From IMG/VR virus record IMGVR_UViG_3300039918_000043, positions 1-53,231 of that record: a stretch of 53,231 nucleotides of DNA. One strand, given 5' to 3'. Below are positions 1-53,231 of this stretch, piece after piece. The notes beneath the pieces are model-generated. The model saw only the letters and a program-made list of their open reading frames with translations. It was not told the origin of the DNA and searched no databases. The DNA comes from a virus. Lineage: Duplodnaviria > Caudoviricetes. Position 1 is the stretch's first letter. Every line of letters begins with the position of its first letter. The position numbers and the translations under genes are program-made.

Positions 1-135
1 ATGATCGACCCACACGACCCCATTCTCGTCCGTCTCCGCTCCAGTAAGCAGACCCTGCGCTGGACCGTGGCCGGCATCGCAGTACTCGCAGCTATCGCCC
101 TCGCCTTTCCGTTCCTGACGGGCGCCTATCACTGA
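1..135 (+). CDS. small membrane protein (44 aa)
   Basis: Read manually: MIDPHDPILVRLRSSKQTLRWTVAGIAVLAAIALAFPFLTGAYH; one hydrophobic segment. Confidence 0.55.
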   Translation: MIDPHDPILVRLRSSKQTLRWTVAGIAVLAAIALAFPFLTGAYH

Positions 136-152
136 CCCACCTGGAGAACACC

Positions 153-410
153 GTGCCGCAAATCACCATGCAAGAAGTCGATTCGTCGCAGATCCACAGC
201 ATCGGCCACGACGCCGCGACCAGCACCCTGGCCATCCGCTTCAAGAGCAAAGCAGGCGCCGGCAGCCTGTACCACTACGCCAACTTCCCGGCCGCCGAGT
301 TCGAGGCATTCAAGAGCGCGGAATCGATCGGCGCCCACTTCGACAAGGTCATCAAGCCGGAAGTGACCAAGTACCCGTTCACCAAGATCGAGCCCGCCAC
401 CGCCGCCTGA
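153..410 (+). CDS. KTSC domain protein
   Basis: VDSSQIHSIGHD...L.IRF...Y.Y..FP...FEAF..AESIG.HF pattern; GGAG RBS. Confidence 0.9.
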   Translation: MPQITMQEVDSSQIHSIGHDAATSTLAIRFKSKAGAGSLYHYANFPAAEFEAFKSAESIGAHFDKVIKPEVTKYPFTKIEPATAA

Positions 411-436
411 TCACCCCACCTACAGGGAGTCTGGAC

Positions 437-517
437 ATGGATGACTTCGTGATGATCTGCGCCGCTGTCATGTTTCTGGCGGTGGTCGGTGTGCCCGTTC
501 TGGGGCTGATGCGATGA
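437..517 (+). CDS. hydrophobic micro-protein (26 aa)
   Basis: GGGAG RBS; MDDFVMICAAVMFLAVVGVPVLGLMR; ATGA overlap with next ORF. Confidence 0.45.
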   Translation: MDDFVMICAAVMFLAVVGVPVLGLMR

Positions 518-618
518 AAGCGTACGTCTGCTGCTATTGCGGCGCGGGCGACCACACCGTCGCCGGCTGTCCGTGGACTAGATTCGCCCGGGTGTCGCTT
601 GCCCGCCCTATCAACTGA
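514..618 (+). CDS. CCHC zinc-knuckle micro-protein (34 aa)
   Basis: MKAYVCCYCGAGDHTVAGCPW fits C-x2-C-x4-H-x4-C; translationally coupled via ATGA. Confidence 0.6.
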   Translation: MKAYVCCYCGAGDHTVAGCPWTRFARVSLARPIN

Positions 619-628
619 CGAGAGCCAC

Positions 629-2506
629 ATGAGCACACAAGACCCGCGCCCCGGCGCATGGATGGAGGGGCAGGCCACGTTTGTGAGCCCTGATGCCGAC
701 GGCACGCTGCAGGAAGTCGTAGCGCGGACCGTCGAAGTAATCGAACGCCAACTGGCGCTGATCGGCGAGCGCGCGCCCGGCGAATACCTGGACAAGCGCC
801 CTGTTGTGCAGTCGCTGCAGGCTCACGTCAGGCGACTGCGTGCCGCCCTCGCCGCCCCCTCGCTCCCAGCGGGGGATGGGCTGACGGTAGCAGACTATCA
901 GGCGGCATTCGAAGACCACCAGCGGATGGTGCGTGAACTGGACGTGCTGCTGAATGGCGATGCTGCCGCGAAGCAAGCAAGTCTCTGCGACATCGTTGCA
1001 CAAGTGCGTAAGGAAGGCATTCGCTCGCACGGCGTCGCGTTGACAGAACAGCAGGCGAAAAACCTGCATAGCCACATGATGGCTGTGGCCTGCCGGACGT
1101 GGGATCAAGCGGAACCAACATCCGTTAAAGCTCGCTTGCGCGCCGTCATGAAGGCGTTGGCTGCCGAACCGAAGATTCGCGCTGACTTGTCCGCCGCCCC
1201 TCGCCGGCCTGGGGAAATGGGCGCGGGGGTGCAGGGTGCTGGAATGCAGTGCGATTGCGATCAGCCAACCAACGTGGTGCATGAGCTCGACTGCCCGGCC
1301 GCGCCACGACAGGCATTCGAAGCGGCCTACTCCCATCTGGACCTGACGAAGCAAATCGATTCGTGGCGCGGGCTGGTCTACAAGCACTCGCACGTGGATG
1401 CGATGTGGGAAGCATGGCAGCGTGCCGCATCGGCGCAGCAGGAAATGGGCGCGGGGGTGCCGGCTAGCGATACGCATGTTCTCATTCCACGAAGCATGCT
1501 TAGTGCGGCTGTGTGTGCCATTGAAAATGGCCAGAAAGCACCTGAGACAGTTGCGGCCATGCGGGATGCATATCTTGCCAATCCAAACCAATCGCAGCCC
1601 GCGAGTGATGAGCGTGCCGGCGAGGCGAACTTTGACGATTACGTGGTAGAGCAGTTTGCCGTGGCAATGAAGCGCAAGCTTGCCGATGCGCGAGCCAAGG
1701 GGCGTAGCGGATGGCAATACTGCACTGAGGGCGATCTGTCACGGATGTTGCGTGAGCACGTCGATAAGGGCGATCCACGTGACGTGGCGAACTTCTGCAT
1801 GTTCCTCTGGTATCACGGTGCCGCCATTGGGACGGGCACGGCAAAACTCGGGGAGTGGCTTGGTGCTCCCACCGCATCGGCGCAGCAGGATGAGCGCGAG
1901 GCGTTTGAGGTGTGGGCGGTGGGGACGGGTCTGGATGTTCTCCGCGCCGCTCAATGGGCCAACACCGACTATCAATCGCTTCCGACAGAGGATGCGTGGC
2001 GAGGCTGGAAAGCACGAGGCCAGCAGGTACAGGCCGATGCGGGGGCGGTGGCGTGGATCGCAGAGCATGAGAACGATGAGCTTGATTTCGTGAACTTTCA
2101 TGAGGAAGTGGCACGACAGCAGGCGGAGGAATCCGGTGCGTTGCGAGTCCGCCCTCTGGTCTACGGCGACGCCAACTCGCGCCCTGTGGCAGAGAGCGAC
2201 AGGAGGGGCGGACTGACGGAATTCGAAGAGAGAATTAAAGCGGCTATTGAGGCAGTTGAGGACCAAGACAACCATGCCGCACTGGCAATACTGCGAACGA
2301 TGCTTGCTCAGCACCTCTCCGACAACACAGAAACTCGGCAGCAGGATGATCGCGCGGCGTTCGAAGTAATTGCCAAAGAGCAATGCTTGCCGTTGTCTCG
2401 TGTCGGCATCACCTACGACGACATTTCGACTCAGGCGGCATGGGCGGTGTATAGAAAAGCTCGCGCCGCCATGTTCCGCGAGCAGTCGGGAGGCGACCGT
2501 GGCTGA
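629..2506 (+). CDS. mosaic multi-module phage accessory protein (Eaa/Ead-like)
   Basis: Long ORF, ATG at 629 preferred; repeated linkers; AMKRKL...GRSGW...GDPRDVANFCMFL helical module. Confidence 0.8.
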   Translation: MSTQDPRPGAWMEGQATFVSPDADGTLQEVVARTVEVIERQLALIGERAPGEYLDKRPVVQSLQAHVRRLRAALAAPSLPAGDGLTVADYQAAFEDHQRMVRELDVLLNGDAAAKQASLCDIVAQVRKEGIRSHGVALTEQQAKNLHSHMMAVACRTWDQAEPTSVKARLRAVMKALAAEPKIRADLSAAPRRPGEMGAGVQGAGMQCDCDQPTNVVHELDCPAAPRQAFEAAYSHLDLTKQIDSWRGLVYKHSHVDAMWEAWQRAASAQQEMGAGVPASDTHVLIPRSMLSAAVCAIENGQKAPETVAAMRDAYLANPNQSQPASDERAGEANFDDYVVEQFAVAMKRKLADARAKGRSGWQYCTEGDLSRMLREHVDKGDPRDVANFCMFLWYHGAAIGTGTAKLGEWLGAPTASAQQDEREAFEVWAVGTGLDVLRAAQWANTDYQSLPTEDAWRGWKARGQQVQADAGAVAWIAEHENDELDFVNFHEEVARQQAEESGALRVRPLVYGDANSRPVAESDRRGGLTEFEERIKAAIEAVEDQDNHAALAILRTMLAQHLSDNTETRQQDDRAAFEVIAKEQCLPLSRVGITYDDISTQAAWAVYRKARAAMFREQSGGDRG

Positions 2507-2744
2507 GAAGACGACTTGGATTCCGGCGCGCATGAAGCCGGTGCGCGAAGGCTGGTACGAGGCGAAAGATAAAGGGACCGGCCACGTATTCGATGTCAGG
2601 TGGAAGACGTTGCAGGACTCTGACAAGCCTAGCTTCTACGTGCACAAGGGACTGTGGGGACCGTTCTCCATGTGGGAAGACGTGACCAATCGAATCTGGC
2701 AATGGCGTGGCCTCTCAGAACGCTCCGCAGGAGAAACAGAATGA
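2499..2744 (+). CDS. hypothetical phage protein
   Basis: GTG after GGAGG; KPVREGWYE...QWRGL motif. Confidence 0.7.
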   Translation: MAEKTTWIPARMKPVREGWYEAKDKGTGHVFDVRWKTLQDSDKPSFYVHKGLWGPFSMWEDVTNRIWQWRGLSERSAGETE

Positions 2745-3685
2745 GCGAGAAGCTGACAACGATGAGCAATCAACTGCGCCGCTTCCTTGATGTGGCGGCA
2801 GGCGAAGGCTACGTGTTCGATGGCGTCGACGCGGCCGATCTCTACGTCGCGTTCTTTGGTGACGGCGTGACACCCCCGCAAATCCGAGAAATGGAGAGCG
2901 CCAGCCAGCCTGGGGACGGGGAGGCGATCCGCGAAGCACTGGCGACCTATGAAACGATGCGAGACGCTGTCGGCGGATGTTCGGACGGCGGATGCATCGT
3001 GAAACGCCCGATTGGCATGCATACGAACGGCGGCTGCAAGTGCCACAAGGACACGATGAAGGCGGCTCGCATGATGTGGGCAGGCCAGCAACTTGCCAAC
3101 GCACTGCGCGCCGCCCCGTCTGCGGGGAATGGCGGGGCGGAGGGGGTGTCAGTCGCCCGTCTGCTGAAGCATGAGGCCACCGCGGCGCCTTCCGATACTG
3201 TCTCTCGACGTGACGTTGATGAGCTTGTTTCGCCTACCGCAGTGCGGGCAAATGAAGTAGATCCCGAAGTCATCAATTCCGGGCTCGACGGCGTCAAAAG
3301 CAATCTCGACGCGGCAGCGGATGCAGATCCACATGGCGGACTCCGGGCTGAAGGTTCAGGCCTTCACGATAGGCAATCGGCAGAGAACAATCCAGCCACC
3401 CATGATGCGGAGAATACGGCCGTAATCACCGCAAATTCTGCGGAGAATAGCCAGCGCGGGAGCCAGATCACGGCCACTTGGTCGCACGACGCCGGCGCCT
3501 ACGCCCGGTGCTCGTACTGCGGACGCTATTCCGATAACCCTCATTCTCTGACTAAGGATAGCTTCCCTTGCGACTGCGGAAAGCTGCACGGCTGGTCGGG
3601 ATCGTTCAAGAAACCTGGTCCAGATGCCAAGTGGAGCGACGCCTATCTGATGCCGCCGAACGGAAAACGGGAGGCTGCCCGATGA
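2741..3685 (+). CDS. mosaic phage protein with C-terminal Cys-rich domain
   Basis: AGGAG RBS, ATGA coupling; GMHTNGGCKC and CSYC...CDCG motifs. Confidence 0.75.
   Translation: MSEKLTTMSNQLRRFLDVAAGEGYVFDGVDAADLYVAFFGDGVTPPQIREMESASQPGDGEAIREALATYETMRDAVGGCSDGGCIVKRPIGMHTNGGCKCHKDTMKAARMMWAGQQLANALRAAPSAGNGGAEGVSVARLLKHEATAAPSDTVSRRDVDELVSPTAVRANEVDPEVINSGLDGVKSNLDAAADADPHGGLRAEGSGLHDRQSAENNPATHDAENTAVITANSAENSQRGSQITATWSHDAGAYARCSYCGRYSDNPHSLTKDSFPCDCGKLHGWSGSFKKPGPDAKWSDAYLMPPNGKREAAR
3149..3334 (-). CDS. nested antisense zinc-ribbon protein (61 aa)
   Basis: CIRC...CPHC; GGAG 6 nt upstream of ATG on the minus strand. Confidence 0.6.
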   Translation of the reverse strand: MWICIRCRVEIAFDAVEPGIDDFGIYFICPHCGRRNKLINVTSRDSIGRRRGGLMLQQTGD

Positions 3686-4290
3686 CTAAAGAGCGCCCTA
3701 TCCTATTCAGCGGCGCCATGGTGCGCGCCATCCTCGATGGCCGGAAGACGCAGACGCGGCGCGTGATGAAGCCGCAGCCCACTATCGATGGCATGTGGCA
3801 CTGCCTACCGAAGTACAGCGCCAGTTCGGAACTGGCCTTCCGCGACGGGGCTCCATATTTCGGCAGTTGCCCCTACGGCCGGCCCGGCGACCGCCTGTGG
3901 GTACGCGAGACCTGGGCCCAGCCCGCCGCGCTCGATCCGGGCCCGACCGTCTACCGCGCCGACTACCCAACCTGCGTGCCCGTCGCCTTCGAGAACATCC
4001 CGCCGGCAGATGCCATCACGTGGAAGCCCAGCATCCATATGCCGCGTGCGCTGTGTCGCCTCGTGCTGGAGGTCACGGGTGTGCGAGTCGAGCGCTTAAA
4101 CGACTGTACCCAGGCCGATGCGATTGCAGAAGGCATCGAACGCGACGGCGACGGGTGGCTCTCGTACGCCGGCGGTTCTTGTGTCGAGTTTCCAACGACC
4201 AGCTACGCGTCGCTGTGGGACAGCATCAACGGCGCGGACGCATGGGATGCCAACCCATGGGTGTGGGTAGTCGAGTTCCGGCGCGTTTAG
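3682..4290 (+). CDS. ASCH-like phage protein
   Basis: ERPILFSGAMVRAILDGRKTQTRR, GDRLWVRETW, WKPSIHMPR, NPWVWVVEF; GGAGG RBS. Confidence 0.85.
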   Translation: MTKERPILFSGAMVRAILDGRKTQTRRVMKPQPTIDGMWHCLPKYSASSELAFRDGAPYFGSCPYGRPGDRLWVRETWAQPAALDPGPTVYRADYPTCVPVAFENIPPADAITWKPSIHMPRALCRLVLEVTGVRVERLNDCTQADAIAEGIERDGDGWLSYAGGSCVEFPTTSYASLWDSINGADAWDANPWVWVVEFRRV

Positions 4291-4326
4291 TCCAAATTAG
4301 TCAAAACCAATAATTTGGCACACGCC

Positions 4327-4515
4327 CTAACCGTTGCCCCGCTCAATCCAATCACTCAGCGCCCTCATCGTCCGGCCATCTAGGGCGGGAGGGCGACGCC
4401 GGATAGTCAGATACGCGAGGGCGCACCCTATTAGGCCGATCGCCAAACCAACGGCCACGCCCGCCGCCACGCAGGCGGATTGATCAAACTTCGTTGGTTT
4501 CGTTTCGTCGTCCAT
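4327..4515 (-). CDS. small single-pass membrane protein
   Basis: GGGAG RBS before MDDETK; TM segment followed by RRR. Confidence 0.55.
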   Translation of the reverse strand: MDDETKPTKFDQSACVAAGVAVGLAIGLIGCALAYLTIRRRPPALDGRTMRALSDWIERGNG

Positions 4516-4676
4516 TGCGGTCTCCCTGCTGTTGGTCAGACGGTGTGGTCTGCACCCCAGTATGGGTGACCATGGCAGTTGATCCAAGGATCGCGCATGC
4601 GCACAGCGTAGGTGCTCGCAGAAAAAGGTACGCTGTATGATGCGAGCTCGCCGAGCCAACAACGAGGAGAATCACC

Positions 4677-4907
4677 ATGGCGTCTTATGACGTACTGAAA
4701 GGAATCGTCAGCAACGGTAGTGACCTGACCTTGACCGACGGGATCAGCTATGAAGTGATCCGCGAACTAGCCGAACTCGCACGCGGCTCAGGCGCGAAAC
4801 TCACAGTCACCACTGACATTTCGTACGATCTGATCCTGGAGCTTTCGCGCACGTACGGCAAGTCGATCGCATTTGTCGACGGACTGTCGAACTTCAGGAA
4901 AGACTGA
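4677..4907 (+). CDS. hypothetical protein with internal repeats
   Basis: GAGGAG RBS; three SY(D/E) repeats. Confidence 0.75.
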   Translation: MASYDVLKGIVSNGSDLTLTDGISYEVIRELAELARGSGAKLTVTTDISYDLILELSRTYGKSIAFVDGLSNFRKD

Positions 4908-4925
4908 GCCCGCGTCGCTACCGAC

Positions 4926-4950
4926 AAAAACGGGGCTTCGGCCCCGTTTC
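4926..4950. terminator. bidirectional hairpin terminator
   Basis: AAAAACGGGGC-TTCG-GCCCCGTTT between convergent genes. Confidence 0.7.
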
Positions 4951-4958
4951 TCATTGCC

Positions 4959-5240
4959 TCAGTGCTCGTCCCGAGTCGAGTCGTCGGCATTGAAGAAGCT
5001 GACGACCGGCACCGCTCGAAGCTGGGGCCTAGCCGCCCTCTCCGCCTGCTCGACCTCGAGCTCGTTGCTCAAATTCTGGGTTAGCGCCGCCCCCACCTGG
5101 CAAAGCCGCTCGACCTCTTGGTCGTCCACCCCAAGCGCCTGCAAGGCGCTAAAGATGCCCGCCACACCCTCCGCGATCTTCCTCGCGCCCTCTAAGCCGG
5201 CCGGCACCGGCGGCGTGCTTCTCTCGTTCATTGCGTTCAC
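4959..5240 (-). CDS. putative SOS-inducible small protein
   Basis: GTG start after GAGGGG; lies downstream of a LexA-box promoter. Confidence 0.65.
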   Translation of the reverse strand: MNAMNERSTPPVPAGLEGARKIAEGVAGIFSALQALGVDDQEVERLCQVGAALTQNLSNELEVEQAERAARPQLRAVPVVSFFNADDSTRDEH

Positions 5241-5322
5241 GTACCCCTCACTTTTCTCGTTTGACCATCCTGCCTGACCGCCGGCGGACCCGCGCAAGTC
5301 CAACCGAACCCCTTTACAACCA

Positions 5323-5338
5323 CTGTATGTTTATACAG
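5323..5338. promoter_or_regulatory. LexA SOS box
   Basis: CTGTATGTTTATACAG matches CTGT-N8-ACAG; overlaps a minus-strand TATACT -10 at 5337-5342. Confidence 0.85.
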
Positions 5339-5391
5339 TATATAGCCAGTGTGGGTGCAGTTGCCACAACCTGCCAATTGGGTTTTTCAAT

Positions 5392-5649
5392 GTGATCCTT
5401 GACACCCATTGCGCGGCATACATTACAGACATGAGGGATGAGATGGTGAACCAGTTTGCGGAGCCGGTGACGACCCGCCCAACCGTAAGCGACGCAGCCA
5501 AGCGCCTACTGGCTGCACTGGACAATTTGACCGCCGGCACTGAGGTGTCAGGCTTCCATGGCTGGGAGAACGGCCGCGGCGAGCCGGCCGGAGACGTCGT
5601 CGAGGAGGCGAGACGGGAATTGGAGGTGCTGTTGCATGCCGCGCCTTAA
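5392..5649 (+). CDS. hypothetical protein (true start probably a downstream ATG)
   Basis: ORF overlaps the next gene. Confidence 0.55.
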   Translation: MILDTHCAAYITDMRDEMVNQFAEPVTTRPTVSDAAKRLLAALDNLTAGTEVSGFHGWENGRGEPAGDVVEEARRELEVLLHAAP

Positions 5650-6028
5650 GCCGAAGCCCCGCCCGCCTGTTCCGGCAGGAGGCTTACCGGTCAGCCCGAT
5701 CAGGCCGGACTACGACCGCTACTACACGCTGGACGAGGATGGCCACCCTGTCCGTTGCTATGACTACACCGAGCATGCCATGTGGCAGTCCTGCGAGGGA
5801 AAGGCCTGGCAGATCAAAGACCGGTTACCGGACTACGCCGTTGACGTGTGGACCTATTTTTCGGGCTGGGCCAGTCTGAAGGACGACAAGCCGCCCATGT
5901 TCTGGACGACAGTCAGCGGGTGCATGACCAAGTGTTTCGAGTCGGAGACGTGGGAAGAGGCGGAGGATAAGCACCGACGGGTGCTGGAGAAAATCCGGGC
6001 GACGTTGCCTAGGAAGGACGGGACGTAG
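5636..6028 (+). CDS. hypothetical protein
   Basis: GGAGG upstream of MPRLKPKP; aromatic-rich globular sequence. Confidence 0.7.
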   Translation: MPRLKPKPRPPVPAGGLPVSPIRPDYDRYYTLDEDGHPVRCYDYTEHAMWQSCEGKAWQIKDRLPDYAVDVWTYFSGWASLKDDKPPMFWTTVSGCMTKCFESETWEEAEDKHRRVLEKIRATLPRKDGT

Positions 6029-6242
6029 AGGAAAAAACGGGCCGGCGCGCGAACGCCGGCCCCAGGCTCCTTTTTTTCACGGGTCCACTCTTGGGAAGTG
6101 AGCTATCAATAACGTCCGTCACCGGAAGAACTTTAGTGCTTCCTCGGCGAGTTCATTCTCGACAACCGTGTCGGACGGCGGCCGATAGAAGCGAATGCCG
6201 AGCCGCGAGCAAACTGTCTCCAGACCACACAAGGAGACAATC

Positions 6243-6461
6243 ATGGCTGCAGACATTCATGTGGTACCGGCTGGAAACGAATGGGCTGTCGAGGTCGCCG
6301 GCGGTGGCGAACGGACCATGTTCTTCACCCAGGAAGAGGCCATCGCCGCGGGCACCGAGCGCGCGAAGCGCGACAAGGTGGAGCTGCTGATCCACGGCCG
6401 CGACGGCCAGATCCGCGAGCGAAACTCCTTCGGCCATGATCCGCGCAACATTAAGGGCTAA
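6243..6461 (+). CDS. DUF2188 family protein
   Basis: AAGGAG RBS; HVVP...W...TQEEAI...ELLIHGRDGQIRERNSFGHDP. Confidence 0.9.
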   Translation: MAADIHVVPAGNEWAVEVAGGGERTMFFTQEEAIAAGTERAKRDKVELLIHGRDGQIRERNSFGHDPRNIKG

Positions 6462-6466
6462 GGCCC

Positions 6467-7114
6467 ATGCCGCTCGCCTCGGCCGCGCTCGACCTAGACT
6501 CGCTCAGACCAATGCTCCTGACGGAGCGAAAAACCGTCCCAAAGGGCGCTGGTTGGCTCGCCGAAATCAAGTTCGACGGATATCGGGCGTTGGCATCGAC
6601 CGGATCGGGCCTGTCTGTGCGAACCAAGAACGGTGCAGATTGCACGGCGTGGTTTCCGGAACTGCGACCGGCGCTGGCAAGCCTGCCCGGCGGCTGCGTC
6701 GTCGACGGCGAAATCTGCGTCCTGGATGATCTCGGCCGCCCCGACTTTGAGCGCGTCCACGCCCGGGCGCGCCATCGCCGCTGGTATGACGGCGCAGACC
6801 CGGTCGTCTATTGCGTCTTTGACCTGCTGGCTCTGCAGGGGCGTGATGTTCGGCAACTGCCAGTCGAGGAGAGAAAGGCCGCGCTGGAGCATTTGCTCAA
6901 TTGGAGCATAGGTAAAGGCAACTCGACGGGGATGCTATATGTTCAGGCGCTTCTCGATCAGGCCGAGTGGCTATACAGCCAAGCACTTTCCCTGCAGCTG
7001 GAGGGCATCGTGTGCAAACGCGCCGGGACTACTTACCAGGACGGCGTCCGCTCATCGGACTGGATCAAGGTCAAGCGCCCAGGCGCTGTGCCGCCAGAGC
7101 GGTTCAAGCGATGA
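6467..7114 (+). CDS. ATP-dependent DNA ligase, adenylation domain only (LigD/LigC-like)
   Basis: Motifs EIKFDGYR, DGEI, FDLL, EGIVCK, WIKVK; ends just after motif V. Confidence 0.9.
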   Translation: MPLASAALDLDSLRPMLLTERKTVPKGAGWLAEIKFDGYRALASTGSGLSVRTKNGADCTAWFPELRPALASLPGGCVVDGEICVLDDLGRPDFERVHARARHRRWYDGADPVVYCVFDLLALQGRDVRQLPVEERKAALEHLLNWSIGKGNSTGMLYVQALLDQAEWLYSQALSLQLEGIVCKRAGTTYQDGVRSSDWIKVKRPGAVPPERFKR

Positions 7115-7210
7115 ACGTCAGACGGACACCTACCTCTCTTGGGGGCTGTGGTTGATACGCCAACCAGTCAGAATTCATCGCGAAGGTAATCCCTTCTGAT
7201 CCCTTCCAAG

Positions 7211-7243
7211 CAGCCACGCAGTCCCTGCCGTGGCTGTTTTTTT
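7211..7243 (+). terminator. intrinsic terminator 1
   Basis: CAGCCACG-N10-CGTGGCTG followed by T7. Confidence 0.75.
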
Positions 7244-7353
7244 ATCTGTGCCGGTCAGATTCACCCGTGACCCGTTCGGGCGATGGCGCACACATCGCGG
7301 ACGTGCCATTCTCTGCCCTGCCGGGAAACCGGCGACTACTTCCAAATCGTTCA

Positions 7354-7386
7354 GCCACGGCCATCGCGCGCCGTGGCATTTTTTTT
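7354..7386 (+). terminator. intrinsic terminator 2
   Basis: GCCACGGC-N8-GCCGTGGC followed by AT8. Confidence 0.75.
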
Positions 7387-7388
7387 CC

Positions 7389-7417
7389 TTGACGCATAGG
7401 GCCATTGGCCCTATTGT
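7389..7417 (+). promoter_or_regulatory. sigma70 promoter with palindromic operator in the spacer
   Basis: TTGACG-17-TATTGT; ATAGGGCCA-T-TGGCCCTAT at 7396-7414. Confidence 0.8.
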
Positions 7418-7470
7418 TGACTCATGCGTAAGCGCACCCCGCGCGGACCTGACTCCAAAAGGAATGAACG

Positions 7471-8523
7471 ATGTTTCGCCTTATCCATGCTCTATGCCCC
7501 CCCCTCACCCGAAGCTCTGAAGGCGCTCAAAGCCGAACTCGGCCTGTCCAGCGCGCAAATGGCGCAGCTGTTTGGCGTCGCGGACGGTCGGCAATGGCGG
7601 AAGTACACCGGGGGGGATCGGGAGATCAGCCCTCAGATACTGTTCTTCGCAATGGCTCGCCTCGAGCTCGACGAAGCCGTGATCGAGCGCATTCTGGATC
7701 GTATGCGCCGGGCCGGCGCGACTATCGACCTGGCGCACGCTGGCGAGCCGGAGCGATAGCCGCCCTCTCGGCATGCACGCTTGCCGGTTGCGGTGGTGGG
7801 GGCGGCGAATCTCCGGCGCCCAGCCAACCCGCTGCACAGTCAGTCCCTACCCCTCTTCCGGTCTACCTCGTTCTCGGCCAAAGCAACGCAGTAGGCCGCG
7901 CGAGCAGCGCGGATCTGTCCGACAACTGGAAGGCGCCCCAACCTGATGCACTCGTCTTCACCGGTGCCGACTGGCAGCCGCTCGCTCCGGGCTCCGTCAG
8001 CTTCGGTCCCGAATTGTCGTTTGGGAAGAGCATGAGCGCGCGCGGTCGACTCGGGATCATCAAGGTTTCTGAGGGCGGCACAAACCTCTGGCGGGACTGG
8101 AATCCGACCCTCCCCGATTCGCTCTACACCAAGACGCTAGATGCCGTGCGGACAGCAAAGGCCACACGCATGATTAAGGTCGCAGGGGTGCTCTGGATGC
8201 AGGGCGAGAGTGATGCCGAAGCCGATTTCATGGCAAAGGACTACGGCGCCAATCTGACGGCTTTCATCCAGAGCTTGCGCCGCGATCTCGGGGATCAGTC
8301 GATCCCATTTGCCGCCTGCCGGATAAATCCTGTCGATCCAAAGATGCCGTATGTCGCAGACGTCCGCGCTGGTCAAGAAAGCATCTCCCTCCCCGGGTAC
8401 GCATGGTTCAACTGCGACGGCCTGGTCAAACAGGCCGACGGCGTGCATTACGCCGCAGCCGGCGAGATCGATCTGGGCAACTTGTTCGCGGGCGCCATTA
8501 TCGGACTCACCTTGAGCCGGTAA
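7471..8523 (+). CDS. SGNH sialate/carbohydrate O-acetylesterase (SASA), lipoprotein-like; start uncertain
   Basis: GQSN, GPE, WMQGESDA, DGVHY motifs; LAGC lipobox. Confidence 0.85.
   Translation: MFRLIHALCPPLTRSSEGAQSRTRPVQRANGAAVWRRGRSAMAEVHRGGSGDQPSDTVLRNGSPRARRSRDRAHSGSYAPGRRDYRPGARWRAGAIAALSACTLAGCGGGGGESPAPSQPAAQSVPTPLPVYLVLGQSNAVGRASSADLSDNWKAPQPDALVFTGADWQPLAPGSVSFGPELSFGKSMSARGRLGIIKVSEGGTNLWRDWNPTLPDSLYTKTLDAVRTAKATRMIKVAGVLWMQGESDAEADFMAKDYGANLTAFIQSLRRDLGDQSIPFAACRINPVDPKMPYVADVRAGQESISLPGYAWFNCDGLVKQADGVHYAAAGEIDLGNLFAGAIIGLTLSR
7487..7759 (+). CDS. XRE/KorC/Aca-like HTH regulator
   Basis: PSPEALKALKAELGLSSAQMAQLFGVADGRQWRKYTGG HTH. Confidence 0.85.
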   Translation: MLYAPPSPEALKALKAELGLSSAQMAQLFGVADGRQWRKYTGGDREISPQILFFAMARLELDEAVIERILDRMRRAGATIDLAHAGEPER

Positions 8524-8643
8524 GAGGCGCTGGAAGGCGGGAAAACGTTCAGTTCGGGCGGGAAATGCGGCGTACGGGGCGCAGATGAATCGTACAAAAC
8601 CGATACAATTCACGCCCAACCCGAAACGAATCGCTGCACTTCC

Positions 8644-10647
8644 ATGCCCACACCCGCCGACGCGCTAAAGCTTGGCTCAGCCGAGTCAGGTACGTTTGAC
8701 GCGCCAGCCGCCATCGCGCATGCCGATCATCTGAAATACCGCGCCGACATCGATGGCATGCGGGCCGTCGCGGTGCTGTCAGTGATCGGGTATCACGCAT
8801 TTCCCCAATGGATCACCGGGGGATTTATTGGGGTGGACATCTTCTTCGTGATCTCCGGGTTCCTGATCACGAGCATCATCCTCAAAGGGCTGGCAGCGGG
8901 AACCTTCAGCTTTGCGGATTTCTACGGTCGCCGCGCGCGTCGTATTCTTCCATCACTGCTCGTCGTTTTCCTGGCGTGCTTTGTGGCCGGGCTATTCATG
9001 CTGCTCGACCACGAACTGCGCGAACTCGGCAAGCACATCGCTGCAGGGGCCGCCTTTGTATCGAATTTTGTGCTCTGGAAGGACAGCGGCTACTTCGACA
9101 CGGCGGCCGAGACGAAGATCCTGCTGCATCTTTGGTCGCTTGCGATCGAGGAGCAGTTCTATATCGTCTGGCCCTGCCTGCTGTGGATCCTGCACCGGTT
9201 TGGCCTGCGCCCTGTCTGGCTGATGATTGCGGCCGGGCTGGTGTCCTTCGCCATTGGCCTTCAGTACCTTCAGACTGATCCGACGTCCGCGTTCTACATG
9301 CCGCAGGCACGCTTCTGGGAATTGCTCGTTGGCGCCCTGCTCGCGTATCTATCGCTCATCCGGCTGCCATCGGCCGTGCCCACGGTGGTCAGCACAATCG
9401 GTCGCAACATTCTTGCGGTGGTCGGCGCCGGCATGCTGGGATATGGTTTTGCGATCACGAACGTGAGCAGCCCGTTCCCCGGCTGGTACGCCACGCTACC
9501 TGTCTTCGGCGCTGCCTTGCTGATCGCGGCAGGGCGCGACGCGCTCGTCAACAGGTGGTTGCTGTCCATTCCATTGCTGACCTGGATCGGGAAGATCAGC
9601 TTTGTCGCCTACCTGTGGCATTGGCCAATCCTCGTCTTTCTACGCATCGTGAACGATGGCGAAGCGTCCAACACCGCGCGCTCGATTGCCGTTGCGGCGA
9701 CCCTTGCTCTGGCGGCCGCAACCCACTATCTGGTCGAGAATCCCGTCCGCTTCGGACGTAACAGGCGCTTGGTCCACAGCGGGGTTGCCCTTGCCACCCT
9801 GGCCGCCGCGGCAATCGGGATGTCGACGTATCTCTTGGACGGCTTGTCGTGGCGTTATCAGACCTCGCCGAACGACCTGTCAGCGCGCGTGGTGTGGGGA
9901 GCCGAGCCATTCGGCACGTACTGCAGCGACAGAGTTGCGGGGGTCAAGTCGTCGTTCTGCGTAACCAACCCGGAGACCAACGTCGTCATCCTGGGCGACA
10001 GCCACGCCGGGGCCATGTATTACGGTCTGGCAACCAGCAAGGACCCGCGATTCGACAAGCCGACCGTCATTGGCGCCAGTTCGTGTCCGCCCTCCCTGGG
10101 GGTCGAGTGGCGCCCCGGATGCGACGTCGCACTGAAGGCCGGGCTGGAATTCATCGCAAAACATCCCTCGGTGAAGACTGTCATCTTGGCCGCATATGGC
10201 GGCTTTGTGCCGGACGGCGCAGAAGCCAATATCCCCGCCTACGTGGCGGGCTACCAGCGGACCATTCAGCAGATCGAGGCATTGGGAAAACGGGTGATCG
10301 TGGCCGAGGACAACTTCACGATCAAGCAGTCCGCCCAGCTATGCGCGCCGGCGCCGCTGGGTATCCGTGCCCACTTCCGCAAGGAACACGGCTTCTGCCA
10401 GACACTTACCAAAGACGATATTGCACCGCGCACGGCATATCGCGAGGTCATGCGTCAGCTGAAAGCGAAGAACCCCGACATGGTCTTCTATGACCCGACG
10501 AGCTGGCTGTGCCCCAATGGGCAGTGCTCGCTTTACAAGGACGGCCGGCTCCTGATCAGCGACACAGACCATCTGTCGAAGGCAGGTAACGAGTTTTACA
10601 TCCGGGATCTCATCCGACAATTGGACGCTTCAACGCGCGGGCGTTAG
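8644..10647 (+). CDS. oafA: acyltransferase-3 plus SGNH O-acetyltransferase (OafA/OatA-like)
   Basis: YRADIDGMRAVAV, GVDIFFVISGFLI, HLWSLAIEEQFY; C-terminal GDSHA and DTDH. Confidence 0.93.
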   Translation: MPTPADALKLGSAESGTFDAPAAIAHADHLKYRADIDGMRAVAVLSVIGYHAFPQWITGGFIGVDIFFVISGFLITSIILKGLAAGTFSFADFYGRRARRILPSLLVVFLACFVAGLFMLLDHELRELGKHIAAGAAFVSNFVLWKDSGYFDTAAETKILLHLWSLAIEEQFYIVWPCLLWILHRFGLRPVWLMIAAGLVSFAIGLQYLQTDPTSAFYMPQARFWELLVGALLAYLSLIRLPSAVPTVVSTIGRNILAVVGAGMLGYGFAITNVSSPFPGWYATLPVFGAALLIAAGRDALVNRWLLSIPLLTWIGKISFVAYLWHWPILVFLRIVNDGEASNTARSIAVAATLALAAATHYLVENPVRFGRNRRLVHSGVALATLAAAAIGMSTYLLDGLSWRYQTSPNDLSARVVWGAEPFGTYCSDRVAGVKSSFCVTNPETNVVILGDSHAGAMYYGLATSKDPRFDKPTVIGASSCPPSLGVEWRPGCDVALKAGLEFIAKHPSVKTVILAAYGGFVPDGAEANIPAYVAGYQRTIQQIEALGKRVIVAEDNFTIKQSAQLCAPAPLGIRAHFRKEHGFCQTLTKDDIAPRTAYREVMRQLKAKNPDMVFYDPTSWLCPNGQCSLYKDGRLLISDTDHLSKAGNEFYIRDLIRQLDASTRGR

Positions 10648-11133
10648 CGCGTCGTAGGCTCGCTCACAGGCTTGGCCGGCGATCCTGGCAGAGTCGGCGT
10701 ATTCAGCCACGATCCCCGCTCGACGGTCAGATTTTTCGAGCACGTCGGCAAGCACTCCAAGGGGATCGCCGGCTGACGCGCTTCCGCTGGTAGCAGCGGA
10801 ATCCTGGCTGGCTCTGGCAGCGGCAAGTAGCTCGTTGATACGCTTCCGCAACCCGTCAGCAGCAGCGTCAGCAGTGCGGGCGTCCAGGCGCGCCTCTTCA
10901 GCATCTTTCTTCGCGGCATTCGCGATCTCCGTTTGTGCCACCGCGCGGCGTTGTTCCTCGGCGCGCGCCAGATCGGTGGCCTTGATCTGATCGGCCGCCG
11001 CAGACAGCGCGGCCTTAGTCTTCTCCCCTTCGTACTTCACCGCCTCGGAGTGGGACTGTTGCCAGCGTCCACCACCGTACGCGATCAGCGAAACGACAAG
11101 CAGCGCGAGCCAAAATCGAGCGGTTGCAATCAT
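10630..11133 (-). CDS. Rz: i-spanin (Rz-like, DUF2514)
   Basis: N-terminal TM, coiled coil, AGQACERAYDAL end; downstream of endolysin. Confidence 0.85.
   Translation of the reverse strand: MIATARFWLALLVVSLIAYGGGRWQQSHSEAVKYEGEKTKAALSAAADQIKATDLARAEEQRRAVAQTEIANAAKKDAEEARLDARTADAAADGLRKRINELLAAARASQDSAATSGSASAGDPLGVLADVLEKSDRRAGIVAEYADSARIAGQACERAYDALTPAR
10644..10919 (-). CDS. Rz1: o-spanin lipoprotein embedded in Rz
   Basis: LLTLLLTGC lipobox; Pro-rich; nested in another frame. Confidence 0.75.
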   Translation of the reverse strand: MPRRKMLKRRAWTPALLTLLLTGCGSVSTSYLPLPEPARIPLLPAEARQPAIPLECLPTCSKNLTVERGSWLNTPTLPGSPAKPVSEPTTR

Positions 11134-11300
11134 GACTTCGTCACCGCCTTTTGCGCGACGTTGCCAACGATGTAGGCGGCAACAACGCTACCGACTGTCG
11201 CACCCCATACCGCCGCATCGATCGTGCCGACCAGCAGCATGGCGTCAGCGGAGACGATGACTAGCAGCGCAGTCAGGAACTTCCGGCTTCCATATCTCAT
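11130..11300 (-). CDS. small 2-TM holin-like protein
   Basis: MRYGSRKF...AYIVGNVAQK; GGAGG RBS; lies in lysis cassette. Confidence 0.7.
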   Translation of the reverse strand: MRYGSRKFLTALLVIVSADAMLLVGTIDAAVWGATVGSVVAAYIVGNVAQKAVTKS

Positions 11301-11815
11301 TGGGCCTCCAGGCATTTGCGGTGTCGTTCCTGCTGACGGGTCCACACGCCGTAGCAACGCTTGTTTGGCTGGCCGTTGACCATAGTGCTGCAGTCATATT
11401 TGGCCGAGAACTTGTAGAGCAGCAGCGCGTTGCATGACCCCACGTAGTCACCTGCGAGGAGATCTCGGCGCATGCTGGAAGTGCGCCAGTTGTTCATCCC
11501 GAACTGACCAACGAAGTTGCAGTAGACGTCGTATTCCTCCTGGTACAACTTGACGCCAGGCAGCGTGTCGGCCATCCGCTTGCAGTCCTGTTGCATCAAG
11601 TTGCGAGCGAGCTCGCGTGCTCGGGGCGGATTTATGGTGTCACCCATCCTTACGGGGCGCCCGTCCTCATACCTGGTCGAACCGTGACCGATCGTTGGCC
11701 GATCACCCTTTGTAGGAATGACGGCGCGTTCGGTATAGCCCTCCGACGACTGCCAGGCTGCGATGCCAGCCGCCGACATGGTTAGAGCAGCCACCGCGAT
11801 CCGTTGCTTAAGCAT
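11297..11815 (-). CDS. SAR-type endolysin (GH24 lysozyme)
   Basis: Ala-rich N-terminal anchor; EG...D.PTIGHG catalytic motif. Confidence 0.9.
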   Translation of the reverse strand: MLKQRIAVAALTMSAAGIAAWQSSEGYTERAVIPTKGDRPTIGHGSTRYEDGRPVRMGDTINPPRARELARNLMQQDCKRMADTLPGVKLYQEEYDVYCNFVGQFGMNNWRTSSMRRDLLAGDYVGSCNALLLYKFSAKYDCSTMVNGQPNKRCYGVWTRQQERHRKCLEAQ

Positions 11816-12017
11816 CTGGCCCTTTCTCCTTTCGCCGAGCCCGCATCCAAGGGCGGAGCACTTTCGTCCAGATGAAATTCGAGATCAGCAGCAGCACGTA
11901 GAACGCCGTCAGCCAACTTGCCCAGTCCTGAACGCTGTAACCCATAAGGGTCATGACGGGAACCGGCGCCGCGGGCGCGAGCTTCACTGCTTCGTTTGCC
12001 ATGTCGGCCTCGATCAT
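11808..12017 (-). CDS. holin
   Basis: TM segment and basic C-terminus; upstream of endolysin; possible dual start (M1/M6). Confidence 0.7.
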   Translation of the reverse strand: MIEADMANEAVKLAPAAPVPVMTLMGYSVQDWASWLTAFYVLLLISNFIWTKVLRPWMRARRKEKGPDA

Positions 12018-12126
12018 TAATTTCCCCGGAGATAATGAAAAAGCCCGCCGAAGCGGGCCATCGTTGCTGCGCCTTGTACCCTCGTCCCTTTCGCCCCCAA
12101 GACTTCAGAGATACGGGCGATTTTTG

Positions 12127-12321
12127 CTATGCCTGCGGAACAGGTAGGCCGGCGTTGGCCTTTGCAAAAGGCGTCATCTCCTCGAAAAACGCACCGTATC
12201 GATGGTCATCGATGCCAATCACACCTTGGTATGGATAGACTTCCGGGTCGCCTCTGCCGCCGATGACTGCAATCACAACCGCTTCGGTCGCATCGCCAAA
12301 CTGCACGAATAGCTGCTGCAT
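12127..12321 (-). CDS. tail fiber assembly-like small protein
   Basis: Follows fiber gene; FVQF.D...DDHRY..F pattern. Confidence 0.65.
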   Translation of the reverse strand: MQQLFVQFGDATEAVVIAVIGGRGDPEVYPYQGVIGIDDHRYGAFFEEMTPFAKANAGLPVPQA

Positions 12322-12331
12322 GGGTCACTCC

Positions 12332-13753
12332 TTAAATCCGATACCCGTTAATCAGCATGGTGAACGTCGGCGTACCACCGCCACTCGTTCGCCTAGCGAA
12401 GAGTTGCTGGGGCGTCGCGAGCGTGACCCATCCCTGAGCTGACTTTCCGGCCCCAACCAGCGGAGACCCATCGCTAATGAGAACACCAACCCCATTGCTG
12501 TCTGCCGCGATGTCAATCTCCATCGTCTGACCCGCGCTGGTATTCGATACTTGCCCTACAACGCTTGCAGCTTTCGCATTCGCGGGAACGGCGTTCCCAA
12601 TAGGTACCGAAGCGTACGTCGCCGATGTGGTGTTGGTGGAGAGTCCGGTGATCGAGCCCATGGCCAACTCGCGATCGCGCCAATAGCCCGGCACCAATTG
12701 CCCTGAACTATTGGTCAGATGAACAGCGACCAGCGCAGACGCGGTGTATCCGGCTGGCATATTGGCGCCGCCATACACCTCAGGGACAGTGGCACCGGCC
12801 AGGGTGGCGAGAAGCGCAGAGGCGCCCGTGATGGGGTTATAGATCACGTAGATTGCAACAAAGTTGGAGACTGGCGCCCCCCCGGTGTCCATGCCGCCGG
12901 CCCCGGTCGTCGCCAGGTTGATCGTCTTGTTGAAGTTGGCCAGGCGATACGTCTTCCCGCCCAAGACTTGCTCGACAACCACCTCATCGGCTGTGTAGGT
13001 GGCGGACGCCGATGCAGCGACCACTGACATCCTGCCGTTTCGGGTCGCGCCGATGACGCCGGTCGGGGCATAGCGCACATCACCCGTCATCGTGCTGATC
13101 TTGTCGCCAAGGCGTTCAGCGATGAACGGCGCCCCGCTCACCTGACTGATGTTGCCGGCCGTGATGGTCGTTTGACCGTTGGCCACCGTGACGACCCACA
13201 AGCCGGTGAACCCGGCATCAGGCGCGGGAGTCGTCTGCGACCCCGTCGTAGCAGCAATGCCCGCCTTCGCGTTGATGCTGATGACGCCCTTGCGCGCGGT
13301 AGCCTGCTGAGCCCCGGAATTGTTCGGGCCGGACCACGCCTGCGTCGGGTTGCTTGCGTTGTAGTACGGCAGCGTCACCAGACCACTGTCCTGATCCTGA
13401 TAAGCCGCCTGAACTAGGTAGTTGATGCTCTGGCCAGCCGTGCCCGGCGGGTTGCAGGTCAGCAGGACGTCATCGAGCGAGATGCCCTGCTTCAGGATGT
13501 TGTGCGTCGTGTCGGCCGCCAGCGACGAATAGTCCGCCGCGTCGAGGGCGGCGAGGCTGTACATTTCGCCCGGGCCGATCTTGACCTGCAGCGACGCCGG
13601 CGTCGTCGGTGCGCACGCCAAGCCATTGGCCAGCGTCGCCGTCCCAAGAATGGCAGCGGCGAGCTTTGCGATGGCCACCATCGCGAACCTGTTCGAGTTC
13701 AGGAGATCCGTTTCGAGGGGAATCTGCCCGGGATAGACGATCTGGCGATCCAT
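12332..13753 (-). CDS. tail fiber protein
   Basis: MDRQIVYPGQIPLETDLL N-terminus; INLATTGAGGMDTG; follows baseplate genes. Confidence 0.85.
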   Translation of the reverse strand: MDRQIVYPGQIPLETDLLNSNRFAMVAIAKLAAAILGTATLANGLACAPTTPASLQVKIGPGEMYSLAALDAADYSSLAADTTHNILKQGISLDDVLLTCNPPGTAGQSINYLVQAAYQDQDSGLVTLPYYNASNPTQAWSGPNNSGAQQATARKGVISINAKAGIAATTGSQTTPAPDAGFTGLWVVTVANGQTTITAGNISQVSGAPFIAERLGDKISTMTGDVRYAPTGVIGATRNGRMSVVAASASATYTADEVVVEQVLGGKTYRLANFNKTINLATTGAGGMDTGGAPVSNFVAIYVIYNPITGASALLATLAGATVPEVYGGANMPAGYTASALVAVHLTNSSGQLVPGYWRDRELAMGSITGLSTNTTSATYASVPIGNAVPANAKAASVVGQVSNTSAGQTMEIDIAADSNGVGVLISDGSPLVGAGKSAQGWVTLATPQQLFARRTSGGGTPTFTMLINGYRI

Positions 13754-13818
13754 CTGCGCTCCAATGAAAAAGGGCGCCCGAAGGCGCCCTTGAAAGGTGA
13801 GATAAGAGAGGTGCTGGG

Positions 13819-14487
13819 TTAGCTGCTGATTCGTGCCCAGACGATCGTCGCCACGGGCTTCACGCTGTCGATTGCGGCGTAGATGTCCGCGTCAGTGACC
13901 GATCCTTGGATCATCGCCATTGAGGCGTAAGCGCCTCGCGATGGCTGACCGTAGCCGCCGGTGGAGATGCCGTAGCCCGCAATCAGGGGGATGCCCGTGC
14001 CAATCGGCCGGTAGGCAGTCACGAATGCCTGGAACGGCATCAACATCGACCCATATGCGCCGGCCACGCAGTAACCGATCAACGGGCCTCCATACGAACC
14101 GGTGTCCGCCGGTCGAGTTGGCTCGATCACGATTGGCGTGCGGCCGGTCAGGTCCTTGAGGATCTTGATCAGTGCGGCGCGCGTGGCGCGCTCACGAAAA
14201 AGGTTGATCAAAATCCGGGCGCGGAACGACTCGTCTGACTGGTTCGCCGCCCGCAAGAGCGCCGTCCCAAAGAAATCGGCCGCAATCATGTCTAGCCAGC
14301 CGTCGGTCGCAGTCTTGATGCGCGTCTGGAGCTTGGTGTAACTCAGCAGTCCGTAGACATAGGCACCGGCATAGGCCAGACCGTTGATCACGCCATTGAC
14401 CAGTGGCGTGTCCGCTTCGTCACCGAACCATGGCGGGAGATAGCCGCGAAGGCGGCGGTAGATATCCTTTTGATCGCCCGTCGCCAT
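13819..14487 (-). CDS. baseplate wedge protein
   Basis: TATDGWLDMIAADFFG...DESFRARI; synteny. Confidence 0.8.
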   Translation of the reverse strand: MATGDQKDIYRRLRGYLPPWFGDEADTPLVNGVINGLAYAGAYVYGLLSYTKLQTRIKTATDGWLDMIAADFFGTALLRAANQSDESFRARILINLFRERATRAALIKILKDLTGRTPIVIEPTRPADTGSYGGPLIGYCVAGAYGSMLMPFQAFVTAYRPIGTGIPLIAGYGISTGGYGQPSRGAYASMAMIQGSVTDADIYAAIDSVKPVATIVWARISS

Positions 14488-15612
14488 TTAGAGTACCGTC
14501 ACAGAGGACCACTTGATTACCTGTTTGGCCGTCGCCGTCAGGTCTGCCGTCCCGCCGTTCAATGTCACCCCGGTGACGTTCGTCACGCCAGGTGAGGCGT
14601 CGTAGGCGATCTGGGCTAGGCGCGAGTACCGCAGCGGCTGACCGAGCGACAGGGAATTGATGTACGCCTTCAACGCGTTGGAAACGAGCGTCCGCGTCGC
14701 GGCAGCGTCATATCCAGCCGCGATGGAGACGGTCATTGCCACAGCGGCGTTCACAACCACCGGGGCGAACACGCCGAAGCTAACCGTCAGCGGGCGCACG
14801 GCGTCCACTGCGTTGTAGACAGTGGAAAGGAACGTGCCTGTCGGCGCACCAGTACCGTCATCCACCACCACGTAGAAGTAGCCCATCTGCACCGAGCCAG
14901 CGTACGTCTCGTTCTCAACCAGCGAATACGTGACGCCCTGCTGCAGCGACGTGATTGCATAGCCAACCGCATCCTTTGTAGCCTTCGACAGGCTGCGCAC
15001 ATATGCGATGAATCGCGTGCGCAAGGCTGGGTCCGATTCAGCGTCGGCGCCATTCACAAAGCCAGCGGCATTGGTGACAGTGTCGACACCGGCTATCGCG
15101 CCAGTGATAGTAGTGACTGACCCTGCAATGACGTTGCCGGCCGCGCCTGCGACTGTCGCAATTACCGGAACCGTCACACTTGCGACGCCAGCGGCCATGA
15201 CATACCCACCAAGGCCCGCGTTATAGGCCGGATTGGTCGCATCTACTACCACCGAGTACTGCTGGCTGCCGTCCGCGGTCTGGACGGCAGCGCCGACGGG
15301 GACGACAACTTGCTGGGTAGCGGTGAATCGGCTGAACGTCACCTGCCCGCTGGCGTACGTGGCCGCGAGGCGTGTCATGCCGTAGTCACCCACCCACGAA
15401 TCGAGGTCCGACCCGCTAGAGGTTGCCGCGCGCGTGATGGCCAGAACCTGGACGATCAGGCTCTGCAGCCAAATGACCAGTGCGGCGTTCGCCTCGACGA
15501 TCGCCCGCAGAATCGACCCGACTCTCGTGTCGACCAGCGCACTGGCATAGCCTTGGATGGCCGTGACCTGGTTACGCACCAGCGTTACGAAGTCTTGCGT
15601 CTGAAGTGCCAT
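14488..15612 (-). CDS. baseplate J/gp47 protein
   Basis: GADAESDPALRTRF, G..GNV motifs. Confidence 0.92.
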   Translation of the reverse strand: MALQTQDFVTLVRNQVTAIQGYASALVDTRVGSILRAIVEANAALVIWLQSLIVQVLAITRAATSSGSDLDSWVGDYGMTRLAATYASGQVTFSRFTATQQVVVPVGAAVQTADGSQQYSVVVDATNPAYNAGLGGYVMAAGVASVTVPVIATVAGAAGNVIAGSVTTITGAIAGVDTVTNAAGFVNGADAESDPALRTRFIAYVRSLSKATKDAVGYAITSLQQGVTYSLVENETYAGSVQMGYFYVVVDDGTGAPTGTFLSTVYNAVDAVRPLTVSFGVFAPVVVNAAVAMTVSIAAGYDAAATRTLVSNALKAYINSLSLGQPLRYSRLAQIAYDASPGVTNVTGVTLNGGTADLTATAKQVIKWSSVTVL

Positions 15613-15613
15613 G

Positions 15614-15994
15614 TCACTCGTTCACGTTGAACTGCAAGGACACCGGCCGGCGCGTTACCGAACTGGTGTAGAGGATGCCAACGCTGACGCCGTCCTGGAT
15701 CGGCTTGACGTCAATGCTTGGCTCCGGAGTCTGCGAGACGCCCTCTTCCATGCGGATTTGAGAACGAATCTCCCCGGTAATGGCCGGAATGTCGACCGTC
15801 CCGCCGATCATCTGCGGAAGCCCCGCGCCGTATTCTGGGTGGAAGATGTAGGAGCCCTTCGGCGTCACCAGCCGGCGGACGATCCTCTGGTTGGTCCGGA
15901 GGTCTGCCGCGGCTGTCGCTAGATCGCCAGTCGCAGACGCAGAAAGGTCGCCTCCGACCCACTGATTGAGGTCGTTGAGTTGCTGTTGCGCCAT
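15614..15994 (-). CDS. baseplate gp25/W-like protein
   Basis: RRLVTPKGSYIFHPEYGAGL. Confidence 0.85.
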   Translation of the reverse strand: MAQQQLNDLNQWVGGDLSASATGDLATAAADLRTNQRIVRRLVTPKGSYIFHPEYGAGLPQMIGGTVDIPAITGEIRSQIRMEEGVSQTPEPSIDVKPIQDGVSVGILYTSSVTRRPVSLQFNVNE

Positions 15995-16662
15995 TAGCCG
16001 GCCTTAACGGTGGTAGTCATGTGTGAGGCGCCCAGCTGCTGGTTGGGCGCGCCGGTGACGCTGCCCGTCTCATTGTGGGTGTGCCCGTTGAAGAGCGCCT
16101 GGAATGCCGAGGTGATAACTGCTAGCAATGACTGCCCGCTCGCGCCAAGGCTGATGGACGGCGCCGTAACGTTCGCCTGGCCAGCGGCCTGCACGTTGAC
16201 GTTTCCCGTTGCCTGGATCATTACCGAGGGCGCGGTCACGTCGACCTCTACCTGGCTGTTGATCGCCAGCTTTCCATCGTTCGTCAGCTTGATGAAAGCG
16301 CCGCCCTTGTGCCGGAGGAAGAATTCCCCCGACTTCGCGCCGGTCGGCCGCATGCTGTCGCTGTAGAACCGTCCTGAGATGTAGCCGCTCTCAATCTCGG
16401 CACCCAGAAACTTCACCTCGACCTGGTCGCCGGGGCTGACCGGCGCATCTACGCCCCAGCCATCGCCCACCCAGACTGTGGACACCGGCAGCCAGCCCGT
16501 GAGCGTCGCATCCGGGTTGTCCGGGTCCTCCGGCTGAAGTCGCACTCGCGCCGCGCCGGTTCCTGGGTCGTAGCTGTGGACTAATCCGATCTTGGTCTGC
16601 TCGTCCTCCCCTCCTGCGAGCTGCGCTGCGGCGCGCATCTGGTTTCGCATGACATTCATCAT
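15994..16662 (-). CDS. baseplate spike (gpV-like)
   Basis: TGWLP, PGDQV OB-fold; C-terminal HTH metal-binding motif. Confidence 0.88.
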   Translation of the reverse strand: MMNVMRNQMRAAAQLAGGEDEQTKIGLVHSYDPGTGAARVRLQPEDPDNPDATLTGWLPVSTVWVGDGWGVDAPVSPGDQVEVKFLGAEIESGYISGRFYSDSMRPTGAKSGEFFLRHKGGAFIKLTNDGKLAINSQVEVDVTAPSVMIQATGNVNVQAAGQANVTAPSISLGASGQSLLAVITSAFQALFNGHTHNETGSVTGAPNQQLGASHMTTTVKAG

Positions 16663-17777
16663 GGCAATGGCACCGTCTCGGGGTTGTGGTTCTTGGCAGA
16701 AGCCGTCATGACGTAGCCCTCCGTCACACTCATCGAGCGAACGATCGAGTCCACGTAGTAATCCTGGTCGAACTTCGTCCCCGTACCGGTAAGCCGAAGC
16801 ATGGAAGTCGTCGTCAGGTCGTCGTCGGCCGGGAGGCGCGCGCGCAGCTTCATCTCGTGCTGCGTAATCTCCCGGTGTGTCTTCTGGGCAAGGAATGACG
16901 CTTGCTCCGCTGTGAGTCCGCCGCGCACGATCGAGTAGATCTGCTGGTTGCCGAACGGCGATGCCTGGCCCGCTTGCGTCGACTTCCCCTTGCTGGGGTA
17001 GTAAGCGGTGAATCCCTTAGCCTGCTTCGCGTTCCAAGAGCGCACGACCACCGTCACACCCTTGGCGACCGTCAAGCTGCGCGACAGCACTAGGTCCATT
17101 ACATTGGCCACCGGCAGGCCCTGCTCGTTGATCTCCCAGCGAATCTCGTAGGGGGCATCCTGTTCGTCAGGTCGTGGCTCGAAGTGGAGTTCCTTGCCCT
17201 TTACGTAGACGATGTAACCTTCTTCGTCTGCCAAGAACGACAGCAGGTCCCATTCGCTGCGCTGGTTCATCTGCCGTACGTGGTCGTAGGCGTAGATGTT
17301 GCCAGCGCGCTTGGTTGTCGCCGTGACGACCGGCGTCAGGCCATGCTCTTGGGCGAGCTTCGTCGCGATCTGCGACGAGGTCATGTTCTGGAACTGAAGT
17401 GACCGCTTCGAATCGATGAACGCTGCAGTCAAATCCCGCCCAGTCAGAGTGATGGTCGTACTGACAGGGTCGTAGTCGATATCATCGACGCGCCCATAGA
17501 TCAGACTCGTTAGGTCCGTCTCGCTGAAGTTCTGTGGATCAGCCGGGAAGCCCGCGAAGATCTCGACGAAGGCCTCAGACTGGTCCGAGAACCACATTGC
17601 GTCGGTTTCGTCTGGCAACTGATTCACCGCGAAGACCACTCGGAACGTATCCGCCTGGTAGAGCGTGTTGTTCTCGACCGACCAACTGACCCAACCGGTG
17701 ACTATGACGCCTGCAACCTTCACAATTGCGCGCGGCGACCGCGCCACGGGGAGCACTGGAAGGCTGTTTTTCGTCAT
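16659..17777 (-). CDS. baseplate hub / late control D-like protein
   Basis: ADTF, LTGRD, SEWDLL..LA, YYVDSIVR motifs; synteny. Confidence 0.85.
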   Translation of the reverse strand: MTKNSLPVLPVARSPRAIVKVAGVIVTGWVSWSVENNTLYQADTFRVVFAVNQLPDETDAMWFSDQSEAFVEIFAGFPADPQNFSETDLTSLIYGRVDDIDYDPVSTTITLTGRDLTAAFIDSKRSLQFQNMTSSQIATKLAQEHGLTPVVTATTKRAGNIYAYDHVRQMNQRSEWDLLSFLADEEGYIVYVKGKELHFEPRPDEQDAPYEIRWEINEQGLPVANVMDLVLSRSLTVAKGVTVVVRSWNAKQAKGFTAYYPSKGKSTQAGQASPFGNQQIYSIVRGGLTAEQASFLAQKTHREITQHEMKLRARLPADDDLTTTSMLRLTGTGTKFDQDYYVDSIVRSMSVTEGYVMTASAKNHNPETVPLP

Positions 17778-18736
17778 GAGTTCAAGATGCCCCCTACGTT
17801 GTCCTTCGAGGGCGGGACTGTGATCGTTTGGATGCCGCTGACTTCTGGGTCACCGCCCAGCTGCGGGTTGGCCTTCGCGAGACCAGTCCAGGCCATCGCG
17901 TCGCCGTATTCCTTGGCAGCCATGTCCATCAGGTTTCCGCCGGCGGTCGTGATCTGCTTCGCGCTCGAGTAAATCGAGCCGATATTCATCTGGACGCGGC
18001 CCACAGTCCGATCCAGCGCCACCAAGACGGGAAGCTGCTGGGCAGCCGCCAATTGGTTACCGAGCCGCTGCACCTGCGTCGCAATCGGGTTGTTCGGCAG
18101 GATGCCGCCCAACGTCGTGATGTTGATCAGCGTGTTGTTAGCCGACGCGATCAGCGTCTGCACTTCGTTCCGCACCGCCGCGATAGGCTGCAAAACACTG
18201 TTGAGCGTCGACTGCGCTGCGTTCGCGAAGCTAGAAACCGCCTTGACCGCCGAATTCGCGCTTGCCATCAGACCCGACAGGGACAAATCACCAATAGAGT
18301 CGGACAGCGACGTTGCGTCGAGCATGTCGCCATTGATCAGGTCGTCAATGCTCAGGTCGCCGCTTCCCGCCGTGGAGAGAGTTAGATCCTCGACCACCTC
18401 GCACACGATCCGATACGGGATCTTGTAGAAGCGGTGGAAGTTCGGCTCGAACTCCTTGATGACAACGGCGAACTGCAGTTCAGACCAAGACAGCAGCATT
18501 CCGGCGCCGGCGGCGCGCATCGCGATCAATTGCCGCGCTCGCGCCACCGCATCCGGTCCCTCGATCCATCCTGACCAAGCAATTGGACCGGTGAAATCGC
18601 CCATAGCGTCAACTTGCTTGACGCCGCCAACCAGGCGATGGACGACAAGTGCTTGCTCGCCACCAAAGGCGATCTCCTCGGGGATTTCGTTCCTTTGGAA
18701 GGTGAAATCCCCGAGTTGAAGAACGACATCAGCCAT
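17774..18736 (-). CDS. tail tube initiator with LysM-like C-terminus
   Basis: LGDFTF N-terminus; AAKEYGDAMAWTGLAKANP. Confidence 0.8.
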   Translation of the reverse strand: MADVVLQLGDFTFQRNEIPEEIAFGGEQALVVHRLVGGVKQVDAMGDFTGPIAWSGWIEGPDAVARARQLIAMRAAGAGMLLSWSELQFAVVIKEFEPNFHRFYKIPYRIVCEVVEDLTLSTAGSGDLSIDDLINGDMLDATSLSDSIGDLSLSGLMASANSAVKAVSSFANAAQSTLNSVLQPIAAVRNEVQTLIASANNTLINITTLGGILPNNPIATQVQRLGNQLAAAQQLPVLVALDRTVGRVQMNIGSIYSSAKQITTAGGNLMDMAAKEYGDAMAWTGLAKANPQLGGDPEVSGIQTITVPPSKDNVGGILNS

Positions 18737-18740
18737 TTGG

Positions 18741-20684
18741 TTATCTCATTGACGGGGCAGGCAGCGACATTCCGCGGTCAAACGTCGATGTCCCGGTCTG
18801 GGGACGGGAGAGTTCGCGCGCCTGGTGGAACGAAGTCATCTCTGCAAGCACGCGGCTATCGAGCTTGATGGTGCTATTCACCTGGACAGTGGCCTGGCCG
18901 GAGCCTGCGACGGGATTGGCCTTTGCCATCTCGTCGCCACCCCCGCCCCCGGTGATAAGCGCCTTGGCCTGCCTGTACAGCCACCCAGCATTACCGCCAC
19001 TCCCTAGACCGAAGTTAGCGAAAGGGTTGCCCATCGGCGTGCCGGCCGTCTGCAGCTTCTCCAGCATCGGCATGTTCTTCTGCCCCCAGTCGTTGACTGA
19101 GCGGAAGAACTCGGTGCCTGCGTTCAGGATCTTCGTGACGTTCGGCAGGATGCCGCGCCCCATTTCGGTCTTTAGCGACTCCCAAGCGGCCACGAAGTCG
19201 GCTTCGGCACCGCCGGCCGTGCCCTTAAACATGTCGATCGTGCCCTGGTAACCCTTAGCATTGGCGGACATCCTTGCATCACGTAGCGCTTGCACCTGCT
19301 GCGTGGTGAAGTTGGCGGCCATGTTCGAACCTTGGCGGTTCGAGACTAGGTTGTTCATGAACCCGATAATCTCGGAGTCAGTCGTCTTCCCAGCACGTTT
19401 GGCCGCTTCGGTGCCGTACTTCATGAGCCAGCCGGCAGGGTCTTCGCGAAGCATCTTCTCGTCCTTGATGTTCTTCAGGACGGTGGATTTGATCGTTTTG
19501 CCGCCGACGCTGCCACTGGTCACTTCGCTGATTTCACCCAGACCAGCGTCGGCCAGCGCGGCCATGGTCTTCTTGGGCGTACGTCCGGCGATGAGGTTCT
19601 GGTATAGCGACATCAGCGCGGTACCCGTCCGCGCCCCGCCTTGCTCCTGCATGAGAGTGGACATATTTAAGATGCCCTGATCACTCAGTCCCTTGAACGC
19701 CGCGCCGCCTGTCTTGGCGAATTGCTCAAGGTCGCTGAATGACAGTGCCCCCCCCGAGCCGGTAACGAGCTTTTGCGTAAGATCCAGACCTCGCAGGAAG
19801 TCATCCTTGCTGTCGGTCAGCCCGCGCATGTCGTTGAAGCGCATGATCGACTTCACGGCGCCGCCGTCGATCCCGCTGATTTTCCCTCCGAAGAGCCCGG
19901 CATTTGCCGCATTTAGCGCAGCAATCGTCGGGGCGACTTCCTTCGCCAAGTCCATGGATCCGAACAGGCCGACCGATTCGCGAAGCACCTCCATCAACTG
20001 TGTGCTGGAGGTGCCAAACACGCGCGTGCCGCGGGCGAACTTGTCGGCGTCCTTATTGACGGCATCCCCAAGGTTTAGCGTTCTGAACCGCGCCTCGGCC
20101 GTCTGGTAGTCCTTAGCGGCATCGTAGAGTTGCTTGCCTGCGTAGGCCGTCCCCATGACACCGGCGGCCGGCAACAACATCCCGCCAGGCAGCCCCATCC
20201 CGACCGCTCCCACCCCGAACCCGTTCGGCCCGACATGGACGTTGTTGCCGCCGTGGCCACCAAAGCCACCACCTCCGCCCGCGGCACGTCCGCCGCCGTA
20301 GCGAGGACGCATCGACATCGGGATAACGCCCCCGGGCGGCGGGAGTGCGGAGCCGCCACCACCACGACCGCCTGGGCCAAAGACGCCGAAGGCGCCGGCG
20401 GCCGCCGTACGCTGCGCAGCGGCGCTGGCCGCATGGATGGCGTTGATATTCCGGGCGAGTTGGGCGGCCTCCATATTGGCCTTGCCCATGTTGGTAGCAA
20501 GCGTGGCGTTAGCGCGCGACATGGCCCGGACGCCGACGACGTGCTTCTCCATCGCCGACAGGTGCCGGTTCACGTTGCCGGCCATGATGTCCAGCTTCCG
20601 GAACTCAGTCGCGAGCTTCAGGAGGGCCGGGCCGACCATGTCGTGCAGGACCAGGGTGGTGCCGATCTTATATGCGTCGAGCAT
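18741..20684 (-). CDS. tape measure protein
   Basis: Ala/Gly-rich helical protein between chaperones and baseplate. Confidence 0.85.
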   Translation of the reverse strand: MLDAYKIGTTLVLHDMVGPALLKLATEFRKLDIMAGNVNRHLSAMEKHVVGVRAMSRANATLATNMGKANMEAAQLARNINAIHAASAAAQRTAAAGAFGVFGPGGRGGGGSALPPPGGVIPMSMRPRYGGGRAAGGGGGFGGHGGNNVHVGPNGFGVGAVGMGLPGGMLLPAAGVMGTAYAGKQLYDAAKDYQTAEARFRTLNLGDAVNKDADKFARGTRVFGTSSTQLMEVLRESVGLFGSMDLAKEVAPTIAALNAANAGLFGGKISGIDGGAVKSIMRFNDMRGLTDSKDDFLRGLDLTQKLVTGSGGALSFSDLEQFAKTGGAAFKGLSDQGILNMSTLMQEQGGARTGTALMSLYQNLIAGRTPKKTMAALADAGLGEISEVTSGSVGGKTIKSTVLKNIKDEKMLREDPAGWLMKYGTEAAKRAGKTTDSEIIGFMNNLVSNRQGSNMAANFTTQQVQALRDARMSANAKGYQGTIDMFKGTAGGAEADFVAAWESLKTEMGRGILPNVTKILNAGTEFFRSVNDWGQKNMPMLEKLQTAGTPMGNPFANFGLGSGGNAGWLYRQAKALITGGGGGDEMAKANPVAGSGQATVQVNSTIKLDSRVLAEMTSFHQARELSRPQTGTSTFDRGMSLPAPSMR

Positions 20685-20727
20685 GGTGACCTATACTTGT
20701 CATTCCGCCGGAGCCCAAACCGACCCC

Positions 20728-21030
20728 ATGCGAAAGCTGAAACACCGAATCCACGAGTGGCTAGCCGACCACTTTTCGACGATCCAGTATCCGAAACCGT
20801 TGAAGGTCTCGGACGTAGAGGATCTCGACCAGGTCAAACTGGACCGGCGCGTGCGTCGGGTCTTTTGGTCGCTTGCGGCGGTCTGGGTGGTCGGTTCCGT
20901 GGGCGCAGCCGCCCTTTCCGCGCTATTTGAGGCGCGGTTTGCGCCAACTCCTGCCGCCGAGCCAAGCCGCGACAGTGGCGGCAAACCTCGCCTGCATGTC
21001 AGCCATCCCTCGGATACCCGCTGGACCTAA
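20728..21030 (+). CDS. opposite-strand membrane moron
   Basis: GGAG upstream, TATACT near 20692; single TM. Confidence 0.5.
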   Translation: MRKLKHRIHEWLADHFSTIQYPKPLKVSDVEDLDQVKLDRRVRRVFWSLAAVWVVGSVGAAALSALFEARFAPTPAAEPSRDSGGKPRLHVSHPSDTRWT

Positions 21031-21396
21031 CACCGGGCGGGGCGGGATATGAACCGTCCCTTGCTCGTGCCAGACCATCTTTTCGTCCGTCGACCCCACC
21101 ACAGCCTCATTCCCTTGCGAAGAGTGCGAGATGCTGTCTCGCATCTCTCCAGTCCGCAGCAGCGGCGCATCGACTGGGAACCCCTTCCGGATTTTGTCGA
21201 ACTCGGTTTCAGGCGTGAGGTCTTCCCATTTCGGGAAGGGGCCCACGGCTGGCTGGTAGTGCGCAATCTCGGACTTGGCCACCTTCTCGACCTTTTCTGC
21301 CGCCTGCTCGACCATGTGATTAGTCACAGTCGGCGCGACAGCGGCAAGGCGGGTCAGGTGATTGGCAAAGTCAACCAGGCTGCGAAATTCCTTCAT
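20923..21396 (-). CDS. HK97 gp10-like / virion morphogenesis protein
   Basis: LLRTGEMRDSI...EQGTVHIPPRPVLGP. Confidence 0.85.
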   Translation of the reverse strand: MKEFRSLVDFANHLTRLAAVAPTVTNHMVEQAAEKVEKVAKSEIAHYQPAVGPFPKWEDLTPETEFDKIRKGFPVDAPLLRTGEMRDSISHSSQGNEAVVGSTDEKMVWHEQGTVHIPPRPVLGPAGIRGMADMQARFAATVAAWLGGRSWRKPRLK

Positions 21397-21575
21397 TGCG
21401 GCGGCTCCTTGAACATCAGAGTGTTCCAATCGAACTCGGCGCCCTCGTGTTCACTCATGACCACAGCCGCAGCGAAGCGCATTGTCTCCGGCATGGCGAA
21501 GGCGACGTCAAACGGGACGCCGTTCTTCACCAGCCACAGCGCCCTGCGGAATTCCGCAGCCTGCGCTAGTTTTTT
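21393..21575 (-). CDS. -1 frameshift extension of tail assembly chaperone (GT-like)
   Basis: Slippery A AAA AAC at 21575-21569 before TAG; -1 frame reads KLAQAAEFRRALWLVKNGVPFD. Confidence 0.8.
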   Translation of the reverse strand, partial: KKLAQAAEFRRALWLVKNGVPFDVAFAMPETMRFAAAVVMSEHEGAEFDWNTLMFKEPPQ

Positions 21576-21946
21576 GCCGACTGCACCGAGCCCTGCTCTG
21601 CCGTTGACTTCCGGTACTTCTCGATACCGGCCTGGATGGCCAGAAAGCCGTCGTCGTCCAACCGCTGGATGAGCGCCTCGATCTCCGACTTCGTGGAGGG
21701 CTGATTGATGGGCTCGCCATCGATGGCCGTGACCCACATCAGCGGGAAGCACATCGCCCGATACGCGCCGTTCTCGGCCGCATCCGGGCCCATCGCCTCG
21801 GTCAGCCGGAACTGCATCAGCAGCCCAGGCTTCTTCAGTGTCAGCGTGCGTCCGCGCGCGTCCTTCTCTTCGAACGTGGCGTTTGCGGTGGCCAGAATCT
21901 GGGCCGAAGGCGTGTTGGACGATTCGGTAATGGTGACTTTGGTCAT
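21566..21946 (-). CDS. tail assembly chaperone (G-like)
   Basis: Follows tail tube; DARGRTLTLKKP; ends in slippery site. Confidence 0.85.
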   Translation of the reverse strand: MTKVTITESSNTPSAQILATANATFEEKDARGRTLTLKKPGLLMQFRLTEAMGPDAAENGAYRAMCFPLMWVTAIDGEPINQPSTKSEIEALIQRLDDDGFLAIQAGIEKYRKSTAEQGSVQSAKN

Positions 21947-21952
21947 AGGCGG

Positions 21953-22384
21953 TTAGGAAACCTGGATGCGGCGCGACGCGGTGAAGGTCAGCGAGATCTC
22001 GATCGAAGCATCGCCAGTCACGTTGCCGGCGTCGTCGTAGGTGAGCATCACGCCGTCGTAGCGGAACTGCGAAATCGCACCATTTGGCTCGGTGATCGTT
22101 TCGTAGATCTGCGCTGCCACCTCGTTCAGGCCGGCGTAGTAGTTCGCTTCGAGCTGAGCGAAGTAGCGATCGACGTCAGGGCCGTTACGCTTGGCGCGCA
22201 GGGAACCCGACCAGCCATCGAAGAAGCGCAGCGTCTCGGTGATGCCGTCGATGCGCTTGACGCGCTCGACCGTTGCATCCTGCTTGCGCGTGAAATTGGT
22301 GATCTTCGGGATCGACAACGGGCCGGACGGCGTCTGGAGCACCAGCGTAACGTCGCGCCCGATGGAATAGCCTTGAAGCGGCAT
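21953..22384 (-). CDS. tail tube protein
   Basis: 143 aa directly after sheath. Confidence 0.85.
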   Translation of the reverse strand: MPLQGYSIGRDVTLVLQTPSGPLSIPKITNFTRKQDATVERVKRIDGITETLRFFDGWSGSLRAKRNGPDVDRYFAQLEANYYAGLNEVAAQIYETITEPNGAISQFRYDGVMLTYDDAGNVTGDASIEISLTFTASRRIQVS

Positions 22385-22436
22385 GTTTTTCTCCGGAAAA
22401 CGCGCCCGGCTCGCGGCCGGGCTTCGGGTTCATGGG

Positions 22437-23969
22437 TTACTGGTTGCTCGTGGACGTCCGGATTACCGTGGCTTGAGAGCCTTCCACGTTGACGATGAAC
22501 TTCTCGATCACCGAGAGGTAGATCACCTTCACGTCGGCCTGTATGTAGCCCAACGCGACACGGTTCATCGGGTTGTTCGCCGCGTCGATCTGCACCGAGA
22601 AGGCCGGGCCGCCGTTTACGGCGCCGATCATCCCCTGCTGCTCCATCGAACTCAGGAAGTTCGACAGCGTCGCGGCGGCCTGAGCCCGCGCCGTGGCGCT
22701 CTGCAGTTGGCCGACGTACTTGCCCATGCCAGCATTGATCGTGCTGGCGATGTAGTTCGTCATACGGGTGTAGTTGTCCCCGTACGTCAGCGAGTTCGAA
22801 CTCGTGTTGTGACCCGATCGGCAGCCGAAGTAGGAGCCGCCCGGAACCGGGTTGGCGATCAGGTCGATGCCCGCCTGGATCAGCGTCTGAAGCTCGGCGC
22901 TGGAGTACTGCTGGTTGGCGTTCGACTTCTGCGTGCCGACGACGCCGTAGATCTGCTTGTTCAGGCTGCTGTTCTGCGGCGACAGATTCGACAGGAGGCC
23001 CGCCACGAATGCCTGAGGCGACACCAGACGTGTCGCGCCGTTGACGGTGTCGAGCCAGTAGACCCAGTCGCCGAACAGAAGCTTGAAGGCGTAGCTGTCG
23101 ATGCCGGCGGTGCTCTTGACCGTGACGGCATTGGCAATCGTGTCGCCGGCCGGGCCGGTGCCGATCATGTAGATACCTTCGGACAAGCCGAAAGCGATCT
23201 GAGTTGCCCAGCTCGTGGAGTCATCGCAGTCCGCGAGCATTGCCACCGAAGCGCCAGTGCTGCGCAAGGCGTACATCCCCTTGCGCGGGACGGTATCCTG
23301 GCCGAGCAGGACGGTGCCCGTAATGGTCGTCGCACCGTCCGTACCGCCGGTGAGCGTCGTCGTTGCCGCCGCCGGAGCGGTGACCCCGGCCCCTGCGGCG
23401 GCCGTCATGATCTGCGACGGGCCACGTTGAACGCTGTTGCCATTGTTGATCGCCGCGGCAATCGCCAGCCAAAGCGCATTGCCGGACAGGCCTGCACCGA
23501 TGTTGTCGAACACTTCCGGAGGAAGCGTTGGCGCTGCGATGGTCGCCTTCCAGGTGCCAGCGGCCGAGCCATTGGCCAGCGTCAGCGACACGGTGTTGCC
23601 TAGCGTTCCGGTGTACTTCGCGGTCAGCGTCAGGCAGTTCGTCTGGACGGTCGCCGTGGCCGCGACATCGGTGCCATCCGTCACCCGGACGCATCGGAAG
23701 TTGTTTGCGCCTTGCTGCACTGCGATGGCTACCGCCGTGCCCATGTCGTACTTGCGGTTCTGCACGGCACCGAACGTGCGCGCGTACGCAGCCATGTCAC
23801 CGATGATCGCTGGCGAGTTGGTAGGGCCCCACTGGGCGGTACCGACGATACCCAGGATGTTGGTCGGCACGCCGTTCAGAAGGGCGACCTGCGGCGGAAC
23901 GATCTGGACGTACAGGTCCGGGACGATGAGAGCCGTGGTATTGATCTGGCCCTGCTGCGAAATCGGCAT
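22437..23969 (-). CDS. contractile tail sheath protein
   Basis: VPDLYV, GTAQWGP, LTGGTDG motifs. Confidence 0.92.
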   Translation of the reverse strand: MPISQQGQINTTALIVPDLYVQIVPPQVALLNGVPTNILGIVGTAQWGPTNSPAIIGDMAAYARTFGAVQNRKYDMGTAVAIAVQQGANNFRCVRVTDGTDVAATATVQTNCLTLTAKYTGTLGNTVSLTLANGSAAGTWKATIAAPTLPPEVFDNIGAGLSGNALWLAIAAAINNGNSVQRGPSQIMTAAAGAGVTAPAAATTTLTGGTDGATTITGTVLLGQDTVPRKGMYALRSTGASVAMLADCDDSTSWATQIAFGLSEGIYMIGTGPAGDTIANAVTVKSTAGIDSYAFKLLFGDWVYWLDTVNGATRLVSPQAFVAGLLSNLSPQNSSLNKQIYGVVGTQKSNANQQYSSAELQTLIQAGIDLIANPVPGGSYFGCRSGHNTSSNSLTYGDNYTRMTNYIASTINAGMGKYVGQLQSATARAQAAATLSNFLSSMEQQGMIGAVNGGPAFSVQIDAANNPMNRVALGYIQADVKVIYLSVIEKFIVNVEGSQATVIRTSTSNQ

Positions 23970-24049
23970 TTGTGCCTCCGGGAACGAAAAAGGCCGCCCG
24001 GAGGCAGCCCAAAATGAACAAAGCCGCCTCTAGGGCGGCTGTGGTTTGC

Positions 24050-24196
24050 TTACTTCTTCGCCGGCGGCGGGTCCGACTCGACCTGCGTCACAAAAGACGC
24101 CTGATCGCTCGCCAGAACGGCCGCGACTTCCTTCTCGTCGGTGATCTCGTCTCCGACCTGGTGAGAGCCAAATGGCGTCTTCACGATGAGCTTCAT
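24050..24196 (-). CDS. small virion-associated protein (48 aa)
   Basis: Read manually: MKLIVKTPFGSHQVGDEITDEKEVAAVLASDQASFVTQV; GGAG RBS. Confidence 0.65.
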   Translation of the reverse strand: MKLIVKTPFGSHQVGDEITDEKEVAAVLASDQASFVTQVESDPPPAKK

Positions 24197-24201
24197 AGGT
24201 T

Positions 24202-25044
24202 TCACTCCACAATGCTCGCGATCGGGAATTGATCGGCGAGAGTCGGGCCTGCGCTGACGTTTGTCTTCGTGACCGTGATTTGCGTGTCGGTACGGACTTG
24301 CGTCGTCGAGTACTCGACGGCGTAGACCAGGTCCCGCCGGTAAATGCTCTCTTTCTGGCCGCTGTCGTCCTGGCTACTACTTTTGTAGCGGAGCGTGGCG
24401 CTCATCCCGTCCGGGAGCGTCAGGTGGAACGTGCCGGAAAGCGCAGAATCGAGCAGGTCGGCAATCGGGTCGCGGGAGTCGAAGCAATTCGCCCACACCG
24501 TGATGCGGAACGCCCGCTCCTGCCGGCGCAATTCGCGGATGCTTGTCCCGGCGCCGCCGACGCGGGGAGAAATTGCCTTCGCGCCGGGGATCGTGACCAC
24601 CGGCCCCGACGATGTAGCTGGCTGATCGGCCGACACGAGTGCCGCCAACGCGGTCGCAATCGAGGTCAGCGTGTCGTTGGACTGGACGCCATAGGCGTAT
24701 CCCTTCCCGTCGACGACCAGCGCCGCGTTCTGCGGCTGGCTGACCGCCCCACCGACCGTCACAGTCTGGCCAGCGAGCGTCAACGTCAACGTAATGGACG
24801 GCTCAACTACAGTCCGCCAGTCCGTAACCGCCGTATCGACGATCTTCTCCAGCCCATTGGGCGGGAAAACAGAGATATGGACCTTTCCTGCGGCGAGGTC
24901 CTTCGTCAGCACATCAGGCGCCGGCCATCCGCCGTAGACCTTGACCGGCTTTCCGACGATAGACGGCTGACCGGTCCCGTTCGGGTACACCAGTTGCGCG
25001 ATCAGGGCGACCAGAGCGTTTGATACTTCAGCGAGTCCCGTCAT
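24202..25044 (-). CDS. tail terminator/neck protein
   Basis: Synteny; VYGGWP, YRRDLVYAVEY. Confidence 0.75.
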   Translation of the reverse strand: MTGLAEVSNALVALIAQLVYPNGTGQPSIVGKPVKVYGGWPAPDVLTKDLAAGKVHISVFPPNGLEKIVDTAVTDWRTVVEPSITLTLTLAGQTVTVGGAVSQPQNAALVVDGKGYAYGVQSNDTLTSIATALAALVSADQPATSSGPVVTIPGAKAISPRVGGAGTSIRELRRQERAFRITVWANCFDSRDPIADLLDSALSGTFHLTLPDGMSATLRYKSSSQDDSGQKESIYRRDLVYAVEYSTTQVRTDTQITVTKTNVSAGPTLADQFPIASIVE

Positions 25045-25700
25045 TAGACGTGCACCTCAGTCAGATCCAGTCGCCACATCTGTTCGGACCGCTCCGCCCC
25101 GCCTACGCTGAAGCGGCGGCCGAGGTCGTCGATCACGATGTCGCCAGAAGCGATCACGATCGGCACGCTGACCGGCAGCCAGATGCGGAATCCGTGCTCG
25201 TCGCCCGAAGCGGGCAGTTCGGCGTGGGTCCGTGTCTTGCCGCCGAACAGTTCGGCACACGGCCAGCCGCCGGCACCGCCAGGCGACCCCAGCACAACGT
25301 CGTCGTCAGTCGCGCAGACGCCGGAATAGCCGACCGCGCCCACGGCGTTGTCATCCGACGCGGGCCGGGTGACCCAGATCCGACGATTGCAGCCGACGGC
25401 GAGGATGGGCAGGTTCTCCTGCATGCCGCCGATGAAATAGACGTTCTCGCCGCGGACCAGGTAGTCGCCCACCTGCGTCTGCCGACCGTCGATCAGGCAG
25501 TACCAGTACGGCTTTTCGGGAAGATTGGGCCGCGTGTACGTCCATTCCTGGGCCGAAAACGAGGCGTTGAGGCTCGCGACCTTCACTGTCAGCGGATCAG
25601 CAGCGCCCGCCGGGCGGTACACGTCATAGACATAACCGATACGCTTCGCGGCCTTCGCATATCCGGCGTAGATCTTGTCCTGCAGCTTGGCCGCGTCCAT
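25044..25700 (-). CDS. head closure/head-tail joining protein
   Basis: MDAAKLQDKIYAGY start; synteny. Confidence 0.75.
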   Translation of the reverse strand: MDAAKLQDKIYAGYAKAAKRIGYVYDVYRPAGAADPLTVKVASLNASFSAQEWTYTRPNLPEKPYWYCLIDGRQTQVGDYLVRGENVYFIGGMQENLPILAVGCNRRIWVTRPASDDNAVGAVGYSGVCATDDDVVLGSPGGAGGWPCAELFGGKTRTHAELPASGDEHGFRIWLPVSVPIVIASGDIVIDDLGRRFSVGGAERSEQMWRLDLTEVHV

Positions 25701-25701
25701 T

Positions 25702-26097
25702 TCACGCCCTTCCGATGCTGATTCCGCCCGATCCAAGCGACGGACCAGGCGCGATTCCGATGAAATCGCACATCCTGCGGCGCCACATGTCGAACAGTGA
25801 CGTCCGGTCGCGAACCTCATTGGAGTTGTGAGTCCACACTGCAGCCTGGGCCGTGTCCAGATTTTCTCCAGAGTCGGTGATGGCTGTCTCCAACGTGTTC
25901 AGCTTCGCCAAGTAGGTCGTGACTAGAATCGCCTCTTCCTCGGGGCGCAAGTTGTTCAGCCGGTGGTTCAGCGTCTGCCAAACACCCGGAGAGACCCAGC
26001 CGTAGGCGAAGTCGCGCGAGTCGTCGACGACCGAGTCCGCTAGAAGCGGATAGCCGGCGTAGCGGCGCACATCGGCCAATTGCTGGGCCGTGAGCAT
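25702..26097 (-). CDS. head-tail connector
   Basis: DVRRYAGYP N-terminus; synteny. Confidence 0.75.
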   Translation of the reverse strand: MLTAQQLADVRRYAGYPLLADSVVDDSRDFAYGWVSPGVWQTLNHRLNNLRPEEEAILVTTYLAKLNTLETAITDSGENLDTAQAAVWTHNSNEVRDRTSLFDMWRRRMCDFIGIAPGPSLGSGGISIGRA

Positions 26098-26303
26098 TAC
26101 TTCGTCCTCCAGCCACCGAGGGCGTAGTTGCCCACTTCGTCCGGGTGGACGTTGGCTTCATGCGGTTCCGGATACTCCTCCGGATCACGCACCATCTTGA
26201 CGAGCTTCACCGCTTTCTGGGCTGCCTGCTTGTCTTGCTTCTGGCCAGCATCTGCGCCCTCGGCGCCTTGGTTCACGCCGGCTTGACTGTTGGTGTCTTC
26301 CAT
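26097..26303 (-). CDS. small head-associated protein
   Basis: ANVHPDEV..Y...GW; AAGG RBS. Confidence 0.7.
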   Translation of the reverse strand: MEDTNSQAGVNQGAEGADAGQKQDKQAAQKAVKLVKMVRDPEEYPEPHEANVHPDEVGNYALGGWRTK

Positions 26304-26369
26304 CGTCTGTACCTTCCTTAATGTTAGCTGGGACCGCCGGGCGAACCCGGCAGTCTCGGTTACCAGGCT

Positions 26370-27659
26370 TTAGCCCAGCAGCGTCGCGGTGTGGGCTGGC
26401 TTGATGTTCTGCTTACCCCACGCCAGCGCCACTTCGTAGCGAACGCGGCGGTATTGCTTGTACATCGCAACTTCGAAGGCGATGCCGCTGCGCGGGTCGG
26501 TGATCATCATGCGGTCATCGGCCATGTCGCCTTCTTCCGGCAGAGCCGGCGCCCGCGTCGCCAGCACGATTGCCGAGCGGCTGAAGCCCATGTTTCGGGT
26601 GGCTGCAGCCGCCAGGGTGACCGTCGCACCGGTGTTTGCTGCCTGCATCAGGCCCGGGGCGTTGATGGTGAAAGCGCCACCCGACAGGGCCGTCGCTACC
26701 ACGTACTTGCGGGGGTCGTTCTGGAACGTGACGACGTCGCCAGCGACCACCGTGCCGGAGCCCGTTTGCACGTTGATGGTCGTTGCGCCCTTGGCGTGAG
26801 CGCCGTTCAGGACGTAGCTCGCGCCAGTGCCAGCGGCCGTGGTTGCCACGCCGGCCGATTCACGCATCTGGAATCCGTGCAGGTCCAGCAGAATGCCTTG
26901 CTCGCGCAGGGCCTTGGTGCCGGCCTCGTTTGCCTTGGTCAGCTGAGCCAGCGTGCGGATGTTGGCGCCCGCGGTCGTGTCGATCACGCATTGCAGGTCG
27001 CCCAGCGGAGCACCGTTGTCCGACAGGATCTTTCGGAGCTGTGCGGTGTCACCGAGGTTCGAACCGAACGGGGTCGTTCCGGCGGTGCCAGTGGCGCGCG
27101 AAGTCAGGGCGAACAGGCTCCCGAGATCGACTTCCATTTCGTTGACCAGCGTACGGAACGCCTGGGCGATCTGGTCGCGGCGGATGGTGGCGTAGCCAGG
27201 GCCGGTGTTCACGCCCTTCTGCTCTTCACCCGTCCAACGGAACGGAATCGTACGCGACTTGCTGATCACGAACGGAGTGTTTCCGATGTTTTGGTCACCG
27301 TCGTCCGGCGGCAGTTGGCCAGGCGACACGTCCGAGGCGGTCGAAGCCGGCGTGATCGGGATGCGAATCGCCTGGTTGAGCGCAGCGCGTTCGGCGCTTG
27401 GGTCGAGCGTCACGGACGGAATGAAGCCGACCATTTCGCGCGAGACCACGTCGAGTGCCGCGTACAGGTCGGGCACCAGTTGGGTCAGCGTGTTAGCGCC
27501 GGCGACCATGCCGCGCTGCGCGGGGCGGAGAACGTTGCCCTCCATCAGCGCGTACAGCTTGGCAGCCACGGCGGCCACCGTCGCCATCGGGTAGATGGCT
27601 GCGATGAACGCCACGGTGGCGAGCGCGAACACTCGCACCTTCGAAGCGAAGTTCTTCAT
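26370..27659 (-). CDS. major capsid protein (P22 coat-like) with about 50 aa N-terminal leader
   Basis: ANTLTQLVPDLYAALDVVSRE...YKQYRRVRYEVALAWG; AAGGA RBS. Confidence 0.9.
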   Translation of the reverse strand: MKNFASKVRVFALATVAFIAAIYPMATVAAVAAKLYALMEGNVLRPAQRGMVAGANTLTQLVPDLYAALDVVSREMVGFIPSVTLDPSAERAALNQAIRIPITPASTASDVSPGQLPPDDGDQNIGNTPFVISKSRTIPFRWTGEEQKGVNTGPGYATIRRDQIAQAFRTLVNEMEVDLGSLFALTSRATGTAGTTPFGSNLGDTAQLRKILSDNGAPLGDLQCVIDTTAGANIRTLAQLTKANEAGTKALREQGILLDLHGFQMRESAGVATTAAGTGASYVLNGAHAKGATTINVQTGSGTVVAGDVVTFQNDPRKYVVATALSGGAFTINAPGLMQAANTGATVTLAAAATRNMGFSRSAIVLATRAPALPEEGDMADDRMMITDPRSGIAFEVAMYKQYRRVRYEVALAWGKQNIKPAHTATLLG

Positions 27660-27722
27660 TTAGTGGTCCTTTAAATGAAAATGGCCGCGCTAAGCGGCCA
27701 AGGATTGCTTGGGGCGGACTGG

Positions 27723-28502
27723 TTAGTCCGTGAACGTCACGTTCGGATCACGGGCCGTTTCGGCTTGCTGTGCCGGGCTCATGTCCGCGAGTTGCGCGCG
27801 GGAAATCGTGCGCTTGCCACCGCCGCCACCGCCACTGCCGCCGCCGGCCCCTCCGCCTGACTGACCGGATCCCTTCAGGATCTGATCCCGATACGGATAC
27901 TGTTCGACCAGGACGCCAAGCGCCTCATCGAAGCCAGCCAGTTCGCCGGGGTTGCTGCGGCTGAAGATCTTGTTGCCGCCCTTGTCGTAGGCGACGACAT
28001 TCCCCCCCTCGACCTTGAAGGCGTCACCGAAGCGAGCCTGCACTAGGTCTGCAGGGATGGCCATCTTCTCGGCAATGAACTTGGAGCGTGCGAAATTGCC
28101 GCCAACCTTTTCCGACACGAGGGAGGCCTGCAGCTCGTCGCGTTCCTTGACCACCGGGGCATACTTCTCCTCGACAGCCTTGATCGCTTCAGCCTTGATC
28201 TTCTCGACCTCGCCGGCATCCACCAGTTTCTTGTCGTCGAGATTCTTGACCGTGACCAGCGCTTTTGCCGCGGCGGCCGCGTCGGTCAGACCGGCGTCCT
28301 TGAACGGCTTGAGCGCGGCTTCGGCCGCTTCCTTCGCTTCGCGGTGGCCCTTCGCTTCGGCGTTCAGCCTGCCGATCGTGGTTACCGTCCCATCTCCGTC
28401 GAACGGCGCTTCTTTGCCGTCGGCGTGGATGAAAACAGGCAGCTTCTGACCGTTGACTTCCTGCGTCACGATGTGACCATCGGCGTCGTACTTGAATGGC
28501 AT
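27723..28502 (-). CDS. capsid scaffolding protein (DUF6651-like)
   Basis: Coiled coil; LDDKKLVDAGEVE; Gly-rich tail; upstream of coat. Confidence 0.85.
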   Translation of the reverse strand: MPFKYDADGHIVTQEVNGQKLPVFIHADGKEAPFDGDGTVTTIGRLNAEAKGHREAKEAAEAALKPFKDAGLTDAAAAAKALVTVKNLDDKKLVDAGEVEKIKAEAIKAVEEKYAPVVKERDELQASLVSEKVGGNFARSKFIAEKMAIPADLVQARFGDAFKVEGGNVVAYDKGGNKIFSRSNPGELAGFDEALGVLVEQYPYRDQILKGSGQSGGGAGGGSGGGGGGKRTISRAQLADMSPAQQAETARDPNVTFTD

Positions 28503-28516
28503 AGTGGCTTTCTCCG

Positions 28517-28574
28517 GGCATCCGCCCTGGGTTCCTACGCGGCATCCGCCGCACTTCGCCCGTTGGCATCCGCC
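28517..28574 (-). repeat. three GGCGGATGCC hairpins at 24-nt period in scaffold leader
   Basis: GGCATCCGCC on + at 28517, 28541 and 28565. Confidence 0.9.
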
Positions 28575-28601
28575 AGATGGGCATGAAAAAAGCCGCAGTG
28601 G

Positions 28602-30026
28602 TTAGCTGCGGCTCGGTGTTTTCTTGTTGGCTGGGTCATCCGGCCCCGGACTGCCCTGCTTTGGAATGTTCTGCGCGATGCGCTTCTTTTCGTCTTCCCA
28701 CTTGATGTCGGGACTAACGAGGCCGCGGCGCTGGGCTTCGATGAAAAGCTGCTCATCCGAGAGCGTTCCATCGACATTCATCTCGCGCAGCAACTCGAGC
28801 GAGGCCTCCGACAGCGTGTGTACGCCGAAGTCTTTGAACAACTGGACATGACCGCCATCCGGCAGGCCGGCCCACTTGGCCATGATTTGCAGCGCCGCGT
28901 CGAGCGCGTCTTCCACGCTTTGGGCAATGCGCTGTAGCGCACACATTCCCGGCTCGTTGTCGGCCAGAGTCTGCGTGATGCTCGTATTGCCGGGCTTAAT
29001 GACCAGTAATTCGGCGCCGATCTGGCGCATGCGGTCTTCCAAGTCCAGCAGAGAGAGGCGCCCCGCATCGATTGCAGCACCAGTGTGCTCAACGTACTTC
29101 AGGTCGCCCTTCTCGTTGTCGCTCTCGACTGCCTGGGCGCCACCGACGACGATCTTGTTCTCGCCGAGCATGCGAGCGAAGAGGATCGGCACCCGGGCGA
29201 CGTGCAGGATAGTCTGCTGATCGCTCTTGGACTGCCAGTGCTCAACGTTCATGTGCGCCAGCTCAAGAAGCGGCGGCGTGCCCATCATGAATGCGGTGCG
29301 CTTGCCGTAGACCGGAATGAACGGGATCAGGCGAATCGAGTTCGGCCCTTCATCGTGAAGTCGCCATTCCTCATCACCGCCCTCGACCCGCTTCTTGCGC
29401 CAGGTCTCCCACCGATCGGGGTAGAGCACACGAACTTGCTCCACGCGCTTCTCGTGAAAGTCGCCGTCGTCCTCGACAGCGCTCTCCAGAAGCCGCAACT
29501 GCATCAGGGTCTCGACGCCGTTGACGCGCTTCGACTTCCAGCCGAGCACGTTTCGATAGTCGATCTGCACGAAGTACGGCCGCGCGCCGATCTTCTTCTC
29601 GTCGGCCACCGTCTGCTTGTCGGCATCTTTCACCTTCGGATACTCGACCAAGATGCCGGCGATACCGGAAGCCAGCGCGTCAGCCGTGACATTGTCGGCG
29701 AACGTGTGCAGGTTCCGGCCCTGCAGGTCGATGTCCTCAGACCATTTCTGGATCTGCTCTGGGACGTCCTTCTCGAATGTCAGCGGCTTAGAGAACGGCT
29801 TGCTGCCCAGCACCTCGACCGTCCGCGAGAATGCCGGGAACAGCGTCGCCGTCGCGAGCCGCGATTTGTACGAGGTGTCAGGCTCGTTCGGCCACTGCGG
29901 CAGAAAGGATTTAGCCGCGGCCCGCATGGCGCTCGTGCCGCCCATCAGAGCCGAGATCAACGGCCAGTTGTTGGCCATCTCCGCGGCTTCCGGCGATGGA
30001 GTACGTACGTTGCGTTCCTGTTGCAT
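28602..30026 (-). CDS. portal protein (DUF4055-like)
   Basis: YKSRLATATLFP, PPLLELAHMNVEHWQSKSD; follows TerL; start approximate. Confidence 0.9.
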   Translation of the reverse strand: MQQERNVRTPSPEAAEMANNWPLISALMGGTSAMRAAAKSFLPQWPNEPDTSYKSRLATATLFPAFSRTVEVLGSKPFSKPLTFEKDVPEQIQKWSEDIDLQGRNLHTFADNVTADALASGIAGILVEYPKVKDADKQTVADEKKIGARPYFVQIDYRNVLGWKSKRVNGVETLMQLRLLESAVEDDGDFHEKRVEQVRVLYPDRWETWRKKRVEGGDEEWRLHDEGPNSIRLIPFIPVYGKRTAFMMGTPPLLELAHMNVEHWQSKSDQQTILHVARVPILFARMLGENKIVVGGAQAVESDNEKGDLKYVEHTGAAIDAGRLSLLDLEDRMRQIGAELLVIKPGNTSITQTLADNEPGMCALQRIAQSVEDALDAALQIMAKWAGLPDGGHVQLFKDFGVHTLSEASLELLREMNVDGTLSDEQLFIEAQRRGLVSPDIKWEDEKKRIAQNIPKQGSPGPDDPANKKTPSRS

Positions 30027-30037
30027 GACTTTTGTGG

Positions 30038-31306
30038 TTATGCGGCCAGGGTGCTGACGCGCGTCTGACGCTTCACGATCGGCCACAGCTTGACGAGCGG
30101 GTATCCGGCCGCATCATTCACGTGGTCATGGCCGGTCGCCTTGTCCGGCTCGCCGTTTTTGTCGTACGGCTGCTGCTCCAGCGCCTCGGTGAAGACCGGG
30201 CACAGATGCGTGTTGACCTTCAGCCGGCGCTCGCCCTTGTCGTTCAGGATCAGCGCGTTCACGGCGTTCACCCGGTCTTTCACGGCCGGGTTCGTCGAAT
30301 TGACGTTGATCAGGAATCCGGCCTGCTTCAGGATCGACAGGTCCGACTCGCTGGCGCTCTTGCTGCTGGTGTTCTGGCCGCTGGCGTCAGGGAAGATCGT
30401 GACCGTGTGGCCCTTGTCCTTGAATCGCTCTTTCAGGATGCGCGCCATCTCAGGGGTATCACGCACGCCGGTTAGCTCGCCCACCGCGCGCGGCTCGCCA
30501 TTGCGCACCACATAGATGACCGCAGCCATTTTGAGCACGTTGAAGTCGAGGCCGCAGACTAGTGGCTCGCGCTCCGCCATCACCTCGTCGGTGTGATTGA
30601 GTTTTCGATCGAAGTTCGGATAGACGTTCCCGCTGGCCAGGTTCACAAACCGGCCTTCGAGGTAAGCGTCGATCAACTGCGGCGGGTAGCTGGCGCGAAG
30701 ACTGTCGATGTAGTCCGGTGGCAAAAACGGATTCGTCCGCGTCGGTGCCTGCACCATCACGTAACCCGGCTGCGGGTCCTTCGCCCACGTCTTGTAGACG
30801 AAGCGAAAACCTTCGGGTGTGGTGTAGACCGCTACACGGTTAAACGGCGCGACAACACCTTTTGGACGCTGCCGATTCCGGGCGATCACCTTCTGCCATG
30901 CAAGCCTGGCGTGGTCTTCCTTAAGCGTGTCGATCTCGTCGACGTGCGCGCGGTACGTTTCGTAGCCAACGATCCGGGCTGGATTGTCCAACGTCCGCAG
31001 CACGAAGTCTGCGCAGCCGCCGGAACTGCAGTAGATGATGTTCTCCTGCTTGTTGTACCGGTACCGAATGCCCATGGTCGACAACTTGTCTTCCATGCGG
31101 GGGGCGAGGATCAGCCGCACCAGGTCATACGTCGGCTCATACAGACCGATCAGCCCGGCGGGCGCCTCCATTGCATCGCGCAGCGCGCAGTTCGCCAGCG
31201 TCTCGGTCTTGCCCGTGCCGAACCCGCCAACCAGCGCCGGGTATTTCGCATCAAGCTGGAAGAACTCAGCCTGAGGCTCCGTCATCGTCATTCTTACGGT
31301 TCGCAC
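30038..31306 (-). CDS. terL: terminase large subunit
   Basis: Walker A GGFGTGKT, Walker B HVDE, nuclease GLDFN and DHVNDA. Confidence 0.95.
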   Translation of the reverse strand: MRTVRMTMTEPQAEFFQLDAKYPALVGGFGTGKTETLANCALRDAMEAPAGLIGLYEPTYDLVRLILAPRMEDKLSTMGIRYRYNKQENIIYCSSGGCADFVLRTLDNPARIVGYETYRAHVDEIDTLKEDHARLAWQKVIARNRQRPKGVVAPFNRVAVYTTPEGFRFVYKTWAKDPQPGYVMVQAPTRTNPFLPPDYIDSLRASYPPQLIDAYLEGRFVNLASGNVYPNFDRKLNHTDEVMAEREPLVCGLDFNVLKMAAVIYVVRNGEPRAVGELTGVRDTPEMARILKERFKDKGHTVTIFPDASGQNTSSKSASESDLSILKQAGFLINVNSTNPAVKDRVNAVNALILNDKGERRLKVNTHLCPVFTEALEQQPYDKNGEPDKATGHDHVNDAAGYPLVKLWPIVKRQTRVSTLAA

Positions 31307-31820
31307 TCACGACCTCGATCTCAATGCGGCCGACCGGCGCTTCCGGTGGCGGCTTGTCTGCGTCCTGCAGTTCCTTGCGGGCCAGTTCCAACTTGCGGAT
31401 CAGGTCGATCTGCCTAACGATTAGGTCGCCGTAGTCCGGCGCCGCGGCCTTGATCTCCTTTTTGTCGTACGGCTGCATTTCCTTCGCAGCGTGGTCGTAC
31501 GCCTCGCCCGTCTTCCGGACGATTTGGAGAGCGCCGTCCACCATGTCCATCAGGTCCATGGAGCCGGCCAGCTTTACATAGCGGTGCAGCTTCACCCGGG
31601 CCAGCCGGATCTCATCGTCGAGGCTGCCAACCTGGGCTCGCTCATAGAGCACCAACTCATCGGGTGACAGCGCGTCCGAGTAGAACCCATGCTTCAGGGC
31701 GTTGGTGTTGCCGGTGTGGGTCTCGGACGCCTTGCCGCCGTGCATTCGGCAACGGCCATTGCCCATCGCTTGTGACTGGCATGGCTGGCCGCTGCGGGTC
31801 TTGGCTCCGCAACGTGCCAT
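31266..31820 (-). CDS. terS: terminase small subunit (HGGxSTG-type)
   Basis: CGAKTRSGQPC...GRCRMHGG...GNTNALKHGFY. Confidence 0.88.
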   Translation of the reverse strand: MARCGAKTRSGQPCQSQAMGNGRCRMHGGKASETHTGNTNALKHGFYSDALSPDELVLYERAQVGSLDDEIRLARVKLHRYVKLAGSMDLMDMVDGALQIVRKTGEAYDHAAKEMQPYDKKEIKAAAPDYGDLIVRQIDLIRKLELARKELQDADKPPPEAPVGRIEIEVVSANRKNDDDGASG

Positions 31821-31890
31821 AGGGATGCCTCACAGGGATTGCATGGGGTGTTTTCTCAGGCCGCCCATGCGAATGCGTTACGAATCACAT

Positions 31891-31977
31891 TCAACCGTCG
31901 TTGTTCGGCCACAGCGGCACGCCACACATGAGCAACCAGAGGCCGACACAGTAGCCGGCGTAAGTCATTCCCCACAT
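31891..31977 (-). CDS. hydrophobic micro-peptide (28 aa)
   Basis: GAGGT RBS; MWGMTYAGYCVGLWLLMCGVPLWPNNDG. Confidence 0.4.
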   Translation of the reverse strand: MWGMTYAGYCVGLWLLMCGVPLWPNNDG

Positions 31978-32051
31978 GGGCGCACCTCAGGAATAGAAAG
32001 GCCTGCCGAAGCAGGCAATGACGTGTTGCAGCACGCCAGGGAGGAGACAAC

Positions 32052-32126
32052 TGGTTGCGGAAACCCGAATCGAACAGGTGACCTCGGGGTTATGAGCCCC
32101 ACGCTCTACCGCTGAGCTATTCCGCA
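32052..32126 (-). tRNA. tRNA with CAU anticodon (Met, initiator-like anticodon stem)
   Basis: TGCGGAA/TTCCGCA acceptor; GCTC/GAGC D-stem; TGGGG-CTCATAA-CCCCG; TTCGATT T-loop; encoded CCA. Confidence 0.93.
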
Positions 32127-32133
32127 GAAATGT

Positions 32134-32437
32134 TTGAGGGGCCGGCGCGCTGGCGGTCTCGCCGCACCTCGCATCCGGGTAAGTCGTATCCCTCACGTAT
32201 GGCGGCTGGACTCGAACCAGCGACCCCTCTGCAAAATTGGCAACTCGGCTCTAACCGACTGAGCTACGCCATGCGTGAAAGTTGAGGGGCGGTGCGCCAC
32301 GCCGCTATTCTCAAACTGCCGAACTATATTGAGGCAGCCGAGCCATCGACTTCTGCTGTCCCTCACGGCTGGCGACTCCGGGCAGGTGCCACTCTGCTTG
32401 CTCCCGGCATACGTTCCGGGGAATCGCCATGCGTGAA
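32134..32437 (-). repeat. two tandem scaffolded RNA cassettes (156 and 146 nt)
   Basis: Shared TTCACGCATGGCG, CGCCA-NN-CGTGAGGGA and GCCCCTCAA with unrelated inserts. Confidence 0.85.
32192..32279 (-). ncRNA. tRNA-like RNA: intact D and T arms, aberrant anticodon arm, extended acceptor, no CCA
   Basis: TAGCTCAGTCGGTTAGAGC and GCTGG-TTCGAGT-CCAGC; closed by TCACGCATGGCG/CGCCATACGTGA. Confidence 0.8.
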
Positions 32438-32778
32438 GGTCGCCGGGCTTCCACCGGCGCCGCAGTGAAGGCCTTTGGCCCGACCCGCGCTGCTGTGCCC
32501 GCATCCGACTACGCAAGCCCCTGAAGGCCCTGCGCTGCGTGCCGCGAGCTGGCCCGGGCTTGTTCGGCATGCCAGCGACGCCGGATAGGAGTCTCCCCAC
32601 ATTGGCGCCTGGGGAGCCGGGCAAGCCCTACCCGGTCGTGATGGCGCATGCAGCCTCAGGGGAAAGCGGGCAAGCCGTAGGCGGCAAAGTGCGCCCGATC
32701 AACCGGCCTCGCCAGCACTCTCCCGCCTTCTCCTGAGGCTTCTGCAACAGGGCGGAACCCTTGTCACAGAAAAGTTGT

Positions 32779-32807
32779 TTGCCTTTTGCTAATCGTTGCG
32801 CTATAGT
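32779..32807 (+). promoter_or_regulatory. rightward promoter antisense to late leader
   Basis: TTGCCT-17-TATAGT; operator-like site at 32819-32833. Confidence 0.6.
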
Positions 32808-32870
32808 TCGCGCAACCAGCACATGTATTAGCATTGTGCTCACAAATCAACCCGACAAGGAGATTCATCT

Positions 32871-33005
32871 ATGAACAACCGCGAATACACGTCATCCAGC
32901 GCCAGAAGATCGCCGGCGCCAGGGTGCGGGAAAAGAAGAGACTGCGCGCGGCCCCAAGTTACCTGGCGCACGGGTCGCGCGCTAACCGGAAGAGCCCGGG
33001 GGTAA
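32871..33005 (+). CDS. basic micro-ORF (44 aa)
   Basis: AAGGAG RBS downstream of promoter; Arg-rich. Confidence 0.35.
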   Translation: MNNREYTSSSARRSPAPGCGKRRDCARPQVTWRTGRALTGRARG

Positions 33006-33191
33006 CCTCTCCCGCGCCAGATCTCAAGCCCAGAACAAGACAAGAGTCCCACCACCGTGGGGCTCTTTGCATTTGGGGCGCGCGTAGAATGAACCTCGAC
33101 CCACTTCCAGAAATGCCGAGAGCCCGGACGATGCCGGGCTCTGCTGGGGGCGCTTCATTTGGTTTGGGTGACCAGTCTCTAAGCTAGCCGA

Positions 33192-33220
33192 ATGTTAGCA
33201 AACTCGGCGCATATATGCAA
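33192..33220 (-). promoter_or_regulatory. leftward (late, pR'-like) promoter candidate
   Basis: Minus-strand TTGCAT-17-TAACAT; followed by hairpins at 33121-33140 and 33042-33068. Confidence 0.6.
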
Positions 33221-33236
33221 ACGTTTTGCACACATG

Positions 33237-33470
33237 TTAGCTCTCAGGGGATAAAAAATGGCGGTTCAATGCCACATCCAGTCTCCTCACTTGGTTGGTT
33301 GCCGCCATTAGGTCGTCAGCGTACGCACCGATCAACTGGTGCTTGCTGCCGCCCTCGCTCGTCTGGTAGGTCAGCACTACCCCGCTGACCTTACCTGCCC
33401 GAAAGTCCTCGAGCAGTTGCTCAAGGACCATGACTCCCTCACTTACCGCTTCGCTTCTTGGTTTTTCCAT
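33237..33470 (-). CDS. hypothetical protein co-transcribed with repressor
   Basis: Overlaps repressor 3' end; globular sequence. Confidence 0.65.
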   Translation of the reverse strand: MEKPRSEAVSEGVMVLEQLLEDFRAGKVSGVVLTYQTSEGGSKHQLIGAYADDLMAATNQVRRLDVALNRHFLSPES

Positions 33471-33870
33471 CGTCTTCCAGGGTAATGACCCGTCCCGTTT
33501 GCTTTTGATTCCCTTGTTGTACCGCTGCCTCTTCTAGGGGCATCTCCACATCGTCCGTCCGAACGTCCAGCAGTTCCGCGATGGCGCGGAGCTTGGAGCT
33601 TGGCACAGTCAGCAAACGATCATAGACCCTGCGGGCGAGCATCATTTCGCTCTCATCCGTGTGCGGCTCATCCAGCCAGCCGAACGGTTTGCCCATGGAG
33701 TGCTCCAGACGGCGCGCCATCTCGTCCCCAATGGAACGAATGGCTGCCGGCCCGACGCACTGCGACAGGTATGACTGAGACGTGCCTGCCTTCCGGGCGA
33801 GCGCGGAGAGGCTTCCGATATCCCGCTCCAGCAGGCGCACGTTCAGTTTGCGGATAGTTTTGATGTCCAT
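33439..33870 (-). CDS. CI-like repressor, HTH only (no S24 peptidase)
   Basis: IRKLNVRLL...LARKAGTSQSYLSQ...IGDEMARRLE...GWLD; divergent from cro-like gene. Confidence 0.85.
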   Translation of the reverse strand: MDIKTIRKLNVRLLERDIGSLSALARKAGTSQSYLSQCVGPAAIRSIGDEMARRLEHSMGKPFGWLDEPHTDESEMMLARRVYDRLLTVPSSKLRAIAELLDVRTDDVEMPLEEAAVQQGNQKQTGRVITLEDDGKTKKRSGK

Positions 33871-33934
33871 TTCGCTATTGTAAGTGTCCCCGCATGGCTG
33901 TCAACGTATGTTCGCCAAGATAACCCGTTACCTC

Positions 33935-33950
33935 TGCTAAACTATTAGCG
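33935..33950. promoter_or_regulatory. operator in cI-cro intergenic region
   Basis: TGCTAAACTATTAGCG, member of the 16-bp family. Confidence 0.7.
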
Positions 33951-33979
33951 CATTCCATTAACACGCGAAAGGACGTGAA

Positions 33980-34240
33980 ATGAACCTTCAGCAATGGCTG
34001 GATGCCACGCGGGTCAACGGTTCCGACATCACTTCAGGTGAGAGAGAGCGCCGCCGCGACTACAGAGCCAAGGTGCTGCAGAAGGCCGGCACCAGCATGA
34101 ACACTATCCGCAATGCTCTCAGCCGCGGAAACCTCGGGCGAGACCTGGCAGAGCGGATGGAGAAGGCCACCAAGGGCACGTTCGCCGAGTTCAAGCTACT
34201 CGACCAAATGCCCGAATTGCGCGAAACCGACACCGTCTGA
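33980..34240 (+). CDS. Cro-like HTH protein
   Basis: AAGGA RBS; KAGTSMNTI...LAERMEKATKG. Confidence 0.75.
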   Translation: MNLQQWLDATRVNGSDITSGERERRRDYRAKVLQKAGTSMNTIRNALSRGNLGRDLAERMEKATKGTFAEFKLLDQMPELRETDTV

Positions 34241-34422
34241 CCTGCGAGGCGGCGCTGCACACATGTAAGCGTCGTGTTTTTGCGTCACCGATCAATCGGG
34301 CAGGCGGTGGCCACCGCCGCGCGAGCTCGCCCTGGCTCGCGCCGCCCGGCCTATCTTTGGGCACTAGGGATTTCGCACGATGAAGCACAGCACAGTGGTG
34401 ATTCCCTCTGGGAGAGTATCCC

Positions 34423-35307
34423 ATGAGCGATAGACCCGCACCCTATCCACCCGAAACGCGATCCAAGGGATGGCGTTTCGAACTCGATCTCGAGCAGATT
34501 GACCAATCCGACACTTGGGCGCTTACACCCGCCGAAATTCGCCCATGGCTGCTAATGCTGTGGGCCGTGTCATGGCGCCAGACGCCCTGCGGCTCCCTAC
34601 CGGACAACGACGAACTGATCGCCGTGCGACTTGGCATGGATATCGATCTGTTCGCGAAGCATCGGGCCAAGCTGATGCGCGGCTGGTGGAAGGCTGATGA
34701 CGGCCGGCTGTATCACGACACGCTGATCAAGCGCGTCGCAGAGATGGTCGCGCTGCGGGACAAGGAAAAAAACCGTAAAGCCAAGTATCGCGCCGACAGA
34801 CTTGCGGAGGAATCCGCCCGGAAGGCTGTGGAAGATGCTAAGGCGTCCCTGCCTCATCCTAATTTGTCCCACGGGACAGACTATGGACAGCCGCGTGACT
34901 CCCATGGGATGGACGACACCAGTACCAGAACCAGTACCAGTACCTATATCTCTTCTATTCCTGACGGAATAGAAGGCGGCGAGCCGCCTGCAAAGACTGC
35001 CGAGCAGATGAACAAGGACGAGCTCTGGTCCGCTGGCAAGTCGCTGCTGCAGCAGTCCGGCATGCCAAAGGAGCAATGCGGCACCTTCGTGGGCAAGCTG
35101 GTCAAGGACTACGACCCGCAGATCGTGGTGGATGCCGTGCGGGCCGCGGTAGTTGAGCGGCCGGCAGATCCGGTTTCGTACCTCAAGGCGACCTGCCAGC
35201 GCATGAGCGGCGAGCGCCAACGCCCGAACAAGCAGGAAGCACTTGAAGCCAATAACCGCGCCGTAGCCGAGAAAGCCGCCGCCGAAATCCTTGGAACCAC
35301 GCAATGA
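34423..35307 (+). CDS. replication initiator (YdaU/DUF1376-like)
   Basis: LWAVSWRQTPCGSLPDND, DDGRLYH; C-terminal DPVSYL. Confidence 0.8.
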   Translation: MSDRPAPYPPETRSKGWRFELDLEQIDQSDTWALTPAEIRPWLLMLWAVSWRQTPCGSLPDNDELIAVRLGMDIDLFAKHRAKLMRGWWKADDGRLYHDTLIKRVAEMVALRDKEKNRKAKYRADRLAEESARKAVEDAKASLPHPNLSHGTDYGQPRDSHGMDDTSTRTSTSTYISSIPDGIEGGEPPAKTAEQMNKDELWSAGKSLLQQSGMPKEQCGTFVGKLVKDYDPQIVVDAVRAAVVERPADPVSYLKATCQRMSGERQRPNKQEALEANNRAVAEKAAAEILGTTQ

Positions 35308-35975
35308 CCCCGCAAGACGTAGCCTCCTTTTCCGCGCTGATCTCTGACGTGTACGCCTTCTATCGCCAGGATTCGTCGACGTTTGCCGTCAAGGTCTGGT
35401 GGCAGGCCATGCAGCCGTTCGAATTCACTGCTGTCGCTGATGCCCTGAACCGCCATTGCGTCAACCCGGACTCAGGGCAATTCATGCCCAAGCCAGCCGA
35501 CGTCGTGAAGATGCTGCAGGGTTCCACGCAGGACGCCGCGCTCGTGGCCTGGGCCAAGGTGGATCGCGCCGTGCGCACCGTCGGCACCTATCGCTCTGTC
35601 GTATTTGATGACCCGCTGATCCATCGCGTTATCACCGAAATGGGTGGATGGATCGAACTTGGTCGCAAGGAGGAGGACGAGTGGCCGTTCTTACGCAACG
35701 AGTTCGTGAACCGATACCGCGGTTACCGCATGCGCAGCGAGGTTCCTGACTACCCGCCGCACCTGATTGGCATGTCGGAGGCGCAGAACTCCAAGGCCGG
35801 ATTTCAGATCGAGCTGCCCTTGCTGCTCGGCGACCCCAAATCCGCTGAACTGGTGGCCAGACGCGGATCCAATGCGCCGCTACTGCAGATCACGAAGGCC
35901 GACCCCAAAACGCTGCTGCTTAGGGGTGCTCCTAAGCCCGGCGATGAAATCCCTCCACAAGCCTCTTCTTTTTGA
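35304..35975 (+). CDS. replication accessory protein (DUF6475-like)
   Basis: FMPKPADVV, SVVFDDPLIH...MGGW; follows initiator. Confidence 0.8.
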   Translation: MTPQDVASFSALISDVYAFYRQDSSTFAVKVWWQAMQPFEFTAVADALNRHCVNPDSGQFMPKPADVVKMLQGSTQDAALVAWAKVDRAVRTVGTYRSVVFDDPLIHRVITEMGGWIELGRKEEDEWPFLRNEFVNRYRGYRMRSEVPDYPPHLIGMSEAQNSKAGFQIELPLLLGDPKSAELVARRGSNAPLLQITKADPKTLLLRGAPKPGDEIPPQASSF

Positions 35976-35981
35976 CTATTA

Positions 35982-35997
35982 TGCTAACGTGTTAGCG
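35982..35997. promoter_or_regulatory. 16-bp operator
   Basis: TGCTAACGTGTTAGCG. Confidence 0.75.
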
Positions 35998-36016
35998 TTT
36001 CGTTTTGCTATTAGCC

Positions 36017-36217
36017 ATGCCGACCTGCATCACTTGCCAGAACTGCAACCTGAAAACCGACACCGCCATGGCGCGGCTCGGCTATGGCCATTGCGACCTG
36101 GACAAGCAAGCCGGTCTATTCCGCCCGTTTGACCGAGAGATCGAATGTAGCAGGTTCGAGCGGCTCCCTCGGGACCGCGAAGAAGCACGGCTCGAATGGG
36201 CCAAGGGTCGTCGGTGA
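36017..36217 (+). CDS. small Cys-rich protein
   Basis: CITCQNC...GHC...C. Confidence 0.7.
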   Translation: MPTCITCQNCNLKTDTAMARLGYGHCDLDKQAGLFRPFDREIECSRFERLPRDREEARLEWAKGRR

Positions 36218-36220
36218 GTC

Positions 36221-36727
36221 ATGGCTAAGAACAATCGTCCGCGCAAGCAGTACCGCCCGAAGCAGATCAACCCGACCGCGATCGTCGATGCGTTCGCGGC
36301 ACGTCTGCCGATGGCCACCGACAAGCAGCAGGACGTGTCGTTGGTTGCCCATCAGTCCCTGACGGCTCTCACGCAAGGCAAGGGCACCGAGTTCGACGCG
36401 GAGGCGCTAGCCGTCGCCATGAACCTGTCGATGCTGTTGACGGAGTTGGACGTAGGCAAGGAGTACATGGCGGTCGCGATAGCAGGTCAGGAAGCGGTGG
36501 TTCGCTGCCAGGCCCGCGCCGCGAACACCGGCAAGTGGGGATTGGACGGCCCTGCAATCGCGGCCATCGAGCTGGCGCTCGAACTGCACGACCAACAGGT
36601 CGAGATTGCTACGCAAGCACAGATGTCCGCTGCGATACGCGAGATGCACCGCCGGGCCGCGAATCCCGAATACGTGATGAGACTCGAAAAAGAGGAGAAG
36701 AAGACCGAATGCCATCCCCAGTCCTGA
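36221..36727 (+). CDS. hypothetical phage protein
   Basis: RKQYRPK N-terminus; LELHDQQVEIAT. Confidence 0.8.
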   Translation: MAKNNRPRKQYRPKQINPTAIVDAFAARLPMATDKQQDVSLVAHQSLTALTQGKGTEFDAEALAVAMNLSMLLTELDVGKEYMAVAIAGQEAVVRCQARAANTGKWGLDGPAIAAIELALELHDQQVEIATQAQMSAAIREMHRRAANPEYVMRLEKEEKKTECHPQS

Positions 36728-37062
36728 GAACCGCCAAGGCCGATCGCGCGCGCACTGTGCGACAGATCGAAATCGTCGATGCCTTGGTGTCGAATGCCGG
36801 CGAGCAATTCACGCTCGACGCCCTGGTCGCCCGCTTCGGCTCGACACCCGAGAAGCTGGGCAAGATCGCCAACCGTGCCGCCGAATCCGCCCTCCTCCGC
36901 AAGGGCCGCGACATTGCCGGTGAGATCGTCTACTGGGCTCCCACCATCAGTGAGCGCGAAGTCGAGCGCAACCGCCACAAGGGTGGCATCAAAGGCTACG
37001 AGGCCTACCTGTTCTCGCACTGGCGCATCGCCGAAGAAGCCCCGTTTGCGAGGTATGCATGA
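36709..37062 (+). CDS. winged-helix-like hypothetical protein
   Basis: GAGGAG upstream; operon context. Confidence 0.65.
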   Translation: MPSPVLRTAKADRARTVRQIEIVDALVSNAGEQFTLDALVARFGSTPEKLGKIANRAAESALLRKGRDIAGEIVYWAPTISEREVERNRHKGGIKGYEAYLFSHWRIAEEAPFARYA

Positions 37063-37367
37063 ACTCGACACACGACCAGTTCAGCAAACGATTCGCTACC
37101 GTGCGTTTCGTCATGGGCCTGGCCTTCCAGCAGCATTTCATCGGCCACGGCCGCAAGCCGGACACCGCTGACCGGATCATCCGCACGGCCGCGCGCGAGT
37201 TCAAGCGCAAGCGTCTGGACGTCCGCCTCGACCCGAATTCCGTGAAGTGGCTGGGCTGGACGGGCAACTACACAGGCCTGGAGATCATCGCGCGCATTGA
37301 CGGCGTCGAGCAGAAGATCGTCATGGACACGGCCCTAGCCGCTCGGCGGATGAGAGGTGAGGCATGA
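37059..37367 (+). CDS. hypothetical protein
   Basis: GAGGT RBS; ATGA coupling. Confidence 0.7.
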   Translation: MNSTHDQFSKRFATVRFVMGLAFQQHFIGHGRKPDTADRIIRTAAREFKRKRLDVRLDPNSVKWLGWTGNYTGLEIIARIDGVEQKIVMDTALAARRMRGEA

Positions 37368-37819
37368 CGATCCTTGCCATTGACCCAGGCACCACGGAAA
37401 GCGGTTGGTGCGTCTACCACCCCGAGAGAGGCATCTTGGGTGCCGGCGTAAAGCCGAACGACCTCATCCTGGACGAGATCCAGCACACGCCGGCCGAAGA
37501 TCTGGCAATCGAGATGATTGCCTCATACGGCATGGCCGTAGGCCGCGAAGTCTTTGAGACCTGCGTCTGGATAGGCCGTATGGTCGAGCGCTTCCGCGCC
37601 CCCGCCAATGTCAGGCTCGTGTATCGCCGAGACGTGAAGTTGCACCTGTGCGGCAGCCCGCGCGCCAAGGACCAGAACATCCGCCAAGCACTGATCGACC
37701 TGATCGGCCCCCAGGGCACCAAGAAGCAGCCTGGGCCGACCTACGGAGTCAAGTCGCACGCATGGGCTGCGCTGGGCGTGGCCGTAACGGCTGCGCACCA
37801 GATGAAGGCGGCGACGTGA
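37364..37819 (+). CDS. RuvC-like Holliday junction resolvase
   Basis: ILAIDPG, AIEM, K-x7-AKD pattern. Confidence 0.8.
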   Translation: MTILAIDPGTTESGWCVYHPERGILGAGVKPNDLILDEIQHTPAEDLAIEMIASYGMAVGREVFETCVWIGRMVERFRAPANVRLVYRRDVKLHLCGSPRAKDQNIRQALIDLIGPQGTKKQPGPTYGVKSHAWAALGVAVTAAHQMKAAT

Positions 37820-38010
37820 CAGAGCCACTGATCGCCCTCCCCCACGTCGAGCAAGAAGGCGCCGCCGCATTCGAGCACGGCAAAGCCATGTGCATGCATG
37901 CCATGCCGAAGGGCTTCGCATTCAACCCCTACCCGATCGGCACGGTTCTTCATGCCAATTGGCTGACCGGGTACGCCGGCGCCTGGCGGGCGGACGGTAA
38001 GCGGAAGTGA
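37816..38010 (+). CDS. small Rmf/CrpP-like protein
   Basis: EGAAAF...NPY...W..GY pattern; GTGA coupling. Confidence 0.55.
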   Translation: MTEPLIALPHVEQEGAAAFEHGKAMCMHAMPKGFAFNPYPIGTVLHANWLTGYAGAWRADGKRK

Positions 38011-38056
38011 TTACAACGAATACGTTGTAAATCCACAATACAACCTTTGTGATGTA
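38011..38056. promoter_or_regulatory. tandem TACAAC-N6-GTTGTA palindromes
   Basis: TTACAACGAATACGTTGTAA (38011-38030) and TACAACCTTTGTGATGTA (38039-38056). Confidence 0.6.
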
Positions 38057-38065
38057 AGGAGCGCC

Positions 38066-38314
38066 ATGAAAAAGAACATCGCAGTCGCTGTCACCTTGGT
38101 CGCTATCGGCTTCCTGCTCGGCTTCGGCCTGAAGTTGCTTCTGTGGATCGTGCTCATTGTCGGCATCGCCCTCGCTGTGGGCTGGACCCTGACCGCCGGC
38201 GGCAAGTTGGGCGAGGACGACATCGAGGAGGTGTTCCCCGACCAGCCGGACAGAGCGCCGGAAGCCCGCCACGAGTGGCGCAATAACAGCGCCAAGGCTC
38301 CGCACGCAGACTAA
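38066..38314 (+). CDS. small membrane protein
   Basis: AAGGAG RBS; two TM segments. Confidence 0.7.
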   Translation: MKKNIAVAVTLVAIGFLLGFGLKLLLWIVLIVGIALAVGWTLTAGGKLGEDDIEEVFPDQPDRAPEARHEWRNNSAKAPHAD

Positions 38315-38787
38315 TGGCCAAGGTCACACTCGAACGCGCGGAGACGGGCAAGTTGGATGGCTTGTCAGATGCCGACAAGCGCGCGTACGGCAGATTTCGC
38401 AAGGCCATCGAACGAATGGCGCCAGGCGACACGCTGGCATTCGAGTTCAAGCTGCCTCGCAGCCCGGTTTTTCACCGAAGGCACTTCGCGATCCTTGGCG
38501 CCGTCTTCGACGCTCAGGACCAGTTCACGGACCGCGATCAGATGCGATGCTGGCTCCAGGTTGGCGCAGGGCACTGCGAGTACGTCCCGGCAGCGGATGG
38601 CGGCCTCATCGCCATGCCAAAGTCGGTCGCTTACGACGCGCTAGACGACGTCGAGTTTGCGGAGCATCACCGGAGCGTCATCGCATTCCTGCGCGAGCCG
38701 CACGCCTACCAGTTCCTGTGGCCGCAGATGTCAGCCGCTGGCGCGGAGGGGATGGTCGAGTCCATTCTTGCGGAGTTCGAGCGATGA
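38314..38787 (+). CDS. DUF1367-like nin-region protein
   Basis: PRSPVFHRRHFA...PKSVAYDALD...F. Confidence 0.8.
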   Translation: MAKVTLERAETGKLDGLSDADKRAYGRFRKAIERMAPGDTLAFEFKLPRSPVFHRRHFAILGAVFDAQDQFTDRDQMRCWLQVGAGHCEYVPAADGGLIAMPKSVAYDALDDVEFAEHHRSVIAFLREPHAYQFLWPQMSAAGAEGMVESILAEFER

Positions 38788-39071
38788 GCCTCATTCACAT
38801 TTCAGTAGGCGGCCCTGACAGAACCATCGTCGATGAGGAGGGCAAGCGGCATCGGTTCGAGATGCACCCGTATTTCGGCCCAATTGTGCTCACAGCCAAC
38901 GGTGACGTGGCGAAGAAACAGCCTGGCGAGAGAGCCTCGTTCTGGCGCGCGGTCAACTGGTGGTGTGATCAAGGCCAGCAGATCGACGCCGCCGGCCTGT
39001 GCATCTGGTCAAAACCGCCGGAGCCCAAGCTCCTGCATCTTGGCGGCCGGCATTACAAGGTGATCCGCTGA
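38784..39071 (+). CDS. hypothetical protein
   Basis: FEMHPYFGP...FWRAVNWW; coupled start. Confidence 0.7.
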   Translation: MSLIHISVGGPDRTIVDEEGKRHRFEMHPYFGPIVLTANGDVAKKQPGERASFWRAVNWWCDQGQQIDAAGLCIWSKPPEPKLLHLGGRHYKVIR

Positions 39072-39367
39072 TGTCCAAGATCCGCAAGTCTGCCAACGGG
39101 AAGGACTGCCAGGTCCGAATCGCCGGCGTCTGCACCTTCGACCCCGCCCATACGATTTGGTCGCACTACCGGGGATCGGCCGGCGGCAAGGGCATGAGCA
39201 TCAAGGCGCTCGACCTGTGCGGCGCCTACGCCTGCACGGCATGCGACGCCGTCTATGACGGCCAACGCCCGCGCCCTGCCGGCATGACAAAAGAAGAAGT
39301 CGATTTGGACTGGATGACCGGCCATATCCGCTCGCTCGTGATCCTGACGCGCGAAGGGCTGATCTGA
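39071..39367 (+). CDS. DUF1364/YbcO-like nuclease-fold protein
   Basis: KIRKSANGKDCQVRIAGVC...GAYACTACDAVYDG. Confidence 0.85.
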   Translation: MSKIRKSANGKDCQVRIAGVCTFDPAHTIWSHYRGSAGGKGMSIKALDLCGAYACTACDAVYDGQRPRPAGMTKEEVDLDWMTGHIRSLVILTREGLI

Positions 39368-39395
39368 GCCACATACAACAACCGGGGAGAGATCA

Positions 39396-39911
39396 ATGAA
39401 ATTCCGAGACACCGACGCCGTTCTGCGCCATGCCTACGCCATGGAGCAAATCCCAATCTGCAAGGTATCCGACGCCCAGCGCGCCATGGCCGGCGCCAGC
39501 GCAACCAACAAGGGAGCCGACGGCGCCCTGTCGCCGCTGGATCAGCACGCCCAGGCGGCGATGATCCGGAACCACGTCAACAACCTCCCTCCCCTCTCCC
39601 GCGCCTACGGCTGGGCGATGTTCTCCTGGTCGGACGAGCGCGCTAACGCATTAGCCGTGTTGGATGCCCACGTCGCGCGCGAGACGAAGATCGCCAACAA
39701 CCGGATGCGCTCGCTTCTTGTCCGGCGGTACGTCGACATCGGCCGCAAGAACCGACCGACGCACGAGCTCATCGCGACCAAATCCAGCGTGCACAAGCGG
39801 ACCGTCCAACGCTACGAGACCCCAGTGAACGAGGCTATCGACGTCATCCGCGCGCGCTTCTACGAAATCCTCGACGAGGACTTCGGGAGATCTGGCCTGA
39901 TCCGCCTCTAA
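39396..39911 (+). CDS. putative late regulator (Q-like antiterminator)
   Basis: End of nin-like block; C-terminal HTH; LSPLDQHAQAAMI motif. Confidence 0.55.
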   Translation: MKFRDTDAVLRHAYAMEQIPICKVSDAQRAMAGASATNKGADGALSPLDQHAQAAMIRNHVNNLPPLSRAYGWAMFSWSDERANALAVLDAHVARETKIANNRMRSLLVRRYVDIGRKNRPTHELIATKSSVHKRTVQRYETPVNEAIDVIRARFYEILDEDFGRSGLIRL

Positions 39912-39918
39912 ATATTCT

Positions 39919-39975
39919 TGCTAACGTTCTTGCACACACGTTATCCGTTTGCTACAGTGTGCACATACGTTAGCA
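39919..39975 (+). promoter_or_regulatory. promoter flanked by two 16-bp operators
   Basis: TTGCAC-17-TACAGT; TGCTAACGTTCTTGCA and TGCACATACGTTAGCA. Confidence 0.8.
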
Positions 39976-39990
39976 AAACGGGAGCGCGAG

Positions 39991-40302
39991 ATGATCAGAA
40001 AGACCAAGCAATCGTGGGAAGTCGGTCAACAGGTAAAGGTTGGTTTCCTGGCCGGCCTGACGGTCATCGCCGCCGTCGCTACCCCGGGCGACTACGCACC
40101 TGACGCCTACGTGCTGCTGCGTGGCGGGCAGTTCTACAGCTTTGTCCCCCACAACGGTCTTTCGAAGATCTCAGCCGACGAGGCGCGCGCCATGGTCGCC
40201 GAAGGCAAGCGCCAGCGGGAAATCGTCGCTGCCTGCGCCGCCAAGCAAGCCGCTGGCGCCATCGCCGCCGCGAAGCTGGCCGCCGAACTGATGGCTGCTT
40301 GA
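39991..40302 (+). CDS. hypothetical phage protein
   Basis: GGAG RBS; WEVGQQVKVGFL...FVPHNGL. Confidence 0.8.
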   Translation: MIRKTKQSWEVGQQVKVGFLAGLTVIAAVATPGDYAPDAYVLLRGGQFYSFVPHNGLSKISADEARAMVAEGKRQREIVAACAAKQAAGAIAAAKLAAELMAA

Positions 40303-40312
40303 GGAGCCCACC

Positions 40313-40624
40313 ATGGACCGCTACCAAGCCGAAGACCAAATCGAACACGACCTCCGCGCCGGCGCGATCGAGGAATACGTCGACGGCGATACCGCACTGG
40401 AAGTGCTGGGCGAACTGGTAAAGCTGTTCAACTCCCGCGCCAAGCCGGGCGTTCCGCTGTTCGAGCACCTCCGCCAGGTGAACATCGCCATCGCCGGCAA
40501 GCTGTCGCAGTTCACCGAGCAAGTCATCGCCGACAACGTCGAATTCGTGATTACGGCCGCCGCCGAAGATCGCCGCCACGCCCGCTCCGACTACCGCGAG
40601 TTGGTCGCAGAACACCTCCACTGA
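40313..40624 (+). CDS. hypothetical protein
   Basis: GAGGAG RBS. Confidence 0.75.
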   Translation: MDRYQAEDQIEHDLRAGAIEEYVDGDTALEVLGELVKLFNSRAKPGVPLFEHLRQVNIAIAGKLSQFTEQVIADNVEFVITAAAEDRRHARSDYRELVAEHLH

Positions 40625-40692
40625 CAACCCCTTTGCGGCGCCCTAACACCCCCGCGGGGCGTCGCCTTTCTATTCCACACTGAGCCTGCCAA

Positions 40693-42501
40693 ATGATCAG
40701 AGATCAGTTTCTCTTGGATATTGCCCCCGAGATCATTGTCGACAACTTCGCCGGCGGCGGCGGAGCAAGCTGCGGTATCGAACTTGCACTCGGCCGTCAC
40801 GTAGACATCGCCATCAACCACGATCCCGAAGCCGTGTTCATGCACGCCATGAACCATCCTCAAACTGAGCATCACTGCGAAAGCGTCTGGGATGTGGATC
40901 CACTGGATTTGGTGCAGGGGCGCCCTGTTGGTCTCGCCTGGTTCAGCCCGGACTGCAAGCACTTCAGCAAAGCTAAGGGCGGGAAGCCGCGCGACAAGAA
41001 GATTCGCGGCCTGGCTTGGGTTGCCATGCGCTGGGCGGCGCTGGTTCGGCCGCGCGTGATCATGCTCGAAAACGTCGAAGAATTTCAGACGTGGGGCCCC
41101 GTCCTCGATGACGGCACGCCTTGCCAGAAGCGCAAAGGCGACACATTTCGCTCGTTTGTGCGCCAGCTGCAGGAGAAAGGCTACGCGGTCGAATGGCGTG
41201 AACTGCGCGCCTGCGACTTCGGCGCGCCGACCATCCGCAAGCGCCTGTTCCTAATCGCTCGCTGCGACGGGCAACCCATCGTATGGCCGGAGCCGACGCA
41301 TGGATCTCCGACCAGCGCCGCGGTAAAGGCGAAGCGACTCAAACCGTGGCGGACGGCCGCCGAGTGCATTGACTGGTCGATTCCCTGCCCGTCCATCTTC
41401 GAACGAGCTAGGCCGCTGGCCGAAGCCACGCAGCGTCGGATTGCAAGGGGCCTGCGCCGCTATGTCATCGACACTGCCGACCCGTTCATCATCGGCATCG
41501 ACCATCGCGGCTCTGGCGCTTCGGCAGTTTGGCCCGACACCCAGCCGATCACAACCATCACCGCCGAGGCCCGGCACGCCGTTGTGGCCCCGCACCTGAC
41601 AAAGTTCCGAACCGGCTCTACCGGCGCCGACCTGCGCACACCGATGCCGACGATCACCGCTGGCCCAAAGGAAAATCCGGCCGGCGCGCCTCACGCCCTT
41701 GGCATCATTGCGCCGACGCTCGTGCAGACCGGGTACGGTGAGCGCGCAGGTCAGGCGCCGCGTGCCCCGGGCCTCGACAAGCCGCTTGGTACGGTGGTCG
41801 CCGGAGGCGCCAAGCATGCGCTGGTGGGAGCATTCCTCGCCAAACACTACGGCGGCAACTACGAGGGGCCCGGCGTCTCTCTGACCGATCCGGCCAGCAC
41901 CATCACGACCACGGACCACCACGCCCTGGTATCTGCCCAGTTGGTCGGCTGCGGGGGCCGCGCCGGCCAGAGCCGCCCGCGCGACGCAAGCGAACCGATG
42001 CAGACCATCACCGCCAAAGGCGATACCGCGATCACGACATCGCACCTGGGGAAGCTGCGCGGGCAGTGCACGGGCAGCGCAACCGGCGAGCCGGTACCGA
42101 CGATCTCGGCCCAAGGCAACCACATCGGTGAAGTCCGCGCCTTCTTGGTCAAATACTACAGCGAGGGCGGGCAGGATCAGGATTGCCGAGACCCGATGCA
42201 CACCATCCCGACGAAGGACCGGCTGGGGCTCGTCACGGTCGCCGGAGAGCAATACCAGATCGCCGACATCGGCATGCGCATGCTGGAGCCGCACGAACTC
42301 TACGCCGCGCAGGGCTTCCCATCTACCTACGTGATCGCGCCAATCATGGCCAATGGCAAGCCGCTGCCTAAGCATGCCCAGGTGCGTATGTGCGGCAACA
42401 GCGTCAGCCCGCCGATGGCGGCCGCCCTGGTGCGCGCGAACGTGCCGGACATGGCGAGCTGGTCGGCGACAGAGAAGAAGGCTATCAAGGAGGCAGCATG
42501 A
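40693..42501 (+). CDS. DNA (cytosine-5) methyltransferase
   Basis: FAGGGG, SPDC, ENVEEF, RKRLF, GNSV motifs. Confidence 0.95.
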   Translation: MIRDQFLLDIAPEIIVDNFAGGGGASCGIELALGRHVDIAINHDPEAVFMHAMNHPQTEHHCESVWDVDPLDLVQGRPVGLAWFSPDCKHFSKAKGGKPRDKKIRGLAWVAMRWAALVRPRVIMLENVEEFQTWGPVLDDGTPCQKRKGDTFRSFVRQLQEKGYAVEWRELRACDFGAPTIRKRLFLIARCDGQPIVWPEPTHGSPTSAAVKAKRLKPWRTAAECIDWSIPCPSIFERARPLAEATQRRIARGLRRYVIDTADPFIIGIDHRGSGASAVWPDTQPITTITAEARHAVVAPHLTKFRTGSTGADLRTPMPTITAGPKENPAGAPHALGIIAPTLVQTGYGERAGQAPRAPGLDKPLGTVVAGGAKHALVGAFLAKHYGGNYEGPGVSLTDPASTITTTDHHALVSAQLVGCGGRAGQSRPRDASEPMQTITAKGDTAITTSHLGKLRGQCTGSATGEPVPTISAQGNHIGEVRAFLVKYYSEGGQDQDCRDPMHTIPTKDRLGLVTVAGEQYQIADIGMRMLEPHELYAAQGFPSTYVIAPIMANGKPLPKHAQVRMCGNSVSPPMAAALVRANVPDMASWSATEKKAIKEAA

Positions 42502-42803
42502 CCCAAAAGCTCTTCATCGTCGAAATCAGCACCGTGGCTATCGTGGCCGGGAAGGATGAGGCCGATGCTCACTGCAATGCCCGCTATCGCATGAGCGACA
42601 TCATCGGCGATGCCGATCCGGAGATCGACGTCGCTGGCGAGGTCAAGAGTCTTGCCGGTCTCCCGGATGGCTGGGATGGGGACGCCTACCCGTACTGCGG
42701 AGACGGTGAAACTCCCTTGAAAGGCCTTCTGCCCGAGGAAGAGCCGACCCGCGACACCAGGACTATCGACATGTTCGAGGCGCAGACTGGAGAAGCCGCA
42801 TGA
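42498..42803 (+). CDS. hypothetical protein
   Basis: GGAGG RBS; ATGA coupling; RDTRTIDMF end. Confidence 0.75.
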   Translation: MTQKLFIVEISTVAIVAGKDEADAHCNARYRMSDIIGDADPEIDVAGEVKSLAGLPDGWDGDAYPYCGDGETPLKGLLPEEEPTRDTRTIDMFEAQTGEAA

Positions 42804-43408
42804 AACCCCTGAAGGCATACGAGGTATACGACGGCGGCGACAACTGGGCAATCGTGTTCGCCACCAATTCGGCCACCGCCCGCCGCGAGGGCGCCAACGA
42901 GTGCAACTGCGACTGGGAGGACGTGGACCATTGCAGGCGGCGCCCAGCACTCGACGAATTCGCCCCGGGGCCCGTCCCGCCGCTTGCGCTCATCGCGCAG
43001 GGCTGGCACTACGAGTGCTTTCACTGCGGTTGCCGGGTTGACGACGACATGTACGACGTCGAGCCCGATCCGCACTTCGATACTTGCTCCGAATCCGCGC
43101 CGGTGGAGCGCGGACAGTTCGTCTATTGCAGCAAGTCCTGCGCAGCAATCGACGCCGCCCGCCGGCGCGGACGACGGGCCGCAGAGGGAGCGCTAATCGA
43201 ACTCGTGGAGACTAAGTATCCCGGCTCAGTGGCGACGCATGTCCATGTCTACGGCGATCGCATCGAACAGCACGACGGACACTGCTCCGCAACCTTCACG
43301 TTTCCTGGCGGAAAGCACGCCGCCACCTGGAGGCTGGGCGACGGCATTTGGGTGTCTCAATGCGATCAGGACGCGTGGGCGGCATATCGCGGCGATGCGG
43401 AGGAGTAA
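42800..43408 (+). CDS. Cys-rich hypothetical protein
   Basis: GWHYECFHCG, YCSKSC. Confidence 0.8.
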   Translation: MKPLKAYEVYDGGDNWAIVFATNSATARREGANECNCDWEDVDHCRRRPALDEFAPGPVPPLALIAQGWHYECFHCGCRVDDDMYDVEPDPHFDTCSESAPVERGQFVYCSKSCAAIDAARRRGRRAAEGALIELVETKYPGSVATHVHVYGDRIEQHDGHCSATFTFPGGKHAATWRLGDGIWVSQCDQDAWAAYRGDAEE

Positions 43409-43410
43409 TC

Positions 43411-43779
43411 ATGCTGAGCATCCGCCTACCCCGCCCCGCAGAAATGGATGACGCCCCTCCGCCTGCCAATAGCGCCAAGCGCTCTAAGGTGGCGATCATC
43501 GTCTACAAGTGCCCTGAGTGTTTTGAAGAACACGACGATGAAGACGATGCCGTCGAGTGTTGCGCCGACGTGGAAGAACCGGAGCGCGACCTTGCCCAGG
43601 CATGCTGCCCACAATGCGGCAAAACATACGAAACCATCGAAAGCGCCGTGGACTGCTGCATGTGGCTTACGCACAGCCCTGCGCAGCGCTGGGAATTGGC
43701 TCGCCAACTCCGGATGTTTGGCTACCTGCTGGATAGCGCGCTGGTCGGCGTCGTGACGGAGGGGGCAAGCAATGCCTGA
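43411..43779 (+). CDS. zinc-finger-like protein
   Basis: CPEC...ECC and CPQC...DCC; GGAGGAG RBS. Confidence 0.75.
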   Translation: MLSIRLPRPAEMDDAPPPANSAKRSKVAIIVYKCPECFEEHDDEDDAVECCADVEEPERDLAQACCPQCGKTYETIESAVDCCMWLTHSPAQRWELARQLRMFGYLLDSALVGVVTEGASNA

Positions 43780-44074
43780 CGAAGACGGATACCCAGAAGA
43801 TGATGAACTGAAGCAGATCGCCGAATGGCCTTGGCAAGACATCCCATCAATGCTGGCATTCGTGCTGGGCCTTTGGTGGTGCCCGGACTTTGGTTGGCAC
43901 CTAGAGGGCGACAAACTCAAGTTGTCCACCGGAGGATGGTCTGGCAACGAAAGCCTGATATCCGCCATGCAACAGAACAGCATGTTCTGGACGCTATGCT
44001 GGGAATCTTCGCGGCGAGGTGGCCACTACGAGTTTGACTTGTCTCCTCTCAGGAGAATGGGAGAGAAGGGATGA
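43772..44074 (+). CDS. hypothetical phage protein
   Basis: DEDGYP...STGGWSGNE...RGGHYEF. Confidence 0.8.
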   Translation: MPDEDGYPEDDELKQIAEWPWQDIPSMLAFVLGLWWCPDFGWHLEGDKLKLSTGGWSGNESLISAMQQNSMFWTLCWESSRRGGHYEFDLSPLRRMGEKG

Positions 44075-44523
44075 CCGCCCTCACCCCCTGGAACCCATCC
44101 CGCCGCGCCGTGGCGCGCGTGAAGACGCCCCTTCCGGCGCCGACGCACTGCCGCTACTGCGGCGCCCGCGTCTCGATCGTCAACAACAGCGATATCTACG
44201 GAAAGCCGCACGGCGACTGGCCGTGGGTATTCATCTGCGGCAACCGGCTATGCGGTGCCTACGTTGACATGTACGCCGGAACCGGCATCCCGAAGGGAAC
44301 GCTGGCCGATTCCCCGACGCGCCAGGCACGGGGCTGGGCCAGCCAGTTGTTCAACTCGATCTGGCAGAGCGGCTACATGACAAAGGCGGCCGCCCGAGCT
44401 TGGTTGGCTGACCAGCTAGCCATTCCCGAGGCCGAGTGCGAGATCGGGCGGTTCGATGTGCCGGAATGCCACCGGGTGAGGACGGCTTGCTTGGAGTTGG
44501 CGAGGGGCGTGAGGGCCTTATAG
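44071..44523 (+). CDS. DUF3268 zinc-finger protein
   Basis: CRYCG...C...CGAYV...PKGTLAD...WLADQL. Confidence 0.85.
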   Translation: MTALTPWNPSRRAVARVKTPLPAPTHCRYCGARVSIVNNSDIYGKPHGDWPWVFICGNRLCGAYVDMYAGTGIPKGTLADSPTRQARGWASQLFNSIWQSGYMTKAAARAWLADQLAIPEAECEIGRFDVPECHRVRTACLELARGVRAL

Positions 44524-44775
44524 GGCTCTTTGACGCCTTGTCCTTACATTTGAATGCCTAGTTAAGCACTTCCAGAGGCTTAGGAGGCAATTTTTTGTGC
44601 GAATTCGAGGGTTTAGGCCTTCCTCTTACTTGCTAACTTCACACAACATTCGTAGGATGAATGCCAAGAGATACCTGCGCCCGGGTGTCAACAACGATTT
44701 CGCTCGTATTGCGGCGTGTTGCTGGCTCCCGTTTGTGCTAATATTTCAGGTTACTGTGTTCTTTACAAAATCAAC

Positions 44776-45156
44776 GTGAACGCTAACCCTGAGACGATTG
44801 GCCTTGGCCTGCAAGCCGAAGCAACGAGACTTGTTACAGAAATCTGGGAACGAGTGTTCACGGCGAGTAACAAAGTTATAGCGCAGTCGGGAATTTACGG
44901 GTTTCACGCAATCCAGTTGATCCCCAACCCGAACATCCATCAAATGCTTCAGTCGATGCGGGTTGTTGCCGTTATGCTGGACGAGATCATCAGTGAGCCT
45001 CAAGACTTCGCTGAAACCCCAGACGACTTCCGTCTCGTATTGAATGCTCGTGAGCAGCTCACGAAACTTGAATCTGTCGCGGCTGCCCTCATTGTTGGTG
45101 ATGAGAAGCTCTACGAAGAATCGATTGAGAAGTTGAAGCAACAAGCAGCTTTCTAA
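44776..45156 (+). CDS. low-GC moron, hypothetical helical protein
   Basis: Open frame from 44716; GTG at 44776 probable; AT-rich codons. Confidence 0.65.
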   Translation: MNANPETIGLGLQAEATRLVTEIWERVFTASNKVIAQSGIYGFHAIQLIPNPNIHQMLQSMRVVAVMLDEIISEPQDFAETPDDFRLVLNAREQLTKLESVAAALIVGDEKLYEESIEKLKQQAAF

Positions 45157-45196
45157 CAGTTTTACTACCTACCTGCTCCGTCCAAGAAAGGTGGCT

Positions 45197-45364
45197 ATGA
45201 TGACCCAAGCAAAAATTACATACCTGAACACTGTCCAACAACCTCGCGCTGAGTTCCTGCAGCGTCTGCGGGCTGCTGCCGCAGCCGCACGTGAGATGAG
45301 CGCCAGCGTGGAGCAGTTCGAGCGGGTGCTGGCTCAGCATTGTCCCTTTCAGAAAGCTGCGTAA
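45197..45364 (+). CDS. small partner protein (55 aa)
   Basis: AAAGGTGG RBS; MMTQAKITYLNTVQQPRAEFLQRLRAAA. Confidence 0.6.
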   Translation: MMTQAKITYLNTVQQPRAEFLQRLRAAAAAAREMSASVEQFERVLAQHCPFQKAA

Positions 45365-45388
45365 GTAAGTTCCGCACGCCTTCCCAAA

Positions 45389-45419
45389 GAACCCGCCGCT
45401 TGGCGGGTTTTTTGTTTTC
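45389..45419 (+). terminator. intrinsic terminator
   Basis: AACCCGCC-GCTT-GGCGGGTT followed by T-tract. Confidence 0.85.
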
Positions 45420-45498
45420 TGCGCCGAGCGCAAGCTAGCTCCCTCGCCCACCCTCTTCACACATTTAGAAAACAGACGCGCTGCATTGCAAACCACAT

Positions 45499-45554
45499 TG
45501 CTAACGTGTTAGCATGAAATGCAGCTTGACACGTGTGCGCCTCGTGGCTAACCT
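45499..45554 (+). promoter_or_regulatory. operator plus promoter of antirepressor operon
   Basis: TGCTAACGTGTTAGCA (45499-45514); TTGACA-17-TAACCT (45526-45554). Confidence 0.8.
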
Positions 45555-45675
45555 TTGCTCATCGCTGAGACAACAGCGATTCGGGATTGGCGTCCCGGAA
45601 TTCTCAAGGCGCAACAACAACAAGCCGCGCCGCATCAGCACGCGGCTTTTTTGTTTGCGTACGCTTGGCACCCTA

Positions 45676-45750
45676 TGGCGGGCCGGGCGAGGGGGCCGAA
45701 AGGCCCACCGGTTCCTTGAGTCCGGCACGCCAACCTCGTTCGGTCCGCCA
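45676..45750 (+). ncRNA. c4: C4-type antisense RNA with flanking targets
   Basis: Cloverleaf; single-stranded CCTTGAG (45714) and ACGCCAA (45727) complement CTCAAGG (45603, 45787) and TTGGCGT (45587, 45757). Confidence 0.88.
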
Positions 45751-45795
45751 CCCCGATTGGCGTCGGGAGGGCGGTAACAGACCGCACTCAAGGAA

Positions 45796-46686
45796 ATGCC
45801 ATGCACGCATCGACTCGTCGCGCACCCTCGCGCAATCATTTCGACCTCTTCCGCGCTATCGAATGCGCCCGAGAAGCCAGGTTCGACGTCTCCCACACTA
45901 AGCGTCTTCCTCAGCAGCCGGTTGCTATGGCAGCCCAGCGCCGCTCCATTGGCCGGGGAGCGTGACATGTCGACACTCTCTTTCCGCTTTCACGAAGCAC
46001 ATGACATTCGCGTAGTCATGGTCGATGACGCTCCCTGGTTCGTCGCGTCCGATGTGGCAGCACTGCTCGAATATCGGAACGCACCGGACATGACCCGCAT
46101 GCTGGACGAGGATGAAAAGGATACGCAGATTGTGCGTACCCTTGGCGGGGGCCAAGAAATGACGGTCATTAGCGAGTCCGGCCTCTACTCAGCGGTGCTT
46201 CGCAGCCGCAAGCCCGAAGCTCGGCAGTTCCGCAAATGGGTCACTGCCGAGGTTCTGCCGGCTATCCGCAAGACCGGCCGCTACGAAGTCCAGGCCGCTC
46301 CCGCCCCGCGGAAGATGGGTGCGCCGACGGAATTCCTCGCCCTCCCCTTCGTCGACGTCAACTCCCCTTTCCGATTCTGGTGTCTCCCATTGGAAGGTGA
46401 CTACTTCGCCGGCTACGAGAAAGGGCGTTCCATGGCGCTCGCCTACCTAGCCTTCCTCAGCAACAACACTTCCCGCAAGCCAGACAGCAGTTACGTCGCT
46501 TTGATCCTCGAATCGTTCATGAAGCGATTCCAGTTCATCAACGGAGCCGCCTTCGTTGATGCGCCGATCGACCATGGGCCGATGGACTTCCACATCCTCA
46601 AAGGCCACTACTGCGGTTTCTTCGGCACCCTGGGCCACGCGGCCTGGCTCACAGCCCGCAGCCCTGCCCTAGCTCAACTCCACTGA
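45796..46686 (+). CDS. BRO-N antirepressor-like protein (alternative start 45967)
   Basis: PWFVASDV, ISESGLY, SRKPEARQFRKWVT.EVLPAIRKTG.Y. Confidence 0.92.
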   Translation: MPCTHRLVAHPRAIISTSSALSNAPEKPGSTSPTLSVFLSSRLLWQPSAAPLAGERDMSTLSFRFHEAHDIRVVMVDDAPWFVASDVAALLEYRNAPDMTRMLDEDEKDTQIVRTLGGGQEMTVISESGLYSAVLRSRKPEARQFRKWVTAEVLPAIRKTGRYEVQAAPAPRKMGAPTEFLALPFVDVNSPFRFWCLPLEGDYFAGYEKGRSMALAYLAFLSNNTSRKPDSSYVALILESFMKRFQFINGAAFVDAPIDHGPMDFHILKGHYCGFFGTLGHAAWLTARSPALAQLH

Positions 46687-46748
46687 CAAAGATTCGGCGC
46701 CGTCCACCACGGCGGCGTCGAATACCTCTTGCGCACTTGTTATTCTTT

Positions 46749-46776
46749 TGCTAACGTATGTGCATGCACGTTAGCA
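46749..46776. promoter_or_regulatory. two overlapping 16-bp operators
   Basis: TGCTAACGTATGTGCA and TGCATGCACGTTAGCA. Confidence 0.75.
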
Positions 46777-46795
46777 ACCAGCCCGCGAGGAGAAG

Positions 46796-47854
46796 ATGAC
46801 TCAGACCGCTCTGGCCGTCCGAAACGAATTCGGCGCCCAAACCACCACCACCGCGCTCGTCGAGACCGCGTCCACCGCAGTAGCCGCCCAGGCAAAAGCC
46901 ATGGTCGAGGCACGGTATGTCATGGCCATGCAACGGCCGCGCGACTGGGACCAGGTCCGCCAGACGCTCCTGCGCGAGTGCCGCCGACCGTCGTTCGCCC
47001 ACAACAAGAGCGCCTACTACCGCAAGCCGATAGGCCAGGGCGTGGAAGGCCTCGGCATCCGCTTCGTCGAGGTGGCGCTGCGCTGCATGACGAACGTCCT
47101 GGTCGAAACGACCATGATCTTCGAAGACGACAGCAAAGAAGTGCACCGGGTATCGGTGACCGACCTGGAGTCGAACCTCACCTACCCGCTCGACGTGCGC
47201 GTGTCCAAGACGGTCGAGCGCTCGAAGCCGATGGACGACGGCAGCTACATCTCCGCCCGCAAGAACAGCTACGGCAAGATGACGTACACCGTCCCTGCCA
47301 ACGACGACGACCTCCTAAACAAGCGGGCCGCACAGATTTCGAAGGCCATTCGGACCCTCGGCCTGCGCATCATCCCCGGTGATATGCAGGACGAGGCGGA
47401 GGAGATCATCAAATCCGTCCGGATGGATGAAGCGGCGCGCGACCCGGATGCCGAGCGCAAGCGGATTGCTGACGCCTTCGCCGGCATCGGCGTCAAGGCC
47501 TCCGACCTGGTTGCCTATCTTGGCCACGCCCTCGACAGCTGCTCGCCGACCGAGCTCGTCGACCTGCGCGGCATCTACGGCGCCATCAAGGACGGCGAAG
47601 CGACCTGGAAGTCCGTCATGGACAACAAGGCGGAGCAGGCCGGCGGTAATGGCGGCGACGAGAAGAAGCCGGAAGGCAAGGTCATCCCGGTCTGTAGCGA
47701 CGAGCGGTTCAAGGACAAGACTCCGGAGTGGCGGAAGCTGATCCTCGACAAGAAGAAGACCGTCGCGGACTTGATTGCGATGATCGAGAGCAAGGAAAAG
47801 CTCACCGAAGACCAGAAGTTCGCAATTGACTCCTGGTCGCACGAGAACGACTGA
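46796..47854 (+). CDS. putative recombination/ssDNA-annealing protein
   Basis: GAGGAG RBS; immediately upstream of YqaJ exonuclease; family not recognised. Confidence 0.6.
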   Translation: MTQTALAVRNEFGAQTTTTALVETASTAVAAQAKAMVEARYVMAMQRPRDWDQVRQTLLRECRRPSFAHNKSAYYRKPIGQGVEGLGIRFVEVALRCMTNVLVETTMIFEDDSKEVHRVSVTDLESNLTYPLDVRVSKTVERSKPMDDGSYISARKNSYGKMTYTVPANDDDLLNKRAAQISKAIRTLGLRIIPGDMQDEAEEIIKSVRMDEAARDPDAERKRIADAFAGIGVKASDLVAYLGHALDSCSPTELVDLRGIYGAIKDGEATWKSVMDNKAEQAGGNGGDEKKPEGKVIPVCSDERFKDKTPEWRKLILDKKKTVADLIAMIESKEKLTEDQKFAIDSWSHEND

Positions 47855-47881
47855 TCAAGCCATTCCAACCGGAAGACAGAC

Positions 47882-49513
47882 ATGAACATCATGAACGTTG
47901 TCCAAGGCTCGCCGGAATGGCTGGCCCTGCGCAGGAATTACCTGACGGCTTCCGAAGCGCCTATCGCGCTCGGGAAGTCGAAGTACACGAATCGCAGCGA
48001 TCTGCTGTTACAGAAACACACCGGCGTCGAGAAGGAAGTCGACGCCTTCACCCAAGGGCTGTTTGATCAAGGCCACGCCGCCGAAGCGCTGGCCCGCCTG
48101 ATCGCCGAGGAAATCGTCGGATCGGATCTCTATCCCGTCACAGCCACAGACGAGGTGGCCGGCCTTCGCCTACTCGCCAGCCTGGACGGCGTCACGATGG
48201 ACGAAGAGATCATCTGGGAGCACAAGCTCTACAACGCCGACCTCGCGGCCGCGGTCGCCACCGGGAAGCTCGATCCCCATTACACGATCCAGATGGATCA
48301 GCAGTTGCTCGTCTCCGGCGCGAAGAAGTGCCTCTTCATGACGTCCGACGGCACCCGTGAAAATATGGCCTGGTGCTGGTACGAATCCAGCCAGGAGCGA
48401 TTCGATGCGCTGATTGCAGGCTGGAATCAGTTCGCGAAGGATCTCGCCGTCTTCGAACTCCCCGACGCGCAGCCGACTGTCGTCGCTGAGGCAGTCCAGG
48501 CGCTCCCGGTCGTTTCGGTGCAGATCAGCGGCAAGATCGATGTCCGCGAGAATTTCAAGGTCTTCGAGGTGGCACTACGCGAATTCCTCGAAAACAAGCT
48601 GATTCGCGAACCTCAGACGGACCAAGACTTCGCCGACCTGGACCTGCAAATCAAGGCCATGAAGAAGGCCGAAGAGACGCTCAACGCGGCCGAAGCCATG
48701 ATGCTGGCCCAGATCCAGAGCGTGGACGAGGCGAAGCGCCAGAAGGACATGCTCGCAAAGCTCGTGCGCGACAACCGGCTTATGGCCGAAAAGCTGCTTG
48801 CCAGTGAAAAGGAGCGCCGCCGGGCCGAGAAGGTTGATACAGCCCGCAAGGCGTTCACTTTCCACGTCGCCGAACTGCAGTGCGAGATTCGGAGCGTCCG
48901 CCTTGAGGTTGCGGCACCCGATTTCCCGGCCGCCATCAAAGGCCTGAAGACGCTGGCCAGCATCCAGGACAAGCTGGATACCGCACTGGCGAACGGGAAG
49001 ATCGCGGCGGATCAACAGGCCGCCGACATCCGCACCAAAATCGATTGGCTGAATGCCAATGCTGCCGAGTACCGCGCGCTGTTGGCAGACCTGCAACAAC
49101 TCATCGCGAAGCCAATCGACGATTTCAAGCTGACAGTCACGTCGCGGATCGACCAGCACAAACGGGACGAGGAAGCTCGCCTTGAAGCCGAGCGCGCCCG
49201 TATCCGTCGCGAGGAAGCTGAGCGCGTCGAGCGCGAGGCGGCCGAGAAACGCGCCGCCGACGAAAAGGCCGCTCGCGAGGCGGAGGATGCGACGAAGGCA
49301 GCGGAGCCGATTATCGAGACCGTTGCCGCCAAGTCGCCAATCCCATCGCCGCGGGCAGCAGCAGCCATCATGCCGCTCAAAGGCGCGCCGCGCGCCCAGC
49401 GCCGCCGCCCCTCTGACGCCGACATCATCGAAGCGCTGGCAATCCACTTCGGCGCCCAGCAAGCGACGGTAATCGAGTGGCTTAGGGATCTGCACCTTCC
49501 TGCCGCAGCCTGA
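47882..49513 (+). CDS. YqaJ/lambda-exonuclease family recombination nuclease with coiled-coil tail
   Basis: QGSPEWLALR, TASE, GH..E, ASLDG, WEHK. Confidence 0.92.
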   Translation: MNIMNVVQGSPEWLALRRNYLTASEAPIALGKSKYTNRSDLLLQKHTGVEKEVDAFTQGLFDQGHAAEALARLIAEEIVGSDLYPVTATDEVAGLRLLASLDGVTMDEEIIWEHKLYNADLAAAVATGKLDPHYTIQMDQQLLVSGAKKCLFMTSDGTRENMAWCWYESSQERFDALIAGWNQFAKDLAVFELPDAQPTVVAEAVQALPVVSVQISGKIDVRENFKVFEVALREFLENKLIREPQTDQDFADLDLQIKAMKKAEETLNAAEAMMLAQIQSVDEAKRQKDMLAKLVRDNRLMAEKLLASEKERRRAEKVDTARKAFTFHVAELQCEIRSVRLEVAAPDFPAAIKGLKTLASIQDKLDTALANGKIAADQQAADIRTKIDWLNANAAEYRALLADLQQLIAKPIDDFKLTVTSRIDQHKRDEEARLEAERARIRREEAERVEREAAEKRAADEKAAREAEDATKAAEPIIETVAAKSPIPSPRAAAAIMPLKGAPRAQRRRPSDADIIEALAIHFGAQQATVIEWLRDLHLPAAA

Positions 49514-49538
49514 TCACCTCCCCTGACAGAGAGAGACC

Positions 49539-50171
49539 ATGCAAAGAAGAACGCCCGAGTACATCGAATGCGCGCGCGCCATCATGCGGGACCATTTCGA
49601 CGAGATCCCGCCTGAATTCAACGTACGCGTGCTTGCCCAACGTATGCCGGAGCACAAGCCCGCCATGATCACCAACGCACTCCGCCACCTGGAGACCGAG
49701 AGGCTCGTTCACGCTCCCGGCGACAAAACGTACGACGGTGCGACCGGCCGGCGCAAGGTGGCGGTTATGGTCTGGCGGAAAGGCCCAAGCGATGGCCCGC
49801 GCGCGATCGCGCGCCGCGGTGGCGAAACCCATGTCCCGCCCAGCGAAGCCCTGGCCCGGCTTGGCCTGCCGTCACCGCACGATAAGGCGAAGGAACTCCA
49901 GATGTGCATGGCAAAGACCATCCCCTTGGAGAACATCGCCCGAGAAGGCGAGCAGCCGGTCTATTACGTGCCGCGCGCTTGGCTGGATGAGCGTGCGCCG
50001 GCGTTGGTGGCGGCTCCCTCGCGCGAACCGATCACGGCTTCTGCGCCCGACCCTGCGCAAGAACCCAAAACGCTCGAACGCCACATCGCCACGCTCTTAG
50101 CTGAGGCGGTAGGCCATCTGCGGACGCTCGTTCAGTTGTCGCAGCCCGGGCAGACGACGCTGAAGTTCTAG
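49539..50171 (+). CDS. hypothetical protein, N-terminal winged helix
   Basis: Operon context; ITNALRHLETERLV. Confidence 0.65.
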   Translation: MQRRTPEYIECARAIMRDHFDEIPPEFNVRVLAQRMPEHKPAMITNALRHLETERLVHAPGDKTYDGATGRRKVAVMVWRKGPSDGPRAIARRGGETHVPPSEALARLGLPSPHDKAKELQMCMAKTIPLENIAREGEQPVYYVPRAWLDERAPALVAAPSREPITASAPDPAQEPKTLERHIATLLAEAVGHLRTLVQLSQPGQTTLKF

Positions 50172-50180
50172 GAGCCAGGG

Positions 50181-50480
50181 ATGAACCTCACTCGACTCAC
50201 ATTCCCGTTCGACGGCCATACCGTCACGGTCACTGGCTACCACTACGCCGGCTACAACGGCAATGCTTCGCCGCCGGAGCCTGAATCGTTCTCCGTGCAC
50301 CAGGCCGAAATCGTCAAGCAGGCCGACCAGGACGAGCCAGTATCCGTCGATGACCTGGACGATGACGAGCTCGCGGATGCAGCCCTCCGTGCCTGGCGAG
50401 ATCGTGAAGAAGAGGCACGCAGCGACCTTGCCTACGCCTTCGGGGAGGATCGCCGCCCGGAGTCGAGGGGCTACCTATGA
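50181..50480 (+). CDS. hypothetical acidic phage protein
   Basis: AGGAG RBS; SPPEPESF motif. Confidence 0.75.
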   Translation: MNLTRLTFPFDGHTVTVTGYHYAGYNGNASPPEPESFSVHQAEIVKQADQDEPVSVDDLDDDELADAALRAWRDREEEARSDLAYAFGEDRRPESRGYL

Positions 50481-50569
50481 ACGCGGACGACGTCAGAGCG
50501 TTTCTCGCCGGCGCCCTTTACGGGTTGGTGCTCGCCCTGCTTCTTGCCGCCTTTATTTTTCGCCGCATT

Positions 50570-50585
50570 GGCTAACGTGTGTGCC
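50570..50585. promoter_or_regulatory. 16-bp operator variant
   Basis: GGCTAACGTGTGTGCC in intergenic region. Confidence 0.6.
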
Positions 50586-50596
50586 CATTGCACACT

Positions 50597-50755
50597 ATGA
50601 ACATCAAAAACATCATGGAACAGAACACCGATTTCAAAGACTGGATTACCCCCGACCTCTCTCTACCGGAGGAGCCAGCAGCTGAGCCCGCAAAGCGCTG
50701 CATCGGGTGCGGCGCAGAAGTGAACGACGGCGAAACGCCGCCCTGCGGTCACTGA
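50597..50755 (+). CDS. small zinc-binding protein
   Basis: Read manually: ...RCIGCGAEVNDGETPPCGH. Confidence 0.6.
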   Translation: MNIKNIMEQNTDFKDWITPDLSLPEEPAAEPAKRCIGCGAEVNDGETPPCGH

Positions 50756-50757
50756 TC

Positions 50758-51282
50758 ATGGAAAGCCTGGCAACCGGTCATTGGCTGGCGGACGAGCGCG
50801 GCGACGTCGTGCATGCCCGCTTGCTGCCAGATGTCCGGCTTTCCGTGGAAGGCGAATTCGCGTCGCTGGACAAGAAGGTGGCGGCCGCACGTTACATCGC
50901 CCACTGCCTGAACGTAGCGATCGAATCGACGCCGGTGGACGACAACCCCGCGGCAGAACGCATCTACGTCGGCGGCGCCGGTGTCAGCCTCGCGCCGGTA
51001 TCCGACGGAGTCGAGTACGTGCGCGCGGATATCGCCGCGACGCTCTCGAAGATGACAGGCCAACTGGCCGAATTGATTAACGCGATGGCCGCAGCCCGCG
51101 AGCTTGAGCGCCGGCGAGTGCTCAAAGCCCTGGAGGCTTCGGCCCACATCGCCATCATGCCCGACGAATGCAAAGGGCTGACGCATGACCGCTGCTACGA
51201 GATGGGTGCAAGGGAAGGCGGTACCGCCGTCCGGCTGGCCATCAAACGGGAAATCGCGGACGCACTGAATCTGGAGGAATAA
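50758..51282 (+). CDS. hypothetical protein
   Basis: ERIYV...VEYVRAD motif. Confidence 0.7.
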   Translation: MESLATGHWLADERGDVVHARLLPDVRLSVEGEFASLDKKVAAARYIAHCLNVAIESTPVDDNPAAERIYVGGAGVSLAPVSDGVEYVRADIAATLSKMTGQLAELINAMAAARELERRRVLKALEASAHIAIMPDECKGLTHDRCYEMGAREGGTAVRLAIKREIADALNLEE

Positions 51283-51285
51283 CGA

Positions 51286-51735
51286 ATGCCAAAGAGGAGA
51301 AGACTGATTCCGACTGACGCTCCCCACGAGCCGGCCAATCTCCGTCGCACGGCCGCGGTCGGTGATGAGCTCGATAGGCTGGCGGCCGCAGCAAGCATCG
51401 CATTCCAGGCCGCGGGGAAGCACGGCCTTACCAGGCTTGAACTGGCTCGCGCCATCGATACAGGTCGCAACGGTGCAAAGGCCACCATTGAGACGATGCG
51501 AAAGGGCAAGCGCCTCTACATCTCGGCATGGCGTCGGGGTACCCCCGCGTATGCGCTTGGCGACCTCGTAGACACACCAAGGCCAGTTCCGCCCGAGCTT
51601 CCTGCCGAGCGATTCAAGCAAATGGACATTTTGGCTGTCGCCAAGCAGGAAGTTGCGGCTGCACACGCGCAGTGGGCCGCGACGTGGGTTCCACATCGAG
51701 ACCCTGCTGCAGCATGGATCGGAGGTACCGTTTGA
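51286..51735 (+). CDS. winged-helix phage protein
   Basis: GGAGG RBS; LYISAWRR..PAYALG...RDPAAAW. Confidence 0.75.
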   Translation: MPKRRRLIPTDAPHEPANLRRTAAVGDELDRLAAAASIAFQAAGKHGLTRLELARAIDTGRNGAKATIETMRKGKRLYISAWRRGTPAYALGDLVDTPRPVPPELPAERFKQMDILAVAKQEVAAAHAQWAATWVPHRDPAAAWIGGTV

Positions 51736-51950
51736 TGAAGCCAATCTATCTCGATCGGCATGCGGCAGCAGCGGCCGTCAGCCTATCGGACACCAGCCTG
51801 GAAAAGCTGGTCCGGGAAGGGAAATTCCCAAAGCCGCGAGTTCTTTCCGGGCGGCGGGTCGCCTGGCTTACGCGCGAGGTCGAAGAATGGGCCGAGACAC
51901 GGCCGATCTCCGACCTCCCTCCGCCGGCAAACACATCACGCCGCGGCTAA
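51735..51950 (+). CDS. alpA: AlpA-family excisionase/regulator
   Basis: GKFPKPRVLSGRRVAWLTREVEEW. Confidence 0.9.
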   Translation: MKPIYLDRHAAAAAVSLSDTSLEKLVREGKFPKPRVLSGRRVAWLTREVEEWAETRPISDLPPPANTSRRG

Positions 51951-53231
51951 GGACGGGGTGGCCGCGAGCGATTCGAGCTTTACCGAAAGTTTGCCAAGCC
52001 ACTCATGGCGCTCCTTGTCGTAGGTGTGGCGGTTGTAGACGCCTTGGACTCCAGGGAGCATATGGCCCAGGATCGACTCCGCCACCTCATTCGGGCAACC
52101 CATTGAGGCGAGCATCGTCCGGACGGTGCGACGAAGGTCATGCGGGGCCCAGTGTGTAACTGTGAGGCGCGGGCGCTTCATCTGTGGGCGCGTCTTGGAA
52201 TACGGCTGGTGATAGAAAACTGCCGTCTGAATGGTCTTCTGCTCCACATTTCCGCCCATGCGCGACGCGAACAGATAGCCTTCCTTTACGACAGCCAGCC
52301 GGCGCCTGACGATCTGCTCTGCTTGACCAAACAGCGGGACCCGCAGGTCCGTAGCGCCCGCCCTCTTCGCATTCTTGGTCTTTTCCTTGGGTATCGTCCA
52401 CCACAGGCCGGTTGGCTCATCCTGGATCTCTGCCGCTTCCATGCTGACGATCTCAGACCCGCGCGTACCGGTCCAAAGGTAGAGCGCCAGCACGTCGGCC
52501 ACGATGCGGCTGAAATTCGGCAGCCAGCGGATCAGCTCGCCAACCTCCGCCTCGCTCAGCACCCGCTTGACCTCGCCGATCGACTTCCCCTGAATCTTCT
52601 TCCCCTTACTTTGCAGGCGCCCCCGCATGATCTGGCGCCACCAATTCGCCGTCGAGTCATCCAGCCGGCCGGAATCGAGGCCATAGTCCCAGGCCGCGCC
52701 TAGCTCCGATCTCAGCCTTGCCGCCTGAACCGGGATCCCGGCGTGGGAATCCAACAGGTCGAAGGCCTTGGCGCGCGTCACCTCGCCCGGCAGCAGGTCG
52801 GCGAAGTCCCCAAGCATCGTGTCAAACATCCGGCGGACTTCCTTAGCGCCCTTGGCCGTCCGGTTTCGCTCAATGTGACCGACGAGGAAGTCATCGCACA
52901 GCCGGCGCACTGTATAGGGGCCGGGCTGGGGTAAACTCCCCTCCGATACCGACCGCGCCATGGTTCGCGCCGCCTTTTTCTCGGCGGCGACGTCCCGGCC
53001 GCTGTCGCGCGCAGTTCGCAGCTTCTCCCATTCGACGATGGCGGCGGCCGGAGACATTGCCGGCCAGGCCCCGATCTTCGACTGTTTCATCTTGCCGTCG
53101 ATGGGCGACTTATAGCGGTAGATCCAGGTCCGCCGCGTGACGGTGCATTCGAGACGCAGACCAGGATGGTCCGCGATCGTCAAATGTTCTCCCGGCTTGA
53201 GCAGCTTGGCTGCGCGCGCGTCGAAGTACAT
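51936..53231 (-). CDS. int: tyrosine integrase with arm-binding domain
   Basis: TGTRGSE, HDLRRT, LGH, VYNRH catalytic residues. Confidence 0.96.
   Translation of the reverse strand: MYFDARAAKLLKPGEHLTIADHPGLRLECTVTRRTWIYRYKSPIDGKMKQSKIGAWPAMSPAAAIVEWEKLRTARDSGRDVAAEKKAARTMARSVSEGSLPQPGPYTVRRLCDDFLVGHIERNRTAKGAKEVRRMFDTMLGDFADLLPGEVTRAKAFDLLDSHAGIPVQAARLRSELGAAWDYGLDSGRLDDSTANWWRQIMRGRLQSKGKKIQGKSIGEVKRVLSEAEVGELIRWLPNFSRIVADVLALYLWTGTRGSEIVSMEAAEIQDEPTGLWWTIPKEKTKNAKRAGATDLRVPLFGQAEQIVRRRLAVVKEGYLFASRMGGNVEQKTIQTAVFYHQPYSKTRPQMKRPRLTVTHWAPHDLRRTVRTMLASMGCPNEVAESILGHMLPGVQGVYNRHTYDKERHEWLGKLSVKLESLAATPSLAAA

Follow-up and report, generated by a model that had tools for sequence, protein, structure and literature searches.

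The window, a 53,231-nt stretch of DNA from IMG/VR virus record IMGVR_UViG_3300039918_000043, carries two tandem RNA units, A and B, on its minus strand. The sequence-only reading had placed them in a late leader, and they do lie in a non-coding stretch upstream of terS, the terminase small subunit gene, which is the first recognizable late gene past the units and is followed by those for TerL, portal, scaffold and major head proteins (Table 1). This arrangement is best explained as a non-coding transcription unit of ~0.8 kb, about 32790 to 31991 on the minus strand, that precedes the packaging genes of a temperate Burkholderiales phage. The operator-like inverted repeat at its upstream border is overlapped by a promoter-like site on the plus strand (32779-32807) and is kept in L002, the closest relative of the window (TerL 92% identical); transcription of the leader probably begins immediately downstream. 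The long stem PU has the counterpart GGGGAAGGCGG/CUGCCUUCCCC in L002, a comparison made by reading. At the position of hairpin P0, other loci carry hairpins with other stem sequences and the loops GAAAGA or CGUAA. Between modules or tRNAs and the terminator, the GUCUCCUCC motif recurs in the window, L065, L069, L084 and L085, and reads GUCUCCUU in L070. The terminator hairpin itself occupies 32016-32001, and no promoter-like site was found in the window between it and terS.

Since the open reading frames that overlap or flank the units (143, 79, 64, 28 and 117 aa) match no Pfam family, we treated them as non-coding or unknown. The proteins directly upstream in L082 and L085 resemble each other and belong to no Pfam or PHROG family; tblastn detected them neither in the window nor in most of the other loci, and a common protein partner was dropped as a candidate. 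Two good matches in public sequence sets are sets of DNA contigs. Public runs labelled as RNA, which are doubtful as RNA, cover 32438-32713 and parts of the tRNA in small shares, and their contigs give neither ends nor strand.

Table 1. Features of the leader region and of units A and B. Positions are those of the window; "then" refers to the nucleotides that follow in the 5' to 3' direction of the minus strand.
Feature	Position	Strand	Detail	Basis
7-bp inverted repeat GTTGCGC-N8-GCGCAAC	32795..32816	(.)	divergent promoter region upstream of leader	direct reading
Long stem PU, CCUCAGGAGAAGGCGGG ... CCCGCUUUCCCCUGAGG	32654..32738	minus	5' end of leader	direct reading
Hairpin P0, CGCCGG-UGGAAGC-CCGGCG	32441..32459	minus	directly 5' of unit A	direct reading
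Unit A	32439-32283	minus		direct reading
Unit A 5' segment CCUUCACG	32439-32432	minus	then CA	
Unit A UGGCG	32429-32425	minus	then 50-nt insert	
Unit A CGCCA	32374-32370	minus	then GC	
Unit A CGUGAGGG	32367-32360	minus	then 71-nt insert	
Unit A CCCUCA	32288-32283	minus	3' end of unit	
Unit A P1 rod domain	32360..32439	minus		reading, R1 model, MFE, covariation
Unit A 3' domain, "type II"	32283..32364	minus	two hairpins inside	direct reading
Unit B	32280-32135	minus		direct reading
Unit B UUUCACG	32280-32274	minus	then CA	
Unit B UGGCG	32271-32267	minus	then 62-nt insert	
Unit B CGCCA	32204-32200	minus	then UA	
Unit B CGUGAGGG	32197-32190	minus	then 49-nt insert	
Unit B CCCUCA	32140-32135	minus	CCCUCAA ends at 32134	
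Unit B P1 rod domain	32190..32280	minus	tip is a tRNA-like cloverleaf	reading, ARAGORN, Rfam, R1
Unit B 3' domain	32135..32194	minus	divergent D3-I relative	direct reading
tRNA-Met (CAU)	32052..32126	minus	true member, Rfam tRNA 65.8 bits	ARAGORN; Rfam
GUCUCCUCC motif	32040..32048	minus		direct reading
Intrinsic-terminator-like hairpin GCCUGC-UUCG-GCAGGC, then CUUUCUAUUC	31991..32016	minus	closes non-coding block	
terS, terminase small subunit	31266..31820	minus		PHROG 1889, E 4.9e-13

Each unit consists of two closed domains

Direct reading of the minus strand finds one scaffold common to the tandem units, as first described, with a unit length of 145-160 nt. The accompanying picture of a single scaffold that holds two passive inserts had to be replaced: each unit comprises two abutting closed domains, a P1 rod and a domain closed by the helix H2. 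P1 of unit A is built of a lower stem (CCUUCACG/CGUGAGGG), a 2x2 internal loop (CA/GC) and an upper stem (UGGCGAUU/AGUCGCCA), its tip being the apical insert with two hairpins; the rod is present in the MFE fold. In unit B the internal loop has shrunk to one C.A mismatch. Nor is the second insert passive. It is itself a closed domain in which GAGGG pairs with CCCUC to form H2 (32364-32360 with 32288-32284 in unit A, 32194-32190 with 32140-32136 in unit B, where the domain keeps ...GCGCCGGCCCCUCA), and it belongs to recurrent structured domain types, one of which, D3-I, is also found alone. The UGAGGG segment can indeed pair upstream or downstream, as had been noted; the MFE fold of unit A takes the upstream partner, and covariation backs the downstream helix.

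Folding z-scores are unremarkable (-0.19 for a 411-nt block, -1.43 for unit A, -1.23 for unit B), and support for the units is therefore comparative, not energetic. Thermodynamic folding does not single out the region and was rejected as a criterion.

The P1 rod recurs and covaries on one strand

Judged by its sequence pattern, the scaffold is more than chance. The 15-mer CGCCAGCCGTGAGGG has 123 exact matches in the viral contigs scanned, 11 of them with CACGNNTGGCG at most 160 nt upstream; CCCTCA follows downstream in 10 of these 11, compared with 1 of the remaining 112, none of which has the 5' motif. About 40 distinct copies of the scaffold were collected from IMG/VR, metagenome and Burkholderiales genome contigs. 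They always lie on the late-gene strand, between early genes (replication, RusA, HNH/YbcO-like) and terminases of several unrelated families, the genes downstream being terminases of at least eight PHROG families, terS and portal.

P1 is built of 7-8 bp, a small internal loop, 9 bp and a variable tip. Across 40 copies, 94.5% of cells are paired and 10 of 16 pairs show double changes (0 of 500 shuffles). A second set of 20 matches, which was chosen by model rather than by sequence pattern and includes four weak opposite-strand echoes, is 91.6% paired, with double changes in 13 of 16 pairs (0 of 500 shuffles; 29-47% paired in slid controls). G.U pairs are frequent. The expectation that the scaffold would be conserved and covary elsewhere is thereby borne out. 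R1, the model of the rod built here (lower stem, small internal loop, upper stem, variable tip), scores 50-80 bits on the late-gene strand versus 18-24 on the opposite one. It places both window units in this family, with covariation, at 72.5 bits for unit A (17.5 on the other strand) and 52.1 bits for unit B, each on the late-gene strand. The internal loop is variable, being fully paired in L002 unit 2 and reduced to a single mismatch in unit B and L052-type copies. In an L055-type subfamily the segments called A, B and C change together (CACUUUCAUG / CAUGAGAGUG / CACUCUCA).

Could the repeats act as DNA, as a pac or cos site, a recombination site or an operator array? The adjacent terS and the inverted repeats with variable spacers would suit such a signal. 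The pairing, however, tolerates G.U and not the A.C of the other strand, the late-gene strand scores 3-4 times higher with the model, covariation is long-range and includes a loop-loop helix (see below), and the association extends to terminases of at least eight different PHROG families. A DNA-level role is already disfavoured and, to us, scarcely credible.

A kissing-loop domain with a tRNA-like layout

Elsewhere, the commonest form of H2-closed domain is D3-I. In it, a first hairpin starts 2-3 nt past the closing helix, on which the last hairpin stacks directly, and 5-6 Watson-Crick pairs join the two loops where tRNA has its elbow. The corresponding model, R2, comprises H2, hairpin a, a variable insert, hairpin b stacked on H2, and complementary loops. 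Over 22 copies the domain is 92.6% paired, with double changes in 13 of 23 pairs, both hairpins included; H2 shows them in 6 of 7 pairs, and the kissing helix, 98.2% paired, in 3 of 5. Loop complementarity of at least 5 bp is found in 19 of the 22 copies, as compared to 16% of shuffled loops. Read as topology, the layout of D3-I appears tRNA-like; the Rfam tRNA model does not detect it, and it has no sequence likeness to tRNA.

The 3' domains of the window gave no R2 match at E<=0.1 and are other types, sharing H2 closure alone. That of unit A and the 3' domain of unit 2 in L002 are 85% identical, with one compensatory pair (CUC/GAG to CCC/GGG), and an exact 23-mer of the unit A domain was found in L002 only. 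That of unit B is 94% identical to a domain upstream of L002 unit 1. Exact-pattern scans found neither domain beyond L002.

tRNA resemblance at the tip and tRNA genes in the slot

ARAGORN calls insert 1 of unit B with its flanks a tRNA-Gly(gcc) (32274-32196), and Rfam RF00005 matches it at 37.8 bits (gathering score 29). The cloverleaf possesses a D arm and a T arm but lacks a proper anticodon stem, and positions 1:72 are flagged non-canonical. Its anticodon arm (21 nt versus 18 in the model) stays unaligned to RF00005, for which reason we regard it as a tRNA-like pseudo-structure. Unit A does not match RF00005. A real tRNA had been reported 7 nt past unit B, and tRNA-Met, with three G-C pairs at the foot of its anticodon stem, does start 7 nt after CCCUCAA. 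An insert nearly identical to the unit B tip occurs in the metagenome locus L217; these two are the P1 inserts, among about 40, that reach the Rfam tRNA threshold.

tRNA genes occupy this slot in 4 of 10 R1-positive and 14 of 70 R1-negative loci. In L005 and L221, ARAGORN tRNAs begin exactly where H2 would begin (Rfam confirms those of L221, not those of L005), and by eye unit 1 of L205 holds a cloverleaf closed by H2. T-arm-like hairpins are present in several inserts; under a strict definition and outside called tRNAs, there are 3 in 28 kb of leader versus 3 in 264 kb elsewhere, counts too small to carry weight.

Are the units, then, the remains of a decaying tRNA-gene array, functionless relics left by duplication of phage tRNA genes together with their paired leader and trailer flanks, whose stems are inherited and not selected? 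The damaged yet recognizable cloverleaf of unit B and L217, the T-arm-like hairpins and the frequency of tRNA genes in the slot would fit. Yet in copies that have diverged, pairing in P1, H2, the two D3-I hairpins and the loop-loop helix is preserved by compensatory changes; this requires selection on structure and already speaks against decay. In addition, closing stems stay while interiors are replaced, and D3-I does not resemble tRNA in sequence. We consider decay improbable.

The modules are absent from Rfam

The sequence-only reading had recognized no family for the units, and neither the P1 nor the D3-I module matches Rfam 15 (4227 models). Between 31800 and 32900 the only matches are to tRNA, the best other one being Twister-sister (17.1 bits, threshold 34, E 1.4), and the P1 unit has no family match in 16 related loci. 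For D3-I, no match of E<=10 is centred on L045 1296-1449, where a few weak matches to other families overlap the edge; at gathering level there is none in L045, L085, L162 or L069. A search of full-text literature, with supplementary tables outside its scope, returned no description of this RNA. A catalogue of 8,495 IMG/VR candidate RNAs (PMC10690425) may list it in its supplementary tables.

These searches bear on a Y-RNA-like scaffold, in which a host RNA-binding protein, of Ro/Rsr type or another, would bind the constant bulged P1 stem and the effector would be the tRNA-like tip. A long stem and internal loop do close a tRNA-like module in unit B, L217, L226 and L207. No Rfam Y RNA or YrlA match was obtained at E<=10, however, and TROVE (PF05731) occurs in none of five phage records, while control genomes gave matches. 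The internal loop is not constant, being fully paired or a single mismatch in some copies, and the tips are mostly not tRNA-like, making this proposal highly improbable.

Other candidates were dismissed by eye: a hammerhead (its CUGAUG is located in a covarying loop), a retron msr/msd (no RT gene seen nearby), a -35-like TTGACA before P0 (no -10 after it), integron attC sites, type III antitoxin repeats and CRISPR-repeat mimics.

Modules are patchy, variable in number and shuffled

Among 80 TerL-related loci, R1 matches 9 (E<=0.05) and R2 matches 12, so that modules of either kind occur in 16; D3-I is also found without a P1 unit. The predicted variation in copy number and inserts is evident, with 1 to 3 units per locus. 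Even close relatives differ in copy number and module type, and L002 shares modules with the window in a different order. In the relatives L035, L041 and L056, Rfam places Proteo-phage-1 in the module slot, and L202 carries both Proteo-phage-1 and, ~300 nt downstream, a unit. This shows the stretch before terS to be a general slot for RNA cargo in these phages. Cultured close relatives were not found: blastn of the region against INPHARED matched tRNAs only, and the best TerL match among cultured phages is Xanthomonas phage Kintu, at 69%.

An intrinsic terminator usually closes the modules. A strict scan finds a terminator-like site after them in 11 of 35 loci, and in the window, L162, L085, L206 and L215 a terminator lies just downstream of the module. 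The D3-I of L045 and the unit of L082 are situated just downstream of a strong terminator, which they are thus not needed to pass; the D3-I of L029 lies inside the late operon and is followed by two terminators. Neither Q-family model, PF06530 or PF03589, detected the antiterminator gene expected with a lambdoid Q-dependent late leader (PR'-qut-tR') in any of five phage records, three of them complete; Q proteins are diverse, so that failure of two Pfam models is weak evidence.

Discussion

Units A and B are best explained as two copies of an uncatalogued modular RNA, each made of two end-to-end closed domains. What might such modules do? Our main reading, based on sequence and position and given a probability of roughly 45%, is that they are accessory non-coding cargo. 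Transcribed together with the adjacent phage tRNAs, in transcripts that end at the intrinsic terminator, they would be excised by host RNA-processing enzymes to yield stable RNAs of partly tRNA-like shape. RNase P is a candidate for cuts at tRNA-like junctions, and RNase III and RNase E are candidates for cuts at the P1 stalk or next to it. The small RNAs so released would function in trans, plausibly by mimicking tRNA and thereby binding or diverting a host factor that recognizes it.

Several observations sit less easily with cargo: the 3' domains of the window are known from L002 alone and are not D3-I, the MFE z-scores are unremarkable, few P1 inserts reach the tRNA threshold, the Rfam tRNA model does not recognize D3-I, and strictly defined T-arm-like hairpins are scarce.

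The main rival is cis-acting control of elongation, possible if rather unlikely. Here the nascent P1 and H2 stems would render RNA polymerase terminator-resistant, either alone, in the manner of put, or by loading an unrecognized N- or Q-like phage protein. Transcripts bearing modules would pass the terminator and later ones into a late operon of roughly 30 kb, and the pairing of CGUGAGGG with the 5' CCUUCACG or the 3' CCCUCA could be part of a switch. With no promoter-like site before terS and no Q gene found, some mechanism of read-through is needed, which favours this rival. On the sense strand, the modules immediately precede an intrinsic terminator past which the late genes follow, an order (early genes, unit, terminator, late genes) that recurs in L162, L085, L206 and L215. 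The layout of the units, a pair of neighbouring stems in which bases are conserved and tips vary, would suit it too, as would the co-changing A, B and C segments of the L055-type subfamily and the P0 hairpins, whose 5-bp stem covaries, whose GAAAGA loop is constant and which may resemble lambda boxB. An essential cis element is expected to be constant, however, whereas the modules are confined to 16 of the 80 related loci, are swapped for other modules and vary from one to three copies. Those of L045 and L082 come after a strong terminator, and the D3-I of L029 is moron-like. Neither tRNA nor tRNA-like inserts have a role in any known antiterminator RNA, the three-way change is limited to one subfamily and may be a single event, and the Pfam result is weak given the diversity of Q.

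A more specific proposal, in our estimation doubtful, models the units as a display system for tRNA-shaped decoy RNAs, released late in infection from a cleavable bulged stalk. Each closed domain would mimic the acceptor/T-arm minihelix and elbow of a tRNA, the elbow being rebuilt in D3-I from the 5-6 bp loop-loop helix. A host factor that recognizes tRNA shape, such as a tRNA-targeting defence nuclease or a processing or modifying enzyme, would be soaked up or redirected, and module swapping would let phages keep pace with their hosts.

With two domains that covariation supports and Rfam 15 lacks, the modules join the few structured RNAs described from phages in association with tRNAs (GOLLD, ROOL and Proteo-phage-1); no function is known for any of these. 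If the modules are tRNA-shaped decoys, they would represent a new kind of phage counter-measure. If they are protein-free antiterminators in phages without Q, they would extend a mechanism of which HK022 has so far been essentially the sole source. The RNA is short, modular and tractable: stems, kissing loop and copy number can be mutated singly in a temperate phage of culturable soil bacteria.

How do the modules compare with known systems? GOLLD and ROOL are described as highly structured RNAs of phages and prophages, often beside tRNA genes, with covarying kissing loops (10.1101/2024.12.08.627333; PMC5737381). The modules share these traits. GOLLD and ROOL form one fold of 580-800 nt, whereas ours are short, interchangeable and variable in number, in Burkholderiales hosts; the GOLLD and ROOL covariance models match neither the window nor the 16 related loci. 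Proteo-phage-1 (Rfam RF03044) is found in related phages at the equivalent position ahead of the terminase genes. Its sequence and structure are different, and it has no match in the window; the full-text search returned no paper text on it, its source description being in supplements outside that search.

In YrlA RNAs, too, a tRNA-like module is closed by a stem that contains an internal loop, and several such genes sometimes stand in a row. The units differ in having no Rfam match and no TROVE gene in the five phage records, in their variable loop and in their tips, most of which do not resemble tRNA. Species 1 and 2 RNAs of T4 and RNA1 of T5 are small non-tRNA RNAs that lie among phage tRNA genes, have tRNA-like stems and are presumably matured by tRNA-processing enzymes; likened by description rather than sequence, the modules add an extended bulged stalk and a kissing-loop domain. 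Finally, the put sites of HK022, putL and putR, are single, about 70 nt long and located in early operons. In the nascent transcript they form neighbouring stem-loops ahead of terminators, and read-through depends, in cis, on this RNA and on the zinc-binding domain of polymerase beta-prime. The units have a similar pair of stems, with a terminator next downstream in the window and some other loci, and no protein antiterminator turned up in the phage records searched; unlike put, they span 145-160 nt, stand in tandem, bear tRNA-like tips, are patchy in distribution and sometimes follow a terminator.

A conserved and covarying rod domain

On direct reading, the layout of units A and B, two tandem copies of an RNA scaffold, was exactly as the sequence-only reading had written it. 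Each unit opens with a rod, P1, in which the 5' segment (C)CYUCACG-CA-UGGCG-AUUG pairs with CAGU-CGCCA-GY-CGUGAGG(G) to give 7-8 bp, a 2x2 internal loop and 9 bp. The internal loop is variable: it is fully paired in unit 2 of L002, the window's closest relative, and unit B and copies of the L052 type retain just one mismatch.

Does this scaffold occur elsewhere? Exact-pattern scans located it in four further viral contigs, 30 metagenome contigs and four genome contigs titled Paraburkholderia, Noviherbaspirillum, Aquabacterium and Caballeronia; membership of the Burkholderiales was verified for two of the genera, and the other two presumably belong there as well. The four bacterial genomes carry the RNA at one locus each, and under strict filters a match was obtained in 2 of another 150 genomes from that order. 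The 15-mer CGCCAGCCGTGAGGG has 123 exact matches, 11 of which possess the 5' partner motif, and 10 of these 11 also the 3' CCCTCA; among the remaining 112 the 5' motif is absent and CCCTCA occurs once. Removal of duplicates left about 40 distinct P1 domains.

Across 40 copies, 94.5% of cells are paired, both sides change in 10 of 16 pairs, and none of 500 shuffles reaches any of five measures, in a set skewed by its origin, most copies having been retrieved with the exact pattern. We therefore built a model of P1, R1, and ran it on 80 loci chosen solely for encoding a TerL relative. R1 matches nine of them at E<=0.05, in each case upstream of TerL and on its strand, and L004 and L058 gave weaker matches with the same architecture by eye. 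Diverged copies display compensatory changes, from CACG/CGUG to CAUG/CAUG (L052, L055, L004), CAGG/CCUG (L002 unit 2) or UUUAG/CUAAA (L058). A second alignment draws on the window, the TerL-derived loci and two genomes and comprises 20 matches found by the model, including four weak opposite-strand echoes; it was fitted to R1 and so leans towards structure, with 91.6% of cells paired (slid controls, 29-47%), double changes in 13 of 16 pairs and no shuffle of 500 as good. The scaffold is thus conserved and covarying elsewhere, and this covariation speaks against the units being neutral relics of tRNAs, which is unlikely. G.U pairs are frequent in the 40 copies, and R1 scores 50-80 bits on the late-gene strand versus 18-24 on the opposite strand, indicating that it is the RNA of the late-gene strand that pairs; given this asymmetry, a DNA-level site is likewise an unlikely explanation.

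A second domain closed by its own helix

What had been read as a second insert between scaffold parts is instead a separate domain. The GAGGG 3' of P1 pairs with CCCUC to form a closing helix, H2. Several interior types recur, the commonest being D3-I: 2-3 nt separate H2 from hairpin a (loop GGCUGA), and a variable insert, 5-130 nt long, leads on to hairpin b (loop AGAUCAGCG), whose 3' strand continues directly into that of H2. The loops of a and b complement each other and vary in concert, reading GCUGAU/AUCAGC in most copies, GCUCA/UGAGC in L125, GGUGAU/AUCACC in L204, L210 and L211, and GCCGAU/AUUGGC in L222 (by eye; the hairpin-finding script found none there). At least five contiguous loop-loop pairs form in 19 of 22 copies, as compared with 16% of shuffled loops, in a set that leaves out L230 (GGUGAU/AUCACC). 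The 22-copy alignment has 92.6% of cells paired and double changes in 13 of 23 pairs (0/500 shuffles); H2, which there varies between GAGGG(UG)/(CA)CCCUC, GAGAGUG/CACUCUC, GCAGAUG/CAUCUGC, GCGGAUG/CAUCCGC and GGGGUG/CACCCC, shows double changes in 6 of 7 pairs, and the kissing helix, 98.2% paired, in 3 of 5.

R2, the model of D3-I, finds the domain in 12 of the 80 TerL-related loci, 7 of which are devoid of any P1. Examples of D3-I standing alone are L045, L021, L034, L037, L051, L054 and L029, among others; the variable insert of L051 contains a T-arm-like hairpin. R2 has no match in the window, whose two 3' domains share with D3-I only the H2 closure and were found by pattern scans nowhere but in L002. 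With its closing helix, short linker, first hairpin, variable middle, final hairpin that stacks on this helix, and joined loops, D3-I would have the layout of a tRNA; it goes undetected by Rfam's tRNA model.

Do the two helices compete? The segment CGUGAGGG can either pair with 5' CCYUCACG, extending P1 to 8-10 bp, or lend its GAGGG to H2, and the two extra P1 pairs (C-G or U.G) are possible in all 40 copies. The minimum free energy fold of unit A has the long P1, while covariation among the D3-I copies favours H2. Both pairings proposed earlier are available; they may amount to a switch, a folding pathway or mere slack at the junction. In the L055-type subfamily all three pairing segments differ together, which may reflect a single evolutionary event.

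Genomic setting

The window is a complete IMG/VR provirus record. Its minus strand runs from a CI-like repressor gene through small ORFs and some 0.8 kb without recognisable gene to terS, TerL and the head genes, and the units sit in this gene-free stretch. ORFs overlapping or flanking them match no Pfam family.

Features of the window and of related loci (L-numbers)
Contig	Feature	Position	Strand	Remark
Window	Ant anti-repressor gene	45796-46683	+	PHROG 130
Window	C4 antisense RNA	45671-45755	+	Rfam RF01695, 74.8 bits; directly upstream of Ant
Window	CI-like repressor gene	33870-33439	minus	
Window	Inverted repeat GTTGCGC-N8-GCGCAAC	32795-32816		perfect, 7 bp; divergent region upstream of leader; kept in L002
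Window	Promoter-like site TTGCCT-17-TATAGT	32779-32807	+	overlaps inverted repeat
Window	Leader upstream of unit A	32438-32713		matched by short contigs
Window	Unit A	32439-32283	minus	
Window	Unit B	32280-32135	minus	
Window	tRNA-Met (CAU)	32052-32126	minus	good match; starts 7 nt past unit B's CCCUCAA
Window	Terminator-like hairpin, U-rich tail	32016-31991	minus	after tRNA-Met
Window	28-codon ORF, hydrophobic peptide	31891-31977	minus	between leader terminator and terS; no Pfam family
Window	terS	31820-31266	minus	then TerL, portal, scaffold, major head genes
L045	D3-I	1297-1449		without P1
L029	D3-I	6588-6736		without P1
L035	Proteo-phage-1 (RF03044)	1935-2012		pre-terminase slot
L041	Proteo-phage-1 (RF03044)	1158-1237		pre-terminase slot
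L056	Proteo-phage-1 (RF03044)	1369-1447		pre-terminase slot
L202	Proteo-phage-1	5219-5296		~300 nt upstream of P1 unit
L082	Protein upstream of RNA	9973-10371		
L085	Protein upstream of RNA	3640-4050		

ARAGORN and Rfam both confirm the real tRNA said to follow unit B; the tRNA-like element within unit B is weak (37.8 bits, anticodon arm unaligned). At the foot of its anticodon stem the tRNA-Met carries three G-C pairs in a row, as in initiators, and its end pair is U1-A72; it is also the commonest tRNA of the pre-terminase slot in relatives. The inverted repeat is probably the operator of a leader-controlling regulator. Short hydrophobic ORFs similar in kind to that of the window flank the RNA in L065 and L069. 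The C4 RNA and Ant gene constitute a P1/P7-type secondary immunity module of the prophage. Three runs, of which one is labelled oligo-dT RNA and another random-primed RNA, contain short contigs with ~90-97% identity to the leader upstream of unit A; one contig departs from the window precisely where unit A begins, so that the upstream leader part is also in circulation ahead of different modules.

At 30 loci retrieved solely by RNA pattern, adjacent ORFs were compared with PHROGs. Hits among 83 same-strand ORFs downstream comprise terS, portal and large terminase subunits from at least 8 PHROG families; those among 116 upstream ORFs comprise DnaB, primase, helicase loader, RusA and HNH/YbcO-like families. 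In phages whose packaging enzymes are unrelated, the RNA thus marks the early/late boundary. tRNA genes occupy the same slot in 4 of 10 R1-positive versus 14 of 70 R1-negative TerL loci, and Proteo-phage-1 RNAs occur there too. Modules common to the window and L002, whose TerL proteins are 92% identical, differ in order. A strict scan, which misses some terminators visible by eye (e.g. L082, L069, L070), detected a terminator-like site up to 800 nt downstream of the modules at 11 of 35 loci, and up to 500 nt upstream at 4 of 37. In L045, D3-I lies directly after a strong terminator and ahead of a tRNA; in L029 it lies, moron-like, within the late operon, after a small ORF and directly ahead of two terminators. 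The similar proteins of 133-137 aa encoded directly upstream of the RNA in L082 and L085, without Pfam or PHROG family, are late-regulator candidates; tblastn found no match to them in the window.

Possible role

What might such an RNA do? At several loci the early genes are followed by a unit, then a terminator and the late genes; between terminator and terS the window lacks any promoter-like site; and no Q-family gene was detected in the five records searched. These observations support the main rival, a put-like or factor-dependent anti-termination leader, to which we give less weight. We favour, with a probability of roughly 0.45, stable RNAs that would be cut from a transcript also bearing tRNAs and would act in trans as accessory cargo; processing enzymes and a tRNA-mimic role would belong to this scheme. 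Cargo is preferred over an indispensable cis element on account of the patchy presence of the modules, their varying number and order, exchange with other RNA motifs, the company of tRNA genes, an own terminator, and occurrence both after terminators and inside a late operon. A Y-RNA-like particle is unlikely, as Rfam gave no Y RNA match and no TROVE gene was found in five phage records. The observation behind the sequence-only reading is confirmed, and its interpretation is partly supported.

Relation to known RNAs

No Rfam 15 family matches the P1 or the D3-I module. A full-text literature search found no description of the RNA; a catalogue of 8,495 IMG/VR candidate RNAs has been published (PMC10690425), and the RNA may already be listed in its supplementary tables. 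Judged by sequence, the units represent an undescribed modular RNA with two new covarying domain families. Their general kind is already known, namely phage tRNA-associated structured RNAs without established function. The nearest described kind is that of GOLLD and ROOL, RNAs of phages and prophages that likewise have no established function, lie near tRNA islands and form kissing loops (bioRxiv 10.1101/2024.12.08.627333; PMC5737381).
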